This document shows, in pieces, positions 1 through 64,000 of a DNA stretch of 64,000 nucleotides. A model generated the notes under the pieces. It was not told the origin of the DNA. It did not search any database and saw nothing but the letters and a program-made list of their open reading frames with translations. Made by a program: the position numbers and the translations under genes. The stretch lies in the NCBI RefSeq assembly GCF_054482525.1, contig NZ_CM137006.1, one strand, 5' to 3'. Numbering within the stretch: position 1 is the first letter of the stretch; every line of letters starts with the position of its first letter.

Positions 1-1
1 C

Positions 2-190
2 GCACAGCGTGCGCTTGACCAGTTCGGGACACCTGAACTCAAAGAATATCTGAACACCACCGGGCTGGGTAATCACCCTGATCTGGTCAAAACGTTCGTG
101 AAAATCGGAAAGGCGATGTCTGAAGATGGCATGGTCACCGGTGGTAATGAAGGCCAGCGTAGTGCGGCCGAAGTGCTCTATGGCAAATAA
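2..190 (+). CDS. Phage protein, 3' end only (possible scaffolding/head-assembly protein)
   Basis: Open frame from window start to TAA at 188-190, ending 15 nt before the putative capsid gene. Function inferred from position only. Confidence 0.35.
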   Translation, partial: AQRALDQFGTPELKEYLNTTGLGNHPDLVKTFVKIGKAMSEDGMVTGGNEGQRSAAEVLYGK

Positions 191-204
191 GAGAGGAAAT
201 GACA

Positions 205-1191
205 ATGGCTGTTAAAGGCTTAACTGCGCTAACGCTGGCTGACTGGGGTAAGCGCGTCGATCCAAACGGGAAAGTCGATAAGATTATCGAGCTTCTCGGT
301 CAAACTAACCCGATCCTTCAGGATATGCCTTTTGTCGAAGGGAACCTTCCTACCGGACACCGAACCACTATTCGTTCTGGTTTACCTTCAGCTACCTGGC
401 GTTTGCTGAACTATGGCGTACAGCCAAGCAAATCAACCACAGTGCAGGTAACCGATTCCGTTGGCATGCTGGAAACCTATGCGGAAGTCGATAAGTCACT
501 GGCTGATCTGAACGGCAATACCGCCGAATTCCGCCTGTCTGAAGACCGCGCATTTATTGAAGCGATGAATCAGCAGATGGCGCAGACGCTGTTTTATGGT
601 GATTCCAGCGTTAACCCTCAGCAGTTTATGGGACTGTCCTCCCGCTATTCCAGCCTGTCTGCGGGTAATGCTCAGAATATCATTGATGCTGGTGGCACGG
701 GTACAGATAACACCTCAATCTGGTTAGTGGTGTGGGGCGAAAACACCGTGCATGGCATCTTCCCGAAAGGGCAGAAGGCTGGCATCCAGATGGAAGATAA
801 AGGCCAGGTGACACTGGAAGATGCTAATGGCGGCAAGTACGAAGGCTATCGCACCCATTACAAATGGGATAACGGACTTGCTCTGCGTGACTGGCGTTAT
901 GTTGTTCGCATTGCAAACATCGATGTCAGCAATCTTTCAGAACCATCCTCTGCCGCAAATATTGCGAAGTTGATGGTTAAAGCACTACATCGCATTCCAA
1001 ACCGTGGCATGGGCCGCCCGGTGTTCTACATGAACCGCACTGTAGGCCAGGCTCTTGATCTGCAGTCTCTGGAGAAAACATCTCTGGCTATCAGCGTAAA
1101 AGAGACAGAAGGCGAGTGGTGGACTTCATTCCGTGGTGTACCAATCCGTGAAACTGATGCGCTTCTGGAAACAGAAGCCCGCGTGGTGTAA
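205..1191 (+). CDS. Putative major capsid protein
   Basis: ORF 199..1191; AGAGGA Shine-Dalgarno is best spaced for the second ATG at 205. Sits upstream of the Tphi-like terminator and the adaptor/nozzle-like genes, as T7 gene 10 does. No sequence-level family match could be confirmed. Confidence 0.5.
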   Translation: MAVKGLTALTLADWGKRVDPNGKVDKIIELLGQTNPILQDMPFVEGNLPTGHRTTIRSGLPSATWRLLNYGVQPSKSTTVQVTDSVGMLETYAEVDKSLADLNGNTAEFRLSEDRAFIEAMNQQMAQTLFYGDSSVNPQQFMGLSSRYSSLSAGNAQNIIDAGGTGTDNTSIWLVVWGENTVHGIFPKGQKAGIQMEDKGQVTLEDANGGKYEGYRTHYKWDNGLALRDWRYVVRIANIDVSNLSEPSSAANIAKLMVKALHRIPNRGMGRPVFYMNRTVGQALDLQSLEKTSLAISVKETEGEWWTSFRGVPIRETDALLETEARVV

Positions 1192-1242
1192 CGCCTGTTA
1201 TTAACCTGTGGGTCGTAACAGACCCACTAATGGAGAAAGAAG

Positions 1243-1680
1243 ATGATCACCGACAAACTGTTGATGTTCTCCGAAGCTCAGGCGGTTACGAATACCGCGG
1301 CTTCTACTGACGTAATCGATCTCGGTCCAATTGACGGAAAACGTCGTGATATCGGCGTGGGTTACCCGCTTGAGTTTTGGGTGCTGGTTAACGCAGCCGC
1401 CGCAGCAAGCGGTGATGCAACTGTAAACATCCAGTTGCAGACGAGTGAGAATAACACCTCATGGACCACTATTTATGATAGTGGCGCACTGGTAAAGACC
1501 GCCCTGACAGCAGGTAAACGAGTTGTTTCTGCAAAGGTGCCTGCCGGTGTTCAGCGATATCTGCGTGTTAACTACTCCGTCGCAACTGGCCCACTAACGG
1601 CTGGCGAATTCACTGCTGGTATCAGTCTTGATGTTGATGCCAATACGCCGTATCCGATCCGCTCAAAAGTAACTGGTTAA
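1243..1680 (+). CDS. Hypothetical virion protein, 145 aa (possible head decoration/accessory)
   Basis: ORF with GGAGAAAG Shine-Dalgarno; co-oriented and tightly packed after the capsid gene. Confidence 0.4.
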   Translation: MITDKLLMFSEAQAVTNTAASTDVIDLGPIDGKRRDIGVGYPLEFWVLVNAAAAASGDATVNIQLQTSENNTSWTTIYDSGALVKTALTAGKRVVSAKVPAGVQRYLRVNYSVATGPLTAGEFTAGISLDVDANTPYPIRSKVTG

Positions 1681-1690
1681 GGTGATATCG

Positions 1691-2026
1691 ATGTCAGGTG
1701 AGAAACCAAGATACCGCGTTCTGCGCCTCTCTCATATCCATAACACTCTGTGGCCGGAGGGGGCAGAAATCGAATACGAAGGTGAGCCTGGTAGCGCACT
1801 GGAACCTGTTAACGATGCAGCCAGACAGGCAAAAGCAAAAGTTGCAGGAAAGGTGTCAATGGCAGCAACCAGCACCAAAATCATCAACGATGTGTCAGAT
1901 GATGGTGAACTGGATAAGCTCCGTGAAGAGTACGAATTGCTCTTTAACGAGAAGCCACACCATAACGCCAAAGCTGAAACGCTCCGCGAGAAGATCGCAG
2001 ATAAGCGTAAAGAACTGGGCGTGTAA
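1691..2026 (+). CDS. Hypothetical phage protein, ~111 aa
   Basis: ORF 1682..2026 in the track; first ATG at 1691. Followed directly by a strong intrinsic terminator. Confidence 0.4.
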   Translation: MSGEKPRYRVLRLSHIHNTLWPEGAEIEYEGEPGSALEPVNDAARQAKAKVAGKVSMAATSTKIINDVSDDGELDKLREEYELLFNEKPHHNAKAETLREKIADKRKELGV

Positions 2027-2042
2027 GCCTCGCGAATCAGAC

Positions 2043-2064
2043 AAGGGGCTTCGGCCCCTTTATT
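2043..2064 (+). terminator. Rho-independent terminator after the capsid gene group (T7 Tphi-like position)
   Basis: aaGGGGCttcgGCCCCtttatt: GC stem, 4-nt loop, T-run. Confidence 0.65.
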
Positions 2065-2076
2065 GCAGGAGTGTAT

Positions 2077-2400
2077 ATGGAACTCGTAAACCTCAAAACC
2101 GGCACTGACAGCTACCAGGATGAGAGCGGAGAAACCAGAACTCGTGATGAATACCCGTGGGGGCTGTGCATCACTCTTAATAACGACACATTGAATAAGC
2201 TGAAGGCGCAACCTAAGGGCGTCGGAACGGAAGTGATGATAACTGCAAAGGCTGTTATTCGAGGCCTGTCTGCCAGAGAAACTGACGATGGCGTTAATCG
2301 CAGCGCCGATCTGCAGATCACTGATATGGCGATCGCTCCTGTTTCCGGGGATGTAGAAAAATCAGCGGCTGAAACTCTGTACGGTAACGGAGGTGAGTGA
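2077..2400 (+). CDS. Hypothetical phage protein, ~107 aa
   Basis: ORF 2071..2400; stop overlaps the next start as TGATG. Confidence 0.4.
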   Translation: MELVNLKTGTDSYQDESGETRTRDEYPWGLCITLNNDTLNKLKAQPKGVGTEVMITAKAVIRGLSARETDDGVNRSADLQITDMAIAPVSGDVEKSAAETLYGNGGE

Positions 2401-3005
2401 TGGCCTCTGTAGTAGAGATCTGTAATCGTGCGCTGTCCAATATTGGCAACAGCCGCAGCATTAACAGCCTGACGGAAGCCAGCAAGGAAGCGGGGGAATG
2501 TTCGCTGCACTTTGAGGCCTGCCGTGATGCTGTGCTTTCTGATTTTGACTGGAACTTTGCTACCAAACGCGTGGCGCTTGCAGATACGAGCAATCCACCG
2601 CCTGACTGGGAATATGCGTACCAGTACCCGTCAGATTGTCTGCGCATTACTGAAATTATGCTTCCTGGTGTACGCAATCCAACAGCAGCAATGCGCGTTC
2701 AGTACGAAGTTGGTGCAGACACCAACGGAACAGGAAAGTTGATCTACACAGACCAGCCTCAGGCATGGCTCAAGTATGTCTCTCGCGTTACAGATGTGAA
2801 CATGTTTGATGCCATTTTTATGGAGGCGTTGGCCTGGCGTCTTGCGGCAGCTATTAACATGGCGCTGACTGGGAATGCAGACCTCGGTACGTTTGCCCTC
2901 AATATGTACAATCGCGTGATTCTTAGTGCTGGCTCGCATAGCCAGAATGAATCACAGGAACCACAGCCACCGGTTGACGAGTTTACCATTGCGAGGTTGT
3001 CCTGA
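2400..3005 (+). CDS. Putative head-tail adaptor / tail tubular protein A-like, 201 aa
   Basis: GGAGGT Shine-Dalgarno; ~200-aa gene immediately before an ~800-aa gene with overlapping stop/start, mirroring T7 gp11/gp12. Assignment is by position and size. Confidence 0.4.
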   Translation: MASVVEICNRALSNIGNSRSINSLTEASKEAGECSLHFEACRDAVLSDFDWNFATKRVALADTSNPPPDWEYAYQYPSDCLRITEIMLPGVRNPTAAMRVQYEVGADTNGTGKLIYTDQPQAWLKYVSRVTDVNMFDAIFMEALAWRLAAAINMALTGNADLGTFALNMYNRVILSAGSHSQNESQEPQPPVDEFTIARLS

Positions 3006-5476
3006 TGGCTATCAGTTGGATCCAGCCCAGCTTTGCCGGTGGTGAGATTGGACCGTCGTTGTACGGACGTATCGACATGGCGAAGTACCAGGTGGCATTG
3101 CGCAAGTGCGATAACTTTATCGTGCGGCAGTATGGCGGCGTTGAGAATCGACCTGGTACGCGTTTTGTCGGTGCCGCCAAATACCCAAATCGGAAATGCC
3201 GCCTGATCCCGTTCCAGTTCTCGACGGTTCAGACCTATGCTCTGGAGTTCGGACACCAGTACATGCGCGTTATCAAAGATGGTGCGTTGGTGCTGAACAG
3301 CAGCAATGTTATTTATGAAATTGCCACGCCATATACTGAAGCCGATCTGTTCCGAATTAAATTTACGCAAAGCGCCGACGTGCTTACGCTGGTTCACCCG
3401 GCATACCCGCCGAAAGAGTTGCGCCGCTATGCGCATGACAACTGGCAACTGGTTGATGTGGTAACGAAGAACGGGCCATTTGAAGATATCAATATTGACG
3501 AGTCAGTGACGGTTTATGCCAGCGCCAGCACTGGGACAATTACGTTAACGGCAAGCGCCTCTATTTTTGGCGCGGAGCAGGTAGGCAAATTGTTCTATCT
3601 GGAACAGCCTGCAGTGGATTCTGTGCCGGTATGGGAAACCAGTAAGAGTACGTCGATTGGCGATATTCGCCGTGCAGACAGTAACTACTATCGCGCCGTT
3701 ACAGCAGGAAAAACAGGCACTTTGCGCCCTTCGCATACAGAAGGCACATCATGGGATGGCTGGGGCGGATCCGGTGATGATGATACTGGCATTGAGTGGG
3801 AGTATCTGCACAGTGGTTTTGGCATTGCCCGTATAACTGCTGTAAATGGCACTACTGCAACTGCTGAGGTGATTTCCTATATCCCTTCGCAGGTCGTTGG
3901 CGAGGATAATGCCAGCTATAAATGGGCTAAATATGCCTGGAACAGTGTTAATGGTTATCCTGGCACTGTTGTTTATTATCAACAACGTCTTTACTTCGCC
4001 GCATCGACTGCGTTCCCTCAGACTATCTGGGCCAGCCGTACTGGGGATTATAAGGATTTTGGCAAAAGCAATCCTACGCAGGATGACGACAGAATTATCT
4101 ACACCTATGCCGGGCGTCAGGTTAATGAGATCCGCCACCTGATTGATGTTGGTTCGCTGGTGGCGCTGACTTCCGGAGGTGAGTATGTCATCACCGGCGA
4201 CCAGAACAAAGTGTTAACCCCATCATCATTTGCATTCAGCTCTCAGGGATCAAATGGCTCAAGCAACGTCCCGCCAATTGCCGTGGCGAATATTGCTTTG
4301 TTCGTCCAGGAGAAAGGCAGTGTTGTACGTGATCTGGCCTACTCATTCGATGTTGACGGCTATCAGGGGAACGACCTGACCATCCTTGCCAATCATCTTT
4401 TTCAGAAGCACAGCATTGTTGACTGGTGCTTCTCGATTGTCCCTTACTCCAGCGCCTTCTGCATTCGTGATGACGGTAAATTGCTGGTGATGACCTATTT
4501 GCGTGATCAGCAGGTTTTTGCATGGGCACCACAATCCAGTACCGGGAAATATGAAAGCACATGCAGTATCAGCGAAGGCAATGAAGATGCGGTGTATTTC
4601 GTCGTTAACCGAACCGTTAACGGGCAAACAGTGAGATACATAGAGCGACTGTCCAGCCGTTTATTTACCAGCGATGAAGATGCTTTCTTTGTTGATTCTG
4701 GCCTTAGCTATGATGGAAGAAATACGTCTGACAGAACGATGACCATCACTGGTGGTTCTGGTGAATGGGATTACCGCGCGGAATATACAATCAGTATTTC
4801 TGGTGGTGCGTACTTCACCAGTAGTGATGTCGGTGCGCAACTACAATTCCCTTATACCGGAACTGATCCTGATACTGGCGATGAAGTGTCAAAAGAATTA
4901 CGTTGCGACATTATTTCTGTAACCAGCAATACCGCTGTAGTGGTTCGTCCTAACAGGAACGTCCCATCATCCCTCAGGAATGTGGCCACCACGAACTGGC
5001 AGATGGCGCGCCGGACATTTGGAGGCCTGTCTCATCTTGAAGGCCAGATCGTAAACATTCTCTCTGATGCGAACGTGGAACCACAGAAAGTTGTTTCCGG
5101 AGGTGCCGTCACGCTGGAATCTCCGGGGGCTGTAGTGCACATCGGCCTGCCAATAACTGCTGAATTCGAAACACTGGATATCAACATTAGCGGACAGGAA
5201 ACGCTGCTGGACAAAAAACAGGTGATCCCGTCCGTTACTCTGGTTGTGAATGCCAGTCGCGGCATCTGGGCGACTACGCCCGGCGGTAAATGGTACGAAT
5301 ATCCACAGCGTGAATTCGAGTTCTACGATGATCCTGTTGATGATGCTACCGGAAAAGTAGAAGTGAAACTGGACAGTAACTGGGGCAAAAACGGGCGTGT
5401 AAAAATCCGTCAGCTTGACCCGTTGCCGCTGTCTGTTCTTGCCGTTATTCCTCGCCTTACTGTTGGGGGAGTCTGA
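3005..5476 (+). CDS. Putative tail tubular protein B / nozzle-like protein, 823 aa
   Basis: TGATG overlap with the upstream gene; size and position match T7 gp12. N-terminus is Gly/Pro-rich. Confidence 0.45.
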   Translation: MAISWIQPSFAGGEIGPSLYGRIDMAKYQVALRKCDNFIVRQYGGVENRPGTRFVGAAKYPNRKCRLIPFQFSTVQTYALEFGHQYMRVIKDGALVLNSSNVIYEIATPYTEADLFRIKFTQSADVLTLVHPAYPPKELRRYAHDNWQLVDVVTKNGPFEDINIDESVTVYASASTGTITLTASASIFGAEQVGKLFYLEQPAVDSVPVWETSKSTSIGDIRRADSNYYRAVTAGKTGTLRPSHTEGTSWDGWGGSGDDDTGIEWEYLHSGFGIARITAVNGTTATAEVISYIPSQVVGEDNASYKWAKYAWNSVNGYPGTVVYYQQRLYFAASTAFPQTIWASRTGDYKDFGKSNPTQDDDRIIYTYAGRQVNEIRHLIDVGSLVALTSGGEYVITGDQNKVLTPSSFAFSSQGSNGSSNVPPIAVANIALFVQEKGSVVRDLAYSFDVDGYQGNDLTILANHLFQKHSIVDWCFSIVPYSSAFCIRDDGKLLVMTYLRDQQVFAWAPQSSTGKYESTCSISEGNEDAVYFVVNRTVNGQTVRYIERLSSRLFTSDEDAFFVDSGLSYDGRNTSDRTMTITGGSGEWDYRAEYTISISGGAYFTSSDVGAQLQFPYTGTDPDTGDEVSKELRCDIISVTSNTAVVVRPNRNVPSSLRNVATTNWQMARRTFGGLSHLEGQIVNILSDANVEPQKVVSGGAVTLESPGAVVHIGLPITAEFETLDINISGQETLLDKKQVIPSVTLVVNASRGIWATTPGGKWYEYPQREFEFYDDPVDDATGKVEVKLDSNWGKNGRVKIRQLDPLPLSVLAVIPRLTVGGV

Positions 5477-5940
5477 TGATCGATGTTCAAATTATTCCCG
5501 CTACCGAAGAGCATCTTCAGATGATTTTGCCGGATGTTCGTCAGGCTGATATTGACGAACTGTATGCGGTATCGCTGATGACTACCGAAGATGCGCTGCG
5601 CGTTGGTCTTCGCACTGCGACTATGGCCTGGTCAGGGTTCGCGAACGGAGAACTGGTAACCATGTTTGGTGTATCTCCGGCGTCAATGATCGGTGGCAAT
5701 GGTACGCCCTGGCTGGTAGGAACCAGCCGTATTGAAAAATATCAGAAGACATTTCTGCGCCACTGCCGCCCTGTATTGCAGCAGATGCTGGCAGTTTATC
5801 CGCGCCTGGAAAACTACGTCGACGAGCGAAACCATGTTGCCAAAGCATGGCTGCACTGGCTTGGATTCAGGCTTGAAGAAGCCGCGCCTTATGGTGCTCT
5901 TGGTCTTAATTTCCACAGATTTCACATGGAGAGAAAATAA
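5476..5940 (+). CDS. Putative internal virion protein, 154 aa
   Basis: Start overlaps the upstream stop; lies in the internal-protein block between nozzle-like gene and tailspike. Confidence 0.35.
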   Translation: MIDVQIIPATEEHLQMILPDVRQADIDELYAVSLMTTEDALRVGLRTATMAWSGFANGELVTMFGVSPASMIGGNGTPWLVGTSRIEKYQKTFLRHCRPVLQQMLAVYPRLENYVDERNHVAKAWLHWLGFRLEEAAPYGALGLNFHRFHMERK

Positions 5941-6485
5941 TGTGCGATCCGGTTATTGCTGGTGGCGCAATGCTCGCCATGAGTGGCATTCAGGCATACA
6001 CCCAGTACCAACAGGGAAAGTATGCCTCGAAGGTTGCAGAAGCGAACGCAGATATAGCCACAGCTCAGGCAAATGATGCAATAAACAGAGGTAACGCTGA
6101 AGCTGAGCAACGACGCAGAGAGACCCGACAGCGGCTTGGTACACAGGCGGCGACAATGGGGGCTACCGGCGCTGATTTATCTACAGGTAACGCGCTGGAT
6201 ATATTTGGCGACACTGCCCAGTTTGGCGCTCTTGATTCGCTGACGACGGTGAATAACGCGCAACGCGAGGCTTACGGTTATCAGGTTCAGGCTGCCAACT
6301 ATAAAGCAGAAGCCAGTTCAGCCCGTAAACAGGGGAATGTGGGAGCAGCAACAACATTGCTCACTGCGCCTCTGAAGGCATACGGTGCCTACCAGATGTT
6401 TGGTGGGACGTGGAGTCCGTTTACTCAAAGTACTCCTGCACCAATCGGGGCAGCAGCAGGAACCAGATTACCCGGAGGATTATAA
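5940..6485 (+). CDS. Putative internal virion protein, 181 aa, Ala/Gly/Gln-rich
   Basis: TAATG overlap with upstream gene; low-complexity helical composition typical of ejection proteins. Confidence 0.35.
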   Translation: MCDPVIAGGAMLAMSGIQAYTQYQQGKYASKVAEANADIATAQANDAINRGNAEAEQRRRETRQRLGTQAATMGATGADLSTGNALDIFGDTAQFGALDSLTTVNNAQREAYGYQVQAANYKAEASSARKQGNVGAATTLLTAPLKAYGAYQMFGGTWSPFTQSTPAPIGAAAGTRLPGGL

Positions 6486-8998
6486 TGCCAGTCGTACCAA
6501 CAGTATCCGGACGTCAGGTTGAGAGCCGTGGAGTTCAGTCAGCAGGCTTGCAGACGTTTTCTCAGCCAGGTATTGGTGATGCTTTTGTTCGGGCAGGGGC
6601 AGAGGCTATTGATGTTTTTGGTCAGGCAAAACAGCGTGCCAATATCGCTCTGGCTCAGGAGGCATCTCTTAACCTCAGTCAGATAAGCAGTGATCTGCTG
6701 AATAATCCTGAAACAGGATTGCTTAACCTGAAAGGGAAAAATGCTATTGGAAAAGGCCATGAGTATACGCAGCAGTTTGATGCTCAGGTCGAACAACTGG
6801 CTATGTCGCTGCCGGATGAACAGGCTCGTAATGCTTTCATGCAGCAGGCGCAGCAGCAGCGCATTCAGTTCACTACGCAGGCAGGGCGGCACGAGATAGG
6901 GCAAATAAATGCCTACGAAGAAGGCCAGTTTCAGGCTACGCTGCTGAACAATGGTAAAAATGCCGCAGCATTGTATGGCGACAACGCCGCATACGTATTG
7001 GCTAATAAGCAAACTTTCCAGCAAATTGAGGATTACGGCATTGCACATGGCTGGAGTGACGAGCAAATCCAGGCCAAGAAAATCGAGTTTAAAGAAGCAA
7101 CAGCAAAAGCAACTGCTCAAAATGCTATTGGAGCAAACTATCTTCAGGTAAGACAGCAAAACGGCGAGTTAAGCGATACTGCTGCTGGATCTCGCCGTGC
7201 TGTAGCAGATAGTGGCTCTTTCGATCGTACCCGCGGTATACGCAACAATAACCCCGGCAATCTTGAATACAGCAAAACTAATCCGTGGGTTGGGCAGACA
7301 GGTGATGATGGTCGCTTTGCTAAATTCGAAACACCTGAACACGGTATTCGTGCATTAGGGCGGAACCTGATGTCGTATCAGCGGCAGGGTATTGATACCG
7401 TCAGCGAGATAATTAATCGCTGGGCACCGCCCACTGATAAAAATGACACAATGTCGTATATCAAAGCAGTGTGCGAACAACTTGGCGTTTCTGCTGATGA
7501 GTCTCTCGATGCATCTAATCCGGATACCCTGAAGGCGCTTTGTGCAGCCATTATCCATCATGAAAACGGTAGCCAGCCATACAGTGATCAGCAGTTAACT
7601 GATGGTGTTAGTGCTGCGCTGGGGCTTTCTCAGCTACCGACAAAAAATAAACGTTATACCGGTGTAGCTTGGTTCGATGCTTTAAGTGAATCAGATCAGG
7701 CCAGCGTGTTGCGACAGACTGATGCACTAGCCAGACAACAGCAGGCTGAATATAAAACGATGCTCGACAGCCGGGTTCGCGATGCGACGGCTGCGTATAT
7801 GCGTGGCGTTGAATTTCCTAACCCACCTGGTGAGGATGATTTTATTGCAGCTTATGGAGTCAGAGAAGGAAACCTGCGATATACCGAGTTTAAGAATACG
7901 CAGATCGCCGGACAGTATATAGGCTCTTTCCGCAACATGCCGACAAGCAGCATTACAGCATATGTTGAGCAATTACGCCCGGATACTGGTGATACAGGGG
8001 AGGGGTATGCGGCACGCGCAGCTCTTTATGACAACGTTGTTTCGGCTGCAAATCAGGTGATAAAGCAGCGGCAGTCGGATCCTGTGCAGTTCTCTCTTGC
8101 CTCCGGACAGGCAAAGCCTATCGACATGAGCAATAAGGATAACTTTGGACAGAGCGTTGCCTTGCGTGCCGCTCAGGTCAGTGACCTTGCTAAGTCATAT
8201 GGCACTCCACTGACGTTCTTTTCCAAAGACGAGGCCAATCAGATCGGTGTTTTCTTTCGTGATGCTCCAGTTTCCCAACAGGCAGCATATCTCGATACCA
8301 TCAGGCAGAGCACTGGTGGTGGGCAGGTGTATATGTCAGCACTACAGCAGATCAGTGCCAACGCTCCATCTGCTGCCGTTGCCGGGATACTGATGGATAA
8401 GCCTGGTGGTATTTTGGCAGAAAAAAACTGGTTTAATCCGGATGTTTCCGTGTCTCCTGAAACCGCTGCGCAGACAATTCTTGCTGGCGCGGCGGCTCGT
8501 AAAGGTACTGATGATGCGAAAGGTATTCCGATGCCTAAAGATGCTGATCTTCGCCTTGAGTTTTCTGACATGGTGAAGGATGCATTTGCTGGTGACGCTC
8601 AGGGGGCATCAATGGCATACGAGATCGCAAAGGATTATTACGCTGGTGTGATGGCGAAAAAAGGCGTGGTATCAGGCGAAATTGACAATGATGTCTGGAA
8701 ACAGGCTGTTAACGTAGCTACAGGTGGCGTGCATGACTATAACGGAATGGGGAATGTCCTTTTGCCGTGGGGAATGTCTGCAGAGCAATTCGATAAGCAG
8801 GTTAATCAGGCTTGGAATGAACAAGTTGTCGGCTCTGGGATAAAAACACCGCCTGGTCAGTATGGTTTGCAAAGTTACGGCGATAGTCAGTACCTGGTGA
8901 AACTTGGTACTGGTTATCTGCTGAAAGATGATGGTTCTCCCGTTGTTCTTAATCTGACACAGAAGCGTCAGAGATTCTCCGGAGATATTCCGCAATGA
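6485..8998 (+). CDS. Putative internal virion/ejection protein, 837 aa, with a conserved central block
   Basis: Track ORF 6410..8998; ATG at 6485 overlaps the upstream stop (TAATG). Central block GIRNNNPGNL...RWAPP...HHENG looks like a globular domain. Confidence 0.4.
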   Translation: MPVVPTVSGRQVESRGVQSAGLQTFSQPGIGDAFVRAGAEAIDVFGQAKQRANIALAQEASLNLSQISSDLLNNPETGLLNLKGKNAIGKGHEYTQQFDAQVEQLAMSLPDEQARNAFMQQAQQQRIQFTTQAGRHEIGQINAYEEGQFQATLLNNGKNAAALYGDNAAYVLANKQTFQQIEDYGIAHGWSDEQIQAKKIEFKEATAKATAQNAIGANYLQVRQQNGELSDTAAGSRRAVADSGSFDRTRGIRNNNPGNLEYSKTNPWVGQTGDDGRFAKFETPEHGIRALGRNLMSYQRQGIDTVSEIINRWAPPTDKNDTMSYIKAVCEQLGVSADESLDASNPDTLKALCAAIIHHENGSQPYSDQQLTDGVSAALGLSQLPTKNKRYTGVAWFDALSESDQASVLRQTDALARQQQAEYKTMLDSRVRDATAAYMRGVEFPNPPGEDDFIAAYGVREGNLRYTEFKNTQIAGQYIGSFRNMPTSSITAYVEQLRPDTGDTGEGYAARAALYDNVVSAANQVIKQRQSDPVQFSLASGQAKPIDMSNKDNFGQSVALRAAQVSDLAKSYGTPLTFFSKDEANQIGVFFRDAPVSQQAAYLDTIRQSTGGGQVYMSALQQISANAPSAAVAGILMDKPGGILAEKNWFNPDVSVSPETAAQTILAGAAARKGTDDAKGIPMPKDADLRLEFSDMVKDAFAGDAQGASMAYEIAKDYYAGVMAKKGVVSGEIDNDVWKQAVNVATGGVHDYNGMGNVLLPWGMSAEQFDKQVNQAWNEQVVGSGIKTPPGQYGLQSYGDSQYLVKLGTGYLLKDDGSPVVLNLTQKRQRFSGDIPQ

Positions 8999-10797
8999 GT
9001 TACTTTGGCCTTAATCCAGTAAACCAGAATCAGCAGCTTGACGAAGCAGCATCAAATCCAGCTGGCTTTAACAGCGATGTTGGTTTTTTCGACAATGCTG
9101 TAGGAGCGGCATTGTCTGGTTTGTACTCCGGGCTGGTGGCAAAGCCAGATCAGTTGCTATGGGCAGGGATGGATAAAATCGTATCCCCGATTGCTCAGTT
9201 TGTTAACGAAAACACCTCGCTCAATGATACTTCAGTTTCATACATTGCCGAGCAGAGAAAACTAGCAGAGCAGCAGGTTAAGCGGCTGACGCCTGATGCC
9301 GCGACAACCGGAACCGCTGGGCAGGTTCTTTATGGGTTGTTCGATATGGGCGGGCAGGCTGTTGTCGGTACAACGCTCGGTGGTCCTGTCGGAGGTGCAG
9401 CGGCGGTAACTTCGCTACAGGGTTTTTCTGAGTTTGAACGGCTGACAGCACAGGGTGTTGATTTCAGGACGGCGCAGGAAGCGGGATTAGTGCAGGGCAT
9501 TACTGCTGGTGCCGGAACGCTGATCCCTATGAGCCTCGGGTTACGTGCTGGTGGTGCGCTGGCGGAAGGTGTGGCGGCTCAGCTTGCGCGGACGGGTGAG
9601 AGTTCAGTGCGACGCGCCGCAGCAACAGCAGTACGTGCAACGCCAGATATTGCCTATGCCGCAGGTACAAATATTGCGTTCGGTATGGCACAGCGTGGGC
9701 TTACTGCAAAAACACTTCGTGATGGTGGCTATAGCGAAATGGCTAACCAGTATGATGTGTTGGATCGACAGGCAATTGCTATTGATGCTGTTCTTGGGGT
9801 GGCGTTTGGTGGTGTCGGCAGATTTATTAACTCTCGCGGCGAGTCTACAAACGCACCAAATTTTTCACCAGTTGATATCGATGCTGCACTGGCGGCGAAT
9901 GCCGCTCATCATGCTGAAATTGATATTGCGCCCGGCGTGCCGATCAACGTGCTTTCGCGCAATTCTCACATTCAGGCTCTGCGAAAAGCTATGTCTGATG
10001 TTAGCCAGGGGAGACCTGTAGACGTTGCCAGCATTGTTGAGTCTGCATCTTTCAGTGAAATTCCTGGGCGCAAGAGTCTGCTGTCTCAGGCAGTTAATGA
10101 GGCTCTGTCATCTGTAGATGATGGAGTAACGGCGCGCGCTATAGAAAATCGGTTGCTTGAAGAACAGGCCGCGCAGCTTTTGCCGCGTGGAGATAGACAG
10201 GTTTACCAGTCTGAAATCGCTAATAGCCAACGAATTATTGAAAATCTCACTGAACAGCGTGCACAAATTCTTGCAGAAGAGCCAACCGGTAGCGGTAAAG
10301 CTTTGTCTCGTGCTCGATCAGATAAACAGGCCAGACTTCGCGATATTGATCAACGAATCCGGCAGGCACAAGAACGCCTGGAATTTTCCCGTAACGCGTT
10401 GGCACCGCACGAGCCTGGCGGTCAGTTTTTTGAAGCTCGAGCAGAACTGGCTCGGAGACAGCAGGCAGAAAGTGAACTTAATGCTCAGGCTGTTTCATTC
10501 TATAAAACAGCAGAGGTCAGGACGCCAGACGAAGTAGCTCCTTTTGAGCCTGATAAAATATTGCAACAGGCAGAACAAAAAATGATGTCAGATCAGGCAG
10601 GAGATATTGATCTGCGCATAGCTGAAGACTCGCTGCTTGAATCACCTGACATGATAATCACCGTGCTGGATGATGATGGTAATCCACAATCGCGCAGTGC
10701 GCGTGAAGTACTGGATGAAGCGAACAGGGAAAGTGAGCAGGCAATACAGGATTCCAGCCTGTTTGATGTTGCTGTGGCGTGTTTCTTGAGAGGTTAA
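8995..10797 (+). CDS. Putative internal virion/ejection protein, 600 aa
   Basis: ATGA overlap with upstream gene; Gly/Ala-rich N-terminal half and charged helical C-terminal half. Confidence 0.4.
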   Translation: MSYFGLNPVNQNQQLDEAASNPAGFNSDVGFFDNAVGAALSGLYSGLVAKPDQLLWAGMDKIVSPIAQFVNENTSLNDTSVSYIAEQRKLAEQQVKRLTPDAATTGTAGQVLYGLFDMGGQAVVGTTLGGPVGGAAAVTSLQGFSEFERLTAQGVDFRTAQEAGLVQGITAGAGTLIPMSLGLRAGGALAEGVAAQLARTGESSVRRAAATAVRATPDIAYAAGTNIAFGMAQRGLTAKTLRDGGYSEMANQYDVLDRQAIAIDAVLGVAFGGVGRFINSRGESTNAPNFSPVDIDAALAANAAHHAEIDIAPGVPINVLSRNSHIQALRKAMSDVSQGRPVDVASIVESASFSEIPGRKSLLSQAVNEALSSVDDGVTARAIENRLLEEQAAQLLPRGDRQVYQSEIANSQRIIENLTEQRAQILAEEPTGSGKALSRARSDKQARLRDIDQRIRQAQERLEFSRNALAPHEPGGQFFEARAELARRQQAESELNAQAVSFYKTAEVRTPDEVAPFEPDKILQQAEQKMMSDQAGDIDLRIAEDSLLESPDMIITVLDDDGNPQSRSAREVLDEANRESEQAIQDSSLFDVAVACFLRG

Positions 10798-10802
10798 ATT
10801 AA

Positions 10803-13277
10803 ATGAGACAGGAATGTATACAAGCGGTCCAGCAGGCGGCGCAGCGCACGTTAACGGCGCGAGAAATACAGAACATTGAAGACCGCATTTATCGAAATAT
10901 GCGCTCCATTGCTCGTGATGACCCGATGTCGTGGCGACAACTTTCCGAATCAGAACGGTTGTATCGTGCAGCACAATTGGCATCTGAAGAATTACAGCGA
11001 GAAGCGGCATTAAAGAAACGTCGTGTGGCCCTCACTATAGCCGCACGTCAGAGATTGGATAAATTTATCAATAGCTATCAAGGGGCTGATGGGAAACTTG
11101 GCGCTCTTAACCGTACTATTGCTTTTAATGCAGACGGTAAATCGAATTTCCTCTCTGTTGAATCCAGAACAAAAGCCACCCGTGATTATGCATTGAGTCA
11201 ATTGCAGGAGGCATTCGAAGCAGTTGATCCTCGCTTTTTTGGTCTGTTTGAAGATGAAGCGGGCGTACGTGACCTGATATATGAAATGCGGGGGCAAAAT
11301 ACTGGCAATGCTAAAGCAAGAAAAGGTGCTAAGGCGTGGAGAGAAGTTACAGAGCTGCTGCGCCGCCGGTTTAATGATGCTGGTGGGGACATTGGCTATC
11401 TCGAAAACTGGGGGATCCCTCAACATCATTCTATGGAAAAGGTTGGGGCGGTATCAAAAGATAAATGGGTTAGCGATGTTATAGGTAAGCTGGATCGCAA
11501 ATATTATACCCGAGCCGATGGACAACTGATGAACGATGCCGAGTTGTCTGCATTTCTTGGAGAGGCTTATAACACGATCGCTACTGGTGGGCTGAATAAG
11601 CTTACTGATACCGGAATGCGAATTTCCGGCGCACGTGCTAACCGTGGTAATGCATCACGACAGATACATTTCAAAGATGCAGATTCCTATCTGCAATATC
11701 AGCAACTTTATGGCGATCGCTCTCTATGGGAAATCATGGTCGGTCACCTGGAAGGTATCAGTAAAGATATTGCACTGGTGGAAACATATGGTCCAAACCC
11801 CGATCATGTTTTCCGCTCTCTTCTTGATCAGGTGAAGGCAGAAACGGCAACAGCTAACCCGAGTAAAACCGGTAAAGTCGAGCGGCTGGCGAACAACACA
11901 GAGAATCTGTACAACTTTATTTCCGGAAAGACACAGCCTGTAGCGAATCCGCACATCGCGCGATGGTCTGACAATATCCGCAACTGGCTGGTTGCCAGCA
12001 GACTCGGATCCGCGTTGCTGTCATCGTTCTCTGATCTTGGAACCATGTATCTGTCTGCGAAGGTTACCAACCTTCCAATGAACCAGTTATTCCGCAACCA
12101 GCTTGAAGCTATGGACCCAACGAACCGTACAGAACTTGCGCGGGCGCGCCGCGCTGGTCTGGCGATGGAATCTCTACTTGGCAGCGTTAACCGCTGGGCG
12201 ATGGATAATATGGGGCCGTCTGTGTCTCGTTGGGCTGCAACGGCGGTAATGCGTGCCAGTGGGCTTACAGCATGGTCAGATGCGCACAAGCGCGCCTATG
12301 GCGTAACCATGATGGGAAGCCTGGGAGAAGTAGTGTCACGGACACCAGACCTTCGTCGCCTCGATGACTCTGATTTTCGTATCCTGAAAAGCAAAGGGAT
12401 TACTGACACAGACTGGAGCGTATGGAAGTTGGCGCAACAGGAGGACTGGGGGAACGGTAATAATACGATGCTGACACCGGAAAGCATTATGCGTATCCCT
12501 GATTCAGCAGTTAAACATCTTGGTGAGCCTGAACGCGTGAAATTTGAGGCAATGCGTAAACTGCTCGGTGCCGTAACTGAAGAAGTTGATATGGCTGTTA
12601 TTACACCGGGAGCACGTGAGCAACTGATAACCGGTTCTGGTATTCAGCGTGGAACATGGAAAGGTGAATTAACGAGAAGTGTTTTCCTGTTTAAATCGTT
12701 CCCTATCTCGGTTGTTATGCGTCACTGGTCACGCGCTATGGGTATGCCGTCTGCTGGTGGGCGTGCGGCATATATTGCGACGTTTATTGCCAGTACGACC
12801 ATTCTTGGCGCTTTGTCGCAACAACTTAACGACCTTGCGTCTGGTCGTAATCCTCGAGAGATGACAGGAGAAGATGCTGCTAAATTTTGGCTTGGTGCTC
12901 TACTGAAAGGTGGTGGTCTTGGCCTTTACGGTGACTTTTTATTGTCAGATCACACTAGGTACGGGAGCGGCGCGCTGGCGTCGATGCTTGGCCCGGTAGC
13001 TGGTCTGGTTGATGACGTAGTGAAGATAGCTCAGGGCATACCGCTAAATGCTGTGGAAGGGAAGAGTGAGCAGACTGGTGGTGATCTGGTGAAGCTGGGG
13101 AAAGGTTTGATGCCAGGTGCGAATCTCTGGTACTTGAAGGCGGCTCTCGATCACATGATCTTTAATCAGATGCAGGAGTATTTTTCACCAGGCTATTTGC
13201 GTAAAATGGAGCAACGTTCGAAGAAAGAGTTTAACCAGACATACTGGTGGCGACCTCAGGATGTCACTCCGCAATAA
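10803..13277 (+). CDS. Putative internal virion/ejection protein, 824 aa
   Basis: GAGAGG Shine-Dalgarno; last large gene of the co-oriented structural block. Confidence 0.4.
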   Translation: MRQECIQAVQQAAQRTLTAREIQNIEDRIYRNMRSIARDDPMSWRQLSESERLYRAAQLASEELQREAALKKRRVALTIAARQRLDKFINSYQGADGKLGALNRTIAFNADGKSNFLSVESRTKATRDYALSQLQEAFEAVDPRFFGLFEDEAGVRDLIYEMRGQNTGNAKARKGAKAWREVTELLRRRFNDAGGDIGYLENWGIPQHHSMEKVGAVSKDKWVSDVIGKLDRKYYTRADGQLMNDAELSAFLGEAYNTIATGGLNKLTDTGMRISGARANRGNASRQIHFKDADSYLQYQQLYGDRSLWEIMVGHLEGISKDIALVETYGPNPDHVFRSLLDQVKAETATANPSKTGKVERLANNTENLYNFISGKTQPVANPHIARWSDNIRNWLVASRLGSALLSSFSDLGTMYLSAKVTNLPMNQLFRNQLEAMDPTNRTELARARRAGLAMESLLGSVNRWAMDNMGPSVSRWAATAVMRASGLTAWSDAHKRAYGVTMMGSLGEVVSRTPDLRRLDDSDFRILKSKGITDTDWSVWKLAQQEDWGNGNNTMLTPESIMRIPDSAVKHLGEPERVKFEAMRKLLGAVTEEVDMAVITPGAREQLITGSGIQRGTWKGELTRSVFLFKSFPISVVMRHWSRAMGMPSAGGRAAYIATFIASTTILGALSQQLNDLASGRNPREMTGEDAAKFWLGALLKGGGLGLYGDFLLSDHTRYGSGALASMLGPVAGLVDDVVKIAQGIPLNAVEGKSEQTGGDLVKLGKGLMPGANLWYLKAALDHMIFNQMQEYFSPGYLRKMEQRSKKEFNQTYWWRPQDVTPQ

Positions 13278-13286
13278 GGAAGTGTT

Positions 13287-13460
13287 GTGTTTTTAATTAT
13301 TTTGAGTGTGATAATTTCTGGTGGATTGTTATTTATTGACCGCTACAAATATTTTCTTAACCCTCAGACTCAAGCTATTTGCTGGTTCATCTTTGTTGTG
13401 CAGGGAGTAGTTCTTGTTGCAAGCCTTATTGAGGGGAGGCCTCTTATTTTTACTGGGTAA
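13287..13460 (+). CDS. Small hydrophobic protein, 57 aa, GTG start (below the ORF-track length cutoff)
   Basis: Hand translation: VFLIILSVIISGGLLFIDRYKYFLNPQTQAICWFIFVVQGVVLVASLIEGRPLIFTG. AAGGAAG Shine-Dalgarno 4 nt upstream; two predicted membrane helices; AT-rich. Confidence 0.3.
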   Translation: MFLIILSVIISGGLLFIDRYKYFLNPQTQAICWFIFVVQGVVLVASLIEGRPLIFTG

Positions 13461-13472
13461 ATAGGTGACTAC

Positions 13473-13769
13473 ATGCAAGCTATAGGATTCATTGTTTATA
13501 TCGTCGTTGGTCTTTTTCAGTTGGCAGCAATTATGGCTGGGCTTGAATCATGGTGGGGATTGCACTGGATAATTGCAGCCCCCATTGCTTTCATCGTGAG
13601 CTATATTCCATTTGTTGGAGCGATTGTTGGTATGGTTGGCGCTGTGGATGTATGGCGGTGGGAGTGGTGGCAGGCTGGCCTTCTCTTCTTTGGTGGGATC
13701 ATCTTTGCTATTGTCTGCGGTGGAATGTCATCATTTTTCGAATGGCTATCATTCAGAAAAGGGACGTGA
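13473..13769 (+). CDS. Small integral membrane protein, 98 aa (three predicted helices, Trp-rich loops)
   Basis: ORF with AGGTGA Shine-Dalgarno 6 nt upstream; strongly hydrophobic segments. Confidence 0.5.
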   Translation: MQAIGFIVYIVVGLFQLAAIMAGLESWWGLHWIIAAPIAFIVSYIPFVGAIVGMVGAVDVWRWEWWQAGLLFFGGIIFAIVCGGMSSFFEWLSFRKGT

Positions 13770-13800
13770 CATGTCACAGGCCGCTTTCGCGGCCTTGTTT

Positions 13801-13962
13801 TTAACGAATGCCACCGCCGCCCGGACGGGAATCCGCAGAACGCCCACCGCAGCGGGAGCCGTCAGCGGCAGTATCGCTGTCGTGCTGACAACGACCGGCA
13901 AAGGCCTGAGTTGAAGCTACCAGAGACAACAAAACGAACAGTGCAGCAAATGCTTTTTTCAT
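13801..13962 (-). CDS. Small protein with canonical Sec signal peptide, 53 aa; antisense-overlaps an alternative + strand 47-aa ORF (13771..13914)
   Basis: MKKAFAALFVLLSLVASTQAFA then a Gly/Arg/Asp-rich 31-residue tail with two Cys. Upstream TTGACG-16nt-TATAGA promoter-like element. Only one of the two overlapping ORFs is likely real. Confidence 0.3.
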   Translation of the reverse strand: MKKAFAALFVLLSLVASTQAFAGRCQHDSDTAADGSRCGGRSADSRPGGGGIR

Positions 13963-14035
13963 TGTGAAATTTCCATCTATAAGCCACCTCAATGTGGCGT
14001 CAATGAGTGTAGCACTGACTTTTGTTTCGTCCACA

Positions 14036-14058
14036 AAAAATCCCGCAGCGCGGGCTTA
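14036..14058 (-). terminator. Intrinsic terminator downstream of the toxin-like gene
   Basis: Minus strand reads aagCCCGCgctGCGGGattttttg. Confidence 0.5.
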
Positions 14059-14601
14059 TTCCTTCCATTTATCAGAAAAAAGATCTTCTTCTAAAGGCAT
14101 TGGTTCTGTTTTTGTTTTCTCAAAGAATTGATAACTGATAGTGATTGCTGCCTCTTTAAACTCTTCTTGCTCAGTTATGTTGTGGGCATCTGCGTCAACA
14201 AAAAACATAACCAGCGCATCACGATTGTGATTTACCGAATAAACTAAAAAGCAATTACTTGTTGGTATGCATTTTACTTGCACAGACGCTATTTTTTTCC
14301 ATGCATCCCAAGATGATTTTTTACCAGTGTGTTTTTTATCACTATCTTCTGGAATATAGTCTTGGTTATCGACATGAGTATGCCTGACATTTAGTTTAAG
14401 CATTTCTGTCGGACGAGCAAATGCAGCATCTTTACCAAGAGATGGATGGTATCCCGTTTTCCAATACTGGGTAAAGGCATCAGATACTTTCTTCAGCTCA
14501 AGATCAGATGCACAAAGGGCCGAGAAATTTTGCGTATGCAATACTCGACCCTTATATCTGACAATTTGATTTTTATCATTCTGCGACGCAGACGAACTCA
14601 T
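14056..14601 (-). CDS. Hypothetical toxin-like accessory protein, 181 aa (tentative resemblance to YafO-family toxins; unverified)
   Basis: Track ORF 14056..14628; ATG at 14601 with AAGGAA Shine-Dalgarno. AT-rich, opposite strand to virion genes. Motifs YHPSLGKDAAFARP and VRHTHV recalled as YafO-like, from memory only. Confidence 0.5.
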   Translation of the reverse strand: MSSSASQNDKNQIVRYKGRVLHTQNFSALCASDLELKKVSDAFTQYWKTGYHPSLGKDAAFARPTEMLKLNVRHTHVDNQDYIPEDSDKKHTGKKSSWDAWKKIASVQVKCIPTSNCFLVYSVNHNRDALVMFFVDADAHNITEQEEFKEAAITISYQFFEKTKTEPMPLEEDLFSDKWKE

Positions 14602-14755
14602 AATTTTCCTTATTGTTACGAGAATCAAAGAAAGCGCGGGATACGCGACTTGCGTGATCTTTTGTCATAGTAACTTTTACGCACTCTACGCTTCCATTGA
14701 AAGAACGTCTTGCGGCAGCTTGCGCTCTACGCATCTGCAATTTTTCGTTTCGCAT
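14576..14755 (-). CDS. Small basic ORF, 59 aa, overlapping the start of the toxin-like gene (candidate antitoxin/regulator)
   Basis: Hand translation: MRNEKLQMRRAQAAARRSFNGSVECVKVTMTKDHASRVSRAFFDSRNNKENYEFVCVAE. GAGGT Shine-Dalgarno 6 nt upstream; 26-nt overlap with the downstream gene. Not in ORF track (<60 aa). Confidence 0.25.
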   Translation of the reverse strand: MRNEKLQMRRAQAAARRSFNGSVECVKVTMTKDHASRVSRAFFDSRNNKENYEFVCVAE

Positions 14756-14902
14756 GACATTACCTCATATCTCATAAGTTCATTACACGGATTAATAAAA
14801 ATGAAACCAATCCGTTTACCCTTGAGGTAATAGTACGCTATTCACCCACAGTCTGCAATCTGTACAGAATTATTTAAAGGCACATCCCTGTGCCGCCGCC
14901 CG

Positions 14903-15598
14903 TCAGAAGAACCCTGCCTTGTCGTTGATGTACTCCGCGTGCGTCTGGATATCACGCAGGCATTTGCTCACACCGACGATGTAGCAGAACATGGTGGTCA
15001 GCTCCGCCGCCGCGCCCGATACGTCGTGCCCGTCGTCCTGTAACTGGTTCAGCAGATTCATCAGCAGTGAGTTCTCCGTCAGGCCGAGAACACCAGACGG
15101 CGAATGAATCAGGCTGCGGTAGCCGGGCTTCAGTGGGGCACTGTAGGTTTTGTTCTCTATCTTCATCGCCTGCATCACTGCTGATGCTGTGGCGTTGGCT
15201 ACCTGGTCGGCAACCATCTTTATGCGCTCTTCCTGCGGGAGCGAGTTTTTAATGTAACTTCCGGTGCGGCGGATCTGAGGAAGAACCTCACCTGTAACCC
15301 ATTTACGAAAGCGGTATGGGATAGTGCCTGGTGTCACTGCGTCGCGGCAGCGGAGGATCAGTGTGTAGAGGCCTGACTCGGAGATGATGATCGATTCTTG
15401 CTCACCGCCAGGGGTGTCGGTTGAAGCGACGCCCTTCTCATCATCATCAAGTTTTCGAACAGCATCTCGATGGTTTGCTATGCCTATAGCCCGACAAACA
15501 TCTGAAGCGATAAACCATGGCTCACCATTAATGACGATTACTCGTATATCGGCTTGGGATTCGAAAGAAAAAATGGACGTGCTTTTTGTAGCTGTCAT
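14903..15598 (-). CDS. Bro-N (KilA-N-like) domain protein, antirepressor-like, 231 aa
   Basis: N-terminal pattern F.F...IRV....GEPWF.A.DVC...G......A...LDDDEK...T.GG.Q...ISESGLY.LI.R......FR.WVT.EVLP.IRRTG matches Bro-N; AAAAGG Shine-Dalgarno. Confidence 0.7.
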   Translation of the reverse strand: MTATKSTSIFSFESQADIRVIVINGEPWFIASDVCRAIGIANHRDAVRKLDDDEKGVASTDTPGGEQESIIISESGLYTLILRCRDAVTPGTIPYRFRKWVTGEVLPQIRRTGSYIKNSLPQEERIKMVADQVANATASAVMQAMKIENKTYSAPLKPGYRSLIHSPSGVLGLTENSLLMNLLNQLQDDGHDVSGAAAELTTMFCYIVGVSKCLRDIQTHAEYINDKAGFF

Positions 15599-15913
15599 AG
15601 TGGTTACCTTTTAGTCTGGTTAATCACCACTACCGACGCCAATCGGTTGGTGGTGAGCTGTGCAGGGTTGGCGTAACCGGCTAAAAGGACCCGGCGCACC
15701 TTTCGGTGCCCCCACACAGCCCACCATAATACGAATGTGGCCGTGCTATACGCATAAAAAAACCGCTTGCGCGGTGAATGCGCCTTTTAGTAATCCGGGA
15801 CGCCAATCCCGGCACTGGATTTTGCCAGTGCCCGATTACTATGGCACAAGAGGAGTGCGATGTAAATTTACCGCAAAGGTAAATATAAGCACTTCATTTG
15901 GTAATTGCAAACC

Positions 15914-16171
15914 TTATCTGGTTTGTTTTCGTAATTGTTCGGCACAATAGTCGAGATGTGTTTGCAGATCCTGCATAGACATCTGTGAGCTGGTGACGTA
16001 GTTAATCAGTGCAGTCAGTTCGGCAAGTGGGCCATCGACATTAAATCCATCCTTATCTAGATCCCGGAGTAATTTCATCAAGTGCGATCCCTCCACCAGT
16101 GACTTGACGCCTCCCGGCGTGTGAATCCTTTCGGTAAATCCGTCTTCCAGTGGATAGTGATACTGCTGCAT
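15914..16171 (-). CDS. Small protein, 85 aa, paralog of the C-terminal domain of the adjacent Bro-N protein
   Basis: HTPGGVKSLVEGSHLMKLLRDLDKDGFNVDGPLAELTAL...LQTHLDY aligns with HSPSGVLGLTENSLLMNLLNQLQDDGHDVSGAAAELTTM...IQTHAEY of the 231-aa protein. Second ATG (16171) has a GGAG Shine-Dalgarno; track start is 16186. Confidence 0.55.
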   Translation of the reverse strand: MQQYHYPLEDGFTERIHTPGGVKSLVEGSHLMKLLRDLDKDGFNVDGPLAELTALINYVTSSQMSMQDLQTHLDYCAEQLRKQTR

Positions 16172-16193
16172 CTTAATCTTCTCCATGCAATAA

Positions 16194-16209
16194 CTGTATA
16201 TTTATACAG
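16194..16209 (-). promoter_or_regulatory. LexA (SOS) box upstream of the 85-90 aa gene / Bro-N gene pair
   Basis: CTGTATATTTATACAG fits CTGT-N8-ACAG with an AT-rich centre; TTGATA -35-like hexamer abuts it on the coding strand. Confidence 0.65.
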
Positions 16210-16367
16210 TATCAAATAATTTGTTTGCTATCCAGCACGTTTTGCAAATTACCTAAAAGGTAATATCTATTTATATTCACAGTATTTCTATCCATATGTG
16301 GTTTTTCAGGTAATAGAATAACCAGATATGCGGCGCAACGGGTGCTGCGACTATCTGGAGATTTAAC

Positions 16368-29683: not shown

Positions 29684-30321
29684 TTACTCGTCGGCAGCGT
29701 AGCCCTGCGGCGGCAGACGTTGACCATCCAGCCACGCGGCGTTTTCGTGCATTTTCAGACGACCATCGGCAAACCAGCTAATCACCAGTGGATAAATAGC
29801 GTGTTCCTGGGTTTGCACGCGGGCGGTGATGTCATCTTCCGTATCACCAGCAAATACCGGGACTTTCGCCTGTAAAATAACCGGGCCACCGTCCAGTTCA
29901 TCGGTGACGAAATGCACCGATGTACCGTGCTCTTCATCGCCATTTTCCAGCGCCTGACGATGGGTGTGTAATCCGGGATATTTCGGCAGCAGAGAAGGGT
30001 GAATGTTCAGCAAACGCCCGGCATAGTGGGAGACAATCGCCGGGCTGAGAATGCGCATAAAACCAGCCAGCACGACCACATCGGGTGCGTACATGTCGAT
30101 TTCATGAATCAACTCCCGGTCATAGGCTTCACGACTGTCAAACGCGCTGGCGATGAGCGTATGCGTTGCAATACCCGCCTGGCGGGCGCGTTCAAGGCCG
30201 AACGCGTCAGCCTTATTGCTGAAAACTGCCCGTACGGTGCCTTTAATTTTATTGGTTTTGCAGGCGTCAATAATTGCCTGCAAATTACTTCCGTTGCCGG
30301 AAATAAGCACCACAATATTCA

Positions 30322-30322
<1 letters not shown>
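29684..30322 (-). CDS. purN: Phosphoribosylglycinamide formyltransferase
   Basis: 212 aa, N-terminus MNIVVLISGNGSNLQAI. Confidence 0.95.
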
Positions 30323-31377
<1,055 letters not shown>

Positions 31378-31422
31378 TTACTTGCGGTAGAAAAATAAAA
31401 TTCGGCGCAATTCTAACAGGGA

Positions 31423-31438
31423 AAGCAAACGTTTGCGA
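31423..31438. promoter_or_regulatory. PurR operator upstream of purMN
   Basis: AAGCAAACGTTTGCGA, near-perfect PurR palindrome in the purM/upp divergent region. Confidence 0.6.
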
Positions 31439-31683
31439 GACTGCTTTACACAACCTTTTTGTACGTCTTTTCCCCAGGCGCGCGGCAAAACAATACTTGT
31501 ACCAGGGCAAAGGATCGTTTTCGGATGGAATAATCTTCTTCCATAACTATTTGAATATAAAATAACTTTATCTCAAACCGTTATCATTTTGACTAAAGTC
31601 AACGAAAATAATATTGCCGCCTTGAAGAAAGGAGGTATAATCCGTCGATTTTTTTTGTGGCTGCCCCTCAAAGGAGAAAGAGT

Positions 31684-32310
31684 ATGAAGATCGTGGAAGT
31701 CAAACACCCACTCGTCAAACACAAGCTGGGACTGATGCGTGAGCAAGATATCAGCACCAAGCGCTTTCGCGAACTCGCTTCCGAAGTGGGTAGCCTGCTG
31801 ACTTACGAAGCGACCGCCGACCTAGAAACGGAAAAAGTAACTATCGAAGGCTGGAACGGCCCGGTAGAAATCGACCAGATCAAAGGTAAGAAAATTACCG
31901 TTGTGCCAATTCTGCGTGCGGGTCTGGGGATGATGGACGGTGTGCTGGAAAACGTTCCGAGCGCGCGCATCAGCGTCGTCGGTATGTACCGTAATGAAGA
32001 AACGCTGGAGCCGGTACCGTACTTCCAGAAACTGGTTTCTAACATCGATGAGCGTATGGCGCTGATCGTTGACCCAATGCTGGCAACCGGTGGTTCCGTT
32101 ATCGCGACCATCGACCTGCTGAAAAAAGCGGGCTGCAGCAGCATCAAAGTTCTGGTGCTGGTAGCTGCGCCAGAAGGTATCGCTGCGCTGGAAAAAGCGC
32201 ACCCGGACGTCGAACTGTATACTGCATCGATTGACCAGGGACTGAACGAGCACGGATACATTATTCCGGGCCTCGGCGATGCCGGTGACAAAATCTTTGG
32301 TACGAAATAA
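31684..32310 (+). CDS. upp: Uracil phosphoribosyltransferase
   Basis: Track ORF 31657..32310; K-12 start [14 protein letters not shown] at 31684 (208 aa). Confidence 0.95.
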
Positions 32311-32325
32311 AGAATAAAAATAATT

Positions 32326-32356
32326 AAAGCCGACTTTAAGAGTCGGCTTTTTTTTG
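32326..32356 (+). terminator. Intrinsic terminator/attenuator between upp and uraA
   Basis: aaaGCCGACTttaagAGTCGGCttttttttt. Confidence 0.65.
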
Positions 32357-32395
32357 AGTAAAGCGCCTATAACACATAATACAGAGGATAATACT

Positions 32396-33685
32396 ATGAC
32401 GCGCCGTGCTATCGGGGTGAGTGAAAGACCGCCACTTTTACAGACAATCCCGCTTAGTTTGCAACATTTGTTCGCCATGTTTGGTGCAACCGTCCTGGTG
32501 CCCGTCTTATTTCATATTAACCCGGCGACTGTACTGTTATTTAACGGTATAGGAACACTGCTGTATCTCTTCATCTGTAAAGGGAAAATTCCGGCTTATC
32601 TTGGTTCCAGCTTTGCCTTTATTTCACCGGTATTGTTACTGTTGCCGTTGGGGTATGAAGTCGCGCTGGGCGGCTTTATTATGTGCGGCGTGCTGTTCTG
32701 CCTGGTTTCTTTTATCGTGAAGAAAGCGGGGACCGGCTGGCTGGACGTGCTGTTTCCACCTGCGGCAATGGGCGCAATCGTTGCCGTCATCGGTCTGGAG
32801 TTGGCGGGCGTAGCTGCCGGTATGGCAGGTTTACTCCCGGCTGAAGGGCAAACTCCAGACTCCAAAACCATCATCATCTCCATTACCACGCTGGCGGTTA
32901 CGGTTTTAGGTTCCGTGCTGTTTCGTGGTTTCCTGGCAATTATCCCGATTTTAATTGGCGTGCTGGTGGGCTACGCGCTCTCTTTCGCAATGGGAATTGT
33001 CGATACCACGCCGATTATTAATGCTCACTGGTTTGCGCTGCCAACTCTCTATACGCCGCGCTTCGAGTGGTTTGCCATTCTGACTATTCTGCCAGCGGCG
33101 TTAGTGGTTATTGCCGAACACGTAGGGCACCTGGTGGTAACGGCTAATATCGTCAAAAAAGATCTGCTGCGCGATCCAGGTCTGCACCGTTCGATGTTTG
33201 CTAACGGCTTGTCGACCGTGATCTCCGGCTTCTTTGGCTCCACGCCAAATACTACCTACGGGGAAAACATTGGCGTGATGGCGATCACCCGTGTTTACAG
33301 TACCTGGGTTATCGGCGGGGCGGCGATTTTCGCTATCCTGCTTTCCTGCGTCGGTAAACTGGCTGCTGCTATCCAGATGATCCCATTGCCGGTGATGGGC
33401 GGCGTTTCGCTGCTGCTTTATGGTGTCATCGGTGCTTCCGGTATTCGTGTTTTGATCGAATCGAAAGTGGATTACAACAAAGCACAGAATCTGATCCTGA
33501 CTTCCGTGATTTTGATCATCGGTGTCAGTGGCGCGAAGGTAAACATCGGCGCGGCGGAGCTGAAAGGTATGGCGCTGGCGACCATCGTCGGTATCGGCTT
33601 AAGTTTGATCTTCAAACTGATTAGTGTGCTGCGCCCTGAAGAAGTGGTGCTGGACGCAGAAGACGCGGATATAACAGACAAATAA
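32396..33685 (+). CDS. uraA: Uracil:proton symporter
   Basis: Track ORF 32354..33685; K-12 start MTRRAIGV at 32396 (429 aa). Confidence 0.95.
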
Positions 33686-33779
33686 TGTACCGACCGGGCA
33701 GTGTTGCTGCCCGGTTCAAACATCATGGGATTCTGTGGTAAACTTCTCGCGATTTTGTGAAATCCTGGTTGAGGTATCT

Positions 33780-34481
33780 CTGAACACACCGGCACAGCTC
33801 TCTTTGCCACTTTATCTTCCTGACGACGAAACCTTTGCAAGTTTCTGGCCGGGGGATAACTCCTCTTTACTGGCCGCGCTGCAAAACGTGCTGCGTCAGG
33901 AACATAGCGGTTACATCTATCTCTGGGCACGCGAAGGCGCGGGGCGCAGCCATCTGCTGCACGCGGCTTGCGCGGAATTGTCGCAGCGTGGCGATGCGGT
34001 GGGCTATGTCCCGCTGGATAAACGCACCTGGTTTGTTCCGGAAGTGCTCGACGGTATGGAGCATTTGTCGCTGGTCTGTATCGACAACATTGAGTGTATT
34101 GCAGGCGATGAGTTGTGGGAGATGGCGATTTTCGATCTCTACAATCGAATTCTGGAATCGGGTAAAACACGGTTGTTGATCACCGGCGATCGTCCACCGC
34201 GGCAGTTGAATCTGGGATTACCGGATCTCGCGTCGCGTCTCGACTGGGGGCAGATCTACAAATTGCAGCCACTTTCTGATGAAGATAAGTTGCAGGCGCT
34301 ACAGTTACGCGCGCGTTTGCGTGGTTTTGAACTGCCGGAAGATGTGGGGCGTTTCTTGCTGAAGCGGCTCGACAGAGAAATGCGCACGCTATTTATGACG
34401 TTGGATCAGTTGGATCGTGCGTCGATTACCGCGCAACGTAAGCTGACCATTCCGTTTGTGAAAGAAATTCTGAAATTGTAG
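33780..34481 (+). CDS. hda: DnaA regulatory inactivator Hda
   Basis: Track ORF 33735..34481 (248 aa); the functional 233-aa protein is recalled to start at a CTG, corresponding to 33780. Confidence 0.85.
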
Positions 34482-34495
34482 ATAAGGGGTTTATT

Positions 34496-34589
34496 GTCGG
34501 ATGCGGCGCGAACGCCTTATCCGACCTACGCGAAGTTAATCCATAGTATTCGTAGGCCGTATAAGACGCGGCAAGCGTCGCATCCGGCA
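34496..34589. repeat. REP/BIME cluster (two REP units)
   Basis: gtcggatgcggcgcgaacgccttatccgacctac and gtaggccgtataagacgcggcaagcgtcgcatccggca between hda and yfgD. Confidence 0.6.
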
Positions 34590-34618
34590 ATGTGCTTCAA
34601 CTAGCGATGGAGCACTTC

Positions 34619-34978
34619 TTAACCCACGATTTCCAGTACCTGCTCCGGTGGACGACCAATTCGCGCTTTGCCATTCGCGACCACAATCGGGCGCTCCATT
34701 AGCTTCGAATTATCCACCATTGCCTGAATCAGCGCCTCTTCGCTAAGCGAACTGTCAGCCAGGTTCAGTTCTTTATAAAGATCCTCTTTCTGGCGCATCA
34801 ATTCACGAGCGCTATTCATCCCCAGCATTTTCAGCAAATCACGCAGCGTTGCCGCATCGGCGGGTGTCTCAAGGTAGAGCACCACTTCTGGCTCCACGCC
34901 GTTTTCTTTCAGCAGGTTCAGCGTTTCCCGGCTCTTTGAACAGCGTGGGTTATGGTAGATTTTTACCTGTTTGGTCAT
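34619..34978 (-). CDS. yfgD: ArsC/Spx-family protein YfgD, 119 aa
   Basis: N-terminus MTKQVKIYHNPRCSKSR, synteny. Confidence 0.9.
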   Translation of the reverse strand: MTKQVKIYHNPRCSKSRETLNLLKENGVEPEVVLYLETPADAATLRDLLKMLGMNSARELMRQKEDLYKELNLADSSLSEEALIQAMVDNSKLMERPIVVANGKARIGRPPEQVLEIVG

Positions 34979-34998
34979 TGTTCTTCCTTTAATGCGAA

Positions 34999-36462
34999 TT
35001 ACATCTTGGTATAAGGCTTAAAGCGTTCCTGCAGCTGGCGCAACTGGTCGATGCGCGCATCGTAACGCGCTTGTTGCAGGCTGCCTAATTTCACCTGCGA
35101 ACTGGCGCTACTCAACAGCGAAATGGCCTGATCGAGTCGCCCGGCGAGCGCATAACCTTCTGCTCGCGCAGCCAGTTCCTGATCGCGGTTATTTAGCGCG
35201 GCTTCCGCCTGTGCCAGTAAATCCCAGCCGTTGCTGTCATCTTTATTGTTAAAAGTGTAGCGATTCAGAATATTGGCCGCTTCTTGTGGTTGACCGCCTT
35301 GCAGATAAGCGTTCGCCAGGTTGAGCTGCAACACTGGATTGGTGCGCAAATCGCGGGCATTTTTCAGGCGATTGATAGCGTCATTGGCTTTGTTTTGCCC
35401 AAGATCGATATCGGTAGCCAGATCGAGATACCATGCGTTGCCAGGTTCTGCCGCCAGTAACGGTTGCAGCGTTTTACGCGCTTCGTCGTATTTATTGGCT
35501 TCCATCGCCTGTAAAGCACGACCATATTGCGCCGCTCGTTGCTGACGAACGTTTCCTTTCGCCCATTCATCCAGCAAATCACTGGTGAGCTGGTTACGTC
35601 CGGAATTATACATCCCCAGTGTGCGCGCTTTCGCCAGATAGAAATCTTCCGACGACTGCACCACCATCGGGCGCATCTGATTAGCACGGTTGCGGGCATC
35701 TGCCAGACGACTTTCCGGCAACGGGTGAGTCAATAAAATTTCCGGCGGACGCGAGGAGTAACGCGCCTGATCGAGCAATTTTTCGAGGAAGGTCGGCATC
35801 GCCTGCGGATCGAATCCTGAGCGTTGCAGCACCTGAATACCAATGCGATCCGCTTCCTGTTCATTTTGCTGGGTGAAGCTGATCATCCCCTGGCGCGTTC
35901 CCGCCAGTGTACCGGTCAGCGCTGCCATCCCCGCCTGCGGACTGGCCATCGCCAGTAAAATAGAACCTAACGCGCCGACCCAGGTCAGCGGCGCGCTGCG
36001 CTGCTGATCTTCCATCGCTCGCGCCAGGTGACGTTGGGTGACGTGGGAGATTTCGTGCGCCATAACTGAAGCCAGTTGGCTTTCGTTATCGGAATAACGG
36101 AACAGGGCAGAGTGCAGCACCACGTTGCCGCCAAAGAAAGCAAAGGCGTTAATTTCGTCGTTGTTGATCAGAAAGAAATGAAACGGTGTCTTAACCGAAT
36201 TGGCATGCGAAACCAGACGCATACCCAGCGAATTAATATATTGCGTTAACAGCGGGTCATTAATTAACGGCGCGCTGCCGCGTAGCTGGCGGACATAATA
36301 GTCGCCCATCTGCATTTCCTGGCCAATGGAAAGCGTGCTTCCTGCGGAGGTTCCCATATCCGGCAAGGTGTCTGCGCTGTCGGCAAACGCCGGGGCTACC
36401 TGACCAATGGTCATAGCAGCAATGAGGGTTGCAACCAGGTTTTTTTTCAACTGCCTGAACAT
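34999..36462 (-). CDS. bepA: Periplasmic beta-barrel assembly-enhancing protease BepA (M48 peptidase plus TPR)
   Basis: 487 aa, HEISHV zinc motif, signal peptide, synteny. Confidence 0.9.
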
Positions 36463-36674
36463 AACCTCTATCCTGTATTTCTGAAGATAGTCATTTGACC
36501 GATACTGTGAAATATCGTTCCCACCGCGCCGCCTTTGAGTGTAACGGCGAAGATTAGCCCACTCAAATGACTTTTCAGTTTCCTGAATCCGTCATAAAAA
36601 GCGAAGTCTTTTTTGTGACATTTCGATACAATTGCGGATCGCAATCCCGCTCTTGAGGTTCAGGGAAGGTCTTT

Positions 36675-37736
36675 ATGCTCGAAATGTTGATGCAATGGTA
36701 TCGCCGCCGTTTTAGCGACCCGGAAGCGATTGCCTTGCTGGTTATTTTAGTTGCCGGATTTGGCATTATCTTTTTCTTTAGTGGCCTGCTTGCTCCGTTG
36801 CTGGTGGCTATTGTGCTGGCCTATTTGCTGGAATGGCCAACCGTACGCCTGCAATCTATTGGCTGCTCCCGCCGCTGGGCGACGTCGATTGTATTGGTGG
36901 TTTTCGTCGGTATATTGCTACTGATGGCGTTCGTGGTATTGCCTATCGCCTGGCAGCAGGGCATCTACTTAATTCGCGATATGCCGGGGATGCTCAATAA
37001 GCTTTCTGACTTTGCCGCCACGTTGCCGCGCCGCTATCCGGCGTTGATGGATGCGGGCATTATTGATGCAATGGCCGAAAATATGCGCAGTCGGATGCTG
37101 ACCATGGGCGATTCGGTGGTGAAAATTTCCCTCGCCTCGCTGGTCGGTTTGCTGACCATTGCCGTCTATCTGGTGCTGGTACCATTGATGGTCTTCTTCC
37201 TGCTGAAAGACAAAGAGCAGATGCTGAACGCCGTTCGTCGGGTGCTACCGCGTAACCGCGGACTGGCAGGACAGGTGTGGAAGGAGATGAATCAACAAAT
37301 CACCAACTATATCCGCGGCAAAGTGCTGGAGATGATCGTGGTGGGGATCGCCACCTGGCTGGGGTTCTTACTCTTCGGGCTGAACTATTCGCTGCTGCTG
37401 GCGGTGCTGGTCGGCTTCTCGGTTCTTATTCCGTACATTGGTGCATTTGTGGTGACCATTCCAGTGATTGGCGTGGCGCTATTCCAGTTTGGTGCTGGCA
37501 CGGAATTCTGGAGCTGCTTCGCGGTGTATCTGATCATTCAGGCGCTGGACGGCAACCTGTTAGTACCTGTGTTGTTCTCCGAAGCGGTTAACCTGCATCC
37601 GCTGGTCATTATTTTATCAGTAGTGATCTTCGGTGGTTTGTGGGGATTCTGGGGCGTATTCTTCGCCATTCCGTTGGCGACGCTGATCAAAGCCGTGATT
37701 CACGCCTGGCCCGATGGGCAAATCGCGCAAGAATAA
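36675..37736 (+). CDS. perM: Permease PerM (AI-2E family)
   Basis: 353 aa polytopic membrane protein, synteny. Confidence 0.9.
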   Translation: MLEMLMQWYRRRFSDPEAIALLVILVAGFGIIFFFSGLLAPLLVAIVLAYLLEWPTVRLQSIGCSRRWATSIVLVVFVGILLLMAFVVLPIAWQQGIYLIRDMPGMLNKLSDFAATLPRRYPALMDAGIIDAMAENMRSRMLTMGDSVVKISLASLVGLLTIAVYLVLVPLMVFFLLKDKEQMLNAVRRVLPRNRGLAGQVWKEMNQQITNYIRGKVLEMIVVGIATWLGFLLFGLNYSLLLAVLVGFSVLIPYIGAFVVTIPVIGVALFQFGAGTEFWSCFAVYLIIQALDGNLLVPVLFSEAVNLHPLVIILSVVIFGGLWGFWGVFFAIPLATLIKAVIHAWPDGQIAQE

Positions 37737-37772
37737 TCTTCAGCCCGACGAACTGTTTCGCCGGGCTGATTT

Positions 37773-38621
37773 TTAGGGTTCCTGACGTAAATAAATAGCC
37801 CGATAACAAATACTCACCAGCACTGCACCGCCGATAATATTACCCAGCATCACCGGGAGCAGATTGGCGGTAATAAAATGGCTGACCGTCAGTGCCGGAA
37901 AATGGTCGGCGCTACTGTGCGCCAGTTGCCAGAAGGTGGTAGGGGCGAAATGGCGAATGGCAATGGCGAACGGAATCACAAACAAATTGGCGATACAATG
38001 CTCAAAGCCACTGGCGACAAACAGGGTGATGGGCAAAATCATGGCGACGATTTTGTCACATAACGAACGCCCGCAATAACTCATCCACAGCGCCAGGCAA
38101 ACCATCAGATTGCACATAATGCCGAGGCTGACAGATTCAGTAAATGTATGATGCATTTTGCCCTCGGCGCAGTGTAAAACCGCGACTCCCCACATCGCGT
38201 TTTCACTCATCACCAGCCCGGAAAACCAGATTAACAAACTGAAACAGGCAATACCTGCCAGATTACCGCAGGCCACCAGAAGTGCATTAATCAGCCATGT
38301 TCGCCAGCTAATAACGCCCCGACTTTTTGCCATCACCGTCATTACCGACGAGGTGAACAGGCTGGTGCCGCAAACCGCCAGCAAAATAAAGCCGAGTGTA
38401 AAGCAAAGGCCGCCCACCAGATGGGTTAATGCCTGTGAAGACGGGGCATCGGCGATAACGGAAAGGTAAAAAGTAAATCCAATCGCCATAAACACGCCAG
38501 CGGACATCGCCATTAAAAAGACCGATACTTTGCTGCGGGCAATTTTATGGGCAGCAATCCGTTCAGCGATTGCCGCTTTTCTGGCGCTCAACTGCAAGTC
38601 GAAAGAGAGTTTGTTTCTCAT
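37773..38621 (-). CDS. focB: Formate channel FocB
   Basis: 282 aa, formate/nitrite transporter family, adjacent to hyfR. Confidence 0.9.
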   Translation of the reverse strand: MRNKLSFDLQLSARKAAIAERIAAHKIARSKVSVFLMAMSAGVFMAIGFTFYLSVIADAPSSQALTHLVGGLCFTLGFILLAVCGTSLFTSSVMTVMAKSRGVISWRTWLINALLVACGNLAGIACFSLLIWFSGLVMSENAMWGVAVLHCAEGKMHHTFTESVSLGIMCNLMVCLALWMSYCGRSLCDKIVAMILPITLFVASGFEHCIANLFVIPFAIAIRHFAPTTFWQLAHSSADHFPALTVSHFITANLLPVMLGNIIGGAVLVSICYRAIYLRQEP

Positions 38622-38642
38622 GCATACTCCTGCAAAAGCAGA

Positions 38643-40658
38643 TTACAACACCTCGCGAACCGAGATCCCCAGCCGCTGCATTCGTGACAGCAGCGTGGTG
38701 CGCTTCATCCCTAATCGTGTCGCCGCGCCACGGGGCCCGGCAACAATGCCATTGGTTTCTCGCAATACCTGAACAATGCGCTGACGTTCTTCTTCGTCAT
38801 TCTCTGGCGTCGTCGGGTGCAGCAACTGCGCCATTGAACTGCGAAGCGCTGAATCTTCATTTAGCGTCGGCAGTAAACGGCTTTGTCGGACATTAAGATG
38901 TAAATTCAGACTGTTACCGCGAGTCAGTAGTACCGCTCGCTCAATCACGTTTTCCAGCTCGCGCACGTTGCCCGGCCAATCCCACGACATCAACTGGCGT
39001 AGTGCCTCGGTCGGGATGGCGTCAATTGCGCGATTCATATGGCGCGCCATTTTTTGCGTGAAATGCTTTGCTAAAAGAGGGATATCTTCCGGACGGTCGC
39101 GCAGTGGCGGCAGTTCCAGTGGGAAGACATTCAGGCGATAAAAGAGATCGCTGCGAAACTGGCGATCTTCAACCATTTGCCATAAATCACGGTTGGTGGC
39201 GGCAATGACTCTGACATTCACCGGGATCGTTCTACTCCCGCCGAGACGCTCAATCTCCCGCTCCTGCAATACGCGCAGCAGTTTAGGCTGAAGTTCTAAC
39301 GGCAGATCGCCAATTTCATCGAGAAACAACGTGCCGCCATCGGCAATTTCAAAACGTCCACGATGGGTATTAATCGCACCAGTAAACGCCCCTTTGTCAT
39401 GACCGAATAACTCACTTTCCAGAAGACTGGCGGGGATGGCAGCGCAGTTGATTTTGACCAGCGGCTTGTCGCGGCGCGGGCTAAGTTGATGGATCGCTCT
39501 GGCGATCACCTCTTTGCCGGTTCCGGTTTCACCGCAAATCAACACCGTACTGTCGCTCTTCGCCACAATATCTACCTGCTGGAGCAGGTCTTCCATTGCC
39601 TGGCTTTGATAGATAATGTCACCGACGCCCAGATTCGAAAGGAGCTGCTCGCTAAGCTGGTGGTTTTCTTGCTGCAAGCTTTCCTGCAAATCGGTCATGC
39701 TACGCCAGGCATCGGCATTGCCAACGGCAATAGCGATGCGATCGGCTATGTGTTGTAGTAGCTGGCAGTTTTCCTCACTAAAGAGAGTGGAGGAGGTATG
39801 CGCCAGCAACAATGCACCCGGTGTATGGTTGCCAAAGGTAAGCGGTATCAGGAGCGCAGATTCGCAGCCGTTAGATGCAAGTAAGAGTAATAATGGGTCG
39901 CGTTGCCAGAGAAACAGATCATCTGCACGGTGCGTCAAGGTCGGTTGTCGGGTTTGTAGCGTTTGTGTCAGCAATACACTTTCGCCAGGCATACAGCGTG
40001 GCAGACACGCACAATGTGAGGCAGAAAGATCGCTGCACCACAGGCTGAACTTCTCGTTCTTTCGATGATCGCCCAGTACCATACTGACTGAAGCCAGACC
40101 GAAAAAATGATGGATCTCACGGGCGACGTCAGCGATCAGATCGTCGAGATCAAGATGTGACAGCACTGCATTAGTAATATCAACCAGTACCCGATGATGA
40201 TCGCGATCTTTCTCCAGCAAACGCAGCGCCACCTGCTGTTCTTCATCATTGAGCCATGATTGCAGAACCGGGGTGATTATGTGTGCCAGCCAGTTAAACA
40301 GTGTGCAATCCTGAGGAGTAAAACGACTGCCGTGGGTGCGAATAAAGCGTAGCTCCGCCATTCCACTACTGCCGAGAAGGACGGCGTGGCGCGAATAATC
40401 GACCATCTCACCCTGATACTCTGTTGTTGCCGTCACATCGCTGCCATCATCATGGTAGCGGTAATAGAAGTTGCTTTTGAGAACATGCAGTTCAATAAGT
40501 TGTACCGGGCTGAACGGCGGCGGCAGCGGGATGAAGGCGCGTAATAAAGACGCCTTGCCGTGTTTCTGCGCTAACCGCTCCGCGAGCATTCCGTTTACCG
40601 CTTCAATTGTTATTCCTTGCGGCGGGGCAAACATCGCCTCGTCTGACATAGCCATCAA
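38643..40658 (-). CDS. hyfR: sigma54-dependent transcriptional activator HyfR
   Basis: 671 aa; AAA+ sigma54-interaction motifs ([14 protein letters not shown]), C-terminal helix-turn-helix. Confidence 0.9.
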
Positions 40659-40684
40659 CAGTCCTTATTAATGAGAAATCCTTC

Positions 40685-41098
40685 TCACGCAATTTTTCTG
40701 GCCATCAGATAGATGGCCGGTTCCTGCACAATTTCATCCAACAGATGAATGAATTGAATGCTACGCGCCTGCCACGCCGACGTCGCGTCATCTGCCAGTG
40801 GCGCGAATGCCCGGGTCAACAGGGCGGTGTGGCTGGCGTCAATAACAATCTCACCAAAGGTCATCACCCCCAGCATCTTACGTCGGGCTTGCTCCTCTTC
40901 GACCTGTGCAAGCCAATCTTCGTATTCCGTCTGTGGGCAGCGGAAGGCGACATTCAGACAATCAATCACGCCAACGTGATGACCGATAGCCAACGAGTAA
41001 TACATTACCTGGGAGCTGTGTTCCGGCATCTCGTCGCTACTGGCGACAAATTTTTTTCGCAGCGTCCAGAAAACAATTTCCCCGCACTCCTCAGCCAT
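40685..41098 (-). CDS. hyfJ: Hydrogenase-4 component J
   Basis: 137 aa, synteny. Confidence 0.9.
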
Positions 41099-41849
41099 GT
41101 AACCCCCGGAGAACGCGAAAGAGTTGCTGAACGATACTATTGAGACGCGGATCGTCAGCTTCGCGCAACCAGGTGTTAACCCGATTTCCTGTAGGATCGT
41201 CGCTTAAATGGCGCAGGAGCCGATCGCAAATTTCTCGCCCCTGACGATAGCCCGCCAGCCGCCGCGCTTCTCGCTCAACGGCGATACGCTGTGATGGCGG
41301 GATCTGCGGCCACAGCGGTTGCATGGTCACCCCGGTGGGATCGCGATAATCCACCGCGTGAATCTTCTGTTGCAGCAAACCGAGCGCCACGGCGAAACCG
41401 TGAATGGTGGCGGCCGGTGTTGGCGGGCAGCCGGGGATCCAAACATCAATGGGGACAATGGTGTCGCTGCCGTCCCAGACGCTGTAGAGATCGTGGAAAA
41501 TACCGCCGCCGACACCGCACGCGCCGTAGGAAACACAGATTTTATGATCGGGGGCAGACTCATACGCCCGAAGTGCAGGCATACGCATCGCCCGGGTGAC
41601 TGCGCCAGTAAATAACAAAATATCGGCGTGACGCGGTGATGAAACAACCTTAATGCCAAAACGTTCTGCGTCGAATACGGGTGTGATGGCGGCAAAAATT
41701 TCGATTTCGCAGGCGTTGCAGCCGCCGCAATCGACGCGATAAACGTAAGCCGAGCGACGGATATCCTGTAACAAATGCAGCTTCATCTTTTGCGTTTGCT
41801 CGTCCAGCGTGATGGGCTGGCTGACATGTTGCGTAATCACTGGACTCAT
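41091..41849 (-). CDS. hyfI: Hydrogenase-4 small subunit
   Basis: 252 aa, NuoB-like Cys motifs. Confidence 0.9.
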
Positions 41850-42391
41850 ACCTGCTCCTTAGCCACCAGCGGTACATCTGTGTTGTCGTTAATCAGCGTC
41901 GCGTGTTGTTTGCATTCCGGGCAGACGCTCGCTTGCGCCCGCAACATTTCGCGGTTTTGTGGCGCATTTTGTTGCTGTGCCAACAGTTCTGCAGCCAGTG
42001 CGACGGTTTTTTGCGGGGCAAACGGGCGTTCGCAACGGCTGCAGCGTTGTAGATGGAACGTCGCGCGGGTATAGAGATCGGCTTTATTGGTGACGGTCAG
42101 TTCAAAGTTATTGGTAAGCTGAATGGCTCTGGTCGGGCACACTTCTTCACAACGTCCGCAGTAAATACAACGCCCCAGATAGAGCTGCCAGGTGCGCGAA
42201 TTTTGCTGGTCGTCGGTCTGGATAGTCAGCGCATTTGCCGGACAAGCACAGGCGCAGGCACCACAGGCAATACATTGGCTGGGCATCAGGTCCGGTTTCC
42301 CGCGAAAGCCTGGGCTGACCTCCAGTGGCGCGAAGGGATATTTCACCGTCGCGGTTCCGGCGCGCATAATAGTTTTCAGTAACTTCAGCAT
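41846..42391 (-). CDS. hyfH: Hydrogenase-4 ferredoxin-like subunit
   Basis: 181 aa, two 4Fe-4S CxxCxxCxxxCP motifs. Confidence 0.9.
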
Positions 42392-42400
42392 CTTCTGTCC

Positions 42401-44116
42401 TTACTTCAGCGGCGAACGGTTACGATCAATGCCGTAGCGTTCGATCTCTTTATACGGCACGGTTTTTGACTGGCGCTTGCGCACATCAACCAGCGTCACA
42501 CGGTCGGTACAGGAGTAGCAGGGATCAAGGCTACCGATAATTAGCGGTGCGTCAGAAACGGTATTGCCGCGCAGCATGTAACGCAGCACTGGCCAGTTGG
42601 CGTAGGTGGCGGCACGACAGCGCCAGCGGAACAATTTTTGGTTATCACCGAGCATGCTCCAGTGCACGTCTTCACCGCGTGGCGCTTCAACAAAGCCCAG
42701 CGCGAATGCGTGAGGTTTATAGCTAAAGCCTTCGGTCAGCAGTGGGGTATCCGGCATGTTGTCGAGAGCAAATTCCAGCATTGCCAGCGAATCAAACGTC
42801 TCTTTGACACGGACCATCACGCGGGAGAAGACATCGCCGCCGGTAAAGGTAAACAGCGTTTTGGGAATATTGCCGTAGTCGGCGTAGGGGTGATCAAAGC
42901 GCAAATCACGGGCAAAACCACTGCCGCGGATCAGCGGCCCTACGGGGCTATAATCACGGGCGATTTGTCGGTCGAGAATGCCAATGCCCTGAGTGCGTTG
43001 TTCCATATTCGGCGTGGCAAGCAGCATCTCTACCAGCTCCGACACGTCGGCGCGCATCTCGCGCACCAGTTTCAGCGTTTGCAGACGTTGCTCTTTGAGA
43101 ATATCGCGGCGAACACCACCAATCAGATTCAGACCGTAGGTTTTACGCGACCCGGTCAGCAATTCCGCCATCGTCATCGACTTTTCCCGCACGCGGAAAA
43201 ATTGCATAAAGCCGGTATCAAATCCAACAAAATGGCAGGAGAGGCCAAGGTTGAGCAAATGACTGTGCAGACGTTCGACTTCCAGCAGAATCGAGCGAAT
43301 AGTATGCGCTCGTTGCGGCACCTCAATCCCCAGTGCATTTTCAACCGAGTTGGTATAGGCCACACTGTGGGCAAAACCGCAAATCCCACACACGCGGTCG
43401 GATAAGAAGGTCACTTCGTTGTAGCCCATCCGCGTTTCTGCCAGTTTCTCCATGCCGCGATGGACATAAAACAGGCGGTAATCAGCATCGACAATTTGCT
43501 CGCCATCCACAAACAAGCGGAAGTGACCTGGTTCATCGGAGGTGATATGCAGCGGACCGACAGGGATCACCCGCGCATCGCTGTTGCCCTCGTTGATAAA
43601 CGGATACGTTTCGGTATCAGTCGTCGGTTCAGGGCGCAGTCGATAATCCATCGCGTCTTTGCGCAGCGGATGCATATCTTCCGGCCAGTCATCGGGCAAC
43701 ACCAGGCGACGCTGATCCGGCAGGCCAACCGGAATCAGCCCGTACATATCGCGAATTTCTCGCTCGCCCCAGACCGCGGCAGGGACGCGCGGTGTGACTG
43801 ACGGAAACTCCCGACTGTCGGCATCGACCAGAGCCTTCACCACGATCCAGCATTTTTCGGCCCCTTCCATAGAAAGGGCATAATAAACCGCGTAATGACC
43901 GTTAAGTGTCCGCTCGTCGTTGCCAAACAGGACTGGAAGCCAGCCATCATGTTGATAATAAAGATAATGTACAACGTCAGGCAGCAGATTGATTTTCACC
44001 GTAATGGTGACCTGTTCAGGCGTTTGTCGCTCTTCATCCAGCACCGCGCCGGGGAACTGCGTTTTCAGGGCGGCGAGAATCGCTTCGCCACGATTTGACG
44101 ATGAATTAACGTTCAC
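42401..44116 (-). CDS. hyfG: Hydrogenase-4 large subunit
   Basis: Track ORF extends to 44161; start chosen at GTG 44116 preceded by GGAG. C-terminal DPCYSCTDR motif. Confidence 0.85.
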
Positions 44117-45686
44117 TGTGTTTCTCCGAAACAGATGCGGTGCCTGAAGGCAAAAAATCATGCCAGGTGCTACGTTGTGCAGGCAGGTCGTGCGTCCCTG
44201 AGAGGACTATAGTGGAAGCGCCTGCCAGGATCCTGATGACAGGTTGTGGAATATGCGTTCCCATCGCCAGCATCATGACCAGCAGAATCACCATTGGCGA
44301 GGTGGTCAACCAGCCAAGTTCACCCCGGTTAACGGCCTGCGGCGGTTTCGCCATTAACACCCGCGCAGCCATCCGTACCAGGCCCGCCAGCACCAGCGTT
44401 AACAGCAATAACAGCAGGACGATAAGCAGCAGATGATTACGCGCCAGTCCGGCGGTAACGGTCATAAATTCGCTAAGAAAAATGTTGAAGGGCGGCATCC
44501 CGGCCAGCGCCAGCGCACCGCCGCCAAACAACACGGCGGTAAATGGCATGATTTTAAGCATTCCGCAGACGACGTTGAGATCGCGCGTGCCGTACTTGAG
44601 CAGTACATTGCCGGAACCGCAAAACAGCAGCGTTTTTGCCAGACTGTGGTTTAAGGTGTGCAGCAGAGCAGCAAAAATTCCCAGCGGCCCGCCAATGCCT
44701 AGCGCCACCGCGACCAGTCCCATGTTCTCCACGCTGGAGTACGCCAGCAGACGCTTAATGTCCCGCTGTACCAGAATGAAAAATGCCGCCACGGCAACCG
44801 ACAACATGCCGAAGATGAGCAACAACCGGTTGGGGAAATCGCTGCCGATGGCCTGGCAAATAATGATGTAATAGCGAATCAGCACCAACAGCGCGCAGTT
44901 CAGCAATACGGCGGAGAGCAGGGCGCTGACCGGACTCGGCGCTTCACTGTGAGCATCTGGCAGCCAGGCGTGCATGGGGAATAGCCCGGTTTTAGTGCCA
45001 AAGCCAATTAGCACAAACACAAAGGCCAACAGCATTAATGTTGGGTCAAGCAAGGACGATTGCTTAAGAACCTCGCTCCAGAATATCGCCATTTCTGCCT
45101 GCGGCATAACGCTGGCGGCGTTGGCGTATACCAGCACGGTACCGAACAGACCAAAAGCGACACCAACAGTACAAATAATGATGTACTTCCATGCAGCTTC
45201 CAGCGATGAACGCTGACCGTAAATGCCTACCAGAAACGCCGAGCTTAAGGTGGTGGCTTCGATTGCCGCCCACATCACAATCAGGTTATTGCTGGTAACA
45301 ACCAGCAGCATGGTGAACAAAAACAGATGGAAGAAACCGTAGTAATCGCACAGCGTAACGGGTGAAAGCTCGCCGTGTGCCACTTCATGACGCATGTAGC
45401 CAATCGAGTAAACACCGGTGAGAAAGCCAATCACACCAAGAATGGCGAGGAACAAACCGCCCAGACCATCAATATGAAGCCACAGTCCCGCAGCGAATAT
45501 TTCTCCTGCATCAGCGGCAGTTTGGACCACCCAGAGTGCCAGAATCAGCAGCAGTGTGATCCCTAAGCTATGTAATACAGTCACCGTACAAGTCGCAGAG
45601 AGCCCCCGTTTCCGGCAGGCAAAACAGAGCAGCGAAAAAAGCAGCGGCGTGAGCAGGAGTAAAGCGAACATCACAGAATAACTCAT
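44106..45686 (-). CDS. hyfF: Hydrogenase-4 membrane subunit F
   Basis: 526 aa polytopic antiporter-like protein. Confidence 0.9.
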
Positions 45687-45690
45687 CTCA

Positions 45691-46341
45691 TTATCCCTTC
45701 AGCGCGGTCAAGTTGTTCACGTCCAGCGTGCCGTGGGTACGCCATATTTTTCTTGCCAGTAACACCATCACAATGACGGCGAAGATGGCGTCGGTAGCGA
45801 TACCAATTTCCACCAGTTCCGGTGCCCGCCAGGCAAGAAGCGCCAGCACCAGATGGGAGCCGTTTTCCATCAGGCAGTAACCAAAAATTTGCCGCAGGAT
45901 ATTGCGCTGGCTGACAATGCATAGCAGGCCAAGCAGAAAATGACCTAACGCTACCGCCAGCGCCGGTTTCAGCCCGGTAGCCATCGGTAGCTTCACGGGC
46001 TGAACGACAAATGCGCAAAGCAGGACAATTAACGCCGCGAGCAGTGTCATCATTGCCGGACCGAATAACGCTTTTTCCGGGATGTTCTGGGGAATATTTC
46101 GTGCAGCGTAAGTCATGATTAACGGTACCAGCAGCACTTTGGTGATAAAGGCGCTGGCGGACCAGAACAGCAGTTGCTCTGCGGCGAACAGGCACGAGAG
46201 AGTGGCGAAAATAGACACCAGCACCAGCGACTGGCAGGCGTAAAATCCGCATGACAGGCGATAGCTTTTGACGCTAATCACAAACAGCGATGTCAGCATC
46301 ATCAGTCCCGCCAGATTATTTACGATCATAGAACCGGTCAT
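45691..46341 (-). CDS. hyfE: Hydrogenase-4 membrane subunit E
   Basis: 216 aa. Confidence 0.9.
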
Positions 46342-46352
46342 TCATCATCTCC

Positions 46353-47792
46353 TTACTGCAACCAGGTCGCGGCGATTACGCTGGAAATCAGCGACATCAC
46401 AATCAGTACAATCAACACCAGGCGCATTGATCCTGGCAGCGGTGCGGCATCGGCGACGGCCTCGCTCGGTTTGCCAGGCACGACGCGACCAAACCAGCGA
46501 ATAAACCAGGCGAAACTGGCGACCGATTCAATCATCAGCAGAATCATGGCGGGCAACAGGATCCAGTACTCCACTGACAACGAAAAACCGGCAGCAAACA
46601 GTGGGAATTTACTGAAGAAGCCGTTGAACGGCGGCACACCAGTAATCGCCAGCGCGGCTACGCAGAAACCCACGCCTGGCAACGGCAGGGTGTGCAATAC
46701 GCCACGCAGACGCGGCAACAAGCGCGTGCCGCAGCTGTAACTCAGCGCACCTGCTACAAGGAAAAACAGGCTTTTAGCGAACGCGTGGTTGACGATGTAG
46801 GCGATGCTGCCCTCCAGTGCCAGCCGCGAGCCGAAGATGGAGAGCGACAAGCCGAAGAACATCCAGCCAAGTTGAGTGATGGTCGACCAGGCCAGCAACC
46901 GCTTCATATCCTGCTGCGGCAAATACATCAGGAAGCCGTAAAGAATGGTGACCAGTGCCATGACCATGCCAACGCCGCCAATCACATGCGGGATATTGCC
47001 GCCGTCGATAATGGCGCGGGCAAAAATGTAAACGCCCACTTTCACCATCGATGCGGCGTGGAGATAGGCGCTGATCGGTGTTGGCGCTTCCATTGCATCC
47101 GGTAGCCACGCTTGCATCGGTAGCTGGGCTGATTTCCCCCACGCGGCAAACAGGATGCCGCCATAAACCAGATAGCGTGCGTCGCCGTGTAACTCGCTCA
47201 TCGCGCTGAGCGCAAACGTTCCGGTCTGCAAAAACAGCGTGGCGGCGGCAAGATACAACCCCAACGAACCGATATGAGTGATAAGCAACGCTTTTAGTGC
47301 TGAACGCTGCGCTTTATCGCTCTGGTAATAACTGATCAACGCCCAGGAGCAGCCGCCCGTAATTTCAAAAAACAACAACTGACCGAGCAGCGTCGAGGAG
47401 AGTACCAGTCCCGCCATCGCGCCGATAAACACCAGCAAAAATGCGTAATAACGATTCGTGCCGTTATGCGGGTGTTCGCGATTTTTATCCGTCAGATAAC
47501 CCGTGGAGTAGATCGTGACCAGCAAACCGAGGAACACCACCACAAACAGAATCAGCGTACTCACGCGATCAATGACCAGGTCAAACAACGCCACATCCCC
47601 CACGTTGACCAACGTCAACGTGACGGCAACTTTATCGGCCTGATAAAACGCGGAGATCAGCGACAACATGCACAGCGTGGTCAGCGCGGCGAACAAAATC
47701 CCCCATTCGGCGGCCCGACGTTGTGGCGAAAACGAAACGACCAGTGCGCCGATAAAAGGCAGCATTAACGTCGTCAGAGCAAGATTTTCCAT
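46353..47792 (-). CDS. hyfD: Hydrogenase-4 membrane subunit D
   Basis: 479 aa. Confidence 0.9.
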   Translation of the reverse strand: MENLALTTLMLPFIGALVVSFSPQRRAAEWGILFAALTTLCMLSLISAFYQADKVAVTLTLVNVGDVALFDLVIDRVSTLILFVVVFLGLLVTIYSTGYLTDKNREHPHNGTNRYYAFLLVFIGAMAGLVLSSTLLGQLLFFEITGGCSWALISYYQSDKAQRSALKALLITHIGSLGLYLAAATLFLQTGTFALSAMSELHGDARYLVYGGILFAAWGKSAQLPMQAWLPDAMEAPTPISAYLHAASMVKVGVYIFARAIIDGGNIPHVIGGVGMVMALVTILYGFLMYLPQQDMKRLLAWSTITQLGWMFFGLSLSIFGSRLALEGSIAYIVNHAFAKSLFFLVAGALSYSCGTRLLPRLRGVLHTLPLPGVGFCVAALAITGVPPFNGFFSKFPLFAAGFSLSVEYWILLPAMILLMIESVASFAWFIRWFGRVVPGKPSEAVADAAPLPGSMRLVLIVLIVMSLISSVIAATWLQ

Positions 47793-47808
47793 ATTCCGTC
47801 AGTGCTCC

Positions 47809-48756
47809 TTACAGACCGGTTAACCAGAAGACCCAGGCAAGCGCAGCAAGGCTGAAGCCAAGCCAGGTCACATGGTGAATGAGTAAAAATCGCCCGCGTG
47901 CCAGCGTGTTTTCTGCGATTGAGGCCAGTACAAAAATCAGCAAAACCTTGAGCAGCGTAACGACAAGTGAAGTCAGCAGGCAGGCGAGAGAAAGTTCTTG
48001 CGCGCGCCCAAAGGGCAGAAACAGGGCCACAAACAGTGCTGCCATCACGACCTGTTTCAGCCCCAGCCCCCATTTCGCCAACGCCAGCCCGGCACCGGAA
48101 TATTCGGTCAGCGGGCCTTCTTGTAATTCCTGTTCTGCTTCAGCAACATCAAAGGGAATTTTTCCCATCTCAATGAAGCAGGCAAAACCACAGGCCAGTA
48201 ACGCCAGTACGGTGGTTAGCGGCGAGTTCCAGCCCGTCGCCAGCGTATTGCTGATCATCTCGATATGCGTGGAACCCGCTATCAGCGCCAATACCAGCAG
48301 TGAGAGAAGGAGCATGGGTTCGACCAGAATGCCGAGCGTCAACTCGCGACTGGCACCGACTCCCGCAAACGGGCTTCCGGTATCCAGCCCGGAAAGAGCA
48401 AAGAAAAAACGAAACAGGGCAAGAAGATAGATAAGGGTGATCAGATCGCCGCCGCCCGCAAAAGGGGAAACAGTAATAAATAGTGGCAGGGCCATCGCCA
48501 GCACCAGCATGCTGCTGATTAATACCCACGGCATCAGGCGGAACATCAGACCTGAAGATGTCGGCGCAACTTCCTGGCGTTTAAACAGTTTGTGGATATC
48601 GCGATAATCCTGCCAGATCCCCGGTCCGCGACGGGAGTGCATACGCGCGCGTATCTGCCGGGAAATCCCCGTAAAAAGCGGGGTTAGCGCCAGCAGAATC
48701 ACGGCCTGTGCTAACGCAAAAATGATCAGATATCCGTCGCAAAGAGTTTGTCTCAT
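47809..48756 (-). CDS. hyfC: Hydrogenase-4 membrane subunit C
   Basis: Track ORF to 48777; K-12 start MRQTLCDGY at 48756 (315 aa). Confidence 0.9.
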   Translation of the reverse strand: MRQTLCDGYLIIFALAQAVILLALTPLFTGISRQIRARMHSRRGPGIWQDYRDIHKLFKRQEVAPTSSGLMFRLMPWVLISSMLVLAMALPLFITVSPFAGGGDLITLIYLLALFRFFFALSGLDTGSPFAGVGASRELTLGILVEPMLLLSLLVLALIAGSTHIEMISNTLATGWNSPLTTVLALLACGFACFIEMGKIPFDVAEAEQELQEGPLTEYSGAGLALAKWGLGLKQVVMAALFVALFLPFGRAQELSLACLLTSLVVTLLKVLLIFVLASIAENTLARGRFLLIHHVTWLGFSLAALAWVFWLTGL

Positions 48757-48766
48757 GGTGATTTCC

Positions 48767-50785
48767 TTAGACGGCAATAGCGATTAGCAGCACAACCAGT
48801 GCGGCGACCACATACAGGCAATAGAGACGAAAGTCGCCGCTTTGCAGATGCTGTATTTCTTTGGCCAGCCGTTGGGTGGCGCTCACGATGGGGCGGATCA
48901 CCCGCTCATCCCAGAAGGGTTCTGTGCTCTGAGCCCTGGCGGTGACATGCGCAAGACCTTTGTTCAGCCTCAGCGTAGGGTCGAGCTGTTGTCGTAGACG
49001 AAATAGCGCACAAAAGACCACACGCAGCGGCTGCATCACGCCATTGCCTGACGGGGCCATCGCATTTTCCCAGCCGTAGCCGCATGCCCAGGCATCTCCT
49101 GTGCGACGAAACGCTGCGCGGCGCGAACGACACCACAGCCAGTAAAGGCCAGGCAGCAAAGGCATCGCCAGTAGTAACAGCAACAGTAATGAGGGAGTGA
49201 CCCGTGTATGAAACGTGCCGGGTACAAGTGCTATTCCGCTGGCGACAGTGACGGGAGGGGTATCGGTAAACGCATGGGCAATATGCATTATCTTCGGTGC
49301 CAGCCAACTGGCACTAAGCGCAATGAATACGCAGAGTGCCGCGAGCAGTAGCATGGCGACGATCATCGTATTTGGCACTTCCTGTGCCTCTTCAGCGTGT
49401 GTACTGCGCGGCGCTCCACAGAAAGTAATACCGTACATTTTGACGAAGCACATTACTGCCAGCCCACCAGTGACTGCCAGCATCACCATAGCAATAGGAC
49501 CCGCAAGTTGTAGCGCTACGGCTTCCACACGACTTAGTGAGAACAGCGACTGCCAGGTGTACCATTCGCTGATAAAACCATTCAGCGGAGGAATGGCTGA
49601 TATCGCGAGGCAACCAATCAGGCATGCTGCGGCTGTCCACGGCATACGTTTCGCCAGTGCCCCCATTTTTTCCATGTCGTGGGTATGCAAACGCGAAATA
49701 ATCGCACCCGCGCCGAGAAACAGCAGCCCTTTGAACAGCGCATGGTTGAGCAGATGAAACAGCGCGCCGAGCAGTCCAACAACGGTGAGCAGCGGGTCGT
49801 GCAGTGACAGACCGACCATCGCCACACCGACCGCCAGCAAAATAATGCCGACGTTTTCGACGGTACTCCAGGCCAGCAGCCGTTTGATATCCTGTTCCGC
49901 CAGCGCATACAGCACGCCCAGGAGCGCGGAGATTGCGCCGATCGCCATCACCAGAATGCCCCACCACAGCGGCAAACCCGTTTGCGCCAGCAGGTCCATC
50001 GCTACTTTCAGGATGCCGAAAATACCGATTTTGACCATTACGCCAGACATCAACGCCGAAGCGTGCGATGGTGCTGCAGGGTGAGCGCGTGGCAACCAGC
50101 TGTGCAACGGCATCATCCCGGCTTTCGCGCCAAAACCGAAGAAGGCCAGCAGGAACACCGCCGACGCCAGCCCCGGAGAAAGTGAAAGCGTGCGGAAACT
50201 GGCAAAATCGAGGCTGCCGCTTTCGCGCCCCATCAGCAAGAAGGCGATCATTATCAGCACCGATCCGGCGTGGGCGATAAAAAAGTAGAGCATGCCAGCG
50301 TTGATCGACGTTTTATCCTGCCTGGCAATGACCAGAAACCAGGAAGACAGCGACATCATTTCAAACAGCACGATGAACCAAAAAGCGTTGTCCATCACCA
50401 GCAGGGCAACCATCGATGCGATGAAAAGATTCATAAAGAAGCCCATCGCCGCCGCGCCTTTGCCCTCGTATTCGCGCATATAAGTCAATGAATAGAGAGA
50501 ACAAACCACCACCAGCAAGGAGATAACCAGCACCATAAATGCCGATAGGCTATCCATTCGTAGGGTTAAATCGGCAAAGTCAAAAGGCGTGGCAAAACGG
50601 GCGACTAAAGTTACGCCTGCATGTAATTGCGTAATTCCGCTGATGATGCCAATCACGCCACCCACCAGCGATGTGATGCCGGAAAGCTTAATAGCCAGTC
50701 TGTCCAGACCGAGTAAAAACAGCGAAACCAGACTGGCAAACAGATAGAGGATCAGCGACCAGGTTAATAATTGCAGGGCATCCAT
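48767..50785 (-). CDS. hyfB: Hydrogenase-4 membrane subunit B
   Basis: 672 aa. Confidence 0.9.
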   Translation of the reverse strand: MDALQLLTWSLILYLFASLVSLFLLGLDRLAIKLSGITSLVGGVIGIISGITQLHAGVTLVARFATPFDFADLTLRMDSLSAFMVLVISLLVVVCSLYSLTYMREYEGKGAAAMGFFMNLFIASMVALLVMDNAFWFIVLFEMMSLSSWFLVIARQDKTSINAGMLYFFIAHAGSVLIMIAFLLMGRESGSLDFASFRTLSLSPGLASAVFLLAFFGFGAKAGMMPLHSWLPRAHPAAPSHASALMSGVMVKIGIFGILKVAMDLLAQTGLPLWWGILVMAIGAISALLGVLYALAEQDIKRLLAWSTVENVGIILLAVGVAMVGLSLHDPLLTVVGLLGALFHLLNHALFKGLLFLGAGAIISRLHTHDMEKMGALAKRMPWTAAACLIGCLAISAIPPLNGFISEWYTWQSLFSLSRVEAVALQLAGPIAMVMLAVTGGLAVMCFVKMYGITFCGAPRSTHAEEAQEVPNTMIVAMLLLAALCVFIALSASWLAPKIMHIAHAFTDTPPVTVASGIALVPGTFHTRVTPSLLLLLLLAMPLLPGLYWLWCRSRRAAFRRTGDAWACGYGWENAMAPSGNGVMQPLRVVFCALFRLRQQLDPTLRLNKGLAHVTARAQSTEPFWDERVIRPIVSATQRLAKEIQHLQSGDFRLYCLYVVAALVVLLIAIAV

Positions 50786-51402
50786 TAGCGTTGCTCCTGA
50801 GTGAGGGAAAGGGGATCCTCCCCGCCATTGGCAAACCAGCTTGCGGCAAGGCGCTGTTTTTCTTTCATCTGACGTTGCAGGCTATCGTCGGTGATCAGCC
50901 GTAACGCCTGATTCGGGCAAGCGCGAACGCAGGCCGGACCTTCTGGCAAGAAATCACACAGGTCGCATTTCACCGCGACGGTCTGGACACCCGGTTCCCA
51001 GCGCAGCAAAGCATGTTGGGTCGGCGCGTTTACTTCTCCGTCTTTGAGTGAGCCCTCAGCCTGAAAAACATATTGCGCAGGGGCATTCACCGGACGGCTT
51101 CCTGAAGCGCTGATTGCGCCAAATGGGCAGACCACGGCACAAAGCTTGCAGCCTATACAGAGGCTTTCGTTGAGTTGGATCGCATCATCCCTCTGGGACA
51201 TGGCATTGACCGGGCAGACCTGCAGGCAAGGGGCTTCCTCACAGTGATGACACACGACAGGGGCAGTGAGTGTTGACGTCTTCGCCAGGGCCAGGCGCGG
51301 GTGTTGCTGTAAACCTTGCGTTTTATGCACGTCCGAACAGGCAGCGAGACAGGTATTACATCCTGTACACCACAGTGGTTCGGCCACCACAAAGCGGTTC
51401 AT
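50785..51402 (-). CDS. hyfA: Hydrogenase-4 ferredoxin subunit A
   Basis: Track ORF to 51441; K-12 start MNRFVVAEPLWCTGC at 51402 (205 aa). Confidence 0.9.
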   Translation of the reverse strand: MNRFVVAEPLWCTGCNTCLAACSDVHKTQGLQQHPRLALAKTSTLTAPVVCHHCEEAPCLQVCPVNAMSQRDDAIQLNESLCIGCKLCAVVCPFGAISASGSRPVNAPAQYVFQAEGSLKDGEVNAPTQHALLRWEPGVQTVAVKCDLCDFLPEGPACVRACPNQALRLITDDSLQRQMKEKQRLAASWFANGGEDPLSLTQEQR

Positions 51403-51442
51403 GTCGGCTCCTTGAAAATGATATGAAACATTGCATTTCATA

Positions 51443-51460
51443 TTGCATAAAGGATGCCAG
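51443..51460 (-). promoter_or_regulatory. Candidate sigma54 (-24/-12) promoter of the hyf operon
   Basis: Minus strand reads CTGGCATcctttATGCAA, close to TGGCAC-N5-TTGCA; ~40 nt upstream of hyfA start; HyfR is a sigma54 activator. Confidence 0.45.
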
Positions 51461-51654
51461 TCTGATTAATTTAATATATTCAATAAGTTATGTGTTAACT
51501 GGATTCTGAATGGTACAAAAATGATGGTCATTAACGTTCAGCAAAAAATGAATTCGACACCCGTGTCGCAGGGGAAAGCGAGAATGTGATCTTGATCACG
51601 AGAAGTGAGGTGTGCTGACCGCAAGCGCAGCCAGCACGGAATGGAGCAAAGTAA

Positions 51655-52125
51655 TCAGGCGTGTTCTTTCAGCCAGTTCAGCACAACGTCGTGGTGATTG
51701 CTGGTTTTGAAATCGTCAAAGACATGTTCGATTTTGCCATCAGCGTCAATCAGGAAGCTGATGCGATGAATACCATCGTAGGTTTTGCCCATGAAGGACT
51801 TTTCACCCCAGACGCCGAATTGTTCGCACACCTGGTGGTCCTCATCAGACAGGAGCGTAAAGTTAAGCAGCTCTTTTTCCGCAAAACGGGAGAGTTTTTC
51901 GGGTTTATCGGTGCTGATACCCAGCACATCAACGCCCGCTTTTTTCAACTCATCCATGTTATCGCGTAAGCCGCAGGCCTGTACGGTACAGCCGGGGGTC
52001 ATGGCTTTCGGGTAGAAATAAACCAGAACACGCTGTCCCTGGAAGTCGGTCAAATTAACTTGTTCTCCGTCTTGATCCGGCAAGCTAAATTTCGGTGCGA
52101 TATCACCGGCTTTCAGTGGATTCAT
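51655..52125 (-). CDS. bcp: Thiol peroxidase Bcp
   Basis: 156 aa, catalytic Cys region, synteny. Confidence 0.95.
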   Translation of the reverse strand: MNPLKAGDIAPKFSLPDQDGEQVNLTDFQGQRVLVYFYPKAMTPGCTVQACGLRDNMDELKKAGVDVLGISTDKPEKLSRFAEKELLNFTLLSDEDHQVCEQFGVWGEKSFMGKTYDGIHRISFLIDADGKIEHVFDDFKTSNHHDVVLNWLKEHA

Positions 52126-52697
52126 TACTTAACTCCATCCTGTTCATCATGTTGGGAATAATTGACGACGTTAATACTGCCTTGTGCATTGAGTTCTGTA
52201 CATAGGGCTTTGAATGCTTGCTCAATATTTGCTGCGTCCGCAGATGCGGGGCTGTGGGCGGTTATCTGAATATGCAACTGCGCAGCCCGTTCATTTTCAG
52301 CAGGTTGCGTGCGCGACACCAGCTCCGCAATGTTCATATGATGCGCGTCGAAAAGTGCTGTGAAGCGTTCAATTAAATGCGGGGAGTCTGCCACATCGAC
52401 CTGAACCCAGACAGATGCTGGCATTGGCGGACGCGGACGCGCCGTCGTGCGCTTCATCACGATTAAAAGATCCAGTTCTGCACCTTTCAACGGTAACGTT
52501 GATTCAATCAGAGTAATGGCATTCCATGAACCGGAAAGCAGCATGATAAACGTGAACTCTTCTCCCAGCATCGCCAGGCGACTGTCTTCAATATTACAGC
52601 CGCAACTACTGACATGACGGGTGATGGTGTTCACAATTCCAGGGCGATCGGCACCCAACGCAGTGATCACCAGATAATGTTGCGATGACAGTGTCAA
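52125..52697 (-). CDS. gcvR: Glycine cleavage system regulator GcvR
   Basis: Track ORF to 52763; K-12 190-aa protein corresponds to the in-frame TTG at 52697. Confidence 0.9.
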   Translation of the reverse strand: MTLSSQHYLVITALGADRPGIVNTITRHVSSCGCNIEDSRLAMLGEEFTFIMLLSGSWNAITLIESTLPLKGAELDLLIVMKRTTARPRPPMPASVWVQVDVADSPHLIERFTALFDAHHMNIAELVSRTQPAENERAAQLHIQITAHSPASADAANIEQAFKALCTELNAQGSINVVNYSQHDEQDGVK

Positions 52698-52842
52698 ACT
52701 GGTTATTCCTTTAAGGGATGAGTTGTTCTTAAGGAAAGCATAAAAAAAACATGCATACAACAATCAGAACGGTTCTGTCTGCTTGCTTTTAATGCCATAC
52801 CAAACGTACCATTGAGACACTTGTTTGCACAGAGGATGGCCC

Positions 52843-53721
52843 ATGTTCACGGGAAGTATTGTCGCGATTGTTACTCCGATGGATGAAAAAGGTAATGTCT
52901 GTCGGGCTAGCTTGAAAAAACTGATTGATTATCATGTCGCCAGCGGTACTTCGGCGATCGTTTCTGTTGGCACCACTGGCGAGTCCGCTACCTTAAATCA
53001 TGACGAACATGCTGATGTGGTGATGATGACGCTGGAGCTGGCTGACGGGCGCATTCCGGTGATTGCCGGGACTGGTGCTAACGCTACTGCGGAAGCCATT
53101 AGCCTGACGCAGCGCTTCAATGACAGTGGTATCGTCGGCTGCCTGACGGTAACCCCTTACTACAATCGTCCGTCGCAAGAAGGTTTGTATCAGCATTTCA
53201 AAGCCATCGCTGAACATACTGACCTGCCGCAAATTCTGTATAATGTGCCGTCCCGTACTGGCTGCGATCTGCTCCCGGAAACGGTGGGCCGTCTGGCGAA
53301 AGTAAAAAATATTATCGGAATCAAAGAGGCAACAGGGAACTTAACGCGTGTAAACCAGATCAAAGAGCTGGTTTCAGATGATTTTGTTCTGCTGAGCGGC
53401 GATGATGCGAGCGCGCTGGACTTCATGCAATTAGGCGGTCATGGGGTTATTTCCGTTACGGCTAACGTCGCAGCGCGTGATATGGCCCAGATGTGCAAAC
53501 TGGCAGCAGAAGGGCATTTTGCCGAGGCACGCGTTATTAATCAGCGTCTGATGCCATTACACAACAAACTATTTGTCGAACCCAATCCAATCCCGGTGAA
53601 ATGGGCATGTAAGGAACTGGGTCTTGTGGCGACCGATACGCTGCGCCTGCCAATGACACCAATCACCGACAGTGGTCGTGAGACGGTCAGAGCGGCGCTT
53701 AAGCATGCCGGTTTGCTGTAA
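52843..53721 (+). CDS. dapA: 4-hydroxy-tetrahydrodipicolinate synthase
   Basis: Track ORF from 52825; K-12 start [13 protein letters not shown] at 52843 (292 aa). Confidence 0.95.
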
Positions 53722-53737
53722 AGTTTAGGGAGATTTG

Positions 53738-54772
53738 ATGGCTTACTCTGTTCAAAAGTCGCGCCTGGCAAAGGTTGCGGGTGTTTCGCTTGTTTTATTA
53801 CTCGCTGCCTGTAGTTCTGACTCACGCTATAAGCGTCAGGTCAGTGGTGATGAAGCCTACCTGGAAGCGGCACCGCTTGCGGAGCTTCATGCCCCGGCTG
53901 GAATGATTTTGCCGGTGACCTCCGGTGATTATGCAATCCCGGTGACCAACGGTAGTGGTGCTGTCGGTAAGGCGCTGGACATTCGTCCACCAGCCCAGCC
54001 GCTGGCACTGGTTTCTGGCGCGCGTACCCAGTTCACGGGCGATACCGCTTCATTGCTGGTGGAAAATGGTCGTGGCAATACTCTGTGGCCGCAGGTGGTT
54101 AGCGTGCTGCAGGCGAAAAACTACACCATCACCCAACGTGATGATGCTGGTCAGACACTGACCACCGATTGGGTACAATGGAACCGTCTGGACGAAGACG
54201 AGCAGTATCGTGGTCGTTATCAAATCTCTGTTAAGCCGCAGGGTTATCAGCAGGCGGTTACGGTTAAACTGCTGAACCTGGAACAGGCGGGCAAACCGGT
54301 TGCAGACGCGGCTTCCATGCAGCGTTACAGCACGGAGATGATGAACGTTATTTCCGCCGGTCTGGATAAATCTGCCACTGACGCCGCGAACGCTGCGCAA
54401 AATCGTGCCTCCACCACTATGGACGTACAAAGTGCAGCTGATGACACCGGTTTACCGATGCTGGTCGTACGCGGGCCGTTCAATGTGGTTTGGCAACGTC
54501 TGCCAGCGGCGCTGGAAAAAGTGGGCATGAAAGTGACCGACAGCACCCGTTCGCAGGGTAACATGGCCGTAACTTACAAGCCGCTGTCTGACAGCGACTG
54601 GCAGGAACTGGGCGCGAGCGATCCAGGCCTGGCATCCGGTGACTATAAACTGCAGGTTGGCGATTTAGATAACCGCAGCAGCCTACAGTTCATCGATCCG
54701 AAAGGTCATACTCTGACTCAGAGTCAGAACGACGCGCTGGTAGCTGTCTTCCAGGCTGCGTTTAGCAAGTAA
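53738..54772 (+). CDS. bamC: Outer-membrane assembly lipoprotein BamC
   Basis: 344 aa, LLAAC lipobox, synteny. Confidence 0.95.
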
Positions 54773-54779
54773 AAATACA

Positions 54780-54805
54780 GGGCTGGAGTCATCCGGCCCT
54801 TTTTT
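54780..54805 (+). terminator. bamC intrinsic terminator
   Basis: GGGCTGGAgtcaTCCGGCCCtttttt. Confidence 0.6.
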
Positions 54806-55520
54806 GTGCACAGAAAACCCCCAGCTAGGCTGGGGGTTCCGGAAAGCTTTCAGCTTTAAGCCAGTTATTAAAACCCCTTTTGATTTGTTAAAACACCTTG
54901 CGGTCTGGCAACTGCAAGTGTCAAACAAGAAATCAAAAGGGGGTCCCAATGGGGAACGAAAAGAGCTTAGCGCACACCCGATGGAACTGTAAATATCACA
55001 TAGTTTTTGCGCCAAAATACCGAAGACAGGTGTTCTACAGAGAGAAGCGTAGAGCAATAGGCAGTATTTTGAGAAAGCTGTGTGAGTGGAAAAGTGTACG
55101 GATTCTGGAAGCTGAATGCTGTGCAGATCATATCCATATGCTTGTGGAGATCCCGCCCAAAATGAGCGTATCCGGCTTTATGGGATATCTGAAAGGGAAA
55201 AGCAGTCTGATGCTTTACGAGCAGTTTGGTGATTTGAAATTCAAATACAGGAACAGGGAGTTCTGGTGCAGAGGGTACTACGTCGATACGGTGGGTAAGA
55301 ACACGGCGAAGATACAGGATTACATAAAGCACCAGCTTGAAGAGGATAAAATGGGAGAGCAGTTATCGATTCCCTATCCGGGCAGCCCGTTTACGGGCCG
55401 TAAGTAACGAAGTTGGATGCAAATGTCAGATCGTGTGCGCCTGTTAGGGCGCGGCTGGTAAGAGAGCCTTATAGGCGCATTTGAAAAACCTCCGGCTATG
55501 CCGGAGGATATTTATTCTGA
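54806..55520 (+). mobile_element. IS200-family insertion sequence (IS200/IS605 family), absent at this locus in K-12
   Basis: ~0.7 kb element with left-end hairpin CCCCCAGCtaggCTGGGGG, single tnpA, right-end hairpin CCTCCGGCtatgCCGGAGG; no terminal inverted repeats. Ends approximate to about 30 bp. Confidence 0.7.
54949..55407 (+). CDS. tnpA: IS200 transposase TnpA (HUH Y1 transposase), 152 aa
   Basis: MGNEKSLAHTRWNCKYHIVFAPKYRRQ...AECCADHIHMLVEIPPK is near-identical to recalled Salmonella IS200 TnpA. Confidence 0.9.
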   Translation: MGNEKSLAHTRWNCKYHIVFAPKYRRQVFYREKRRAIGSILRKLCEWKSVRILEAECCADHIHMLVEIPPKMSVSGFMGYLKGKSSLMLYEQFGDLKFKYRNREFWCRGYYVDTVGKNTAKIQDYIKHQLEEDKMGEQLSIPYPGSPFTGRK

Positions 55521-55526
55521 TATGAT

Positions 55527-55542
55527 ACGCAAACGTGTGCGT
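55527..55542 (+). promoter_or_regulatory. Candidate PurR operator of purC
   Basis: ACGCAAACGTGTGCGT, 15/16 match to the PurR palindrome, just right of the IS200 end. Confidence 0.45.
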
Positions 55543-55588
55543 CGGCAGGAAAACGCGATTTTAGCGGTAATTCGCACTAAATTTGTTT

Positions 55589-55632
<44 letters not shown>

Positions 55633-55696
55633 ACATCCGGCACACCAGACAGCAAAAGATTTTAAAAACGTTAATTCACACCCAGGAGTGATAAAG

Positions 55697-56410
55697 ATGC
55701 AAAAGCAAGCTGAGTTGTATCGTGGTAAAGCGAAAACCGTATACAGCACGGAAAACCCGGACCTGTTGGTGCTCGAATTCCGCAATGATACTTCAGCAGG
55801 GGATGGCGCGCGTATTGAGCAGTTTGATCGCAAAGGTATGGTGAACAACAAGTTCAACTACTTCATTATGAGCAAACTGGCTGAAGCAGGTATCCCGACT
55901 CAAATGGAGCGTCTGCTCTCCGATACCGAATGTCTGGTGAAAAAGCTGGATATGGTGCCGGTTGAGTGTGTCGTGCGTAACCGTGCTGCTGGCTCTCTGG
56001 TGAAACGTCTTGGAATCGAAGAAGGTATTGAGCTGAACCCGCCGCTGTTCGATCTGTTCCTGAAAAACGACGCCATGCACGATCCGATGGTCAACGAATC
56101 TTACTGCGAAACCTTTGGCTGGGTGAGCAAAGAGAACCTGGCGCGTATGAAAGAGCTGACCTACAAAGCGAACGACGTGCTGAAAAAACTGTTCGATGAT
56201 GCTGGTCTGATTTTGGTCGACTTTAAGCTGGAGTTTGGCCTGTACAAAGGTGAAGTGGTACTGGGCGATGAGTTCTCCCCGGACGGCAGCCGCTTGTGGG
56301 ACAAAGAAACGCTGGAGAAAATGGACAAAGACCGTTTCCGCCAGAGCCTCGGTGGCCTGATCGAGGCCTATGAAGCCGTCGCCCGCCGCCTGGGTGTACA
56401 GCTGGACTGA
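55697..56410 (+). CDS. purC: SAICAR synthetase
   Basis: Track ORF from 55583; K-12 start [16 protein letters not shown] at 55697 (237 aa). Confidence 0.95.
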
Positions 56411-56577
56411 TTTTTCTGCTCATCATCTTGCCGTGCAGCTGGCACGGCAAGACAACCGCTCTCGGAAGATGTGCATTGAACGCTCATTCCTCCGCCATTT
56501 CATCCCGCTTTCCTGTGGTAATCTTCCTCTGAACCACCTACGATCATTTCTATAATGAATATATTGTTGAGGTATCT

Positions 56578-57441
56578 ATGCGTTGGCAAGGGCGACGTGA
56601 AAGTGACAATGTTGAAGACAGGCGCAACAGCTCTGGTGGTCCGTCAATGGGCGGTCCAGGTTTTCGCCTGCCAAGCGGTAAAGGCGGGCTGATTTTACTG
56701 ATAGTCGTGCTGGTTGCAGGCTACTATGGCGTTGATTTAACCGGGTTGATGACCGGACAGCCGGTTTCCCAACAGCAATCAACACGGTCAATTAGTCCTA
56801 ATGAAGACGAAGCCGCAAAATTCACTTCGGTGATTCTGGCAACCACGGAAGACACCTGGGGACAGCAATTCGAGAAGATGGGTAAAACCTATCAGCAACC
56901 GAAGCTGGTCATGTACCGTGGAATGACGCGCACCGGCTGCGGGGCGGGCCAGTCCATTATGGGACCGTTCTATTGCCCGGCGGATGGCACGGTTTATATC
57001 GATCTCTCCTTCTATGATGACATGAAAGACAAACTTGGCGCGGATGGCGATTTTGCCCAGGGGTACGTTATCGCCCATGAAGTCGGTCATCATGTGCAGA
57101 AACTGTTAGGCATCGAGCCGAAAGTTCGTCAACTGCAACAAAACGCGACGCAGGCGGAAGTGAACCGCTTATCTGTGCGTATGGAACTCCAGGCCGACTG
57201 TTTTGCCGGTGTCTGGGGGCATAGTATGCAGCAGCAAGGTGTTCTGGAAACCGGCGATCTGGAAGAGGCGCTGAACGCGGCGCAGGCCATCGGCGATGAC
57301 CGTTTACAACAGCAAAGTCAGGGGCGAGTAGTACCAGACAGTTTCACTCATGGCACTTCTCAGCAACGCTACAGCTGGTTTAAACGTGGTTTCGACAGCG
57401 GTGATCCGGCACAATGCAATACTTTTGGTAAAAGCATTTAA
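56578..57441 (+). CDS. ypfJ: Putative zinc metalloprotease YpfJ
   Basis: 287 aa, HEVGHH zinc-binding motif, synteny. Confidence 0.9.
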
Positions 57442-57455
57442 CTTCCGGGGCAGGG

Positions 57456-59471
57456 ATGGCTGAACTGACTGCGCTTCACACATTAACAGCGCAAATGAAA
57501 CGTGAAGGGATCCGCCGCTTGCTGGTGTTGAGCGGGGAAGAGGGTTGGTGTTTTGATCATGCGCTTAAGTTGCGTGATGCCTTACCTGGCGACTGGCTGT
57601 GGATTTCGCCGCAGCCAGTCGCTGAAAACCACTGTTTTCCCTCGGCGCTACAAACTTTACTTGGGCGCGAATTCCGGCATGCGGTATTCGACGCCCGTCA
57701 CGGCTTTGATGCCGCTGCCTTTGCCGCACTTAGCGGAACGTTGAAAGCGGGAAGCTGGCTGGTGTTGTTACTCCCTGTATGGGAAGAGTGGGAAAACCAA
57801 CCTGATGCCGACTCGCTGCGCTGGAGTGATTGCCCTGACCCTATTGCGACGCCGCATTTTGTCCAGCATCTCAAACGCGTACTTACGGCGAATAACGACG
57901 CTATCCTCTGGCGGCAGAACCAGCAGTTCTCGTTGGCGCATTTTGCTCCCCGTACTGACTGGCACCCCGCTACCGGCGCACCACAACCAGAACAACAGCA
58001 ACTCTTACAGCAGTTACTGACCATGCCGCCGGGCGTGGCAGCGGTAACTGCTGCGCGTGGGCGCGGTAAATCGGCGTTGGCAGGGCAACTCATTTCTCGT
58101 ATTGCGGGCAGTGCGATTGTCACCGCGCCCGCAAAAGCGGCAACGGATGTACTGGCACAATTTGCGGGCGAGAAGTTTCGCTTTATTGCACCGGATGCCT
58201 TGTTAGCCAGCGATGAGCAAGCCGACTGGCTGGTGGTCGATGAAGCCGCAGCCATACCTGCGCCGTTGTTGCATCAACTGGTATCGCGTTTTCCTCGAAC
58301 GTTGTTAACCACTACGGTGCAGGGCTACGAAGGCACCGGACGTGGTTTTTTGCTGAAATTTTGCGCTCGCTTTCCGCATTTACACCGTTTTGAACTGCAA
58401 CAACCGATCCGCTGGGCGCAGGGATGCCCGCTGGAAAAAATGGTTAGTGAGGCACTGGTGTTTGACGATGAAAACTTCACCCATACACCACAAGGCAATA
58501 TCGTCATTGCCGCATTTGAACAGACGTTATGGCGAAGTGAGCCAGAAACGCCGTTAAAGGTTTATCAATTATTGTCTGGTGCGCACTACCGGACTTCGCC
58601 GCTGGATTTACGCCGCATGATGGATGCACCAGGTCAACATTTTTTACAGGCGGCTGGCGAAAACGAGATTGCCGGAGCGCTGTGGCTGGTGGATGAGGGC
58701 GGATTATCTCAACAACTCAGTCAGGCGGTATGGGCAGGTTTTCGTCGCCCTCGGGGTAATCTGGTGGCCCAGTCGCTGGCGGCGCACGGCAGCAATCCAC
58801 TGGCAGCGACATTGCGCGGAAGGCGGGTCAGCCGAATAGCAGTTCATCCGGCTCGTCAGCGGGAAGGCACAGGTCAGCAACTGATTGCTGGTGCTTTGCA
58901 ATATACGCAAGGCCTCGACTATCTTTCGGTGAGTTTTGGTTACACCGGGGAATTATGGCGTTTCTGGCAACGCTGCGGTTTTGTGCTGGTGCGAATGGGT
59001 AATCATCGTGAAGCCAGCAGCGGTTGCTATACGGCGATGGCACTGTTACCGATGAGTGATGCGGGTAAACAGCTGGCTGAACGTGAGCATTACCGTTTAC
59101 GTCGCGATGCGCAAGCTTTCGCGCAGTGGAATGGCGAAATGCTTCCTGTTGATCCACTAAACGATATCGTGCTTTCTGACGACGACTGGCTTGAACTGGC
59201 CGGTTTTGCTTTCGCTCATCGTCCGCTATTAACGTCGTTAGGTTGCTTAATGCGTCTGTTACAAACCAGCGAACTGGCATTACCGGCGCTGCGTGGGCGT
59301 TTACAGAAAAACGCCAGTGACGCGCAGTTATGTACCACACTTAAACTTTCAGGCCGTAAGCTGTTACTGGTCCGTCAACGCGAAGAAGCCGCGCAGGCGC
59401 TGTTCGCACTTAATGATGTTCGCACTGAGCGTCTGCGCGATCGCATAACGCAATGGCAATTTTTTCACTGA
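57456..59471 (+). CDS. tmcA: tRNA(Met) cytidine acetyltransferase TmcA
   Basis: 671 aa, Walker A (ARGRGKSA) plus C-terminal acetyltransferase region. Confidence 0.9.
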   Translation: MAELTALHTLTAQMKREGIRRLLVLSGEEGWCFDHALKLRDALPGDWLWISPQPVAENHCFPSALQTLLGREFRHAVFDARHGFDAAAFAALSGTLKAGSWLVLLLPVWEEWENQPDADSLRWSDCPDPIATPHFVQHLKRVLTANNDAILWRQNQQFSLAHFAPRTDWHPATGAPQPEQQQLLQQLLTMPPGVAAVTAARGRGKSALAGQLISRIAGSAIVTAPAKAATDVLAQFAGEKFRFIAPDALLASDEQADWLVVDEAAAIPAPLLHQLVSRFPRTLLTTTVQGYEGTGRGFLLKFCARFPHLHRFELQQPIRWAQGCPLEKMVSEALVFDDENFTHTPQGNIVIAAFEQTLWRSEPETPLKVYQLLSGAHYRTSPLDLRRMMDAPGQHFLQAAGENEIAGALWLVDEGGLSQQLSQAVWAGFRRPRGNLVAQSLAAHGSNPLAATLRGRRVSRIAVHPARQREGTGQQLIAGALQYTQGLDYLSVSFGYTGELWRFWQRCGFVLVRMGNHREASSGCYTAMALLPMSDAGKQLAEREHYRLRRDAQAFAQWNGEMLPVDPLNDIVLSDDDWLELAGFAFAHRPLLTSLGCLMRLLQTSELALPALRGRLQKNASDAQLCTTLKLSGRKLLLVRQREEAAQALFALNDVRTERLRDRITQWQFFH

Positions 59472-59544
59472 CTCCTTCAATTTTCTCCCATGGTCATTGT
59501 GAGTCAGCGGCGTAAAATTAATGACATCAGTTAAGGAGTTCGCC

Positions 59545-60243
59545 ATGAAACATGACCATTTTGTTGTTCAAAGCCCGGATAAACCTGCGCAACAGTTGTT
59601 ACTGCTTTTCCACGGTGTCGGGGATAACCCGGTGGCAATGGGGGAAATAGGCAGCTGGTTTGCGCCGCTATTTCCTGATGCGCTGGTGGTGAGTGTCGGA
59701 GGCGCGGAGCCGAGCGGTAATCCGGCGGGGCGACAGTGGTTTTCGGTGCAGGGTATTACGGAAGATAATCGCCAGGCGCGTGTGGATGCCATCATGCCGA
59801 CGTTTATTGAGACGGTGCGCTACTGGCAGAAACAGAGCGGAGTAGGGGCTACCGCCACGGCGTTAATCGGTTTCTCTCAAGGCGCGATTATGGCGCTGGA
59901 GAGCATTAAAGCCGAACCGGGCCTTGCCTCACGCGTCATTGCCTTTAACGGACGCTATGCGAGCCTGCCGGAAACCGCGTCTACAGCCACGACAATTCAC
60001 CTGATTCATGGCGGTGAAGATCCGGTTATCGATCTGGCGCATGCGGTTGCGGCGCAGGAAACGTTAATCAGTGCCGGTGGTGACGTGACGCTGGATATCG
60101 TGGAGGATTTAGGCCATGCGATCGACAATCGCAGTATGCAATTTGCCCTGGATCACTTGCGTTATACCATTCCGAAACATTATTTCGACGAAGCGCTAAG
60201 TGGCGGTAAGCCTGGCGATGATGATGTGATTGAAATGATGTAA
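59545..60243 (+). CDS. ypfH: Esterase YpfH
   Basis: Track ORF from 59521; ATG at 59545 with AAGGAG Shine-Dalgarno (232 aa). Confidence 0.85.
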   Translation: MKHDHFVVQSPDKPAQQLLLLFHGVGDNPVAMGEIGSWFAPLFPDALVVSVGGAEPSGNPAGRQWFSVQGITEDNRQARVDAIMPTFIETVRYWQKQSGVGATATALIGFSQGAIMALESIKAEPGLASRVIAFNGRYASLPETASTATTIHLIHGGEDPVIDLAHAVAAQETLISAGGDVTLDIVEDLGHAIDNRSMQFALDHLRYTIPKHYFDEALSGGKPGDDDVIEMM

Positions 60244-60248
60244 TAATA

Positions 60249-60316
60249 GCCGGGTAGGCCTGATAAGACTGTTTCAGGCATCATGGCCGGATGTGGCGTG
60301 AACGCCTTATCCGGCC
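60249..60316. repeat. REP elements between ypfH and ypfN
   Basis: gccggatgtggcgtgaacgccttatccggcc plus a partial second copy. Confidence 0.5.
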
Positions 60317-60323
60317 ACTCAGC

Positions 60324-60524
60324 TCACTTCTTCGGTTGATCCTTTTTCGGCCAGTCGTCGTCATCGTCCCACTTATCGTTGAAATCACGATGCGGGGGAA
60401 GCTCCGGCTTGTTGGCGAGAAATTTCTTATGGTCGACGCGCTTGAGATCTTTAATCACGTTCAGCAGGACGCCTACCAAAAAGACAATCACCAGAATCCA
60501 CCAATATTTAGCCAGCCAGTCCAT
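60324..60524 (-). CDS. ypfN: Small membrane protein YpfN, 66 aa
   Basis: Track ORF to 60548; K-12 start MDWLAKYWW at 60524; acidic C-terminal tail. Confidence 0.8.
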
Positions 60525-60551
60525 GCTTATTTCCTCTTGCAGAACCACTCA

Positions 60552-61679
60552 TCAGGCGACGAGCTGTTCCATGATACGTTGATACATACGGGCAAGTAGC
60601 TGCAGGTCGGCAGCGTTCACACATTCATTAATTTTATGAATAGTTGCATTGACCGGCCCGAGTTCCACCACCTGCGCCCCCATGCGGGCAATAAAGCGCC
60701 CGTCGGACGTTCCGCCTGTGGTCAGTAGCTGCGGTTTAATTTCATTATAGTGCTCAACCGCGTTAACGACCGCATCCACCAGTTTACCGCGCGCGGTCAA
60801 AAATGGCTGCCCGGAAAGCCACCATTCCACCGTATAACGCAGTTGATGTTTTTCAAGCAGGGCAAGCACCTGCGCTTTGATCATCTCATCAGTCAGTTCG
60901 GTGCTGAAGCGGAAGTTAAACTGCACAAACAGTTCACCCGGAATAACGTTGTTACTGCCCGTTCCCGCCTGAATATTGGCAATCTGCATACTGGTCGCCG
61001 GGAAGAATTCATTGCCCTGATCCCACTCAATAGCCACTAATTCATTAAGGAAAGGTGCTGCGCGATGTACCGGATTGTCAGCCAGATGTGGGTAGGCAAC
61101 ATGCCCCTGCACGCCATGAATGGTGAGGTTGCAGGTTAACGATCCGCGACGACCATTTTTCACCACATCACCTACCACTTCGATACTCGACGGTTCGCCA
61201 ACCAGGCAGTAATCGAGACGCTCATTACGTGCCATCAACGCTTCGACGACTTTTACCGTACCGTTATGGGCACTGGCTTCCTCATCAGAAGTGATCAGAA
61301 ATGCCAGTCGCCCCGTATGGTTGGGATGTTGTGCGACAAAGCGTTCTGCCGCTACCACCATCGCTGCCAGCGAGCCTTTCATATCTGCCGCACCGCGCCC
61401 GAATAACATACCGTCACGAATGGTGGGTTCAAACGGCGGATTGATCCAACGATCGGCGTCGCCAGGCGGCACCACGTCGGTATGCCCGGCAAAGGCCAAC
61501 GTTTCACCTTGCCCACGCCATGCCCAAAAATTCTGCGTATCGGCAAAATCCATGCGTTCAACGGTAAAACCGATCGCCTGCAAACGTTCAATCAACAAAG
61601 CCTGGCATCCTGCGTCATCAGGACTCAGGGAAGGGCGGCGAATAAGCTGTTGTGTCAGCTCAATAACCGGGCACGACAT
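60552..61679 (-). CDS. dapE: Succinyl-diaminopimelate desuccinylase
   Basis: 375 aa, M20 peptidase family, synteny. Confidence 0.95.
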
Positions 61680-61682
61680 AGA

Positions 61683-62057
<375 letters not shown>

Positions 62058-62419
62058 TTATGAGAATAAATACTCATTTAAGAGTGAAAACATTTTGCCT
62101 GCAAATGATTATCAGGAAATATAACATTATCGAAGTATTCAAATTAACAACTATTAAATAATATTAAACATTTTTAACGTAAACATTAAGAATATTCATC
62201 TTGTTATCTGTCTGTATTTTAACCAGAATTAAATCAGTATTAGATGCCGTATGAATATCTCGAAATGTTGCTGTGTATCACATACAAATCATCACCGCAG
62301 GACCATAGTATTTACATAAGGTTTGTCCCCCGGAGGTAGTCATCGCAGCAATCGAGTAAATTAGCTTCACCACGGTATATTGTTTCCGTAGAATACCCAT
62401 AATTATAAGAGAGGTTGTT

Positions 62420-62479
62420 ATGATTGAACGTGAACTGGGGAACTGGAAAGACTTTATCGAAGTTATGCTTCGTAAGTAA
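62420..62479 (+). CDS. ypfM: Small protein YpfM, 19 aa
   Basis: MIERELGNWKDFIEVMLRK with GAGAGG Shine-Dalgarno; below ORF-track cutoff. Confidence 0.5.
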   Translation: MIERELGNWKDFIEVMLRK

Positions 62480-62577
62480 TTCCTGAGACAAAGTACAAAC
62501 AGCAAGAACCCGCTGAGCAGGTTCTTAATCGGAAAGTTGAAAAAGGCGACACATTGGCATGTCGCCTTTTTTATTGC

Positions 62578-64000
62578 TTATTCCGGGCGCGGCTTCAGCG
62601 GGAAGCGGCGGCGCACCAGCACAAAGAACAGCGGCACGAAGTAAATAGCCAGAATAGTGGCCGAAATCATCCCGCCCATTACGCCAGTACCCACCGCATG
62701 CTGACCACCGGAACCGGCACCCGTGCTGGTTGCCATTGGCAATACGCCGAAGATAAATGCCAGCGAGGTCATCAGAATCGGGCGTAAACGCTGACGGCAG
62801 GCGTGGAGCGTCGCTTCAAACAGGTCGTGGCCTTTTTGGTTCATCTCGTTAGCAAACTCGACGATCAGGATGGCGTTTTTCGCCGATAAACCAATGACCG
62901 TTAACAGGCCCACCTGGAAGTAAACGTCGTTTTCCAGCCCGCGCATCCAGGTTGCCAGCAGCGCGCCGATAACCCCCAGCGGCACGACCAGCATTACCGA
63001 GAACGGCACCGACCAGCTTTCATACAGCGCCGCCAGACACAGGAATACCACCAGCAAGGAAATAGCGTACAGCGCCGGAGCCTGCGCGCCGGAAAGCCGC
63101 TCCTGATACGACATCGCCGTCCACTCCAGACCAAAGCCGTTTGGCAACTGCTTCACTAACGATTCCATAATATCCATCGCCGTACCGGTACTGACCCCCG
63201 GTGCGGCTTCCCCAACAATCTCAACCGCAGAATAACCGTTATAGCGTTCCAGACGCGGCGAGCCTGTCTCCCAGCGTGAGGTCGCGAAAGCAGAGAAGGG
63301 CACCATGCCGCCATCTTTATTTCGGACATACCAGAGATTGATATCATCTGGCAGCATGCGATACGGCGCAGCTGCCTGCACATAGACTTTCTTCACGCGA
63401 CCGCGATCCATAAAGTCATTCACATAGCTCGAACCCCAGGCGGTTTGCAGTGTGTCGTTAATATCGTCGATAGCAACGCCCAGCGCCTGAGCTTTACGCT
63501 GGTCGATATCAATCTGCAACTGCGGACTGTCGTCGAGGCCGTTATGGCGCACACGGGTTAGCTCCGGGTTTTCCGCCGCCAGCGCCAGCAACTGGTTACG
63601 TGCTGCCATCAGCGCATCGTGACCCGCTCCAGCGTGGTCCTGCAACTCCATATCAAAACCCGCAGAACTACCAAGACCGCTAATTGCTGGCGGGCTGCTG
63701 GCGATAACGCGAGCTTCTTTAATCTTGTTAAACGCCTTCGTTGCACGCTCGATAATGGCAAACGAGGTGCCGGTCTTACTGTCGCGTTCGCTCCAGTCTT
63801 TCAGGCGGATAAACATTCTCGCCACGTTTTGCCCGTTACCCCCAGGGCCAGAACCAACAGTGGCAAACACCGACATGATGTTGTCTTTTTCATGGGTGAA
63901 GTAGTATTTCTCGATTTGCTCAACGACTTTCAGGGTCTGTTGTTGGGTTGAACCGCTGGGCAACTGTACCGAGGTAGTAAACATGCCCCGGTCTTCCAGT
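62578..64000 (-). CDS. acrD: RND efflux pump AcrD, C-terminal part (5' end beyond window)
   Basis: Frame open to the window end; RND transmembrane/periplasmic region; stop at 62578. Confidence 0.9.

What the first reader, a model, noticed from the sequence alone, without database searches (positions are those of the whole stretch)
54780..55545. IS200-family element inserted between the bamC terminator and the purC operator/promoter region
A ~0.7 kb IS200-like element with an intact 152-aa TnpA occupies the bamC-purC spacer, which is IS-free in K-12. Its right end abuts the sequence resembling the purC PurR operator, so the native purC -35 region may be displaced or supplied by the IS end, with possible effects on purC expression.
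Basis: partly seen in the sequence, partly recalled or inferred. Interest (0 to 1): 0.45.

Follow-up and report, generated by a model that had tools for sequence, protein, structure and literature searches.

The report
IS200C copy behind the bamC terminator
This is an ordinary, intact copy of the known E. coli insertion sequence IS200C, recently inserted at the end of the bamC terminator one base upstream of the likely purC promoter, whose core and PurR operator it leaves untouched.

Summary
The element is window 54806-55516: 711 bp, with no target duplication and no inverted ends.

It is IS200C of the IS200/IS605 family. It is 100% identical to copies elsewhere, and its 152-aa TnpA equals RefSeq WP_000526135.1. 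The left-end terminator hairpin, the STnc490/5'tnpA region and the right-end hairpin are all present.

Three E. coli genomes have 17 kb of identical flanks and an empty site, which fixes the junctions and shows a recent gain. Nineteen other genomes, mostly porcine ETEC, carry a different IS200C haplotype at the same site. That points to an independent hit.

The right end lies 10 nt from the ChIP-verified PurR box. It is 1 nt from TGaTATGAT, which I infer to be an extended -10 for purC. The junction would then sit at -17/-16. The natural -35 position is just the bamC terminator stem. Core promoter and operator are intact, so a large effect on purC is unlikely; this is untested.

In passing: about 70 distinct IS200C left flanks all end in TT, with consensus TT(T/A)TT, and 87% follow a GC hairpin. 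IS200C homes to the 3' end of intrinsic terminators.

Verdict: known element, low interest.

The parts
53738..54772 (+). bamC coding sequence, the upstream neighbour
   Evidence: ORF list. RefSeq annotation of identical DNA as BamC WP_001297320.1.
54779..54805 (+). bamC intrinsic terminator and target of the insertion: hairpin 54779-54800 followed by a T6 tract at 54800-54805. It is left intact.
   Evidence: Terminator scan. ssDNA fold of -20.2 kcal/mol for this hairpin plus the left-end hairpin, z = -5.4. Identical sequence in the empty site of PCN033.
54806..55516 (+). Complete IS200C element, 711 bp (IS200/IS605 family, IS200 group), without inverted ends or target duplication
   Evidence: Flanks are contiguous in three genomes with 100% identical flanks. 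It is 711/711 identical to copies at other sites. RefSeq names the same DNA an 'IS200/IS605-like element IS200C'.
54816..54838 (+). Left-end hairpin AACCCCCAGC-TAG-GCTGGGGGTT. In Salmonella IS200 this is the bidirectional terminator that blocks incoming transcription. It is probably also the TnpA-recognised left-end hairpin. GAAAA precedes it at 54813-54817.
   Evidence: Fold. Ellis et al. 2015 (PMC4513863) place the terminator at nt 12-34 of IS200, against nt 11-33 here. IS1541C shows a compensatory C>T/G>A change in the stem.
54816..54939 (+). STnc490 / 5'tnpA structured region, including the stem-loop that sequesters the tnpA Shine-Dalgarno sequence. The art200 antisense RNA is described from the opposite strand of the tnpA 5'UTR.
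   Evidence: Rfam RF01405 at 146.1 bits, E = 2.9e-31, full length. Literature.
54949..55407 (+). tnpA, 152 aa. It is a Y1 HUH transposase with the HUH motif at H61-I62-H63 and a conserved Tyr at Y125.
   Evidence: Pfam PF01797 at 3.8e-38. It aligns over residues 5-133 with solved TnpA structures 2ec2, 2a6m (ISHp608) and 2xm3. The protein is identical to the tnpA products annotated WP_000526135.1.
55483..55516 (+). Right end: GAAAAA, then hairpin CCTCCGGC-TAT-GCCGGAGG (55489-55507), then the T-rich tail ATATTTATT ending the element
   Evidence: Fold at -10 kcal/mol, z = -5.0. Terminator-like on both strands. Invariant in IS200C and in IS1541A/C.
55518..55526 (+). Inferred purC extended -10 promoter element TGaTATGAT. 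It begins 2 nt after the IS end, with only C55517 between.
   Evidence: Highest -10 score in the spacer: 8.3, against 5.2 (window) and 5.0 (K-12-type empty site) for the next candidate. Conserved in genera that lack a -10 downstream of the box. RNA polymerase occupancy over the PurR site in a purR deletion is reported by PMC8282354. The TSS is not verified.
55527..55542 (+). PurR operator of purC, ACGCAAACGTGTGCGT
   Evidence: Reverse complement of the purC site ACGCACACGTTTGCGT listed by Cho et al. 2011. Conserved across Enterobacteriaceae.
55599..55643 (+). REP-like palindrome in the purC leader. It is not part of the IS.
   Evidence: Rfam naRNA4 at 38 bits, below its gathering score. Present in the K-12 empty site. 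Absent from Citrobacter and Enterobacter leaders.
55697..56410 (+). purC coding sequence, the downstream neighbour
   Evidence: ORF list. 100% protein identity to E. coli and E. albertii PurC.

Best explanation
Window 54806-55516 is a complete and probably still mobile copy of the known insertion sequence IS200C. It belongs to the IS200/IS605 family, IS200 group, and carries tnpA only.

It was gained recently in this strain's lineage. The family's mechanism is single-strand 'peel-and-paste' transposition, and I infer it here. The Y1 HUH transposase TnpA would excise the top strand as a circle. It would then paste the circle 3' of a short T-rich target on single-stranded DNA, without duplicating the target.

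Here the target was the last T of the bamC intrinsic terminator, on the strand that is the lagging-strand template. The element lies in the same orientation as bamC and purC.

The element insulates itself:
- its left-end hairpin terminates incoming transcription;
- a stem-loop and the art200 antisense RNA hold tnpA translation down;
- its right-end hairpin followed by a T-rich tail resembles a terminator.

The bamC terminator is preserved. On the purC side the junction lies 1 nt upstream of TGaTATGAT, the inferred extended -10 of purC, at about -17/-16. It is 10 nt upstream of the PurR operator. The core promoter and repression by PurR stay intact. Only DNA upstream of -16 changes, from a terminator stem with a T-tract to another hairpin with a T-rich tail. 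The most likely consequence for purC is little or none.

Shown: identity, boundaries, absence of a target duplication, the empty isogenic site, the target pattern and operator identity. Inferred: the single-strand mechanism, the purC promoter position and neutrality.
For: - Identity: Pfam Y1_Tnp at 3.8e-38. Alignment to solved TnpA structures, with HUH and Tyr conserved. Rfam STnc490 at 146 bits. RefSeq annotation as IS200C, with 100%-identical copies in many genomes.
- Boundaries and recency: PCN033, 19KM1776 and SCU-102 match 8.8 kb of left flank and 8.5 kb of right flank at 100% with adjacent coordinates, so their site is empty.
- Independent hits on the same site: the 19 genomes with the site filled have flanks and IS at only 99.2% identity and a T7 tract instead of T6. 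Their copy carries the haplotype A53G T290C C371G G485A, which is shared with copies at other sites. The window's copy is identical to copies at two further sites.
- Target: all 71 distinct left flanks from metagenome contigs end in TT, and -5 is T in 70 of 71. A strict GC hairpin lies within 12 nt in 62 of 71. For comparison, 0.26% of random positions have a hairpin plus T-tail, and 14-17% of TT[TA]TT pentamers in the window have a hairpin. None of 29 right flanks shows the pattern. A Y. pestis IS1541A copy and an E. coli plasmid IS200C copy show the same flank.
- Strand: GC skew of the + strand is mostly positive.
- purC: the operator is identical to the ChIP site. TGaTATGAT is the best -10 candidate and is conserved where no downstream -10 exists. 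RNA polymerase occupancy over the PurR site is reported.
Against: - The purC transcription start was not verified. Tiedeman et al. 1990 is not held, and two supplement searches found nothing.
- The strict sigma-70 scan of the tool found no promoter at all in the region. That is expected for a promoter without a -35, but it is not support.
- No expression data were available. Replacing DNA upstream of -16 can change promoter strength.
- Precise excision is part of this family's mechanism. An empty site in close relatives therefore does not strictly prove gain.
- The association with terminators could partly reflect survival of harmless insertions rather than targeting.
Confidence: 0.78

Rival explanations
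1. The insertion changes purC expression measurably. It replaces everything upstream of -16, including the T-tract at -17 to -22 and any upstream contacts of RNA polymerase. It also places two extra terminators and a structured IS end directly against the promoter. The result would be lower or higher basal purC transcription, or altered read-through from dapA-bamC.
For: The junction lies 1 nt from the TG of the inferred extended -10. Native and new upstream sequences differ: CCGGCCCTTTTTT against GGAGGATATTTATT. The left-end and right-end hairpins are terminator-like, so any read-through from bamC would be cut.
Against: Neither the native nor the new sequence has a -35-like hexamer at the correct spacing. 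The only TTGACA-like hexamer in the IS end, TTGAAA at 55481-55486, is 34 nt from the -10 (reading). Both upstream sequences are a GC hairpin followed by a T-rich run, so the local layout is regenerated. The same-site insertion persists in 19 sequenced isolates of another lineage, and purC is needed for purine prototrophy.
Confidence: 0.2
2. The real purC promoter lies downstream of the PurR box, with the box overlapping the -35 region as in most pur operons. The IS would then be 30 bp or more upstream of all promoter elements and irrelevant to purC.
For: Cho et al. 2011 state that PurR sites generally lie between -35 and -10. In Enterobacter, Leclercia and several other genera a good -10 (TGGCATAAT, TAGAAT, TAAAAT) lies just downstream of the same box.
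Against: In E. coli the homologous downstream position reads GGAAAA or GAAAAA, which lacks the essential T/A positions. The best downstream -10 scores at most 5.2, against 8.3 for TGaTATGAT. Every genus with the degenerate downstream site has TGATATGAT or TATAGT upstream of the box.
Confidence: 0.15
3. The insertion is old and shared with the porcine ETEC lineage. It would have been lost from most relatives by TnpA-mediated precise excision or by recombination, rather than gained twice.
For: IS divergence between the two same-site copies (4 of 711) is similar to flank divergence, about 0.8%. Precise excision is intrinsic to the family's mechanism (established knowledge, not tested here).
Against: About 5400 complete genomes have the site empty, including three with 17 kb of identical flanks. 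Each of the two copies belongs to a haplotype that also occurs at other sites. Other sites also carry different haplotypes, for example the site with left flank AACTGACTGGCTCTTTTT (L013 and L021 against L076). That fits recurrent targeting.
Confidence: 0.08
4. The terminator association of IS200C is a survivorship effect. The element would insert at any T-rich pentamer, and only copies behind terminators escape purifying selection.
For: Insertions behind terminators are the least harmful. A 2025-26 preprint interprets terminators upstream of IS elements as a persistence-promoting context.
Against: Only 17% of non-coding TT[TA]TT pentamers in the window have an upstream hairpin, against 87% of IS200C flanks. 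The insertion point sits at a fixed place, the 3' end of the T-tract, and in one orientation only. None of 29 right flanks shows the pattern. The element's own right end has the same hairpin-plus-TTATT layout.
Confidence: 0.15

Closest known systems
IS200C of Escherichia coli (the RefSeq annotation calls it an IS200/IS605-like element IS200C; TnpA WP_000526135.1)
   Same: The 711-bp DNA is 100% identical to annotated copies. The TnpA protein is identical. The ends are the same, and the same insertion site is annotated in 19 RefSeq genomes.
   Different: Nothing in the element itself. In this lineage the bamC-purC site is newly occupied, and by a different haplotype from the ETEC copies.
Salmonella IS200 (707 bp) with its art200/STnc490 antisense RNA and 5'tnpA RNA (Ellis et al. 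2015, PMC4513863; Ellis et al. 2017, PMC5435999)
   Same: [quoted passage not shown] The Rfam STnc490 model matches over its full length.
   Different: It is the E. coli variant: 711 bp against 707 bp. Expression of art200 or 5'tnpA from this copy was not tested. The Rfam hit is on the tnpA-sense strand.
IS1541A/C of Yersinia
   Same: About 87-88% DNA identity over the full length. The right end is invariant and the left-end hairpin is the same. A Y. pestis pFra copy also follows a hairpin with a T6 tract.
   Different: It is a different named element. IS1541C has A instead of G at the first base and a compensatory change in the left-end stem.
IS608 (Helicobacter pylori) and ISDra2, the mechanistic models of the IS200/IS605 family
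   Same: The TnpA is homologous (E about 1e-19 to 1e-16 against 2a6m and 2xm3). There are subterminal hairpins on one strand at both ends. There are no inverted ends and no target duplication. Insertion is 3' of a short specific sequence in one orientation.
   Different: IS200C has no tnpB. Its target is a T-rich pentamer, TT(T/A)TT, behind a GC hairpin, rather than TTAC or TTGAT. The proposed guide, GAAAA 5' of each hairpin, is my inference by analogy and is untested.
Class C bacterial group II introns, which insert after intrinsic terminators (Robart et al. 2007; recalled from memory, not checked here)
   Same: They home to the 3' side of intrinsic terminator hairpins, which is a harmless landing site.
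   Different: They are unrelated mechanistically: a retroelement ribozyme against a DNA transposon with an HUH enzyme.

Membership tests
IS200/IS605 family, IS200 group | Encodes a Y1 HUH transposase (Pfam Y1_Tnp) with the HUH motif and the catalytic tyrosine | tested here: met
   PF01797 at 130.7 bits against a cut-off of 23. Aligned with solved TnpA structures. H61-I62-H63 and Y125 are present in the translation.
IS200/IS605 family, IS200 group | tnpA only, with no tnpB or iscB | tested here: met
   The 711-bp element holds one ORF with a family match. The annotation lists only tnpA.
IS200/IS605 family, IS200 group | No terminal inverted repeats and no target-site duplication | tested here: met
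   Filled and isogenic empty sites differ by exactly the 711 bp. The ends GTGCACAG... and ...ATATTTATT are not inverted repeats.
IS200/IS605 family, IS200 group | Subterminal hairpins at both ends on the same strand | tested here: met
   ssDNA folds with z = -5.4 and -5.0. The two hairpins have similar sequences, each preceded by GAAAA(A). A compensatory change occurs in IS1541C.
IS200/IS605 family, IS200 group | Orientation-specific insertion 3' of a short conserved target sequence | tested here: met
   All 71 distinct left flanks end in TT, with consensus TT(T/A)TT. The right flanks show no pattern.
IS200/IS605 family, IS200 group | Transposition through a single-stranded circular intermediate, with preference for the lagging-strand template | not testable with these tools
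   Only consistent here: the top strand of the element is the strand with positive GC skew. bamC and purC are co-oriented with it.
IS200C (named element) | Near-identity of DNA and transposase to the reference element | tested here: met
   100% identity over 711 bp to copies annotated as IS200C. TnpA is identical to WP_000526135.1. The ISfinder reference itself was not available.
STnc490 / art200 - 5'tnpA RNA region (Rfam RF01405) | Match to the covariance model above the gathering score | tested here: met
   146.1 bits against 56, model positions 1-124 of 124. Transcription of either RNA from this copy was not tested.
PurR operator of the pur regulon | 16-bp PUR box bound by PurR in vivo at purC | tested here: met
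   The sequence is identical to the ChIP-chip site reported for purC. Binding in this strain was not tested.
Extended -10 sigma-70 promoter (proposed for purC) | TGn immediately upstream of a good -10 hexamer, with a transcription start 6-8 nt downstream and no need for a -35 | tested here: inconclusive
   The sequence criterion is met: TGaTATGAT is the best score in the spacer and is conserved. The transcription start is not available.

The most novel reading that the evidence does not exclude
IS200C, and IS200/IS1541 generally, may be an active terminator-homing element. Its TnpA would read an intrinsic terminator on single-stranded DNA as if it were the element's own right end: a GC hairpin followed by TT(T/A)TT. 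The A-rich GAAAA sequence 5' of each IS hairpin would pair with the T-tract, as the guide does in IS608. This would explain three things:
- why about 70 of about 70 independent copies sit exactly at the 3' end of a terminator T-tract, in the sense orientation;
- why the same terminators, bamC among them, are hit repeatedly by different haplotypes;
- why an element reputed to be immobile is polymorphic between genomes with identical flanks.

At this site the hit happens to land 1 nt from the purC extended -10. That gives a natural allele for testing whether DNA upstream of -16 matters at such a promoter. A 2025-26 preprint reports a statistical enrichment of terminators upstream of IS200/IS605 elements. 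In the papers I could search I found neither the precise insertion rule nor the right-end-mimicry or guide explanation. I could not check the older IS200/IS1541 literature or the family reviews.
Probability: 0.3. Interest if true: 0.5.

Novelty: already known. Interest (0 to 1): 0.2.

Why it matters
For the finding as given, very little. It is one more copy of a common E. coli insertion sequence. Full-length copies occur in 2063 of 5426 complete genomes. It sits in a harmless intergenic position, and the neighbouring terminator, promoter core and operator are intact.

It is useful as a lineage marker. The strain differs by this insertion from PCN033-like genomes that have identical flanks.

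It also adds to the evidence that IS200C has moved recently in E. coli. It provides a natural pair of alleles, filled and empty, for testing whether DNA upstream of -16 contributes at the purC promoter.

The wider pattern seen in passing would matter more if it is not already described. It would give a simple target rule for an element whose target choice is usually called undefined, and a safe-harbour logic parallel to that of class C group II introns.

Tried and rejected
- Experimental purC TSS: not obtained. Tiedeman et al. 1990 (PMC526926) is not held. Supplements of two transcriptome papers and of the PurR regulon paper gave nothing. Searches for 'purC promoter' and 'purCp' gave only irrelevant papers.
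- Built-in sigma-70 scan: it found no promoter in 54600-55800. It requires a -35, so it cannot see an extended -10 promoter. I scored -10 hexamers with approximate textbook frequencies instead.
- Hybrid promoter formed by the IS right end: rejected. The only -35-like hexamer, TTGAAA at 55481-55486, is 34 nt from the -10, and no hexamer at 16-18 nt resembles TTGACA.
- First MAFFT alignment with the K-12 empty site: it misplaced the left flank inside the IS. The junctions were set by eye and then confirmed with isogenic empty sites.
- Automatic up/down classification of purC -10 elements across genera: it was noisy, because terminator T-tracts score as weak -10s. The conclusion rests on reading the aligned sequences.
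- Literature on IS200 target choice: searches for IS200 or IS1541 with 'terminator' found only the internal left-end terminator and one preprint with a statistical enrichment. Prior description of the terminator rule can be neither shown nor excluded.
- Shared ancestry with the ETEC insertion: considered and judged unlikely.

Full report
**1. What is there**

bamC ends at 54772. Its intrinsic terminator follows: hairpin 54779-54800 and a T6 tract at 54800-54805. purC starts at 55697.

Between them lies a single 152-aa ORF, 54949-55407 on the + strand. It matches Pfam Y1_Tnp ('Transposase IS200 like') at E = 3.8e-38. It aligns over residues 5-133 with solved IS200/IS605-family TnpA structures, including ISHp608 and ISDra2. 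The HUH motif (H61-I62-H63) and the conserved C-terminal tyrosine (Y125) are present.

Upstream of the ORF, Rfam STnc490 matches over its full length at 146 bits, against a gathering score of 56. The left-end hairpin sequence occurs once in the window, against 0 expected.

**2. Exact boundaries**

RefSeq annotates the same DNA as an 'IS200/IS605-like element IS200C'.

Three complete genomes match the window at 100% on both sides: PCN033, 19KM1776 and SCU-102. The matches cover 8.8 kb on the left, ending at 54805, and 8.5 kb on the right, starting at 55517. The two matches are adjacent in those genomes. The PCN033 sequence reads ...CCGGCCCTTTTTT|CTGATATGATACGCAAACG....

The insertion is therefore exactly 54806-55516. 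It is 711 bp, with no duplication and no deletion. A 2-nt register ambiguity remains, because both the left flank and the element end in TT.

**3. Anatomy**

With nt 1 at 54806, the left-end hairpin AACCCCCAGC-TAG-GCTGGGGGTT occupies nt 11-33 (54816-54838). This agrees with the bidirectional terminator at nt 12-34 of Salmonella IS200. According to Ellis et al. 2015 (PMC4513863), it shields tnpA from incoming transcription. The same paper describes three further features:
- a weak tnpA promoter with a start near nt 40;
- the art200 (STnc490) antisense RNA.

The right end is GAAAAA, then CCTCCGGC-TAT-GCCGGAGG (55489-55507), then ATATTTATT. It is invariant in IS200C and in Yersinia IS1541A/C. The left and right hairpins resemble each other, and both are preceded by GAAAA(A). 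IS1541C carries a compensatory C>T/G>A change in the left stem.

**4. How common, and how recent**

Full-length IS200C is present in 2063 of 5426 complete E. coli genomes, with up to 35 places per genome. The bamC-purC site is filled in only 19 of them, nearly all porcine ETEC or O139:H1.

Those 19 copies differ from the window's. Identity is 99.2% over IS plus flanks, and the T-tract is T7 instead of T6. Inside the IS they carry A53G, T290C, C371G and G485A. That haplotype recurs at other sites (L029, L058, L070). The window's copy is 711/711 identical to copies at two other sites (L035, L069).

Taken with the isogenic empty sites, the simplest reading is two independent insertions into the same nucleotide position, the window's being recent. 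A metagenome flank with a third bamC allele also carries the insertion (L007). Loss by precise excision cannot be formally excluded.

**5. Target rule (beyond the finding)**

A scan of metagenome contigs with the first 35 nt of the element returned 98 stretches, which gave 71 distinct left flanks of at least 60 nt. A few of these are allelic versions of one site, so there are roughly 65-70 sites.
- All 71 end in TT. Position -5 is T in 70 of 71. The consensus is TT(T/A)TT.
- 62 of 71 have a perfect GC-rich hairpin ending within 12 nt. The remaining nine have imperfect or large-loop hairpins by eye.
- Controls: 0.26% of random positions have a hairpin plus T-rich tail. Only 14% of all TT[TA]TT pentamers in the window have such a hairpin, and 17% of the non-coding ones. 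None of 29 right flanks shows the pattern.

So IS200C sits at the 3' end of intrinsic-terminator T-tracts, in the orientation of the terminated gene. A Y. pestis IS1541A copy and an E. coli plasmid IS200C copy do the same.

The element's own right end has the same layout, a GC hairpin followed by ...TTATT. By analogy with IS608, the GAAAA 5' of each hairpin could pair with the T-rich cleavage sites. That analogy rests on my knowledge of Barabas et al. 2008, which I did not check here, and the idea is an inference.

[quoted passage not shown] The signal is strongest for IS200/IS605, and the authors read it as a persistence-promoting context. I found no statement of the precise rule in the searchable library. 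I could not read the older IS200/IS1541 literature.

**6. Relation to purC**

The PurR box ACGCAAACGTGTGCGT (55527-55542) is the reverse complement of the purC site in the ChIP-chip table of Cho et al. 2011. It begins 10 nt after the IS end.

I could not obtain the experimental transcription start. From sequence, the best -10 anywhere between bamC and purC is TGaTATGAT at 55518-55526, an extended -10. It scores 8.3, against 5.2 for the next candidate in the window and 5.0 in the K-12-type empty site.

Comparison of purC upstream regions from one genome per species gives further support.
- Escherichia, Citrobacter, Pseudocitrobacter and a few others share ...TTTTTTCTGATATGAT|box. Their sequence downstream of the box is degenerate (GGAAAA or GAAAAA).
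- Enterobacter, Leclercia and others lack the upstream element. They have TGGCATAAT, TAGAAT or TAAAAT just downstream of the box.

This reciprocal pattern supports the upstream -10 in E. coli, with a start near 55533 inside the operator. Freddolino and colleagues (PMC8282354) report RNA polymerase occupancy over the PurR site in a purR deletion, which is consistent.

On this model the IS junction is at -17/-16. The native -35 position is the terminator stem: AATCAT in K-12, AGTCAT in the isogenic empty site. After insertion it is ATGCCG/TGCCGG. Neither resembles TTGACA. The T-rich run from -17 to -22 changes from TTTTTT to TTTATT.

The TG, the -10 hexamer, the start region, the operator, the REP-containing leader and purC are all unchanged. 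The bamC terminator is also unchanged. The IS adds two terminator-like hairpins between bamC and purC.

**7. Verdict**

The regulatory hypothesis is partly supported in geometry: the -35 position is displaced. It is not supported in substance: no recognisable -35 is lost or supplied, and the core promoter and operator are intact.

The element is a known IS in a known family, and the same-site insertion is already annotated in public genomes. The finding is ordinary.

The by-products worth recording are:
- the recent, recurrent use of the bamC terminator as a target;
- the strict terminator-end target rule;
- the two alternative purC promoter layouts among Enterobacterales.

Noticed in passing
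Left flanks of IS200C copies in L004-L101, L002, L003 and window 54779-54805: Every one of 71 distinct left flanks ends in TT, with consensus TT(T/A)TT. 87% have a GC hairpin within 12 nt. IS200C therefore sits at the 3' end of intrinsic-terminator T-tracts in the sense orientation. Controls give 0.26% for random positions (hairpin plus T-rich tail) and 14-17% for T-rich pentamers (hairpin only).
   Followed up: yes
window 54806-55516 compared with L002 (K_EC180) and metagenome loci L029, L035, L058, L069 and L070: The same nucleotide position behind the bamC terminator is occupied by two different IS200C haplotypes in two E. coli lineages, and each haplotype also occurs at other sites. Other sites also carry more than one haplotype, for example the site with left flank AACTGACTGGCTCTTTTT (L013 and L021 against L076). 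This suggests recurrent independent hits.
   Followed up: partly
window 54813-54838 and 55483-55507; L183 and L184: The left-end and right-end hairpins are alike (CCYCCNGC-TAK-GCYGGRGG) and each is preceded by GAAAA(A). This is a candidate IS608-like guide for the T-rich cleavage sites. IS1541C has a compensatory change in the left-end stem.
   Followed up: partly
window 55518-55542; L102-L165, about 50-150 nt upstream of purC: Enterobacterales show two purC promoter layouts around a nearly invariant PurR box. Escherichia, Citrobacter and Pseudocitrobacter have a -10 upstream of the box (TGATATGAT). Enterobacter, Leclercia and others have a -10 just downstream (TGGCATAAT, TAGAAT or TAAAAT). 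Erwinia, Mixta and Rosenbergiella have TGGCATAAT a few nt upstream of the box.
   Followed up: partly
window 55599-55643: There is a REP-like palindrome inside the purC leader (Rfam naRNA4 at 38 bits, below threshold). The distance from the PurR box to the ATG is about 152 nt in Escherichia but about 50 nt in Citrobacter and Enterobacter, so the REP block is an Escherichia-specific addition to the leader.
   Followed up: no
window 54816-54939: The Rfam STnc490 match is on the tnpA-sense strand and includes the left-end terminator hairpin. Ellis et al. 2015 describe STnc490/art200 as antisense to the tnpA 5'UTR. The model seems to represent the sense-strand (5'tnpA) structure.
   Followed up: no
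Plasmid hits H84-H93 and H102-H110: Partial IS200C remnants recur on E. coli plasmids: nt 1-337 or 1-498 only on large plasmids from poultry and human isolates, and nt 571-711 only (92% identity) on roughly 93-kb plasmids from cattle and human isolates.
   Followed up: no
L185 (NZ_CP027133.1, 7756-8766): A 100%-identical IS200C copy lies next to a 'head processing protein' gene on a 97-kb linear record typed as a plasmid. This is probably a phage-plasmid, so phage-like replicons may carry the element between strains.
   Followed up: no
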